NCBI RefSeq assembly: GCF_001194135.2
Contig: NC_068981.1
Location: 137,749,566 to 137,795,813, forward strand
DNA from: Octopus bimaculoides
Lineage: Eukaryota
Direction of reading: 5' to 3'
Length of the DNA stretch: 46,248 bases
Below, piece after piece: positions 1-46,248 of this stretch. The stretch's first letter is position 1; each line of letters starts with the position of its first letter. Both the position numbers and the translations under genes were made by a program. The notes under the pieces were generated by a model. It was not told the origin of the DNA and searched no databases. It was given only the letters and a program-made list of their open reading frames with translations.

Positions 1-320
1 ATATATATATATATACATACACACACATACTTGCAGTAAGTTAAGAGAAACTAATGGTTTTAAATTCATTCTGACTTAGGCATAAAATATTCATGTAACA
101 CCAAGGTTGCAGTGCTTCAGTTTTGCAAGCATTTGTTAAAGTAGACGGCTTACGTAAGTTTAAAGCCGTACAACTATGGCAAGACATAAATTCTCTATAA
201 AGAATTATGTTGAACAGTTAAGTAACTATCATTCATACCGTCATATTGAGTATGCAACGTTATAAAACAAAGGTGAAACCCAAAAGTTACACCCGATTGC
301 ACAATTCGTCATGGCTTTAG

Positions 321-380
321 TATCTCTTTCATTTGTTTCAGTCATTGAACTGCAGGCATGCTGGGACACTGCCCTTAAGA
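321..380 (-). mobile_element. SINE family A 3'-tail fragment
   Basis: Reverse complement AAGGGCAGTGTCCCAGCATGCCTGCAGTTCAATGACTGAAACAAATGAAAGAGATA resembles the family A tail seen at 15545-15598. Confidence 0.6.
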
Positions 381-389
381 GTTTAATAC

Positions 390-730
390 AGACACACTTT
401 GTATTTAATTTCAAGATGGTGGCCCACGATGAAGTCAGGTCAGCTATGGCTTTAACTGTTCTCACTGGAACTTTAGTAATTTGAAGGGCTTCTAGCATCC
501 GTGAGTGGGGAACAGAGGCAAAGACTTTCCTGTAATCTAGCCAAATCGAAACCAAGTTCGTCCTATGCTCTCGCACCTCTGACATCACAGTTTTGTTGAT
601 TAGCAGTTGCTGGGTATATCCCCAGTCTCCCTTCTTCTCAGCTGCTTGTTCAGCTGTGATAATGTTATTGGTTTCTCAATGGTCTTGGAGGAAGAGGTTT
701 AAACATGCTGTATATATTTTATACTTTAAG
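390..730 (-). mobile_element. R4/Dong-like LINE (family 1) reverse transcriptase fragment, 5'-truncated and degenerate
   Basis: Translation YKIYTACLNLFLQDH*ETNNIITAEQAAEKKGDWGYTQQLLINKTVMSEVREHRTNLVSIWLDYRKVFASVPHSRMLEAL matches the WLDYxKAFDSVPH RT motif of RLE-type LINEs. The 5' junction abuts (TATG)n at 731-757. Confidence 0.8.
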
Positions 731-1979
731 TGTATGTATGTATGTATGTATGTATGTTCGACAGCCTTTCCCGCTGCTTCGACGCACTAAATTCACTCGC
801 AATAAGGCATTGGTTGGCTCGGGTTGTAAAAGAAGATACCTGACTAAGCTGCCTCATATTATGACTAAACATGAAACCACATGTTTCGGGAGCAAACTTC
901 TCAAGTTAAAAATAAAGGAACTGGAGTCGTTTTGATCGTCTAAATCCTTTCAGATGGCGCTCCAGCATGGTTGCAATCCATTGACTGTTGTTCTGGCTGT
1001 TTAACTTTATATCGAGAGCAATCCAACTGTAACCAAACTGCTACTTAGGTATATGGAAACAAGCATAACAAAAAAGGTCGTGGGTTTATCTACTCTAGTT
1101 TTTGAGAGGTCGGTGATACTTTTTAAATGTGCCTTTGTTCATGAATGCCGATGACATGAATGACATTGAAACATTTGCTGACTATCAATGCCATGTGTTT
1201 TTCATTCTAATTCAATATAATACTAAAGAACGTGGTTTAAGGGAAATTTAGTTGCTACTTCTAGCAGATGTAGTAACCATGCATATGCTCCCTTTCTGGC
1301 TCCTATAACTGTGTTTCATTGTGTGATGACATTGAATCTTACTTCCTATATTTTCGTGGGAAAATAATCATGTTTCTCACAATCTTTCTATTCCGCTCTG
1401 CTAAAATGTCTGGCATTTAAAACAATTATTCAACATGGCTCTCAGTTAAACATCCTTATGCTGTGAGCTTAAAATATAATCTGTGCCGGCTTATTCTTTC
1501 ATCTATCGCCGGCCATGAACTAGATACTAGCTATGCATTTCAATGGAAAATGCATAACTTGGAAGAGATCAGTTTCTTTAATAAATTCTGACATTCATAT
1601 CTGTGCTTATCGCTGTTATATATATTAAAGAATCTTTTCAAGCCTAATGCAGTCACTTTGTCAAAGATATATACAAAGTGTTATGAATTTAGTCGTATGT
1701 GCATACACGAAGGTATTCATGTTTCTGGTATATGCATGAGATACGAGTAAGATTTTAAAACGGGGCTTCATATTTAGATTCGTATTCACCCGGCTTTAGA
1801 TTTCTTTGTCTCTTCGTTTCAGCTTCTCTTTGTGATTTTGTCGCCATCACAACCATAGTCTCAAGCATTGAACAAGTACGGTCATTGCTCTCTACCGTTG
1901 AGGATTTAGCAAACAGAAGCACACACTGCAACAACATATGATAGCTACAGTAGCAACCGCGACAGCAGTAGTAGCATTC

Positions 1980-2100
1980 ATCATCACCACCACCACCACC
2001 AATATCATCACAACCACCAATACCACCACCAATACCACCACCACCACCACCACCACCACCACCACCACTTCCTCCTCCTCCTACTCTTCCTGCTCCTCCC

Positions 2101-2135
<35 letters not shown>
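1980..2135. repeat. Compound trinucleotide microsatellite (CAC)n/(CTC)n/(CAT)n
   Basis: Directly visible; explains the poly-T/poly-S ORF at 1938-2516. Confidence 0.95.
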
Positions 2136-2136
<1 letters not shown>

Positions 2137-2507
2137 TCTCTCTTCATAATAGTTCTTCCATTTTTCAGTTTTGCTATTTATTTTTCCTGCAAATGTCTTA
2201 CCCTCACCATTCACATGTCGTGTCACTAAACAAGAGATGCAGCCATTGTTTTATTAGTTTCAGTCATTGGACACCGACCATGCTGGGTCGTCACCTTCGG
2301 GGACCTAAGTCGACCGCTTGTAATTATTTTATCAATCTCTTTTTTTATCGAACTGCTATGTTACGGGACATAAAAATGATAAATCATGGGCATCCTTTTA
2401 GACAGAAACACCATAAACACACGTATTTGTATGTGTGCATGTATGTATGTATACATGCATTTATCTATGTGGTTATATACATATATGTATGCATGTATGT
2501 ATGTATA

Positions 2508-2544
2508 GATAGATAGATAGACAGATAGATAGATGGATAGATAA

Positions 2545-2577
<33 letters not shown>

Positions 2578-2582
2578 GAGAG
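2508..2582. repeat. (GATA)n microsatellite
   Basis: Directly visible. Confidence 0.95.
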
Positions 2583-3976
2583 ATACATATTCTTATTTTG
2601 TTTATGATTATTTCAAATATAATTATTCGTATTGTCTTCTATACCTATATATCCATATATATGTGTGTGTATATGTATGTGTATGTGTGTTTTCTGCATG
2701 CGCGCATACGCGTATATATGTATGCATGTATATATATATATGTATGTATGCACATGAATGTGTATGGGTGCATGAACATACGTGCGTTTATTCCGTCCGC
2801 ACTTCCAAACATCTATCCACACTGCCAAGCGAAATTTAGTCTAGCACTTCTAGTGGTTTTCAAGTACACGGTGACCCGGTCACGAAGACCTTATCGTTGC
2901 CACGCCGCTCCATAAGTGGGTGGAAACAGCGAAGGGAAGCTCTGACAGCCGAATTGGTGTAATGACGATATCGCAATGTACTAATAATACACTGGAAACT
3001 AAGTGTGTGCGCCTGTGTCTGTGTGTCTGCGAGAGCTGTGTAGCAGTTGATTCTTACGAGTGAATGTGTTTGCGTGTTTCTACGCGCATGTGTTCCTCTG
3101 AGTGCGAAAGCCGACTGCACACATCCGTGTGTTGTATGTATTTGCATGTGCGTGTGTATGCATATGTGCTGTGTGTGTGTGTCTATGTGTGTCTGTGTAT
3201 CTCGGTATGAGTGTGTGCGCGTATATGTTCATGCACTTCTCTGTATATATATGGAATGTGCATTCATACATACGCATGTGTATATTTGTTTGTCGTGTTC
3301 TTTGGAGCATACACTCAAGCATATTTTTCTCGACGTATTTGTATGCATATATGCGTGCTTACTTACATACACACATATACGCATTCATACATACATAAAT
3401 ACATAAACATACATACATAAATACATAAACATGCATGCATAAATACATAAACATTACTCAGACATAAACATACATGTGAGCGTTGTTAAGAACACGTTTG
3501 GTGTAGATTATTTGCAGCTTGCATTCTGTGTAATTGTACGTCTTTACATATGTACAGATATATATATATATACATACATACATAAAAACACGCGCGTGTG
3601 CGCACACGCACACACACACATATATAAAACCAATGGTAACCTTATAAACCCACAAATAATGTATATATATATATATATATATNNNNNNNNNNNNNNNNNN
3701 NNNNNNNNNNNNNNNNNNNNNNNNNNNNNNNNNNNNNNNNNNNNNNNNNNNNNNNNNNNNNNNNNNNNNNNNNNNNNNNNNNNNNNNNNNNNNNNNNNNN
3801 NNNNNNNNNNNNNNNNNNNNNNNNNNNNNNNNNNNNNNNNNNNNNNNNNNNNNNNNNNNNNNNNNNNNNNNNNNNNNNNNNNNNNNNNNNNNNNNNNNNN
3901 NNNNNNNNNNNNNNNNNNNNNNNNNNNNNNNNNNNNNNNNNNNNNNNNNNNNNNNNNNNNNNNNNNNNNNNNNNNN

Positions 3977-4031
<55 letters not shown>

Positions 4032-4424
4032 CATATATATGCATTCATGAAAGTACGTACTTGTGTATATATTCACGTTCTGGTATGTATGCGTGTATGT
4101 GCATATGTGTATGAAAACGCGGGTGTGTGCGTCTTTTTGAGAGCTTATGTGTGTTGCAATGTTCAGCCATTTCTAAGAACGTTAGACAAGCATTTGCAAG
4201 GAAATACTTATGTTTATAAGTAGAAGAATATAATAAACACTAGGGAAAATCTTGCTGTAAGAGTTTATATATATCTTCTTATAACTATATATATCTACTG
4301 TACAGAAGAGGTTCTCTTTGTCATCGCTTGCAATGGCATTTCCGCATACATAAATGCACAGATAACCATATATACATACATATGCATGAATAAGTACATA
4401 CACAGATGCGTACATGCATAGTTT

Positions 4425-4458
4425 CACACACACACACACACAGACACACACACGCACG

Positions 4459-4520
<62 letters not shown>
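4425..4520. repeat. (CA)n microsatellite
   Basis: Directly visible. Confidence 0.95.
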
Positions 4521-4528
<8 letters not shown>

Positions 4529-5574
4529 CATGCATTCAAACAGCCATACATTCATATCATACATGCATACATATATGCAAACATATATCAATATACGAAA
4601 ATTTTCATACATATATACGTACATACATATATTCATTGATACATGCAAATATACATACATTCATATATCCTTTTATTCTTTTATGCATTTCAGCCCAAGG
4701 GTTGTGGCGATGTTAAGGTACCGCTAGTATTACCGCGTTTTCAATGGCCATTCATATGTGATTTGCTTTTGGTGAAGGAAGGTGTTCAATATAGCTACCC
4801 ACATTTGATTTTCATCTTCGACCTCGGACAGTTATACATATATAACTGAACACTTTAGCTCCTATTTCTAGAATTGAAAGTGTTCTAACTCCGTGTATCA
4901 TATTTAATGACAATTATAGTTTTCTTTTTTGGTGATATATTGCTAGACAGCTGCCTAATTTAATTACCACACACACACACACACAAACACACGCACATAC
5001 ATATATAAATATATTACATACATGCATATATACGCACACACACACATACATATCTTTATAGTTTATCTCTTGTTTCAATGATTAGACTGTGGCCATGTTG
5101 GGTCACCACCTTGAAGAATTTTTAGTTATTGATAACTATATAAATACATTCATACATACATACATACGCATTTATATACGTGTAACTATACATACAAACA
5201 TGCAAATATCCATAGATCCATACATGCATACGTATATAGATACACATTCAAAGTTACATACAAACATGCATACATTCATAACTGGTGATATTTGCCTCAT
5301 TTTGTCAGACAGTAACCATTTCATTTATGAGACATCTGTATGTCACAGTCGCATAGTGACATATGCTTATTCGGCACGTATGCCAGTCAGACAAATAATA
5401 GCACAATGACAGATAAGCGTTTCTAATAACACAGAACCTATCCTAATTTTGAGTTGGGAGATTTCCGTCTCGAAATGATTTTGCTTGATGCCAAGTCACA
5501 AACCTATGAATTTCGATGTTCCTGGCCACTTCGTGTGCAAAATCTGTTTACATGTACATGCATACGCACATATC

Positions 5575-5630
5575 TGCCTGCCTACCTGCCTGCCTGCCTG
5601 CCTGCCTGCTTGCCTGCCTGCCTGCCTGCC

Positions 5631-5668
<38 letters not shown>

Positions 5669-5670
5669 GC
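5575..5670. repeat. Compound (CCTG)n-(TCTG)n microsatellite
   Basis: Directly visible; explains the LPAC/LSVC ORFs. Confidence 0.95.
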
Positions 5671-6234
5671 TATCTATCTGTTGGGAAGAATAAAAGGATT
5701 AATAGAAATACATGTGTATGTATGTATGTATATATATATATGCATGTANNNNNNNNNNNNNNNNNNNNNNNNNNNNNNNNNNNNNNNNNNNNNNNNNNNN
5801 NNNNNNNNNNNNNNNNNNNNNNNNNNNNNNNNNNNNNNNNNNNNNNNNNNNNNNNNNNNNNNNNNNNNNNNNNNNNNNNNNNNNNNNNNNNNNNNNNNNN
5901 NNNNNNNNNNNNNNNNNNNNNNNNNNNNNNNNNNNNNNNNNNNNNNNNNNNNNNNNNNNNNNNNNNNNNNNNNNNNNNNNNNNNNNNNNNNNNNNNNNNN
6001 NNNNNNNNNNNNNNNNNNNNNNNNNNNNNNNNNNNNNNNNNNNNNNNNNNNNNNNNNNNNNNNNNNNNNNNNNNNNNNNNNNNNNNNNNNNNNNNNNNNN
6101 NNNNNNNNNNNNNNNNNNNNNNNNNNNNNNNNNNNNNNNNNNNNNNNNNNNNNNNNNNNNNNNNNNNNNNNNNNNNNNNNNNNNNNNNNNNNNNNNNNNN
6201 NNNNNNNNNNNNNNNNNNNNNNNNNNNNNNNNNN

Positions 6235-6266
<32 letters not shown>

Positions 6267-6270
<4 letters not shown>

Positions 6271-6366
6271 CAAGAGTGGCTGTGTTGTAAGTAGCTTGCT
6301 TTCCGACCACATGGTTCCGGGTTCAGTCTCACTGCATGACACCTTGGCCAAGTGACTTCTAGTACA
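6267..6366 (+). mobile_element. SINE family A tRNA-like head fragment
   Basis: GGCGCAAGAGTGGCTGTGTTGTAAGTAGCTTGCTT...GGTTCAGTCTC has A/B-box-like motifs and matches 17191-17280. Confidence 0.8.
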
Positions 6367-6869
6367 GGATTTTGTATGAGGACAAGCCTTTAGTGTCTGT
6401 ATAATGTATACAACAGTAGGAAATCAATTAAAAAGCGCAATTTGAAAATATTTTTTACAATTTCTTTAAGCAACCACTACAGAGGAGACTATATTTTATG
6501 AATGTAAGGTAATAAATGAACACAACAGTGGTCAGAAAATAACACGGTTGGATAAAATAAAAAAGTAAAATGCCCACATCATGAGCCACGGAATCGTCGA
6601 TTTAATAACCATCATAAGGGAAATTATAATAAGTGCACTCACACCAATAAACTGTATAGAGAATGTAAAGTCCGATCTCTTGAGGAAAATTAACTTCTAA
6701 ATAAGAACTCGAGACGTTGAGTTACTGGAAATTAAATCTATTTCAACGGATCAATATTTACTGCAAGTTTGTGTCCAACTCAAAATCTGAAAAGAAATTC
6801 CTTTATTAAAAAAAAAAAAAAAAAACCTTTCTCGGGAAGACTAAATTATTTTAGATCATGATCCGGAAT

Positions 6870-7990
6870 ACAACGAAAGACTTCAATCAGAATACATTAT
6901 GCTTATGTATGTACAATATTAACTGCAAAACGTACATAATCAACTTTGAAACTTTCCTGAAAGCTGTGGGAAAGATGCAGCATGAAGCGACCTAATACTT
7001 GGATATTGATACAGGATGTTGACGATCTACAGAAATTACTAATATGTAGTCATTTTAAGAACTATGGAAGCCTAGGTCTGCGTACTAAACTGGCGTGTCA
7101 TAGAACGAACAAATTTTGTAGTCAGATACAAAAAAATATTGACTTGGCATAAAACTATAGACTCTGTGCTTACCTAGACATTATGTTCAAACTTTACACA
7201 AGCTGTCTCAAACAATACCTTCAAGAACACTGCAAACCTTATAGGGTAGTGACTGATGAGGAGAGGGTATGTAGGGATGTGCCGAATAACTTTTGACAAA
7301 AAGGCTGTGCTGTGCCTTAAGGAATAAAATACTGCAGAAACTCCATGGGTTGATTACAGAAAGACATTCGATTCTATTTTCCATTCATTGCTGCAAAAGA
7401 TACAGTAGTTGGCAAAAGTATCCACTGCTTTAGTAGCTGCTGTTGAAAGATTCACAAAGCCCTGGTCAACAATCTTCACGTTTGTAACAGCAAACAGAAC
7501 AGTTGTCTCCGGTGTTATGAATATTTAAAAGGAATATTCCTAGAATACATTCTGTATGTGGTGCTTTTCATTTTGGAGTTAAATCTACTCTCAATTCTGT
7601 TATAAAAATCCTGTGGTTATTTGTTATCAACAAAAGACATTAATATAATCCATAATTTCTTATGGATGATCTGCAGCTCTTTACAGGAAAACATATAATA
7701 CAGCGAAATCGTAACAAAGATTTGGAAGACAAACATATCGCATACCAAAGAAGTTATGCATGTGTATGCTTCCGTAAACTTGTGAATTATGGTAACATTG
7801 ACAGAAAATATAGACTCACTTAGATACTTGACTGCTATATCACGTCAGATTTAGAAAGTTATGCTTCTGCAATCCAAGAGCAGGAAATAACTACAGAATA
7901 CCTAATGAATAAAAGAGACAGTGAAGCCTTTTAACACCTAAGATGTGACAGAAAATGCTGATTATGTCACATTGCTGTGGAAAATATTAT
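6870..7990 (+). mobile_element. Old R4/Dong-like LINE (family 1-related) fragment with large internal deletion
   Basis: Frameshifted pieces NYRLCAYLDIMFKLYTSCLKQYLQEHC, WVDYRKTFDSIFHS, HNF-MDDLQLF and AIQEQEITTEYLMNKRD...CDRKC*LC. The last matches AIQEQEISTKYLMRKR in the copy at ~33140-33190. Confidence 0.7.
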
Positions 7991-8485
7991 ACTTACACAC
8001 ACTCATATACATGCGCACACACTCATACACTCACTCTCACACACATTTATTCTCTCGCACACATGCCACAAACATACATATACATGTGGCTACATCCGAT
8101 CTCGTACGTACATGTAATAGCTAATTCTATGCAAACTCTCGCACACACACACACACACACATACACACAAGCATGCATACATATGTACAGGAAAAGCACG
8201 TACATGTGTACATGTGTGGATGCAGACATGAACGTGGAAACAGGTACGCACGTGCGCACACACGTATACGTGTGTGTATGTATTTTGTGTATGCATACAG
8301 ACATACCATGACATACAGTCCTTGTATCATTACACAGTCTGCATTCACACGTTTAATACTAGCTGACATGTCTCTCTGACCCAACGAAATCTATCAGATG
8401 TTGCTGCTGCCGTTATTGTTCTTTCAATCCCGATAATCTACGATGAGATGACAAAGAGATTTATGATAAAATACTATTCTATTCA

Positions 8486-8572
8486 TAGGCATAGTATCTT
8501 TACTTATGGAATAATGCATAGTATCTTTACAATAGATACTTTAGGCATAGTATCTTTACTTATGGAATAATG
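8486..8572. repeat. 31-bp perfect direct repeat (period 56) with a partial third copy
   Basis: TAGGCATAGTATCTTTACTTATGGAATAATG at 8486-8516 and 8542-8572; GCATAGTATCTTTAC also at 8516-8530. Confidence 0.85.
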
Positions 8573-8657
8573 TACCTTGATCAACATCGTCTTCTGTATC
8601 CTGTTATTAGATTCTAGTGGGCACTTTGAGCAAAATTGAGCTACTATTTGCTGGCAT

Positions 8658-8785
8658 AATTTAGCCCCAGGTAAGTCTTGATCAAGTAGACCTTGTTTCA
8701 AATTCATCCCTTTCTTATTTAGAGACGATCTGTGTGATATGACAAAGAGAGATTTAGCTGCTATTTCTAACAGAACACACGCCCA
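8658..8785 (-). mobile_element. Interspersed repeat family D fragment (SINE- or LINE-tail-like)
   Basis: Shares GCTAGAAATAGCAGCCAAATCT-like and CTGGGGCTAAA-like motifs with 24660-24875. Related pieces lie near 1245, 19480 and 27445. Confidence 0.45.
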
Positions 8786-9139
8786 TTTAGAAGCTTCCCT
8801 ATTGTTGATGCTTAGCTTCAGAACAACTCTGCTCGTGGAGGCTTATAATTGTAAGATTTTCTAGTGTTCTCATCTAGCAAATCTATGATCAAGGTTTTCA
8901 AGCGTTGGCCATCGCATCTTTTCTCCAGTTTTCTATTTAACGTGTTCTTTTAAATGCCGTGTTGGGGGTGAGTGTGGGGATTTGACTGTTATTTCTAACA
9001 GGTCGAGCGATGATCTCACAGAGGCTTCTCATTGGCCATTCGTTGATGCTATGGTGTAATCCCACGTACACCACTGACTGAGGAAAAATATGACACGTTG
9101 GTAGTCGAAGAACTAATAAGGTGCTATACAAAATCTATT

Positions 9140-9817
9140 GTCTCTAGCAGATTCAGCTGGTTTCCTTCAGCGTTTCCTAACCCAAGATGAGCGTTGACTT
9201 CATCATTTCGAGCCAGAGACAAAGAGACAATCCCTGCAGTGGAAACACCCCTCCTCACCTGCTGCAAAGGAAGCCAAGGTCATTTCATCTGTACGGAAGT
9301 TGATGACTTCAGTTTTTTAGGATGCAAAAAAGCATCGTGTTTATTGATTATCTTCACACAGTCAATGGAGAGTACTTTGCTACTTTACTGAGGCAGTTAC
9401 GAAACGATGTCAAAACTAAACGCTCAGGAAAACTGACGATATGTGTCTTGTTTCATCAGGACAATGCTCTAGCACACAAGTGCTTGATTTCAGTAGCTGC
9501 TGTGCGTGACTGTGATATTGAACTGATTGATCATCCTCCGTATTCTCATGATTTGGTCTCATATGACTTTCAGCTGGTCGCCAACATGAAAAAGCATATG
9601 GCAGAGAACCAGTATTGCAATTATGATGACGTCATATCTTCTGTTGACTTTTTTGTGAAACTGGATTAAAGCCTTTTCCCAATGAGATCTAAGTACTGCA
9701 ACACCAATGGAAGAGGTGAGAGGGCCGCAAGGGGGACTATGTTGAAAAATAAACCTCGTTTGGAAACATTCCATGAGAGTGTCTCGGTCAGCCTATGAAC
9801 ATTTCAACCGACCCTCG
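9140..9817 (+). mobile_element. Mariner (Tc1/mariner, D,D34D) transposase 3' fragment with 3' TIR; defective
   Basis: FLTQDE..HHFEPETKRQSLQWKHPSSP, VLFHQDNA (D at 9460), HPPYSHDLVSYDF (D at 9565; 34 intervening residues), GDYVEK*. Ends ...ACCCTCG followed by TA (9818-9819). Contains stops and frameshifts; 5' half is missing. Confidence 0.9.
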
Positions 9818-10146
9818 TAGTTTATTGTATTCCTGTCTATGTAAAATGCGGACTAATCTAGAATGTATGTATTCGCGGATTAAATCCATGATTGATCTAA
9901 TTCACTGTTTACATATTCCTGAGTATATATTTCTTTCTGTTGTCAAACGTGATATATGAAAGTGTTCTCAGTATATTTTGTTTCCTTTATTTTAGGCACA
10001 AGCATGGGTTCAGTTAAACTGCGCAGCATCTTGGGCAGGTGTCTTGTATCACCCTGGGCCGACCAATGCTTTGCTAGGAAATTATGTTGGAGTCCGTCGC
10101 ACATCCATGTATGTATGTATGTATGTATGTATGTATGTATTTATGT

Positions 10147-10485
10147 GAAGACGCGTGGTTTAGTGGTTGGGATATTCGGTTCACGATCGTTAGATCGTGA
10201 GTTGAGTTCCGTTGTGTCCTTGAGCGAGACACTTTATTTTCACGTTGCTCCAGGCTTTATTTTCACGTTACTCAGCTGGCAAAATTGAGTAGTACCTGTA
10301 TTTCAAAGGCCCAGCCTTGTCACACTATGTCACACTGATCTCTCTGAGAACTGCGTTAAGACTACACGTGTCTGTGGAATACTCAACCACCTGCACATTA
10401 ATTTCACGAGCACAACCACCCGCACTTTAATTTCCGTTGATCGTATCAGCAGGGACCCTCGCCGTCGTAACCGACAGAGTGCTCC
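10147..10485 (+). mobile_element. SINE family C-related copy
   Basis: tRNA-like head GAAGACGCGTGGTTTAGTGG. The body (CTTGTCACACT...ACACGTGTCTGTGGA...TTAATTTCACGA) is the reverse complement of the body at 28945-29150. Confidence 0.7.
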
Positions 10486-10581
10486 TCTGTATGTATGTAT
10501 GTATGTATGTATGTATGTATGTATGTATGTATGTATGTATACACACACACACACACACACAATATATATACGTATATATAT

Positions 10582-10911
10582 AACAAATTAAAAAGGGTGG
10601 ATTATTACCGACTAGAACCTAATGGCAAAATTAATAGAGGTCAGAAAAGTAACAGCGGGTACTGACTAGCGCCGCTTTTGCTAAAGATACAAACGCACAT
10701 GGTCTACTTCAAAATCCGAAATCTCGGTTATGTTCTCTGGAGACTTACCTCTTTTGTCAGTCATTGAAGACAGTGGGTTTGTGGCTTTGAGTTAGTTTAA
10801 CTCTTATCTTTAGCAAAAGCAGTTCTAGTCAGTACCCTCTGTTATTTTGTAACCTCTATTAATTTTGCCTTAAGGTTGTAATTGATAATAAGACACCCTT
10901 TTAAATCTGTT
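10582..10911. mobile_element. MITE-like element with ~108-bp imperfect terminal inverted repeats
   Basis: 10582-10689 pairs with 10805-10911 (GGCAAAATTAATAGAGGT/ACCTCTATTAATTTTGCC, GTACTGACTAG/CTAGTCAGTAC, CTTTTGCTAAAGATA/TATCTTTAGCAAAAG). A diverged copy of spacer plus right arm lies at ~11025-11180. Confidence 0.75.
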
Positions 10912-11824
10912 GTTTACACTTTTACCATTTCGAAATCAGCACACGTTTTCAACGGTTTTTCATAAATGATTGGGATAGGTAGTTGAGTTTAACCCTTGGC
11001 GTTAAAAGCCACTGATATAGATTAAGATGGTGTACATCAAAATTCGAAATCGCTATCCGGCTATGTATGCTGGGGACATACATCCCTTTGTCAGTGCACT
11101 TTTGGCTTCGAGTTAGTTTAACTTTTATCTTTGACAAGAGCGGTGCTAGTCAGTACTCTCTGCTACTTTTGTGACCTCTCTGCTACTTTTGTGACCTCTC
11201 TGTCCGGCATTCGCCATGATAGATCGCTAGCCACTATACCTTTTTCTATTTTCTCTCCCTGTTTATTTCNNNNNNNNNNNNNNNNNNNNNNNNNNNNNNN
11301 NNNNNNNNNNNNNNNNNNNNNNNNNNNNNNNNNNNNNNNNNNNNNNNNNNNNNNNNNNNNNNNNNNNNNNNNNNNNNNNNNNNNNNNNNNNNNNNNNNNN
11401 NNNNNNNNNNNNNNNNNNNNNNNNNNNNNNNNNNNNNNNNNNNNNNNNNNNNNNNNNNNNNNNNNNNNNNNNNNNNNNNNNNNNNNNNNNNNNNNNNNNN
11501 NNNNNNNNNNNNNNNNNNNNNNNNNNNNNNNNNNNNNNNNNNNNNNNNNNNNNNNNNNNNNNNNNNNNNNNNNNNNNNNNNNNNNNNNNNNNNNNNNNNN
11601 NNNNNNNNNNNNNNNNNNNNNNNNNNNNNNNNNNNNNNNNNNNNNNNNNNNNNNNNNNNNNNNNNNNNNNNNNNNNNNNNNNNNNNNNNNNNNNNNNNNN
11701 NNNNNNNNNNNNNNNNNNNNNNNNNNNNNNNNNNNNNNNNNNNNNNNNNNNNNNNNNNNNNNNNNNNNNNNNNNNNNNNNNNNNNNNNNNNNNNNNNNNN
11801 NNNNNNATATATATATATATACAC

Positions 11825-12807
11825 ATATGAAAGAAGGTTTGAAAATGCGAAGGGCATTTAGAGTTGTTTATTGACTTGACCGGTTTCACTTATTTAGAAA
11901 AAGATTATCAAAAGTAAAATGTAAAGCTTTGTATAAGGTTTGTTATGTTAAAAAATGGTTAGCACACAAGTATTAAAATACAGTTATACAGTTTTTGATC
12001 ATGATAAGAAAATGTTAAAAACAGTTTGCAGGAAAATATTCAAGAAAGGGAATACAATAAGTATTTTGAATTCAATAAAAATCATGTTTGTCTGGTAGTA
12101 TATATATATATACACAGAATGAGATATATTTAAGTATTTACAAAACGTTGGATGAATAACTGACCTGTCTGTCTGACATTTTCTGTCTTGTGTGTAGCTA
12201 AGTAATGTTTGCTTTTTTAAGGAATAGTGTATATATACACACACACATAAAGACGTGCACAGTGACACCCACCCACACACACTCAAACGATTCTGATCTG
12301 TAAGACCAGTCCCTAAAACCACTGAAACATAATAGACTAGCCCAGAAACCAAAAAATCCTTTTGATTGCACGTTGCTTTTCCTCGCTCAACCAACCTCCC
12401 GCACTATTCCATTAAAAAAAGCAAACACTCCTTAGCTAAACACAAGACAGAAAATGTCAGACAGACAGGTCAGTTATTCCTCTCCATTTTTTTGTAAATT
12501 CTTAAATATATCTCCTTCTGTATATATATATTACCACACAAACATGATTTTTTATCGAACTCAAAATACTTATTGTAGTCCCTTTCTTGAATACTTTCTT
12601 GTAAACTGTTTTTAACATTTTCTTATCATGATCAAAGACTATATAACTGTATTTTAATACTTTTGTGCAAAGCATTTTTTAACACAACAAAGCTTATAAA
12701 ATGCTTTACATTTTGCTTCTGATAATCTTTTTCTAAAAAAGTGAAACCGGTGAAGTCCATAAACATCTCTAAAAGAAACCTTTGCATTTTGAAACCTTCT
12801 TTCATAT
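11825..12807. mobile_element. Large foldback element: ~405-bp inverted arms around a 172-bp spacer
   Basis: 11825-12229 is the reverse complement of 12402-12807 at roughly 85-90% identity by eye. Non-coding; ends TA-TGAAAGAAGG...CCTTCTTTCA-TA. Confidence 0.85.
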
Positions 12808-12894
12808 ATATTTTCACTCGTGCGGTTCCTTACAACTTTACTTTGTTATGTATATACATACATACATATATACATGGTGGTGGTTGTCTACTCC

Positions 12895-13700
12895 TTACAC
12901 AGAGTTTGACCACCTCCTGTACCTACACCTTAGCTCTTTCATGGCGTCTGATGTGGCTTTTTAAACCGGACAATGTTTTGAAAAAACACCCACACAGATT
13001 GCACCTCTGATTTGAACTACCAATACCTGCAGGTAAGTTCTGCTCATTGTGGACTTGTTATGAAAGGCATTTTAAACAATTAGAACAATTCCACCAAAAA
13101 TGCCTTCGTCATATTTTAATAATTAGATGGAATTCTTTTACTCCAAACACAGATATCCTTGCATCCCCTTAATTAAAACTATAATTTTGAGGAACCAATT
13201 GAGATGGTGTGGCCATATTGTTCGAATGGCAGATGAACGCATGCCGAAACAGCTGTTTTATGGTGAGCGTGCAGAGGGGAAACGCTATCGGCATAAACCT
13301 ATAAATGGGTTTAAGGATGGCATAAGCACTACTATGAAGTCACTTGGAATGGTTCCAGAAGATATAGAAACCCTCGCTTCAGATCGAGTTGGATGGCGAA
13401 CAAAAGTGTGGAATGGAATGAAAGCGGTTGAAGAGGCCAGGATAAGGCAAGCAAGACTCAAAAGATATTTAAGGAAGAATGTAAAGATCGAGAAGGTGAA
13501 TGACAATGACCTTTTTGCGCGCACAGTCTGTGACAGACCATGTCTGTCTTTGGCTGACCTCAAATCTCACCTGCGAACTCATGGAAAACACACTTCAACC
13601 AACTATTCTGACTATATGTCTGTGCACACGTTTGAACGTGGTGTATGCCAGAAGGCTTGCAAATCCAATGGGGGGTCTTAAAAGACATGTTAGGATCCAC
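12895..13700 (+). mobile_element. RTE/BovB-like LINE 3' fragment with two C-terminal C2H2-like motifs
   Basis: WTCYERHFKQLEQFHQKCLRHILIIRW, QLRWCGHIVRMADERMPKQLFYGE...GKR and DRVGWR are typical of the RTE ORF2 C-terminus. Followed by xTVCDRPCLSLADLKSHLRTH and (frameshifted) xGVCQKACKSNGGLKRHVRIH. Confidence 0.85.
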
Positions 13701-13742
13701 ATACATACACACATACATACATGCATGCATACATACATACGC

Positions 13743-13782
<40 letters not shown>

Positions 13783-15215
13783 NNNNNNNNNNATTTAAGG
13801 AAGAATGTAAAGATCGAGAAGGTGAATGACAATGACCTTTTTGCGCGCACAGTCTGTGACAGACCATGTCTGTCTTTGGCTGACCTCAAATCTCACCTGC
13901 GAACTCATGGAAAACACACTTCAACCAACTATTCTGACTATATGTCTGTGCACNNNNNNNNNNATATACAAATAAGTACTGGGTTTGAAATGCTACGACT
14001 AAACCGTTCAAAGGTCTGTTCCACCAAAAACCGCAGTCTAATGACTGAAACGAATAAATGACAAAAAACAAAAGGCAAAAAGCAAAAAAACAAAAGATAA
14101 AAGATAAAAGATATCTTCTATGTGCAAAATGATGTTAATCAATATGTTGTGTATAACGCCCTCTATTATTTCTTTTATCTGTTTGTTGTTTGTGTTGTTA
14201 AGGGTGATAATGGCGGGGCTGTATTTAAAGTTCATTGTTAGAAAGAAAATGGCTTATTTGGTCAGATAGTAATAAGTCTGTTGTTTTGAAGCTAGGTTTC
14301 TCAGTTGATTGATGCAGTGTTTGACTTGTGCAGCTGTGTCTGCTGGAGAATACAAGGAAGATATATATGTATATATATATATATATATATATAGTTTTAG
14401 GGAAAAGAACCAAGTTTCATGAACTCATCGATGAAAATCCAGTATCACATATAGAAAAATTAATAATTAAAAGCACAATAAACTATATATGCACAATAAA
14501 CTATATATTTATATATATATTTCATTCTGTAAAGCTCAATATAATTTTAATTTTTAATTTTATATATATATATATACATATAAAGACATATATATATGTA
14601 TGTGTGTGTATATATATATGCATATATACACACATATATAGGTATATACACATATATAGGTATATACACATATATATGCACATATATATGCGTGTATATA
14701 TATATACATATATATNNNNNNNNNNTATATATGCACACACATATATATGTATGTATATACATATATATATCAATATATACATACATACATGTATGTTTCC
14801 ATATACGGTCAGCACATGCTTGTGTGATTTAAACAAAACTGAATAAGGAGAGATATCTCAGAGTGCTAGTGGCTTGCATTGAACGACAAAGACAAATACA
14901 GTTGTATAAACTAACTGTACAGCATGAATTTGTCACTTGACAAAATTATCGCCGCTTCTATATAAAGAGGCATATTAAGAAAGGAATACGCTTCCACGTC
15001 TGTATTCTTACCTGCAGAAAAGGCACCTGTCTTCTACTTAATGACATACCAATTTTGGAGAAATCTTGATTCTTGAGAATATATTGCCATCTCAATAAAT
15101 AATAAACATAATGACGTAAATAAATAAAATGTATACCTATTATATTTATATATGTGTATACGCACACTTATAATCAATATATATATACACACGTAGACAC
15201 GCCCATGCATGTAAG

Positions 15216-15292
<77 letters not shown>

Positions 15293-15364
15293 GCATGTAT
15301 GTATGTATATATGTATGTGTGTATACATATATGTATATGTATGTGTATATATATATACATTATA

Positions 15365-15593
15365 GGCGCTGGAGTGGTTGTGTCGTAAGAAGCTTGCTTC
15401 TCAACCACATAGTTCCGAGTTCAGTCCCACTGTGTAGCACCTTGGATAAGTGTTTTCTACTATAGCCTCGGTTCAGCAAAAGACACCAATAACATAAGTA
15501 CTAGGTTTATAAAATAAGTCCTTGGGAGTCGATTTTTTCGACTAAAGGCGGTGCAGCAGTAAGGCCGCAGTCAAACGACTGAAACAAGTAAAA

Positions 15594-15598
<5 letters not shown>
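15365..15598 (+). mobile_element. SINE family A, internally deleted
   Basis: The head joins the tail (...GACTGAAACAAGTAAAAGAAT) at TATAGCCTCGG|TTCAGCAAAAG. Confidence 0.85.
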
Positions 15599-15633
<35 letters not shown>

Positions 15634-16598
15634 CAAGGTGGTTCCCCGAATTGCCGAAGTCGATGACTGACACAAGTAGGTAAAAGATATACACGCACAC
15701 ACACACNNNNNNNNNNNNNNNNNNNNNNNNNNNNNNNNNNNNNNNNNNNNNNNNNNNNNNNNNNNNNNNNNNNNNNNNNNNNNNNNNNNNNNNNNNNNNN
15801 NNNNNNNNNNNNNNNNNNNNNNNNNNNNNNNNNNNNNNNNNNNNNNNNNNNNNNNNNNNNNNNNNNNNNNNNNNNNNNNNNNNNNNNNNNNNNNNNNNNN
15901 NNNNNNNNNNNNNNNNNNNNNNNNNNNNNNNNNNNNNNNNNNNNNNNNNNNNNNNNNNNNNNNNNNNNNNNNNNNNNNNNNNNNNNNNNNNNNNNNNNNN
16001 NNNNNNNNNNNNNNNNNNNNNNNNNNNNNNNNNNNNNNNNNNNNNNNNNNNNNNNNNNNNNNNNNNNNNNNNNNNNNNNNNNNNNNNNNNNNNNNNNNNN
16101 NNNNNNNNNNNNNNNNNNNNNNNNNNNNNNNNNNNNNNNNNNNNNNNNNNNNNNNNNNNNNNNNNNNNNNNNNNNNNNNNNNNNNNNNNNNNNNNNNNNN
16201 NNNNNNNNNNNNNNNNNNNNNNNNNNNNNNNNNNNNNNNNNATATATATATATATATATATATATATCATATACGCACATTCATTCTCATACGTGTTCGG
16301 ACGCACTACCTTAGTCAACTACTGGTGTTCAGAATCATACAGAGAAAGACCTCTATGTTTGAGCTTCGTTTTTGCTTGTTCTCCTATGTACATGTTGCGG
16401 CTATCATTTTCAGGGCGTAAAAATGTCACTTGTAATTATGCACGCGACAACACATGGATATGCATGTATAAAAACATATCGTCAAGCCAACTCACTTACG
16501 CGCGCGCGAGCGCGCACAAACACACACACGCACACACAAGCATACTTATATATAATGCACGTCCGTGTGCATACATACATCTCGTATATATATAAGTA

Positions 16599-16665
<67 letters not shown>

Positions 16666-16711
16666 GCGTGTGCGTGTGAGTTTTGGTATGTTTATGTATA
16701 TACGTATTCTT

Positions 16712-17075
16712 TTATTCTTTTATTTGTGTCAGTCATTTGACTGCGGCCATGCAGGAGCACCGCATTTTTAGTCGAACAAATCGACGCCAGGACTTATTCT
16801 TTGTAAGCCTAAAACTTATTCTATCGATCTCTTTTTGTCGAACCGGCTACGTTACAGGGACATAAACACACCAGCGTGAGTTGTTAAGCAATGGTTAGGG
16901 ATAAACGCAGACACATGCGCGCGCATGTATATACAGGACAGGCTTCTTTCAGTTTCTTTCTACCAAATCCACTTACAAGGCTTTGGTCGGCTCCAGACTA
17001 TAGTAGAAGACACTTGCCCAATGTTCCATGCAGTGCGACTGAAACCGGAACCATGTGGTTGGCAAGCAAGCTACT
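16712..17075 (-). mobile_element. SINE family A, near full length
   Basis: Reverse complement of the head, body and tail seen at 17191-17427 and 15365-15598. Confidence 0.9.
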
Positions 17076-17190
17076 TTATTTCATTAAATTTTCCATGAAG
17101 TAGCTGCTATAAGGATTAAAAATTTATGATGATAAATTTATATGATACAATTAAAAATTACAAATTACAATTTACAAATTACAAATTATA

Positions 17191-17706
17191 GGCTCGGGAG
17201 TGGCTGTGTGGTAAGTAGCTTGCTTACCAACCACATGGTTCTGGGTTCAGCCCCACTGTGTGGCACCTTGGGCAAGTGTCTTCTGCTATAGCCTCGGGCC
17301 GACCAAAGCCTTGTGAGTGGATTTGGTAGACGGAAACTGAAAGAAGCCCGTCGTATATATATTTATAAATGTGTGTGTGTGAGTGTGTGTGTGTGTATGT
17401 TTGTGTGTCTGTGTTTGTCCCCCCAACNNNNNNNNNNNNNNNNNNNNNNNNNNNNNNNNNNNNNNNNNNNNNNNNNNNNNNNNNNNNNNNNNNNNNNNNN
17501 NNNNNNNNNNNNNNNNNNNNNNNNNNNNNNNNNNNNNNNNNNNNNNNNNNNNNNNNNNNNNNNNNNNNNNNNNNNNNNNNNNNNNNNNNNNNNNNNNNNN
17601 NNNNNNNNNNNNNNNNNNNNNNNNNNNNNNNNNNNNNNNNNNNNNNNNNNNNNNNNNNNNNNNNNNNNNNNNNNNNNACTGAAACAAGTAAAAAAGTAAA
17701 AGAGTA
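17191..17706 (+). mobile_element. SINE family A (spans N gap)
   Basis: tRNA-like head TGGCTGTGTGG...GGTTCAGCCCC, body GGCACCTTGGGCAAGTGTCTTC...GTGAGTGGATTTGGTAGACGGAAACTG, and tail after the gap. Confidence 0.9.
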
Positions 17707-17789
17707 CTAATTACAAATTACATGATAACATGATACTCATTGTGATTTGCAATGGATTCCCTGAAGGAAAGGTATCCGACCACCTGGGT

Positions 17790-18575
17790 AAAACCCTTGC
17801 TTATTTTTTGGGGACTCCACTTACCTGGAGCCAATCGCTCGCAGCTTGCTTGCCACAGGCTTCCATCTTTTCACGAATCTAGCTCGTGACAGGTACCTCT
17901 TCTTCAGCCTGATCTTACTACTGAGGTAGTAACTAAAAAAGTTAACCAACCCCTGGCCGGATACAAAGGTATCCGTCACTATGTCTCTCACGCGCGTCTT
18001 TCATACTGTTTCTTTCAGTATGGCTACAACGCAGGAAAAGCAAGACATGTCGGCGAGACGGCACTTCCGTGCCTTGACAGTTTATCACGAACAGGTAACG
18101 CCGCACGGAAACACTGCCAAGCCAGGGATTTCTGGTAATTGTCCAGATACTCCGGTCCGGAAGCTCTCCTGAACAGGTTGATCAACTGATTTTCATTGTA
18201 GCCCAGGGTCACCCCCAAGGCGTCGTCAGACATAAATTCCGCTAACCCGCTATAAAAATTCGCGGTGGAACTCCTGTTGCCGGCATTGCCCGCCCAAGAG
18301 AGTAGCTGAAGTGCCTGACGGCACTCCAATTGCCAGTCCTCCAGTCTAAGTCTCTGCTTGATCCATGTACCAATGTCTGTTAAGGACGTTAACTGTGGAA
18401 GGTAGAACGGGACGTGCGGTGACCCCACCTGCTCTCCATTCAGGTAAAGCCAGAAGTGCCTCAACCTTAACGCAAGTTTTCGAATCCTCAGCCAAAGCAT
18501 GCCTAGCCCACCCTTTAGCGGTTTCTGGCAGCAGACAGAGCGCTTTTCAGAGCCCTTTTCAGAGGTATTTACTTT
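17790..18575 (-). mobile_element. Tx1/L1-clade LINE ORF2 3' fragment
   Basis: RSVCCQKPLKGGLGMLWL...LRLRH followed by SLAWQCFRAALPVRDKL.RHGSAVSPTC (zf-RVT-like region) and KIRLKKRYLSRARFVKRW. Locally GC-rich. Confidence 0.75.
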
Positions 18576-19181
18576 GAATTGTTGTTATCTCATATCTGAT
18601 TAGCCTGTTATTACGTAACATGCTTCATGTTTTTAGTATAGATGCCTTATTAGCATTTCCTCCTAAGTTCTATATACTCAGAGAACGTATTAAAGCCCTT
18701 TTCGGGGCTACTTTATTTGAATTCTTACTATTGGGTAACTAATTTCATTTTATTACGTAACTGACATCACAATTTGGGTATTCATAACATTGGGAATTCC
18801 TAAGAACAAGATCCTGTGTAAGACAGTTCAGTATTTTCCGAAAATGTACAAAAACCGATTTAAGGGCTACATACTTTGTATTGTTGTTATTGGCTTAGCG
18901 AAACAATTATGAGAACGGGAATTACCGGGTACGTCAGCTATATATGCATATATGTATGTATGCACCCACGCATACAAACATCCACACACATGTAGACACG
19001 CGCACACATACGCTCATGTATGGTAGAAAGGGAGCGTTATTCTTTTGCTTTTTTGTTATATTACAGGCCTGAGCCTATTCAAATGATGTGTACCTAAAGT
19101 TATAAGTTTTCGGATAAGACCGAAATTGTTATGTCGCATGCACATACATCTCGTCCTACACAAATAGTAACGCAAGACACA

Positions 19182-19235
<54 letters not shown>

Positions 19236-19245
19236 NNNNNNNNNN

Positions 19246-19292
<47 letters not shown>

Positions 19293-20331
19293 GCACAGAC
19301 ACGCACAGACACGCACACGTCAAACACGCGTACACACTCACACACACACACAAACAAGTGTGTGTTACTTGAAAATATTCTAGGTTAAATAGTTTCGAAT
19401 TATGTTGACTGGATTAAAGTCCTGTATCAAATAATTCTCCTGTTTACTAGAATCTACTAATGAAACCATGATGGTCGTTGAGCCTGTTAAAAATAGCGGT
19501 GAAATTCCACCGCCCCCCCCCTCCATCTCTACGCTGCTATCTTAAAAGTAGAAGGACACGTTGGAACATTGTAGTTTCATATGCACTATATTTTTGATCT
19601 GACAGTAATAAATAACAAAAATTGCATCACATTTTAGAATTATCTCTCTAGATTTTGTATATCAATTAGAACCAGAATTGAAAGTTGCAATGTTTCGTTT
19701 ACGAATACGTCTATATAAAGAATGCGATCGAAGGTTAAAAATTAGATAATAGGTGTATATGCATATTTCAGGAGCTTTTCAGAACCACATCCAACCATTA
19801 ACAATTCACTACCACATTGCTGAAGCGAACGAAAATTACACCATACTGTTATAGTTGAGTCAACGAGGAAGGCTCACAGTAGTCAGATTGATTCGCGAGG
19901 AATAACAAACAGATTCGATTTAATTCACAGGCTGCCGTCTTAAAATAAAGAGACATTGAAAATGCAAAAGAGACGGAATAGCCAATACTGGAACGGTATT
20001 GATCGCTTGATTAAAGTTAACTTGGGACTCAGAAGCCACCTGTGTTCGTGTTTGACCAAGTATTTGCCCCATGTACGAGTACGTTCTGGGCAAGATTTTT
20101 CGCGGAAGAACAGCAACTACTCATGTACGCTAGTTCGCTTTTTCTGTGCCACAAATGCTTGTGCTGACGAAAGCATTGCTGTCAGAAGGCAAAAGGCTGG
20201 AAGAAATACCAAAATACAAGCATGGTTATCTAGTTAAAATGCACGATTTGCAACCACGTGGTTTCAAGCACAGTCCCACTATGCAGCACTTTGGGCAAGT
20301 GTCTTCTGTAATACATTCGAGCCGACCCATT

Positions 20332-20381
<50 letters not shown>

Positions 20382-20560
20382 GACACATATATACATATAT
20401 AGGTTCAAAAGAATTTATAATACAGTACAAGAAGGTGGAATGAACAAGCTTTAATCCAAATCACAATAATTGTAACTGTTCATTAGCATCAACTGAACAC
20501 TTGCACGTCATCAGGTGCGTGATTTTGAGAGCACTATTACACACACACACACACACACGA

Positions 20561-20911
20561 AAGGCTCCTTTCAGTTTCCGTCTACCAAATTCATTCACAA
20601 AGCTTTGGTCAACCAAGGATATAGTAGAAAACACTTGCCCAAGGTGACACGCAGTGGGACTGCACCCGGAACCATGTGGTTAGCAAGGAAGCTTCTTATT
20701 ACTTTACTGCCCACCAGGGTCTACACACAGAGGGGACAAACAAGGACAGACAAAAGGATTAAGTCGATTATATTGACCCCAGTGCGTAACTGGTACTTAT
20801 TTAATCGACCTCGAAAGGATGAAAAGCAAAGTCGATCTCCACGGAATTTGAACTCAGAACGTAGCAGCAAACGAAATACCGTCCGGCGCCTTACCACACA
20901 GCCACTCCTGC
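20561..20911 (-). mobile_element. SINE family A head interrupted by a nested 5'-truncated SINE family B
   Basis: Family A sequence stops at AAGCTTCTTA (20698) and resumes at CTTACCACACAGCCACTCCTGC (20890-20911). The intervening 20699-20888 is a family B body; CTTA appears on both sides. Confidence 0.8.
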
Positions 20912-21581
20912 ATCTACATGGATGCGTGTATGTNNNNNNNNNNNNNNNNNNNNNNNNNNNNNNNNNNNNNNNNNNNNNNNNNNNNNNNNNNNNNNNNNNN
21001 NNNNNNNNNNNNNNNNNNNNNNNNNNNNNNNNNNNNNNNNNNNNNNNNNNNNNNNNNNNNNNNNNNNNNNNNNNNNNNNNNNNNNNNNNNNNNNNNNNNN
21101 NNNNNNNNNNNNNNNNNNNNNNNNNNNNNNNNNNNNNNNNNNNNNNNNNNNNNNNNNNNNNNNNNNNNNNNNNNNNNNNNNNNNNNNNNNNNNNNNNNNN
21201 NNNNNNNNNNNNNNNNNNNNNNNNNNNNNNNNNNNNNNNNNNNNNNNNNNNNNNNNNNNNNNNNNNNNNNNNNNNNNNNNNNNNNNNNNNNNNNNNNNNN
21301 NNNNNNNNNNNNNNNNNNNNNNNNNNNNNNNNNNNNNNNNNNNNNNNNNNNNNNNNNNNNNNNNNNNNNNNNNNNNNNNNNNNNNNNNNNNNNNNNNNNN
21401 NNNNNNNNNNNNNNNNNNNNNNNNNNNNNNNNNNNNNNNNNNNNNNNNNNNNNNNNNNNNNNNNNNNNNNNNNNNNNNNNNNNNNNNNNNNNNNNNNNNN
21501 NNNNNNNNNNNNNNNNNNNNNNNNNNNNNNNNNNNNNNNNNNNNNNNNNNNNNNNNNNNNNNNNNNNNNNNNNNNNNNNNN

Positions 21582-22438
21582 GTAGTGGCGGACAAAAAAC
21601 AAGACAGGAAAACAAACGGAAAAGGCTATACGGCCAGACGGGAAAAATTATGTGTGTATGAACGCTGTGAGGCACGAACTTGAAAGTGGGGACAAAGTAA
21701 GTTCCCGTGTTTGCTCGGCGATAACCAAGGAAGAAAAGGATTAGTGACCGGAAGCATGTGACCATGCCGGTGTTAGGGGAGAGAGAGAGAGAGAGAGAGA
21801 GTGGTAGAGGGAGAAACAAAGAGAGGAAGTAGAAGAATAGGTGAGCAACGAGAGGAAAAAAGGAAGAGAGGAAGTACGAGGGGGGAAAAGGAGATACGTA
21901 ATAGTAACAGAGGAAGTACGAGAGGGATAAAGAGAAATACGTAGTAGTAACAGAGGAAGAACGAGAGGGGGAAAAAGTGATAGAGAAAGAGATAGAGTAG
22001 CATCAGAAAATATAAAGTTGAGATAACTACTTACAAAATTGGTGACGCAGGCGTTCGGTCATGTAAAAACAAATAATAAATGAGTGTATGTATATATACG
22101 TACAGGTATGTGCATACCGACATCCACCTGTATGTATAGGTGCATATCTGGGTACAGGATATTGCAAACAAAACGTAGACAAGAAAATAATGATAATCAG
22201 AGTACAGAAAACACACAAGCCACATAGAGAACATTTTCCTTCATCAGCTACCCCCGTTTTAACACCGGCGTTTCGAAGATCTGGGTAGGACGCATCGTTA
22301 AAACGGCTCTTCCCATGGACCGCAAATTAAATTTGTACACACAAATTAAACCTGTGCCATGGAGGAATGTAGTGGCGGACAAAAAACAAAACAGGAAAAC
22401 AAACGGAAAAGGCTATACGGCAAGACGGGAAAAATTAT
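21582..22438. mobile_element. Non-coding directly repeated element (~790-bp unit); Penelope pLTR/retrozyme-like on minus strand or mini-LTR-like on plus strand
   Basis: 21582-21649 is repeated at 22369-22438. Contains hammerhead motifs (minus strand), an internal ~42-bp GA-rich tandem repeat (~21870-21970) and a segment repeated at 26244-26401. Confidence 0.65.
22237..22306 (-). ncRNA. Candidate hammerhead ribozyme with non-circularly permuted strand order
   Basis: Minus strand 5'-CCGUUUUAAC GAU GCGU C^CUACCC AGA UCUUC GAA ACGC CGGU GUUAAAACGG GGGUAG CUGAUGA AGGA-3'. Helix I CUACCC/GGGUAG flanks GUC and CUGAUGA; helix III is GCGU/ACGC; helix II is short (3-4 bp with G-U). Confidence 0.55.
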
Positions 22439-22855
22439 ATATACGTCTGTGTTTGTGTACGTGTGTCTTAATCACCACAGCCTAACAATCGACAAAATTT
22501 CATCGATAGAGTAAAAGCTAGATTTTAAAAAATTGTTCGACTAAATTCTTCAAGCACAATGACTGAAAAACGTAAGAGAGGAAATGTAATATCAGATAAG
22601 GAGGAGTTTGATACCTTGATATCCAATATTAAGGTATGAATATCAATATCTCGGAGAGAGATGGCGAGAGAGAGAGAGAGAGATGGGGGGGGGGAGAGTG
22701 AGAGAAAGCAAGAGAAAGAGGGTGGTGGGAGTGTCTTCAACACTAGCAACTCTTGTCAGTTCCCCTCCCTGGGCCATTAACATCCTTAGATTAGAGGTGC
22801 GATTCTCCGAATACTCTCTAGCAAAAATGGATTGTTGATATTTCTTGTAAGCTAA

Positions 22856-23975
22856 GGCGGCGAGCTGGCAGAAACGTTAGCACGCCGGACGAGATGCTTA
22901 GCGGTATTTCGTCTCTCTTTACGTTCTGAGTTCAAATTCCGCTGAGGTCGACTTTGCCTTTCAACCTTTCGAGGTCNNNNNNNNNNNNNNNNNNNNNNNN
23001 NNNNNNNNNNNNNNNNNNNNNNNNNNNNNNNNNNNNNNNNNNNNNNNNNNNNNNNNNNNNNNNNNNNNNNNNNNNNNNNNNNNNNNNNNNNNNNNNNNNN
23101 NNNNNNNNNNNNNNNNNNNNNNNNNNNNNNNNNNNNNNNNNNNNNNNNNNNNNNNNNNNNNNNNNNNNNNNNNNNNNNNNNNNNNNNNNNNNNNNNNNNN
23201 NNNNNNNNNNNNNNNNNNNNNNNNNNNNNNNNNNNNNNNNNNNNNNNNNNNNNNNNNNCTATCTTACGGCCTGAGCTAAAATTTCGTCGAAGACGACTTT
23301 GGCTTTCATCCTTTCGGGATTGATGAAATAAGTACCAGTTGGACTCTAGGGTCCAACTGGTACTTATCGGCTTACTCCCACCCTCAAAATTGCTGGTCTT
23401 GTGCCCAAATATGAAACCGTTATTTCTTGTAAGGTATTTAATAAGTCCAACGTCGTAGGCGGCGAGCTGGCAGAAACGTTAGCACGCCGGACGAGATGCT
23501 TAGCGGTATTTCGTCTCTCTTTACGTTCTGAGTTCAAATTCCGCTGAGGTCGACTTTGCCTTTCAACCTTTCGAGGTCGATAAATTAAATACCAGTTGCA
23601 TACTGTGGTCGATCCAGTCGACTGGCCCCCTTCCCCAAGAATTTCGAGCCTTGTGCCTAGAGTAGAAAAGAATATTACACCTTATGTATTAAGGCTGACA
23701 TGTGGGGTTTCGATTCTACTAATAGTTTCATATTGTATTTTGACATGAGTATTCACTTCAAGGCAGTGATCTGGAAGAATCGCTAGTATGCCGGACGAAA
23801 TGCTTAGCAGCACTTCGCCCGTCTTCACATTCTGAGTTCAAATTCTGCCGAGGTCGACTTTGCCTTTTATCCATTACGGTTCGATGAAATAAGTATCAGT
23901 CGAGTACTGAGGCCGATGGAATTCATTATCCCACTCCGCCATAATTTCAGCCCTTACACCTATACTAGAAAGGAT
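22856..23975 (+). mobile_element. Cluster of four co-oriented SINE family B copies
   Basis: GGCGGCGAGCTGGCAGAAACGTTAGC...GAGTTCAAATTCC...GTCGACTTTGCCTTTCA at 22856-22976, 23259-23420 (partial), 23458-23673 and 23761-23975. Confidence 0.85.
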
Positions 23976-24479
23976 TTTAGTATTTGCTTCATATTATTAT
24001 AGATGTTTTCTATGTATTTACAGGCCTTCCTCGCGTCGCAGAATTCACGTTGCAACCACATTTTAAGGAGCACAACGATTCCGTTACCCTGGAGATGTTT
24101 TCATTAATGCATTTTATANNNNNNNNNNNNNNNNNNNNNNNNNNNNNNNNNNNNNNNNNNNNNNNNNNNNNNNNNNNNNNNNNNNNNNNNNNNNNNNNNN
24201 NNNNNNNNNNNNNNNNNNNNNNNNNNNNNNNNNNNNNNNNNNNNNNNNNNNNNNNNNNNNNNNNNNNNNNNNNNNNNNNNNNNNNNNNNNNNNNNNNNNN
24301 NNNNNNNNNNATCTTCCAATGAGTGAGAGAGTGAGAGATGGGAGGATATTTGTATGAAGAAGCCTATGATTGGGATTTGTTTTTTATCTTTTGTTTTCTA
24401 TCACATTAGCTGTTTCATATTTTCCTGTATAAAAGCTATCAGTAATAATATTTATCCAAAACACGAAAATTAAAAATTT

Positions 24480-24640
24480 ACGACAAACGGCCAGAAGCCT
24501 GTTAGACTGTGAATAATCTGCTGTGCAACAATAACAAGTCAAATGTAAACATTCTATTACTTAGGACAGACAAACACCAGACTTTATCGCTGGCTGAACA
24601 TACGTCAGCAACGAGAAATCATTACAATTTATATCATGAA
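24480..24640 (+). mobile_element. Degenerate Penelope-like GIY-YIG fragment
   Basis: IICCATITSQM*TFYYLGQTN resembles the VIYxATIT...YIGQT motif. Confidence 0.4.
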
Positions 24641-24659
24641 CCAGTGAGGGTCTCTCTAT

Positions 24660-24875
24660 ACGCTAGCTCTATTTGCTAAAAATAGCAGCCAAATCTTCAT
24701 GAAATCACACAGCCTACTACATTAAGAAAAGGGAAGGAGCATACTAGGTAATGTAGTCATAGATAAAGGATAGTGTTGACTAGGATTAAAGGAAGGAATA
24801 GTCATCTTTGCCATGCCTCTGGTTGTAGGTCTGTTCCTTCTGCGCTGATTATCTGGGGCTGAACATCAGCGACAA
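24660..24875 (+). mobile_element. Interspersed repeat family D copy
   Basis: GCTAAAAATAGCAGCCAAATCT...TATCTGGGGCTGAACATCAGCGACAA; related to 8658-8785. Confidence 0.5.
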
Positions 24876-24899
24876 AAGCCATATTATATCACAAAATAC

Positions 24900-25500
24900 A
24901 GAATAAAACTTGATATAAAATTACTAATCGATAACACAATGATTAAAATGACTGAACAAGCCAACAAAACAGAAAAAGTATATATGGAATCAATTTTAAT
25001 AGTAACAATTCCCCGCAAAACATTAACATAACACATTGGTAGCATATCATAATATCGAACTAATATCCTATTTCAAGCAACAGATCATTTCACCGCCGCT
25101 GAGGAAAAAAAAACAACAGAATCCAGCGGTGACATCGTTTATAGACTGGTGATAACGAAGAGAAACTGATAGCTGCGTGCCTAGAATTCTGTTCCAAATG
25201 CTTCATACAGGCTATATTGTATAAAGCGAAAGTAACAGAAGCTATCAAAATGGAACGCATTTAACAGAATTCACATTTAAAAGTAAGAATACCTAGCATT
25301 CTCAGTCCCTTTTCACACACAAACAATAACATCGACTCATCTTCTTTGTCCAGGTATGTCTGGAAACTAAAGTAGAACAGAACTAAAAATATTTCCAAAT
25401 CCTGGTTTCGCTATAGTTGAAATAGACGCTCCATATTCTAATTGATACGAAAGCTGAAACCTATTTCTCAGTTAGAACTATATCCCGTAGGGACTCCCTC
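24900..25500 (+). mobile_element. Penelope-like element GIY-YIG endonuclease remnant
   Basis: KCFIQAILYKAKVT, SSSLSRYVWKLK and AIVEIDAPYSN*YES*NLFLS correspond to the PLE motifs CL..SIIYKAKVT, LSKHIWxLK and PYSNGSKxCNLCL. Confidence 0.65.
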
Positions 25501-25822
25501 AGCATGTTGAATATAAAACAGGAAGTAAATAACAAAAAAGTAGATACAAATATAAATATACGTTAAATCACCACTTCCAGCAACAGATGGGGTAACTGCA
25601 CTACCACACGCTTACCAGCAATACATCAACTTAGATATATATTTAATTATAACAGTACTTTTTTCCTGTAAAACTTTGTCTACCTACAAAATCTTATATC
25701 AGAGACAATCTTTTTGATAATTTCTGAAGAGACACCGCCATTCCTACTGAAAGCACATGGGAAGTTTATTCTGCTATATTCTTAAAACTAGCATTTTACC
25801 AATGACTAAGTTTGTGAGTGTG

Positions 25823-25872
<50 letters not shown>

Positions 25873-26243
25873 NNNNNNNNNNNNNNNNNNNNNNNNNNNN
25901 NNNNNNNNNNNNNNNNNNNNNNNNNNNNNNNNNNNNNNNNNNNNNNNNNNNNNNNNNNNNNNNNNNNNNNNNNNNNNNNNNNNNNNNNNNNNNNNNNNNN
26001 NNNNNNNNNNNNNNNNNNNNNNNNNNNNNNNNNNNNNNNNNNNNNNNNNNNNNNNNNNNNNNNNNNNNNNNNNNNNNNNNNNNNNNNNNNNNNNNNNNNN
26101 NNNNNNNNNNNNNNNNNNNNNNNNNNNNNNNNNNNNNNNNNNNNNNNNNNNNNNNNNNNNNNNNNNNNNNNNNNNNNNNNNNNNNNNNNNNNNNNNNNNN
26201 NNNNNNNNNNNNNNNNNNNNNNATATATATATATATATATATA

Positions 26244-26401
26244 AACAAATAATAAATGAGTATATGCATATATACGTACAGGTATGTGCATACCTACATC
26301 TACCTGTATATATAGGTGCATATATGGGTACAGGACATTGCAAACAAAACGTAGACAAGAAAATAATAATAACCAGAGTACAGAAAACACACAAGCCACA
26401 T
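26244..26401. repeat. Second partial copy of the 22070-22225 segment of the hammerhead-bearing element
   Basis: Near-identical (about 90% by eye) ACAAATAATAAATGAG...CACACAAGCCACAT. Ends just before the hammerhead region. Confidence 0.85.
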
Positions 26402-28217
26402 ATATATATGTGCTTACAAACCACTTTGAAACGCAATGATGACGACCATTGCGTTTCAGGACAAGAAGATAATTGAAAATCATTAGCAACTGCTGTACAT
26501 ACGATCCAACCAAAGACGCTCGAAGTGGGCCAGTTAGCAATAACAGCTACTTTGTCTTGCATATAATGTCTGATAAAAAAAAAAGACGCAATTGTCTCTT
26601 GATTGACAAACACCGAGAGAGCCTCAAATCATTACACCCCGTTGAGTTATATTATAAAAGGATACATGGAAGCTCGCAGTCTCTAACAGATGGTGTCATT
26701 TTGAATGCGTTTAATAATGTTTCAAATTAATCAATATTGACCCTGGAAAATAACAGCAGCAACTACAAGTCACAAGCAATCAGTGACACACAGAAACCTA
26801 CCATCGAGTTGTGTCTTTTACTCCATCTTATTCTGTTGCAATATGTATCACTCATCTTGTTTGTGTTAGCTATACTAAGAACGCTTGTTTCATTCACTTA
26901 TACGTTTACTCTATCTCCCAATATTCCTACGCTATCTTATTTTAATTACCAAACTACAAATAAACTCCTTAAGTTCTTTTATTATATTCGCTTTCTAGTT
27001 TGAAATATATTTCTATGGTGCTCCGCTTCTGCTTTTATGTTCCTATTAACGAGCAATTTTCAATGCTTCAAAGTTAACCTTAATTTCATAAACTGTAGAT
27101 AACTCTACATGGGATCCAAGTAAGGAATACCTCGAAATGCTTTATATTAAATTAGGAAGAAATTACACTGAAACACGGGTAATACTATTGTAATAAGTGT
27201 CTTACTCGAGCTTTTTAAAAAGGTTAATAAGGATCAAGGTAGAAACATCTTCTGTCTCTAAAGGGGTATTCTCGTTTCTGTGATGTAGTTTAGGCAATTT
27301 TATATATGTAGGCATCAGCAGACATTGCGAAGCCTAGCATTTATAGCAATGGTCTCTGGGGATGGTGAGAAATTGAAAGTTATGATTAAAAGTGGTTATT
27401 AAACAACTATTATCTACTATTTTGATAAGTAAACAGTTGTTATTATTGTTGTCGAACTCCAGATCGGCTCTGATCGAGTAGGTTTAATCAATGATTATAA
27501 GCATTCTAGTCATGACCATCACGTTGGTATATGTTATACAGGACCACATTAGCTTGCGAAGCAATTTTCCTTGCATCGATCTTCAGACGAGAACTATCAC
27601 AAGGCCGATTATTATTTTATATATATATTGGCGTAGGTGAGGTTTCCTTTTCGTGTTTTCATTTTTGTCATTTTTAATTGTATGCGTTTGGTGGCCTAAC
27701 GTTTACCTTCGTTGATGCTATTGCCCAGGGGCGTAATTAGGAAACACTCTTTTTTTTTAATTAATATTATGTGGATATTAGTCTAATTATGTTGTTTATT
27801 CCCTGAATTTATCTGCTTATTTCATCGTGCGTTTGCAAAAAAAAAAAATGCAATTGTGTTGTATGTTTGTTTAGACAAGCCTATTTCATTTATCAGAAGG
27901 TAATTTGTATATAGAAAATTTAGTTTTCTTTTTGGAAGTGTCTTGCGTTGCGTTGTATTTCATGGTGACTAATATTAACATTCATAGTTTAGTGTGTCTT
28001 ACGTTAAAACGGAAGTACGAGCTACTTACTTTGCATCCAAGTCAAATCGCTTTCACTATTACTTATCATGTTTCATGATGAGGACTGTTTCTGAAACTAT
28101 TATGAAATGACGAGACTCATCTACAAAAATGCATAAACTCCATAATCGTTATGTAGAGTGCTCTTTTCATTGGCATATGAGACTTGTATGATGCATCTAT
28201 GAATGTATGTATGTTTT

Positions 28218-28459
28218 TTTTTATTCTTTTATTTGCTTCAGTCATTAGACTGCGGCCATGCTGGGGCACCGCCAGTAATTGCATTTTAAATTTGATACTT
28301 CATCTATCGTTCTGTTTTGTCGAGCTGTTAAGTTACGAGTACATAAACACACCAACACCGGTTGTCAAGTGATGGTGGGTGACAAACTCACACGTATGCG
28401 CACGCGCGCATACACACATATATACATTTACGCATATAAATTTAAACACACACATATAC

Positions 28460-28497
<38 letters not shown>

Positions 28498-28663
28498 NNN
28501 NNNNNNNNNNNNNNNNNNNNNNNNNNNNNNNNNNNNNNNNNNNNNNNNNNNNNNNNNNNNNNNNNNNNNNNNNNNNNNNNNNNNNNNNNNNNNNNNNNNN
28601 NNNNNNNNNNNNNNNNNNNNNNNNNNNNNNNNNNNNNNNNNNNNNNNNNNNNNNNNNNNNNNN

Positions 28664-28715
<52 letters not shown>

Positions 28716-28928
28716 TATATATTATGCACATAAGTACTAGAGGCCAATGACTGAAACAAGTAAAAGATAAATATATACGACAGGCTTCTTTCAGTTTCCA
28801 TCTGCCAAATCCATTCACAAGGCTTTGTCGACCGTAGGCTATTGCAGAATACACTTGCCCTAGGTGCCACGCTGTGGGATTGAACCCAGAAGCACATGGT
28901 TGCGAAGCAAACGTCTTACCACACAGCG
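28218..28928 (-). mobile_element. SINE family A (tail 28218-28388, head 28778-28928, microsatellite/gap between)
   Basis: Matches other family A copies. A short opposite-strand tail fragment lies at ~28740-28772. Confidence 0.75.
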
Positions 28929-28944
28929 ACGTATGTGCGTGTGT

Positions 28945-29353
28945 GTGTCGAGGGTTCCAGTTGACCCGATCAACGGAACAGCCTGGTCGTGAAATTAACG
29001 TGCAAGTGGCTGAGCACTCCACAGACACGTGTACCCTTAACGTAGTTCTCGGGGATATTNNNNNNNNNNACAGACACGTGTACCCTTAACGTAGTTCTCG
29101 GGGATATTCAGCGTGACACAGTGTGACAAGGCTGACCCTTTGAATTACAGGCACAACAGAAGCCGGGAGTAAGAATGAGAGAAAGTCGTGGTGGAAGAGT
29201 ACAGCAGGGTTCGCCACCATCCCCTGCCGGAGCCTCGTGGAGCTTTAGGTGTTTTCGCTCAATAAACACTCACAACGCCCGGTCTAGGAATCGAAACCGC
29301 AATCCTATGACCGCGAGTCCGCTGCCCTAAGCACTGGGCTATTGCGCCTCCAC
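28945..29353 (-). mobile_element. SINE family C with tRNA-Arg-like head
   Basis: Minus-strand head GGAGGCGCAATAGCCCAGTGCTTAGGGCAGCGGACTCGCGGTCATAGGATTGCGGTTTCGATTCC resembles tRNA-Arg. tRNA-Arg-derived octopus SINEs (OR families) are known; assignment to them is inference. Confidence 0.75.
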
Positions 29354-29806
29354 ACGAGTATATGATGCTGGAAGCATAATGCATGTCTTTCTCGAATAGT
29401 TAACTCACAGTCGTGTTCTAAGAGACACTCAATCGCCAAGAACTAAGAGTAAATACTATAACGTACCAAGTTGCAATATTTGAACGTCAATGCTCGCGTG
29501 TAATGCTGAACAACATTGGGACAGCGGTTGCCGAGACAAGAAATCATGCTAGGTCTTCATATCTTTTTGCCGTTGAGAAGCAGATGTTGTTCTTGAGACT
29601 GTCGCACTAGTAACTTGCATAAGCAAGCATCGCTTAAAATAAAATAAAATAAATAAAGGAAAATAAAACAACAGTGACAAAATTCTTGCAAACAGCTTTC
29701 ATTAAATTACTATGGAACTATGAAACCAGTCATGATTGTACTCGACAATATGTGTGTGTGTGTGTGTGTGTGTGCGTGTGTGCTCGTGCGCGCGCGTGTT
29801 CGCACT

Positions 29807-29839
<33 letters not shown>

Positions 29840-29918
29840 GCATAAATTTACATAATGTATGTTGGTAAATACACATACGTACAAATATACATATGCATGT
29901 GTGAATGCGTATATATAT

Positions 29919-29954
<36 letters not shown>

Positions 29955-30222
29955 NNNNNNNNNNNNNNNNNNNNNNNNNNNNNNNNNNNNNNNNNNNNNN
30001 NNNNNNNNNNNNNNNNNNNNNNNNNNNNNNNNNNNNNNNNNNNNNNNNNNNNNNNNNNNNNNNNNNNNNNNNNNNNNNNNNNNNNNNNNNNNNNNNNNNN
30101 NNNNNNNNNNNNNNNNNNNNNNNNNNNNNNNNNNNNNNNNNNNNNNNNNNNNNNNNNNNNNNNNNNNNNNNNNNNNNNNNNNNNNNNNNNNNNNNNNNNN
30201 NNNNNNNNNNNNNNNNNNNNNN

Positions 30223-30270
<48 letters not shown>

Positions 30271-31178
30271 ATACACACACACTCACACACACACACACAC
30301 ACGCACGCACACACACACACACATGATTATATGATTATATACACTATTTCTTTTTTATTCCTTGCTACTATCTTGACGCCCCATCTGCTGTTCAGCCGCA
30401 GTTTTAAACAGACCGACTGTTTTCAAACACATACTAAAATATACATCAGAAGCGTTTATGCGTCGTATAATCAAATTGTGTTGCGCAAGCATGTAGTTAT
30501 ATGATATTATATATGCATATTTGTATGTCTATTTACGTGTGTTTGTGCGTATCTGTGTGTGTGTATGTGCATGCGTGGCAGTGTGTATCTGCAAGGATAT
30601 GTACAACAACACATATAGATTAAAATATGATTACTTGTAAATCTTTCGCTTCAAGTGAATGTCTGTGCAAGCGTTTGCATGAAAGTATGCGATGTAAAAA
30701 TATACAGATCTCTTTTGCTCTCGGCTATGTCTCTACGATTTTCTTGATAGCAGTGTATATAAGAATAGAAATGTGTCTATGGGCGCGTAAATATCTATCT
30801 TATTAGAAGGTTATGAACGTATATGCTTTTATGCAACTACAAAGGCATCAGTTTCGACATACATTTTTAATGTAAAATTATAGATGTATTATGTATGCAA
30901 ATTTATATATATATAGAAGTATGCACACACACAAACTAATTCGCCCACGTATGTGTGTATGTGTATGTGTGTGTATGAATATATATATATATATATATGG
31001 ATATATGTATATGCATATATAAACATATATGCATATATATATATACACATCTGTTTATATGCATATACAAACACGCACAGCACATACACATATATATATA
31101 CATACATATATATGTGTTTAAATACAGATATAAATATATTTACATGTATGTATGCATGCATGAATGTATGTATGTATG

Positions 31179-31256
<78 letters not shown>

Positions 31257-31629
31257 CACAGAAACACACACAGACACATAAACACAAATATGACTGTACA
31301 TATAAGTATCTGTCAGCATGTGTGTATTTATATTAAGTATTCTCTTTGTTCATGCCTACCGACATATGAGTAGTCCATCCATAAATTGCTTACTCATTGG
31401 TAATAATATCTAACATGTGTGTTAGATGAAAGCTTACTCACTATATAAAACCTGTTTCTATCTGCATATCTATCTACATTTATGTGTTCACACACACAGA
31501 CTAACGTACATGCACCTAAAGCAGTGGGTATATATTATAGACATAAATGGACGTCCAAGTGTTTGGTGAAGGCTAAATATAATTTTTTTTTAAATTTAGT
31601 ATTTTAGTTTATTTTTAGTTAAGTGGTTT

Positions 31630-31838
31630 GAACACGAAAGTTTGTTCTTAATTTTGGAACGAGGCCAGTAATTTTGAAGGGAGGGGCAAGTGGTACTCAG
31701 CTGATACTTATTTTATCGGCCTTGCAATGATGAAAGGCAACGCCAACTGCAGCGGAATTTTAACTTAGAACGTATGGGCCGGATGCACTAAGCATTTTTG
31801 TCCGGCGTGCTACCGATCCCACCAGCTCGTTGCCTTTT
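31630..31838 (-). mobile_element. SINE family B, diverged
   Basis: GATGAAAGGCAA...GCGGAATTTTAACTTAGAACG...CTAAGCATTT..GTCCGGCGTGCTA...CAGCTCGTTGCC is the reverse complement of the family B head and body. Confidence 0.7.
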
Positions 31839-32810
31839 TTGAACACAGAGATTCGACGAAATACCATTTTGAATTTTAGAATAAATGCAACTGATGTAGA
31901 AAAAGCGGATAATCACTACAAAGGCTCAATACTCCAATACACTCCAATCTCCCTTAGATCATCCCACCCTTTCAAAGGACATGTTGGAAAATATTAACAT
32001 ACTGTTGGAATAAAGAGATAGTTTGGCTTCAATACCTTCGGGTGAAAAACCAAATTTGTTGTTGTTGTACAAGTTTAGCCTTATGCAGCTTTAATTGAAG
32101 GATTTATGAAGACAAAAGATCTAGCCAGAGACGTCCTAACAGCATATTGGGTCCCGGACAAATCAACTGCATTCAGCCTTAGAATATTTATTTATTGACA
32201 GCAGCCCACAGTTTATATAGATCAGAACGTGGTCCCTGGATCCCCAAGGCATTTCGACAACTGGCCATTCTGTTCCTGTCTTTAGACGGCAATGGAGCAG
32301 CCGTAACCTTTAATGGTCGGGCTCGAAACTGGGATACAGCCTTAGAGATTTAGTCGCTCAAATGGAACATAGGATTTATATTTTAAGCGTGGTATTCATT
32401 CTCTCGGCGTCTTTTACTGTGCTGCTAAGTCCTGGGCAATTAAGCAAGACATCATTCGTGGTGACAAATATAAACCCAAAAAACGCGCGCACACATACAT
32501 ACGTACGTACATACACATACATACACACAGATAGATAAATAGGTAGATAGATAGCGAGGGCTTCCACGCAGTTTCCGCCAGCTAAATTCACGCACAAAGG
32601 ATTAGTCGGCCTGTGGCTTATAGAAGGAGACAATTGTCCAAGGTACTGTGCACTGTGACTGACCTTGTTTGGGAAGCGAACTTTTTAACCCTACACACAT
32701 ACATACACACACATACATACATCCACATACATACATACATACATACATACATACATACATACATACATACACACACACTCACATACATACATACATACAT
32801 ACATACATAC

Positions 32811-33770
32811 ATAATCCTTTGGCAACATCGTTTAACCACCAAGTGTCGAATTGTATCCCTTGACCAACTTTGCATATATGAGACTGATAACATCATAAGT
32901 TTTGGAAGGCAGCTCCTTGAGCAACACTCTTTCTCTCAAAACCTAGAATACATGCCCAAAAAAGTCGCATGACTACTTCAACGTATCATCAGATGAAAGG
33001 ATGAATCTATATGAGCAGAAGACTATGCATGGATATGTCAGTAGAAAGCTCTGTGATGATAGAAAGATCGATCATCAAAGCAGTTGATCATGGACCAATA
33101 TCCGGATTACTATATCCCACTTTTAAAGGTGTGCGTTTGCAATCCAGGAACAGGAAATATCAACCAAGTACCTGATGCGCAAAAGGAATAGAGATGCAGG
33201 AAAAGAGTAAAATATGACAACTGATGCAGACTTTGTGGAGTTTACACTGAAGATATCATCCACATCATAAGCAGTTGTCTGAAAATGTCATCAAGGTATT
33301 AACTTCCGACGTTGTAGCTAGGACACTCTATAATGAAATCTGTCGGAAGGATAATCCAGAGGACAAATAAATAAGAACCCACAATATGGTAGAAGCTGTG
33401 CACAGTACTGCAAATTAGCTGCCCAGCAGAGGTTAACATAAAACTGAAGGTCAGGGGAAAAGAGAACACCTATGCTGAACTATTGAGAAATCTGCAGTTA
33501 CTCTATCCAGATTACAAGTTCAGGTTTATACCAGTAATTATTGGGACCCTGGGATATGTAACACACTGCCTAAATACCAATCTTGAGAAATTAGGCTCTT
33601 CTAAACTAGAAAGGAGAAAGCTAATTCGAAAACTACAGATCCAATCCGTAACTGGAACTGGGAAAAACTGTAACACTTTCCAGAAGTTTATCATTTAAAT
33701 ATAAATGAGCATGTTTAGATATGCAACTATATGAATGAGAATACATACATAAAACAAATAAATCTGCACA
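32811..33770 (+). mobile_element. R4/Dong-like LINE (family 1) 3' fragment
   Basis: EQKTMHGY, AIQEQEISTKYLMRKR, C-x2-C/H-x4-C knuckle remnant (CRLCG...HIISSC), ELLRNLQLLYPDYKFRFIPVIIGTLG...FQKFII*. The 5' junction is in (CATA)n. The 3' UTR may extend to ~33915. Confidence 0.85.
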
Positions 33771-33914
33771 CACATACATACATACATACATACATACATA
33801 CATACATACATACATACATGCATACTGAAATTCCAGTGATGGAGTCTTGGAACTAGGTTAGAAACCGGTTCTTTCTCTATTGGTAAGAAATATTGAAATA
33901 AACTGAATAATGAT

Positions 33915-33919
<5 letters not shown>

Positions 33920-33995
<76 letters not shown>
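33920..33995. repeat. (GA)n microsatellite
   Basis: Directly visible. Confidence 0.95.
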
Positions 33996-34000
<5 letters not shown>

Positions 34001-34180
34001 GGAATCAGACAGACAAAGAGACAGACAGACAAATAGATAGGTATAGATGTATATAAGGTATGTATATATAAACGAACACACACGTGTGTTTAAGTGTATA
34101 TATACGTGTATGTTTTCGTGTATGTGGTGCATATGTGTGTGTGTGTGTGTGTGTGCATGTTTGCCCATCTTTTCTTTATA

Positions 34181-34580
34181 GGCGCAGGCATCGCTACGTA
34201 GCTGAGAAGCTTGCTTTGTAACCACGCGTTTTCGTGTTCAGTCCCACTGTGCAGTATATTAGGGGAAGTGTCTTCTAGTACAACCCTAGGCCGACCGTTA
34301 ACTTGCAAGTGAATTTGGTAGACGGAAACTTTGTGGAAGCCCATCGTATATACATTTACATATGTGTATGTGTCTTTATCTTTGCGTTTCAACCCGAACC
34401 ATACCACATGAGAACCGATTCTAGTTTGTTTATGGCCCCGTAAATTTCAGGTTCCACAAAAAATGCTTGATAAAATAAGTGCCAGATTAAAAAGAAAATA
34501 TACCCTGGAGTTGATTTGCCCAACTGATGTCCTAGAATGGTTACAGTCTAATGATGGAAACAAATAAAGGATAAAAGATG
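34181..34580 (+). mobile_element. SINE family A, old full-length copy
   Basis: Diverged head, TTTGGTAGACGGAAACT body and ...ATGATGGAAACAAATAAAGG tail. Confidence 0.7.
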
Positions 34581-34880
34581 TACAAATATATATAATGCAG
34601 TAGTTTATTTCAAGCCACAAGCTGACAGTTTATGCACGTATAATGTAGTACACAGCAATACTACAGGAGAAGACCAAGTAACAGCATATGATAAAACGAT
34701 GTGATATGAAGAAACAGCAAAATTAAACTGGTTTCAGTTTTTAAATGCATCAAGTCTACAATTCTCTTTTATCTTGTATTCATAGTATTTTGCTAAATTG
34801 TTATTTAGTCTGTCTAAAAGACTGTTTTATCATTTTTCTATGTAGCTTATTCGACTTTCTCAACTGAGAAGACAATGATC

Positions 34881-34930
<50 letters not shown>

Positions 34931-35099
34931 TTATTTATGTAGCTGCAGATATACTTTAAAGCAATCTATCTATATCTAAGTATACAATTAGCTATCTCTA
35001 AATATCTGTCTATTGAAAACAACATATAAAATCCACACTGTCTTTCCAGAATAACATACTAATATATAGGAATACATATCAATAAGTCTATCTTTATCG

Positions 35100-35715
35100 G
35101 ACTCCATCCCAGGAATTAAGCCATCAATTTTGTCAAAACTGGAGAAAAGACCTTTTCAGTAAAACATCAACGACAGGATCTACTTATTGCAGCCATATAC
35201 TAGCAGCTGAGAATGGACCTTATTGAATAATGGAGGAACATCATACCAACGATGCACTTTCCGACATACTTATCTCCACAAATCCTACTAAGGAGATGAT
35301 CATGTGGGAATTGATTGTGGGAACTGATGTGGGAACAGCTGAAGGAGGTTCATGAGAAAAATTTAGCAAAAGCAGGAGCTATTTGAGCAGTGTAGAAGCC
35401 AAGACTTGCGGGCCCACTGCGAACCGTGTGAAATAGGCTACCGACATTTTGTGGGGCGATCATTTTGGAAAGCTCCTCTGGGCTTGGAATTACTGGTGCA
35501 GCAAAGAGAGCAGCCATAAGTTCCGTCACCAAAATCACAAAGGAAACCACTATATGACTTTAGATAAAGAAGGCAGGCAGGAGGCTTGGTTCAACGGGAA
35601 TGCAAGCTTGATTAATCCAGGATGGGTCAACAGGGTGAAAGTGGTGAATGACTTGAAAGTTCTAAGATCCCGGGACCATCACGGATAATGTATCCCAAGT
35701 GTATCCGTGAGATGT
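35100..35715 (+). mobile_element. HERO-like (R2-group, RLE) LINE 3' fragment with 3' UTR
   Basis: INFVKTGEK...QLRMDL, PDILIST...KEMIMWEL, CEPCEIGYRHFVGRSFWKA and LGITGAAKRAAISSVTK match the HERO-type C-terminus (ISFVKAGEK, ELTVPWEE, CEPIEVGCRGF). Recognised from memory; not searched. Confidence 0.75.
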
Positions 35716-35879
35716 ATCTTGCAACTTAGACACGCACACACACAAACACACGTAAACTTATACACGTTCAAGGGAATATTGTGATACGATCAATTTTACG
35801 CCATGGAAACCGGATAACCATCTTTTTGAGTCTATCTATTTATCTATCGGTCTGTATGTGTATGTGTGCATGCGTGCGT

Positions 35880-35917
<38 letters not shown>

Positions 35918-35927
35918 NNNNNNNNNN

Positions 35928-35971
<44 letters not shown>

Positions 35972-36714
35972 GTTTTGCGTAACCTTATAATGATAAGCAG
36001 AAAACAAACAAAAAACTGCCAGAGGCTGGTTTTTCTGCTAGTTTAAATAATGATATGAATATTGCATAAGTAAAACTATGAAATTATACCTCTTTGCTGT
36101 GGGAATGAAGACGACTGTGATACGAATTTACATTGTCTTCACATACATTGGTTCCATTTTCACAAGCAACATACCTTCATAATTTATAAACAGACGTTCA
36201 CGAAAAAAACAAAACAAAAAAAACTACGTATTGACTTTTGTTTTTCTTCAGCAGTTGGCGATCGATAAAATTGATTTCAGTAGAAAGGAAGAAATGCATG
36301 TATTCCTGCATGTACACAAATGTATGCCACTATTCATAAATAAACGTTATTTGGAGCTTTACAGCTTTGCTTCCATCTCGTATGAACGAAATTATCCTAT
36401 TGATAAACGAGAAAAATCCTTCACACCATGCTAATCTTACTTGCGAAATCCAAAGATCATAACTAGAGAACAATGTCTATTCATATTTTTACACAACTAT
36501 CTCAATAGTCTTTATTTGATTTCCTCGTATGTTATTTTTTGATATATTCTATTTTTTCGTACGTGTTTTCGATAATGTATGCATCTAACCACTATATTTT
36601 CGTAATTTATCCTTGTTCAGTATATCATCCGTCATCTTTGTGGCTAGCTGCAGTCAGCTGGAGTCCGATGGATGATATCAACTATTTCCTGTCTAAATTG
36701 ATGTTGTTGTTGTT

Positions 36715-36869
<155 letters not shown>

Positions 36870-36870
<1 letters not shown>

Positions 36871-38090
36871 AAGACGTCGCACAGTATCCAATATCATGAT
36901 GTTGTTGATTGAAAATATTGTGTCTACCGTGGGTTTGTACTGTCTGTCAAATCACAACAAGGACTTCAGACAGACAGAATTTTACGCAATATGCGTGCAG
37001 TTTCAAGTAATGCCGACTTTTGCAATACACCTAAATTGTAGGGTATTTCTAAAGTTTCGAACAAAATGCTCTGATGACAATAGAGACAACCTTTATGTTT
37101 GGCTTTCGTAGTTATCTCATCTTGGCGATCTCAATTTTCAGGTCTCCATATTTATCAATCTTTTCTCTTTCTTTCATGATGATATGTTGATCTCCTGACA
37201 CTACCACGTCAATTATTGGGTACACTTGTTTGTCCCTCCTAAAGGTTACTATATCCAGCCTTCGGTGCTCTAACACCTTGTCTGTCTGGTGATCAAAGTC
37301 CCAGAGGATTTTTGCCTTCTTTTCATTCATTACTTTTTTCCGGTGTGTGTTGGTACCAAGCACCCGTTACCTCCTATTCATACTTCCGGAATAGTAACCA
37401 GTTTTGGGCTATCTTTAGTCTGCGCTGGTACTCTTTTTGAGCAAGACTTTCACAAGCAATAACAATGCGAGTCACGCTTTAAACCCTCTTCCCACACATT
37501 CTACAGAAGTTCGTTTACACTTGTGTGGTATATATCTCTTTTCACTGAGTTGGTATTCAATGCCTGATCCTGGGCAGCGATGATTAAGCTTTCAGTATTC
37601 TTTTTTTAGTTCACGCTTACTGAGCCACCTTCATGATGCTTCCTGGTCTTTTAATTTGTCAGTTTCACGGTGGAACTGACCATATAATTCCATGCGGCGT
37701 AGTGGTTCTTCTCTCTCGTTGACTGTCTTGTTTGCTGTTTACCAAATATTCTGCCATGTTTCTTCTTTCACTGTTGATGATCTCGCGCAGGCTTATCAGT
37801 CCATGTCCACGTTTACCCCTCTTAATGTAGATCCCGTGTACATTCGCTTTAGGGTGGAAGGAACCATACATTGTCATTGTCTTTTGGGTAGTGTGATGGA
37901 GATAGTTAATCTCCGCTTGTAGCTATTTCAGGATGGGTGCACTATAGCGGACTACAGCAACAGCCCATATGTTGATGGCACTCACAAGGTTCCTTGAGTT
38001 GAGTTTTGATTTCAAGAGAAGTTTGAGGCGCTTGAAATATGCATGACCTTGTCTTTCATTTCTCTGTGCCTCCTTGGCACGGCCAAAATA
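36870..38090 (-). mobile_element. R4/Dong-like LINE (family 2) 3' fragment ending in (TAA)n
   Basis: KLLLKSKLNSRNLVSAINIWAVAVVRYSA, HPKANVHGIYIKRGKRGHGLISL, ESLIIAAQDQALNTN, ILWDFDHQTDKVLEHRRLDIV...IIDVVV...KIDKYGDLKIEI and ALLETARILRKILSV*. Confidence 0.85.
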
Positions 38091-38214
38091 ACTAGGAAAT
38101 AACTAGCTGAAAAGAACGGATAGTATGGGACCGTAGGCTGCATGTTGCAAGCCCTCTATGCATGCAAGACTCCAGGAGCTCCAACAAAAATCTGTGATAA
38201 ATGCAAATAATAAT

Positions 38215-38706
38215 AGATAGACGCAAATAGGTCAGACATCATACTGAAAGACTTCAGACAAAAATCATGCCTCCTCATTGATATGACTGTCCCAATCGAT
38301 ATAAACGTATCTGTCAAGACCTACCAAAAACTGAGCAAATATAAAGATCTTGAAATAGAAATTAGCAAAATGTGGAATCTGAAGACGAAAACAATACCTA
38401 TTGTCATAGGTGCCCTGGGAATGACAGCGAAACGGGTTGAATACTACCTAGCTCAGATACCAGGAAACCCCAAAATGGCTGAAGTTCAAAAGATAGTGCT
38501 CATGGGAACTGCCCATATCCTACGTAAAATACTGTCTATGTGATCTCAAATTTTAAAGCAAACACATAATTTTCTTACTGTACAAATCCAAATATATGGT
38601 ACCCTAGGCATAACACCTACATGAACTTCTAACTTGTTGTCTCTTGAGGTCTCTGGGTGAGACTTGGATCCAACTTGTACAAATGCAAAACAAAAGTCAA
38701 ACATAA

Positions 38707-38776
<70 letters not shown>
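38215..38776 (+). mobile_element. R4/Dong-like LINE (family 2-type) RLE domain + 3' UTR + (TAA)n tail
   Basis: IDANRSDIILKDFRQKSCLLIDMTVP...KLSKYKDLEIEISKMW...PIVIGALG...GTAHILRKILSM*. Short (TAA)3 at the 5' junction and a (TAA)n tail at 38708-38776. Confidence 0.9.
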
Positions 38777-38779
<3 letters not shown>

Positions 38780-38784
38780 TCTAA

Positions 38785-38900
38785 TAAGGCACAAGGCTTG
38801 AAATTTATGGGAAGCGGATTAGTCGATTACATCGATCACAATGTTTCATTGGTACTTAATTTATCGATCCCGAAAGGATGAAAGGCAAAGTCGACCACGC
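38785..38900 (-). mobile_element. SINE family B 3' half
   Basis: TTATCGATCCCGAAAGGATGAAAGGCAAAGTCGACC is the reverse complement of the family B body. Confidence 0.75.
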
Positions 38901-38902
38901 AC

Positions 38903-39265
38903 TGGAAAAAAATGTCGAAGATATAAGTCGAAACTGAAATATTTTATTTAATGATTATTTCCGCTCTTTAAATTCTCACATTAGGAATAATTTTGATTTT
39001 GTTTTAACTTAATATACGCGTAAACAAATCAGACGATTGAAAGACAGAATTTTATGAGGGTCAGTCTTATGAAGTGGCAGAAGGAAATAAAGGGAGATTA
39101 ACATGTGTTCAAATCTATCAAAGTTCAAATTATTTATTGTTTGATTATGACTATTTTTTGTATTGAAAGAAAAAAAGTAAAATATTTAATAATGAAGGAA
39201 TTTTAAGCATTAACTATTCGAAAAACTATTTAAGTTTTCACTTATATTTTCGATATCTTTTCCCA
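38903..39265. mobile_element. Old MITE-like element with ~100-bp degenerate TIRs
   Basis: TGGAAAAAAATGTCGAAGATATAAG (38903-38927) versus CTTATATTTTCGATATCTTTTCCCA (39241-39265) is a 21/25 inverted match, with weaker similarity extending inward. Confidence 0.5.
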
Positions 39266-39769
39266 ACAATACAGTTTTTTATGTAAGTAAATACACTCAC
39301 CATACCCCGTGTGCCTTTGTTATTTTGAATTAGCATAATAAAAAGTAAATATAATAAATTTTTCAAATAAAATGGTAAATAAATGTTTTTATAACCATTT
39401 TTCCTCTAATACTTTTCTAAAATAATTGTACTGATGCAGTGTAATAAAACGAGTAAATATGTTATGCTTCTCCCATAAACTCAGTCTTACAACGAATTCC
39501 GTTTTAAAACAAAACCAACCAAACCACACCAACACCCCAACTACTTCTGCCATCCTCCCACCACGAACAACAAGAACAACAGGAAACCATAAAACAACTA
39601 CAGAACTAAAAACGAATAAGACCATGAATAGCCAAACTCATGAACACAAAATTTCACATTTATAAACGTGAGCAATGAAGAAGGAGATGACTTTGAGAGG
39701 ATCACTTAAAAACTTTTTTGTAGATAAACTTTTAGTTAATTTGTTCGCAAGCCATTACTTGACATTGAA

Positions 39770-39920
39770 GTCTGCTGGGCAACAATGCAAAAATTAAAAA
39801 AAAAACTTGTGGAAGAGACGCTCAAAGAGCTTGAAGATGCCGAGATAACCGCGCTTATCCGTTTTACCACAAATATAATGCACCGCCGATCACATTTTTC
39901 TAACATTGCTAAATCAATGA
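39770..39920 (+). mobile_element. Possible very old mariner transposase remnant
   Basis: LLGNNAK..TLKELEDAEITAL / YPFY...APPDHIFLTLLN faintly echoes LLHDNARPH...HPPYSPDLAPSDYHLF. Confidence 0.25.
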
Positions 39921-39959
39921 TCTCAGTTAACAGGTCAGTAGAGTACAGATGAGACAGCC

Positions 39960-41750
39960 ATCAGTGAAATCAGGAATTCCGAGATGCAGGTACTTGCGTT
40001 CATCTTCGATGACTACGATACCATAGTTGTCCAGAATTAAGAGGAGGGTGGCAGTGTTGTTGGAAATGTTCGTTTCAATAAACAAACGATCTTACTGAGA
40101 CAGGATCGTAAGTAACTGGTTCTAGAACTGAGCAGTAGCGAAATCGGTATCTTCAGACTAGTGGCCATCCATGTCATGATAGTAACAGAGCAGCCATATT
40201 ACATCAGGCGTCTAGCTTTCTTTAGAATGCATCCTCTCCTTAGTACTAGTGGGGTCTGGAACAGCATTTTATACGTTGTGATTGCAAAGGTGTAGCGGCT
40301 AGCATACAGCAAAGGGTCTGTAGAAGTCTCATAAATTTGTTCCAACAGTTTCAACGGTCTGATAGATAACGACTGGATTTCCCAAATGTAATAGTCTAGA
40401 CTCTAGAGTCTATACATAAATTAGCTGAATCGTGATTGGATCTAGAAAAGATATTTGTTAAGTTGGCGAACAAAGTTATTGAAAGATGATCACAATTTAA
40501 ATTTGTTGAATACGCAGATCTCAAAATTTGTCATCTGCTTGGTCGACCTAGTTAAAACCCAGTTAGTGGACGTTAGCGCGTCGTTTCCGGCAAACAAAAC
40601 TTATAGTGACTGGCTTTGCGTATTTATTAGACAGTGGTTGACAATAACAATAGTCAACAACGGGTTGTGGTGCGTTGTCATAAGATCGATTAGAATAGTC
40701 AATAAGGTTTAATATAGAAGAAGCGATAGGAAAAATTAAGTAAGCGGTGAAACTAGTTAGAAATTTAGAAGCGATTAAGAAAGGCCTACGAGAACTTCTT
40801 CAACGCAAAACCTGAAGGTTTCATTGCCACATCTAAAGCGTGTGCTCTGAGTGTTCTGAAGTATGAAGGAACGAAAAATAGTTCAATTGGCCCTGGGGCA
40901 GAGGTATAACATAGAAATAAAGCCACAATGCAGTAGGGCGCGGGCCATCGATTCTAGTATTCTTTGTAGATGCTACGGGATAAGTGCATGTCTGCGCATC
41001 ACCAACTACAGTATAAAAGGCCCTCCCTGCAAAGAGTATTGACAACAAATGGACAGCTTGATGAATAGAACATATTGCTTTCAGAAAATCAAAGAAACAA
41101 CGCTCCACTATTGGTCCTATGAAGTCTAGGATAAGGCACGAGGTATGAGCTAGGGACTAGTACAGATTCTAAGGAAACTCAAGAGACATATAGAGGTCAA
41201 TTTTAGGTTAAAAATTCCGATACATATAGTTAAAATATTGGACAAGACCTGCTTCCCACTTTGGCATTTTTGCATTGTAGTTTCGTTGGGCGTGCAAAAC
41301 TTTTCATCATTCTGGGAGTTAGATTTAGAGGGTTGGGCTTTGGACTGTGGCTCGTTGAAAAATCTGCATAAATCCAAAGAATTATGCAAGGTTGAACGTC
41401 TCTATTTGAGGGTTTTCGTATGTCCGACCAGTTTCAGCCTTGTTTTCAAAGAATGAATCAATGCAGTATAGATCTTCATTGGTCGATGGTTAAGATAAAG
41501 AGACAAAGACAGAGCTGTTCGAGTGAAACACACTCGGTATTCAATTCAATAGCGTTACTCTCGTTTCAGGATCTTCGCTTTTACTTCAGGAGCTAAATGC
41601 AGCGAGACTCATCCTACTCGAGAGAAGGCAATTCAGTGAAACAGTATTTGCAAAAGAGGATGGTGTCACCCTTACGGTGACAGATATCTCAGTAGGGATA
41701 CTCGTGCTGTCGTTAGGGATGTGTACTCAGTAACCTTGTCCATTGATGTA
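39960..41750 (-). mobile_element. Possible highly degenerate CR1-like LINE ORF2
   Basis: Faint colinear motifs (PQSKA, PRMMKSFA, PLLTIVIVNHCL..VLFAGND, ILKKARRLM, CYYHDMDGH*SE) in the expected RT order. Weak. Confidence 0.3.
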
Positions 41751-42089
41751 TGGATACTTTTCAAAAACCATTGGCGAAGCCGTCTTAACAACGATGTCAA
41801 TGTCTCAATTTAAACTTCTCATATATCACAGCAGTGGTGCCATCATGACGTGCAACAGATGCCAAGAGAAAAAGGCAAATGTCATTTCTGTACTCAAACA
41901 TTGTTCGCTGATATCGTTGCTGATATGTAGTATAATTTGGCTATCAATCACACATTATAGCTTCTTCCTGTTCCATGCAATGAGACAGTATAACACTATT
42001 TCACATTTTCTGTGAACTCAATAAAATATGAAGCTATATGAATACAGACACTACGAGCACATACAGGCATACATGTATATATATCATAT

Positions 42090-42139
<50 letters not shown>

Positions 42140-42153
42140 CATACAGGCATACA

Positions 42154-42203
<50 letters not shown>

Positions 42204-42374
42204 AGAAATATCATAAAAGGTTACTAATAGGAAAAATCAACGGAAAATGTTCCAGCATTGGGCACGCTGCCAATGACACCACATCGTGTAATGTTTTAAC
42301 TACAAACAACAGTTGTTTCGGTAACTGTTCCTGTCGTGTCTGTCCATCTGTCTATCTTTCTGTCTGTCTATCTG

Positions 42375-42434
<60 letters not shown>

Positions 42435-42979
42435 GATTTCTATTAATACTGATGTTTCTTTTTTATATATATTAACTGCATAAAGAAAAAAGAAAATGCT
42501 GTAAGCAGAGTGAAATATTCATTTTTATTGAACGTTGACATAAATTTCCAAGTTTCGCCAAGTAAGACTCTTCAAACTATTGTCAAGAAACGTAAGTGTT
42601 ATTAAAAATTGAAGAGTTTAGTGTTATAGGCAAGGTGATACTACAAAAGACAACAATGATAATGACTTCCCATTTGGACATTGCACTAGCAGTTGTTGTG
42701 GGGAGGTTGACTAGTACTTTACTTTATCGACCCCGAAAGAATGAAAGGCAAAGTTAACTTCGGCGTGGTTGGAACACAGAAAATAAGATGCCGGAATAGT
42801 ACAGTCTATATGCCAACGAAATCGGAAGATTGTGAGAAATACATTTTATTGGAGGTGAATTGAGTTGTGATCATATTCAAGATGGAAGGTGGATGCAATT
42901 GTATGTGTATATAGGATAGTTTAATCTATATGTTAATTTCTTTGACTCTATATGAACTATAGGGAGCCGACAAAAGAAC

Positions 42980-43420
42980 TCTACCTGTAACAGTATTTGC
43001 CAATGGATTGTAGTTGTCTACATCTGTAACTGTCTACCATTGCTTCAGTTTCTGTAGACGTCCATGTTATGGTCTAATATGCTTGTATTTCCTTTGAGAT
43101 GTCTATCGGAGGGCCTGCCTTGTAATAACGGAAAGAGGTTTCCGTAGGGTGTCTCCCAGCCAACCCCATTTCCTACTTGCTTTTCATAATGTCAATGTCA
43201 TGTCTTACCGCCTTAACACCGTTCACAGACCATTGAGCAACACTAATGATATCAGCATTTCGATGCGAATCATAATGATATATGGGAACAATTTCCCAAT
43301 ATTCAAATGGCTTCCAAACCTCGATGTCAGTGAACTTTTTCTCAACAACAACGTCGTTAACTGTTCCCCAATACATCAAGCGGTCCTTGAAAAAAGGAGA
43401 GATGATAAAGACATCAATTT
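42980..43420 (-). mobile_element. RTE-clade LINE 3' fragment (second family), degenerate
   Basis: RKWGWLGDTLRKPLSVITRQALR*TSQRK matches RKWGWIGHTLRKP..ITRQAL.WNPQGKR. Upstream IRIEMLISLVLLNGL*T resembles KIRIFNSNVKSVLLYGSET. Confidence 0.7.
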
Positions 43421-43799
43421 TAGTCAGAATACTCTGTATACACACACACACACACACANNNNNNNNNNNNNNNNNNNNNNNNNNNNNNNNNNNNNNNNNN
43501 NNNNNNNNNNNNNNNNNNNNNNNNNNNNNNNNNNNNNNNNNNNNNNNNNNNNNNNNNNNNNNNNNNNNNNNNNNNNNNNNNNNNNNNNNNNNNNNNNNNN
43601 NNNNNNNNNNNNNNNNNNNNNNNNNNNNNNNNNNNNNNNNNNNNNNNNNNNNNNNNNNNNNNNNNNNNNNNNNNNNNNNNNNNNNNNNNNNNNNNNNNNN
43701 NNNNNNNNNNNNNNNNNNNNNNNNNNNNNNNNNNNNNNNNNNNNNNNNNNNNNNNNNNNNNNNNNNNNNNNNNNNNNNNNNNNNNNNNNNNNNNTCAAC

Positions 43800-45052
43800 A
43801 TCATCTAGGTATTTGTGCATATGTGTGTGTGTGCAGTATTTGGTGTTAGTGTATGCGCAGATTTGTATGTTTGTTTTATGGATGCGTTTTTATGTCTAGA
43901 TGCATGCATATGTAATTATGTGCTAAATTTTTGGAAAGTTTTACATATCTTTACAGTTCCATTGATGGCTTGAATCTGTAGTCTTCTAATCAGCCTTTTT
44001 CTTTCAGGTTTTGAGAACCCTAATTCTTCCAGGTTTTTGTTGAGGCAGTTCGTTACATATCCCAATGCCCCAACAATCACGGGTATGAATCTGAACTTGT
44101 AGTCTAGGTGGAGTATCTGTAAATTTCTCAGTAGCTCGGCGTAGTTGTTCTCTTTTTCTCTAATCTTTAGTGGGATGTTGACATCCGCAGGACAGGTGAT
44201 TTCTACTACTGTACAGAGTTTCTCTTCTCCGTCCCAGATTACTATATTCGGTCTATTATGTCTGCACTTTATTGAGGCTTTTATTGGGACATTCCACTAA
44301 TACTCTTTCATATTGTGAGTGGTAATGGCCTCTACCTCATTATGGGTTTTCATCTCCTTAGCCCCGGGGTTATCCTGTCGGCGGATTTCATTGTACAGTG
44401 TCTTGGCCACAACATCATGTCTCATAGGTAGGTAATACCGTGATGACATTTTTGGACAGCTGCTAATGATGTGGGTGATATCTTCGATACTGATTCCACA
44501 GAGTCTGCATCGATTATTACATTGTGGCGNNNNNNNNNNNNNNNNNNNNNNNNNNNNNNNNNNNNNNNNNNNNNNNNNNNNNNNNNNNNNNNNNNNNNNN
44601 NNNNNNNNNNNNNNNNNNNNNNNNNNNNNNNNNNNNNNNNNNNNNNNNNNNNNNNNNNNNNNNNNNNNNNNNNNNNNNNNNNNNNNNNNNNNNNNNNNNN
44701 NNNNNNNNNNNNNNNNNNNNNNNNNNNNNNNNNNNNNNNNNNNNNNNNNNNNNNNNNNNNNNNNNNNNNNNNNNNNNNNNNNNNNNNNNNNNNNNNNNNN
44801 NNNNNNNNNNAGATGATGTCGAAGAGATATGACACGGCATTCAAAGGCAGTCTGAATTGATGTTAGGCCCCTCCCTCCTTTATTTCGTTTTAGGTATAGG
44901 CGGTCTACATCGCTATTGATGTGAAAGTTGTTCGTGCTCGTTAGTATTTTTCGGGTCTTCACATCAAGGGCTCGGATTTCATCGATCGTCCAGTCAAGTA
45001 TCCCGAATGTCGGTATGAGTACTGGTACTGCAAACACATTGTGGGCTATTAC
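43800..45052 (-). mobile_element. R4/Dong-like LINE (family 1) 3' fragment with N gap
   Basis: VIAHNVFAVPVLIPTFGILDWT...DVDRLYLKRNKGGRGL, CRLCGISIEDITHIISSC, RHDVVAK, HNRPNIVIWD...VEITCP and YKFRFIPVIVGALG...FQKFST*. The 5' junction abuts (TATG)n from 45053. Confidence 0.9.
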
Positions 45053-45556
45053 TGTATGTATGTATGTATGTATGTATGTATGTATGTATGTATGTATGTG
45101 TGTGTGTGTGTGTGCGCGTGTGTATTTATGTATGTATGTATGTATGTATGTTTGTATGCATATTAATGGCCATTTTTACATTGAGTTACAATAAAAACAA
45201 TTTTAGATTAAGCTGAAAAATTACTCAATAGTATTTGTAGAGTTTGTTATATTTTTATCAGAAGAACAGTGACATTGATTTCGAAGTCTCGAGAGTCCGC
45301 TGAAGGCTTAGGCCGCCACTGTCATCACTTTTCTTGCAAATTATTATGTAGAGTGTGTGAGTATATGTGTGTGTCTTGCGTAATGGGTTCACTTCGCACC
45401 TCATGTTACTTAAAGCTATATCGACGTGAAACAAACATGCCTAGCTCATGTTTACAAAGCCTTCAGTAACACGAGGAGCTATGTAAACATAGTACTCACT
45501 AAATACAATTCCGACTATAAGTGTTGAGTTCTACTTCCGTTCGTTTCCATATTCAC

Positions 45557-45597
<41 letters not shown>

Positions 45598-45693
45598 NNN
45601 NNNNNNNNNNNNNNNNNNNNNNNNNNNNNNNNNNNNNNNNNNNNNNNNNNNNNNNNNNNNNNNNNNNNNNNNNNNNNNNNNNNNNNNNNNNNN

Positions 45694-45757
<64 letters not shown>

Positions 45758-46248
45758 TATGCGAATGTCCAATGGCTGAAGGATTATTTTGCATTTGCTA
45801 AACTATGTATTTCATGATTTTCTTTATGATTAACTCCTATCTATTCCAAACGTATATTTATTACATTCAAGACTGACTCGATGCATCTGCATACGACTAA
45901 AGTGTTTAAATATGCAGTGCTTTAATTTATTATTCAACAAACTACTTGAATCAACAAAGATACGTTTCGTTAACAAGAATAAGTCACTATATTTCAATCA
46001 TTTACAATACAATCATTTACAATACAATCTCACTTCGAAACCAGTTATCTATATAAAATGATAAGTAAATTCTATCCGAGTTCATTAGAACGGGGAAATG
46101 ATTTTACTCCCAAAATCAGTCACTCTTCAGGTCAAATCCCTAAGAAATACCTAAAATCATTCAAGGAGTAAGCATAAACATGAGAAATAAAAATATAAGA
46201 AATAAAAATATGTACGGTTAGAATAAATTTTTATTCCCTAATATTATT

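What the first reader, a model, noticed from the sequence alone, without database searches (positions are those of the whole stretch)
22237..22306. Candidate hammerhead ribozyme with non-circularly permuted (pseudoknotted) architecture in a dispersed repeat
Seen in sequence (minus strand): every hammerhead core element is present in exact register. GUC (C17 at 22289) is followed immediately by CUACCC, which pairs 6/6 with GGGUAG lying immediately 5' of CUGAUGA (helix I). GAA-ACGC pairs with the GCGU preceding C17 (helix III). AGGA after CUGAUGA can pair weakly with UCUUC before GAAA (helix II, 3-4 bp with an extra nucleotide). Established: canonical types I-III all keep the cyclic order CUGANGA -> GAAA -> UH. 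Here the order is UH -> GAAA -> CUGANGA, which no circular permutation gives. Natural non-circularly permuted hammerheads have been reported (Eckert, Friedrich, Weinberg & Weinberg, NAR 2023), and small hammerheads are typical of Penelope-like elements. I cannot tell whether this cephalopod variant is among those described. Inference: self-cleavage between 22289 and 22288 would process transcripts of this repeat.
Basis: partly seen in the sequence, partly recalled or inferred. Interest (0 to 1): 0.9.

Follow-up and report, generated by a model that had tools for sequence, protein, structure and literature searches.

The report
Lone permuted hammerhead look-alike, unproven
The octopus-like DNA really does spell all the parts of a hammerhead self-cutting RNA in the rare S-G-C order, but it is a single unconserved copy with a very weak second helix, so it is most likely a chance look-alike that one simple cleavage assay could settle.

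Summary
The block order is cleavage site, then GAAA, then CUGAUGA. That is the published "type SGC" hammerhead of Eckert et al. 2023.

It is rare by chance in one window. I expect 0.01 motifs of this stem quality in any block order, and about 2e-5 if the canonical G10.1-C11.1, C15.2-G16.2 and GUC are also required. A 2.7 Gb genome would still hold roughly one to several hundred chance motifs.

The evidence against a working ribozyme:
- Helix II is only G-C, G.U, A-U, at +1.8 kcal/mol against -4.8 and -7.1 in validated SGC ribozymes.
- A stronger competing register pairs G8 and A9.
- The published fourth helix is absent. The G-C linker instead pairs 10/10 with the 5' leader in an ordinary palindrome.
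- The core (22227-22368) is single-copy in the window; only its flanks are repeated.
- No relative turned up in 140 kb of Octopus vulgaris DNA, JGI metagenomes, the protein collections or Rfam.

Conservation, covariation and transcription could not be tested. My verdict is that this is most likely a fortuitous, non-functional motif (about 0.6). A real animal-genome SGC hammerhead stays possible (about 0.15) and is cheap to test.

The parts
22297..22306 (-). 5' leader CCGUUUUAAC. It is one arm of a perfect 10-nt inverted repeat ('P4') with 22254-22263.
   Evidence: the P4+III hairpin evaluates to -14.8 kcal/mol
22289..22293 (-). Block S, first part: GCGU (helix III 3' strand, U16.1 at 22290) plus C17 (22289). 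The predicted scissile bond lies between 22289 and 22288.
22283..22288 (-). Block S, second part: CUACCC, the helix I 3' strand. It pairs 6/6 Watson-Crick with 22248-22253.
   Evidence: duplex -8.1 kcal/mol
22275..22282 (-). Linker AGA plus UCUUC, the putative helix II 3' strand with C11.1 at 22275.
   Evidence: Only UUC pairs contiguously with GGA.
22268..22274 (-). Block G: G12 A13 A14 (22274-22272) and A15.1-C-G-C (22271-22268), the helix III 5' strand.
   Evidence: helix III duplex -3.4 kcal/mol
22254..22267 (-). G-to-C linker CGGU + GUUAAAACGG. Its last 10 nt pair with the 5' leader, not with a 3' tail as in published SGC ribozymes.
22241..22253 (-). Block C: GGGUAG (helix I 5' strand) plus CUGAUGA (C3-A9).
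22235..22240 (-). Extra A (22240) and GGAAA, the putative helix II 5' strand. Pairs formed: G10.1-C, G.U, A-U, then an A/C mismatch, then A-U. It can also close a local hairpin, GGAA-AAUG-UUCU.
22313..22362 (.). A second, adjacent imperfect palindrome (CCATGG...CCATGG). It is not part of the hammerhead reading.
22369..22438 (.). Flanking repeat, 97% identical to 21582-21651. That copy starts at the edge of N gap 20934-21581.
22061..22226 (.). Flanking repeat, 93% identical to 26237-26402. The similarity stops exactly at 22226/22227, 10 nt past the putative helix II strand.

Best explanation
This is a fortuitous hammerhead-like constellation in non-coding, repeat-rich octopus-type DNA, not an evolved ribozyme.

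A common kind of imperfect palindrome supplies 'helix III': a 10-bp outer arm plus GCGU/ACGC. Its loop happens to carry CUACCC, which is complementary to the GGGUAG that follows the palindrome and precedes a CUGAUGA heptamer.

If the minus strand is transcribed, the RNA should mostly adopt the long hairpin, with or without the helix I pseudoknot. The helix II strands should either stay unpaired or pair in the more stable register GAAGG/UCUUC, which buries G8 and A9. Efficient self-cleavage between 22289 and 22288 is therefore not expected.

Shown: the sequence anatomy, the chance rates, the helix energies and the lack of other copies. Inferred: that it is inactive and not under selection.
For: - The competing register GAAGG/UCUUC scores -2.3 (stacking -6.4 against -2.3).
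- A two-nucleotide helix II mutant of SGC-3 abolished cleavage.
- The fourth helix that all published SGC ribozymes need is absent (M8/M9 tests). The linker instead pairs with the 5' leader.
- Perfect 10-nt inverted repeats with loops of 80 nt or less occur at 17 places in this window.
- The fold of the region is no more stable than shuffled sequence (z = +1.5 and +0.14).
- The core 22227-22368 is single-copy in the window.
- No copy of the core or of the 22369-22438 repeat occurs in 140 kb of Octopus vulgaris DNA, although the window's SINEs are abundant there.
- There were no matches in JGI metagenomes, among spurious-ORF proteins or in Rfam.
- The chance expectation is 0.01 per window in any order. 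That is about 600 per 2.7 Gb at this stem quality, and about one per genome once canonical pair identities are required.
- Real O. vulgaris DNA gives loose hits at about the simulated rate.
Against: - The core is letter-perfect: CUGAUGA, GAAA and GUC are all present.
- The quasi-conserved C15.2-G16.2 and G10.1-C11.1 pairs are also present. I estimate these identities cut the chance rate about 500-fold, to about 2e-5 per window in any order and about 5e-7 for SGC order with a short linker. This estimate is my arithmetic applied.
- Helix I is 6 Watson-Crick pairs.
- The 3-5 nt I-to-II linker and the extra nucleotide after A9 match validated SGC ribozymes and metazoan min-hammerheads.
- Stems I+III(+P4) sum to about -27 kcal/mol before any pseudoknot penalty, against a nested MFE of -17.8.
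- A single-copy GCS motif in a bacterium, found by pattern search alone, did cleave in vitro.
Confidence: 0.6

Rival explanations
1. It is a genuine type-SGC (non-circularly permuted, doubly pseudoknotted) hammerhead encoded in an animal genome. Helices I and III plus a short helix II, with an extra A after A9, assemble the canonical core. The leader:linker helix (P4) takes the place of the published fourth helix. The minus-strand transcript cleaves itself after C17 (22289), leaving almost the whole ribozyme on the 3' product.
For: - Perfect core and canonical 15.2-16.2 and 10.1-11.1 pairs.
- S-G-C order with a 3-5 nt linker and an extra nucleotide after A9, as in the validated SGC-1 and SGC-3.
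- Low chance rate for this exact architecture: 2e-5 to 2.7e-4 per window.
- The G-C linker lies in a helix here too, only with the other partner strand.
- Helix I plus helix III is energetically competitive.
Against: - Helix II is 5-9 kcal/mol weaker than in validated examples and is out-competed by a register that pairs G8/A9.
- P4 runs with no linker at all into the distal end of helix I, which may be sterically incompatible (inference).
- There are no other copies, no covariation and no transcription evidence.
- All known SGC ribozymes are in RNA replicons with a hairpin ribozyme opposite, and none is seen here.
Confidence: 0.15
2. It is a scrambled or truncated relic of canonical hammerhead-bearing repeats. 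Octopus genomes carry type-I 'min-hammerhead' repeats reading CUGAUGA-A-GG...CC-GAAACGUU-GUGUU. The C block here, with its own local hairpin GGAA-AAUG-UUCU, would be the 5' half of such a motif cut off at the 22226 repeat boundary. The S and G blocks would be decayed pieces or coincidences.
For: - A repeat family of about 165 nt with a canonical min-hammerhead layout exists in O. vulgaris.
- The candidate shares CUGAUGAAGG with it.
- 'CGAAACGCCGGUGUUAAAAC' resembles that family's 'CGAAACGUUGUGUUAACAAC'.
- A second 'GA-ACGC CU GCGU C' unit in canonical G-to-S order lies at 22058-22044.
Against: - None of these similarities is significant. Smith-Waterman against shuffles gives p = 0.05-0.10. The motif scan scores no higher than background sites. 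The comparison of 22330-22227 with 22065-21940 gives p = 0.9.
- The family itself is absent from the window.
- The 22058-22044 unit lacks one A of GAAA and has no helix I partner.
Confidence: 0.12
3. The two adjacent palindromes (22254-22306 and 22313-22362) are the functional or structural unit. They could be the end of a transposable element, a hairpin RNA precursor, or a protein-binding site upstream of a possible exon at 22559-22636. The hammerhead boxes would then be irrelevant.
For: - Two neighbouring inverted repeats.
- Repeats abut both sides.
- CpG observed/expected is 1.5 against 0.77 for the window.
- An ATG ORF with a consensus splice donor lies 250 nt away on the other strand.
Against: - Hairpins of this size are common in the window.
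- There is no Rfam hit and no other copy.
- The exon is unverified.
Confidence: 0.1

Closest known systems
Type-SGC hammerhead ribozymes (HRIMA-1 motif and type-SGC variants; Eckert, Friedrich, Weinberg & Weinberg, NAR 2023, PMC10085705)
   Same: - Block order S-G-C.
- All core nucleotides.
- The helix I strand joins the helix II strand through a very short linker.
- One extra nucleotide between A9 and G10.1.
- The G-to-C linker is engaged in a helix.
- Overall size is about 70 nt, with cleavage near the 5' end.
   Different: - Helix II is 3 weak pairs instead of 5 strong ones.
- The linker pairs with the 5' leader, extending helix III, rather than with the 3' tail, which clamps helices I and II in the published forms.
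- The helix I sequence is unrelated to the invariant HRIMA-1 helix I.
- The context is genomic DNA of an animal, not a metatranscriptomic RNA with a hairpin ribozyme on the other strand.
- It is a single sequence with no covariation.
GCS-1, the single type-GCS hammerhead-like sequence of Caballeronia peredens (same paper)
   Same: It is an orphan, single-locus, non-circularly permuted motif found by pattern alone, with no covariation and no obvious biological role.
   Different: GCS-1 has stems of 7, 4 and 8 pairs by my scanner and was shown to cleave, though incompletely, in vitro. This candidate has stems of 6, 3 and 3+1 pairs and is untested.
Metazoan minimal type-I hammerheads of Penelope-like elements and related repeats (Cervera & de la Pena 2014, PMC4209133)
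   Same: [quoted passage not shown]
   Different: Those have the canonical C-G-S order, a hairpin helix II of 4-6 bp and almost no helix III. They act as dimers, lie in PLE terminal repeats or tandem arrays, and occur as large families with covariation. None of that applies here.

Membership tests
Hammerhead ribozyme (any topology) | Conserved core: C3-U4-G5-A6-N7-G8-A9, G12-A13-A14, A15.1-U16.1, H17 | tested here: met
   CUGAUGA at 22247-22241, GAA at 22274-22272, A 22271 pairing with U 22290, C17 at 22289
Hammerhead ribozyme (any topology) | Helices I and III directly abutting the core | tested here: met
   Helix I is 6/6 Watson-Crick and helix III is 4/4 Watson-Crick, with C15.2-G16.2
Hammerhead ribozyme (any topology) | A stable helix II starting with G10.1-C11.1 | tested here: not met
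   G10.1-C11.1 forms only if A22240 is treated as an extra nucleotide. There are 3 contiguous pairs (G-C, G.U, A-U) at +1.8 kcal/mol. The competing register GAAGG/UCUUC scores -2.3 and buries G8/A9.
Hammerhead ribozyme (any topology) | Site-specific self-cleavage 3' of H17, abolished by core mutations | not testable with these tools
   Needs an in vitro transcription and cleavage assay
Hammerhead ribozyme (any topology) | Conservation and covariation of the helices among homologues | tested here: inconclusive
   No homologue was obtainable: window, 140 kb of O. vulgaris, metagenomes, protein route. The source genome itself cannot be searched with these tools.
Hammerhead ribozyme (any topology) | Match to Rfam hammerhead covariance models | tested here: not met
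   No hit even at E<=10. This is expected for a permuted order. The models also miss the canonical min-hammerhead-like repeat of O. vulgaris, so the result carries little weight.
Type-SGC hammerhead (Eckert et al. 2023) | 5'-to-3' block order S, G, C | tested here: met
Type-SGC hammerhead (Eckert et al. 2023) | Helix I strand joined to helix II strand by about 3 nt | tested here: met
   AGA (3 nt) if helix II is counted as 5 positions, AGAUC (5 nt) if only contiguous pairs are counted. SGC-1 and SGC-3 give 0-2 nt by the same scanner.
Type-SGC hammerhead (Eckert et al. 2023) | A fourth helix between the G-C linker and the 3' tail, essential in SGC-3 mutants | tested here: not met
   The 3' tail AAAUGUUCUC... 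has no complement in the linker. The linker pairs 10/10 with the 5' leader instead.
Type-SGC hammerhead (Eckert et al. 2023) | Occurrence in RNA-derived contigs with a hairpin ribozyme on the opposite strand | tested here: not met
   The context is animal genomic DNA. No hairpin-ribozyme match on either strand of 21900-22700. Published habitat and molecule table.
Metazoan PLE-type minimal hammerhead | Canonical C-G-S order with a hairpin helix II, located in PLE terminal repeats or tandem copies | tested here: not met
   A type-I scan of the window finds none. No PLE ORF lies near. There is a single CUGAUGAAGG in the window.

The most novel reading that the evidence does not exclude
The first non-circularly permuted (type-SGC-like) hammerhead ribozyme encoded in an animal genome. 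It would use a new peripheral arrangement, with the 5' leader pairing to the G-C linker instead of the 3' tail, and an unusually short helix II. It would cleave minus-strand transcripts after position 22289.
Probability: 0.15. Interest if true: 0.8.

Novelty: not a real feature. Interest (0 to 1): 0.35.

Why it matters
If it cleaved, it would take non-circular RNA permutation beyond soil and freshwater viroid-like RNAs and two bacterial or soil DNA cases into metazoan genomic DNA. It would also show a second way of bracing the permuted fold. And it would suggest that pattern searches restricted to the three circular topologies miss ribozymes in animal genomes.

If it is a chance look-alike, as I judge more likely, it is a useful calibration. 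A letter-perfect hammerhead core with two good helices is expected about once per cephalopod-sized genome by chance. Helix II strength and family conservation, not the core boxes, are then the discriminating evidence.

Tried and rejected
1. Rfam at gathering threshold on the whole window and at E<=10 on 21900-22700. No ribozyme family matched.

2. Other copies in the window, using blastn (word 7-9) and nhmmer. There were none for the core.

3. External copies:
- The look-up of encoding contigs with four window ORFs: not on record.
- The search for homologous proteins with three spurious reading frames across the element: no hit.
- Two metagenome pattern scans, one for the S..G..C signature and one for a 20-mer of the 97%-identical flank: no hit.
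- PLSDB plasmids, to exclude vector contamination: no match.

4. Harvesting related genome DNA. A LINE ORF of the window has Octopus vulgaris homologues. Four loci (140 kb) were fetched. The window's SINEs are there at 80-92% identity, but neither the candidate core nor its flanks are.

5. A canonical type-I or type-III reading that uses a second 'GA-ACGC CU GCGU C' unit at 22058-22044, beyond the 166-nt repeat. I rejected it because one A of GAAA is missing, there is no helix I partner, and the two regions are not significantly similar.

6. Homology of the candidate to the O. vulgaris min-hammerhead-like repeat. It was not significant.

7. Homology of the sequences next to the two copies of the left-flank repeat. 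There was none.

8. A 25-aa possible exon peptide (22559-22636) as a route to the orthologous locus. The query was too short for the tool, and no longer coding exon was found nearby.

9. CpG content. The candidate is CpG-rich (o/e 1.5) but is not an outlier in the window.

10. tRNA scan. It found none.

Full report
OBSERVATION. On the minus strand the window reads, 5' to 3': CCGUUUUAAC(22306-22297) GAU GCGU(22293-22290) C(22289) CUACCC(22288-22283) AGA(22282-22280) UCUUC(22279-22275) GAA(22274-22272) ACGC(22271-22268) CGGU GUUAAAACGG(22263-22254) GGGUAG(22253-22248) CUGAUGA(22247-22241) A(22240) GGAAA(22239-22235) AUGUUCUC. GUC carries C17 at 22289. CUACCC pairs 6/6 with the GGGUAG that abuts CUGAUGA. 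GAA-ACGC pairs with GCGU. The helix II candidate is weak. The block order is cleavage site (S), GAAA (G), CUGANGA (C).

WHAT THE ORDER MEANS. Eckert et al. (PMC10085705) divide the hammerhead into blocks S, G and C. Types I, II and III are CGS, GSC and SCG. The other cyclic class (SGC, CSG, GCS) is non-circular and doubly pseudoknotted. The candidate is therefore 'type SGC' on paper.

I rebuilt the validated SGC-1 and SGC-3 from the oligonucleotide table and ran them through my own descriptor scanner. Both come out as SGC with helices I/II/III of 6-8, 5 and 5-6 pairs. Both have one extra nucleotide (U) between A9 and G10.1, and a 0-2 nt linker between the helix I and helix II strands.

The candidate comes out as SGC with helices of 6, 3 and 3 (+A15.1-U16.1). 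It has one extra nucleotide (A22240), which puts G10.1 opposite C11.1, and a 3-5 nt linker. An extra nucleotide at this position is also typical of metazoan Penelope-type minimal hammerheads (PMC4209133). As an A, it moderately lowers activity in the CChMVd hammerhead (PMC3705267).

IS IT MORE THAN CHANCE? My scanner covers all six orders, a span of 120 nt or less, G.U pairs allowed, and 0-1 extra nucleotide.
- In the real window the candidate is the only hit at I>=5, II>=3, III>=3.
- In 7000 first-order Markov windows of the same length and composition, 69 hits reached the candidate's stem lengths in any order (0.0099 per window). Fifteen did so with helices I and III all Watson-Crick, and five were SGC.
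- An importance-sampling run (4 million CUGANGA contexts) gives, for SGC order: 2.5e-3 per window; 2.7e-4 with an I-to-II linker of 5 nt or less; 7e-5 with all-Watson-Crick I and III; and 2e-5 with both conditions.
- Requiring in addition C15.2-G16.2, G10.1-C11.1 and C17 multiplies these rates by about 0.002. This is my arithmetic from base composition, not a simulation.
- In 140 kb of real Octopus vulgaris DNA, loose hits occur at about the simulated rate and none reaches medium stringency.

In sum, the motif is improbable in one window (about 1e-2 down to 1e-6, depending on how much of the canonical detail is demanded). A 2.7 Gb genome has about 65,000 such windows, so between about one and several hundred chance motifs of this quality are expected per genome. 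How many windows the scan has read is unknown to me. Statistics alone therefore do not decide the matter.

WHAT SPEAKS AGAINST A WORKING RIBOZYME.

(a) Helix II.
- The helix II of SGC-1 and SGC-3 scores -7.1 and -4.8.
- The same two strands pair better in the register GAAGG/UCUUC (-2.3; stacking -6.4 against -2.3). That register consumes G8 and A9 of the core.
- The 5' strand can also close a local hairpin, GGAA-AAUG-UUCU.
- In SGC-3, a two-base disruption of helix II abolished cleavage.

(b) The fourth helix.
- In all published SGC ribozymes the G-to-C linker pairs with the 3' tail and clamps the distal ends of helices I and II. Disrupting it (M8) kills SGC-3, and compensation (M9) restores it.
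- Here the 3' tail has no complement.
- The linker instead pairs 10/10 with the 5' leader. Together with GCGU/ACGC this forms one long imperfect hairpin (-14.8 kcal/mol), whose 3' strand runs into helix I without a single linker nucleotide.
- Whether that is compatible with the hammerhead fold cannot be decided here. By analogy, the published linker also sits in a helix, so I do not treat it as excluded. But it is not the published design.
- Perfect 10-nt inverted repeats with short loops occur at 17 places in this window, so the hairpin is unremarkable.

(c) Overall fold. The nested fold of the region is no better than shuffled sequence.

CONTEXT AND RELATIVES.
- The window is a gap-rich draft (20 N runs, 37% G+C) full of microsatellites and tRNA-type SINEs. 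A LINE ORF in it has its best matches in Octopus vulgaris, so the cephalopod attribution is reasonable.
- The flanks of the candidate are repeated in the window. 22061-22226 is 93% identical to 26237-26402, with similarity ending exactly at 22226/22227. 22369-22438 is 97% identical to 21582-21651, a copy that begins at the edge of N gap 20934-21581.
- The core 22227-22368 consists of two adjacent palindromes and has no second copy. 'In a dispersed repeat' is therefore unproven. A second copy could hide in the gap.
- Attempts to reach other copies all failed: exact-protein look-ups of ORFs over the element, a protein search with three spurious frames, two metagenome pattern scans and plasmids.
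- I then harvested 140 kb of O. vulgaris genome around homologues of the LINE ORF. The window's SINEs are there in dozens of copies at 80-92% identity. Neither the core nor its flanks appear.
- Conservation and covariation, the decisive evidence, remain untested because no tool here searches cephalopod genomes by DNA.

ALTERNATIVE READINGS TESTED.
- A second unit, CC-GA-ACGC-CU-GCGU-C, lies at 22058-22044 on the same strand, just beyond the 166-nt repeat. It has the canonical G-to-S order. It lacks one A of GAAA and has no helix I partner. The pattern is expected 0.1 times per window, and the two regions are not significantly alike.
- The O. vulgaris sample contains a repeat of about 165 nt whose consensus has a textbook minimal type-I hammerhead layout: GACAC CUGAUGA A GGCUG...CAGCC GAAACGU U GUGUU.
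- The candidate shares CUGAUGAAGG with it and has a G-block region that looks similar. However, Smith-Waterman against shuffles gives only p = 0.05-0.10. A motif scan ranks these sites no higher than background, and the family is absent from the window.
- A relic origin is thus possible but unsupported.

MECHANISM AND PROBABILITIES.
- Most likely (about 0.6), this is a fortuitous constellation built on an ordinary palindrome. If transcribed, the RNA forms the long hairpin, perhaps with the helix I pseudoknot (stems I+III+P4 sum to about -27 kcal/mol before any pseudoknot penalty, against a nested MFE of -17.8). The catalytic core is not held together because helix II is too weak and mis-registers.
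- A real SGC-type ribozyme remains possible (about 0.15).
- A scrambled relic of canonical hammerhead repeats gets about 0.12.
- Some unrelated role for the palindromes gets about 0.1.
- The precedent of GCS-1, a single bacterial sequence found by pattern alone that cleaved incompletely in vitro and whose biological relevance the authors left open, shows two things. Such orphans can be active, and activity alone would not prove function.

COMPARISON AND NOVELTY.
- It works, if at all, like a type-SGC hammerhead.
- It is not a member of the published HRIMA-1 or SGC-variant families. The helix I sequence, the fourth helix, helix II strength, the molecule type and the ribozyme partner all differ.
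- No later paper in the library reports SGC hammerheads in animals.
- If real, it would be a new variant of a known kind and the first in a metazoan genome. On present evidence I classify the ribozyme as not established.

NEXT STEPS. A whole-genome copy search with covariation analysis and a one-day in vitro cleavage assay with a G5 mutant would settle it.

Noticed in passing
L003 2741-2900 (-); L002 30185-30660 and 40310-40640 (Octopus vulgaris GCA_951406725.2): A repeat family of about 165 nt (at least 6 copies in 140 kb, some adjacent or inverted). Its consensus reads GGTTCGAAATTTCCCCAAGACAC CTGATGA A GGCTG GAGGGTATAT CAGCC GAAA CG TT GTGTT AAC. That is a canonical minimal type-I hammerhead layout: an extra nucleotide after A9, G10.1-C11.1, and a palindromic ACGU. 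It sits downstream of a tRNA-B-box-like GGTTCGAAAT. Several copies carry core-killing changes. Rfam does not detect it.
   Followed up: partly
window 22044-22058 (-): CC GA-ACGC CU GCGU C is a second ACGC/GCGU hairpin in canonical G-to-S order. It is one A short of GAAA and lies just past the 166-nt repeat that follows the candidate. A near-miss CUGAUGC lies at about 22003-21997 (-). Neither is significant by alignment.
   Followed up: yes
window 22855-22976, 23457-23578, 23760-23867, 20807-20881, 31731-31836: Copies of a tRNA-type SINE (GTTCAAATTCCGC...), shared with O. vulgaris at 80-92% identity. The first two copies are 100% identical and sit on either side of N gap 22977-23258, which looks like a redundant contig end from scaffolding.
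   Followed up: partly
window 22559-22636 (+): A short ATG-initiated ORF (MTEKRKRGNVISDKEEFDTLISNIK) ending at a consensus splice donor, AAG|GTATGA. It lies about 250 nt from the candidate on the opposite strand and may be a first exon. It could not be checked because the query was too short for the protein search.
   Followed up: no
window 22084-22148 (+) and its copy near 26260-26325: A long AT-rich palindrome inside the left-flank repeat gives sub-threshold miRNA-precursor-like Rfam matches (mir-3149, 24.5 bits against a gathering score of 100, E = 0.04). This is most likely a low-complexity hairpin.
   Followed up: no
window 9322-9669 (+); 13127-13681 (+); 241-588 (-); 44297-45037 (-): Transposon debris. 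There is a mariner/Tc1-like DDE transposase fragment (Pfam DDE_3, E = 1.4e-5) and a LINE ORF C-terminus with 63-89% identical 'hypothetical proteins' in Octopus vulgaris. Two reverse-transcriptase-like ORFs give no Pfam hit. No Penelope-like element was recognised.
   Followed up: partly
window 26427-26458 (+): A perfect 11-bp hairpin, TGAAACGCAATG...CATTGCGTTTCA, lies 25 nt from the other copy of the left-flank repeat. It also contains GAAACGC and ATGATGA. It is not homologous to the candidate.
   Followed up: yes
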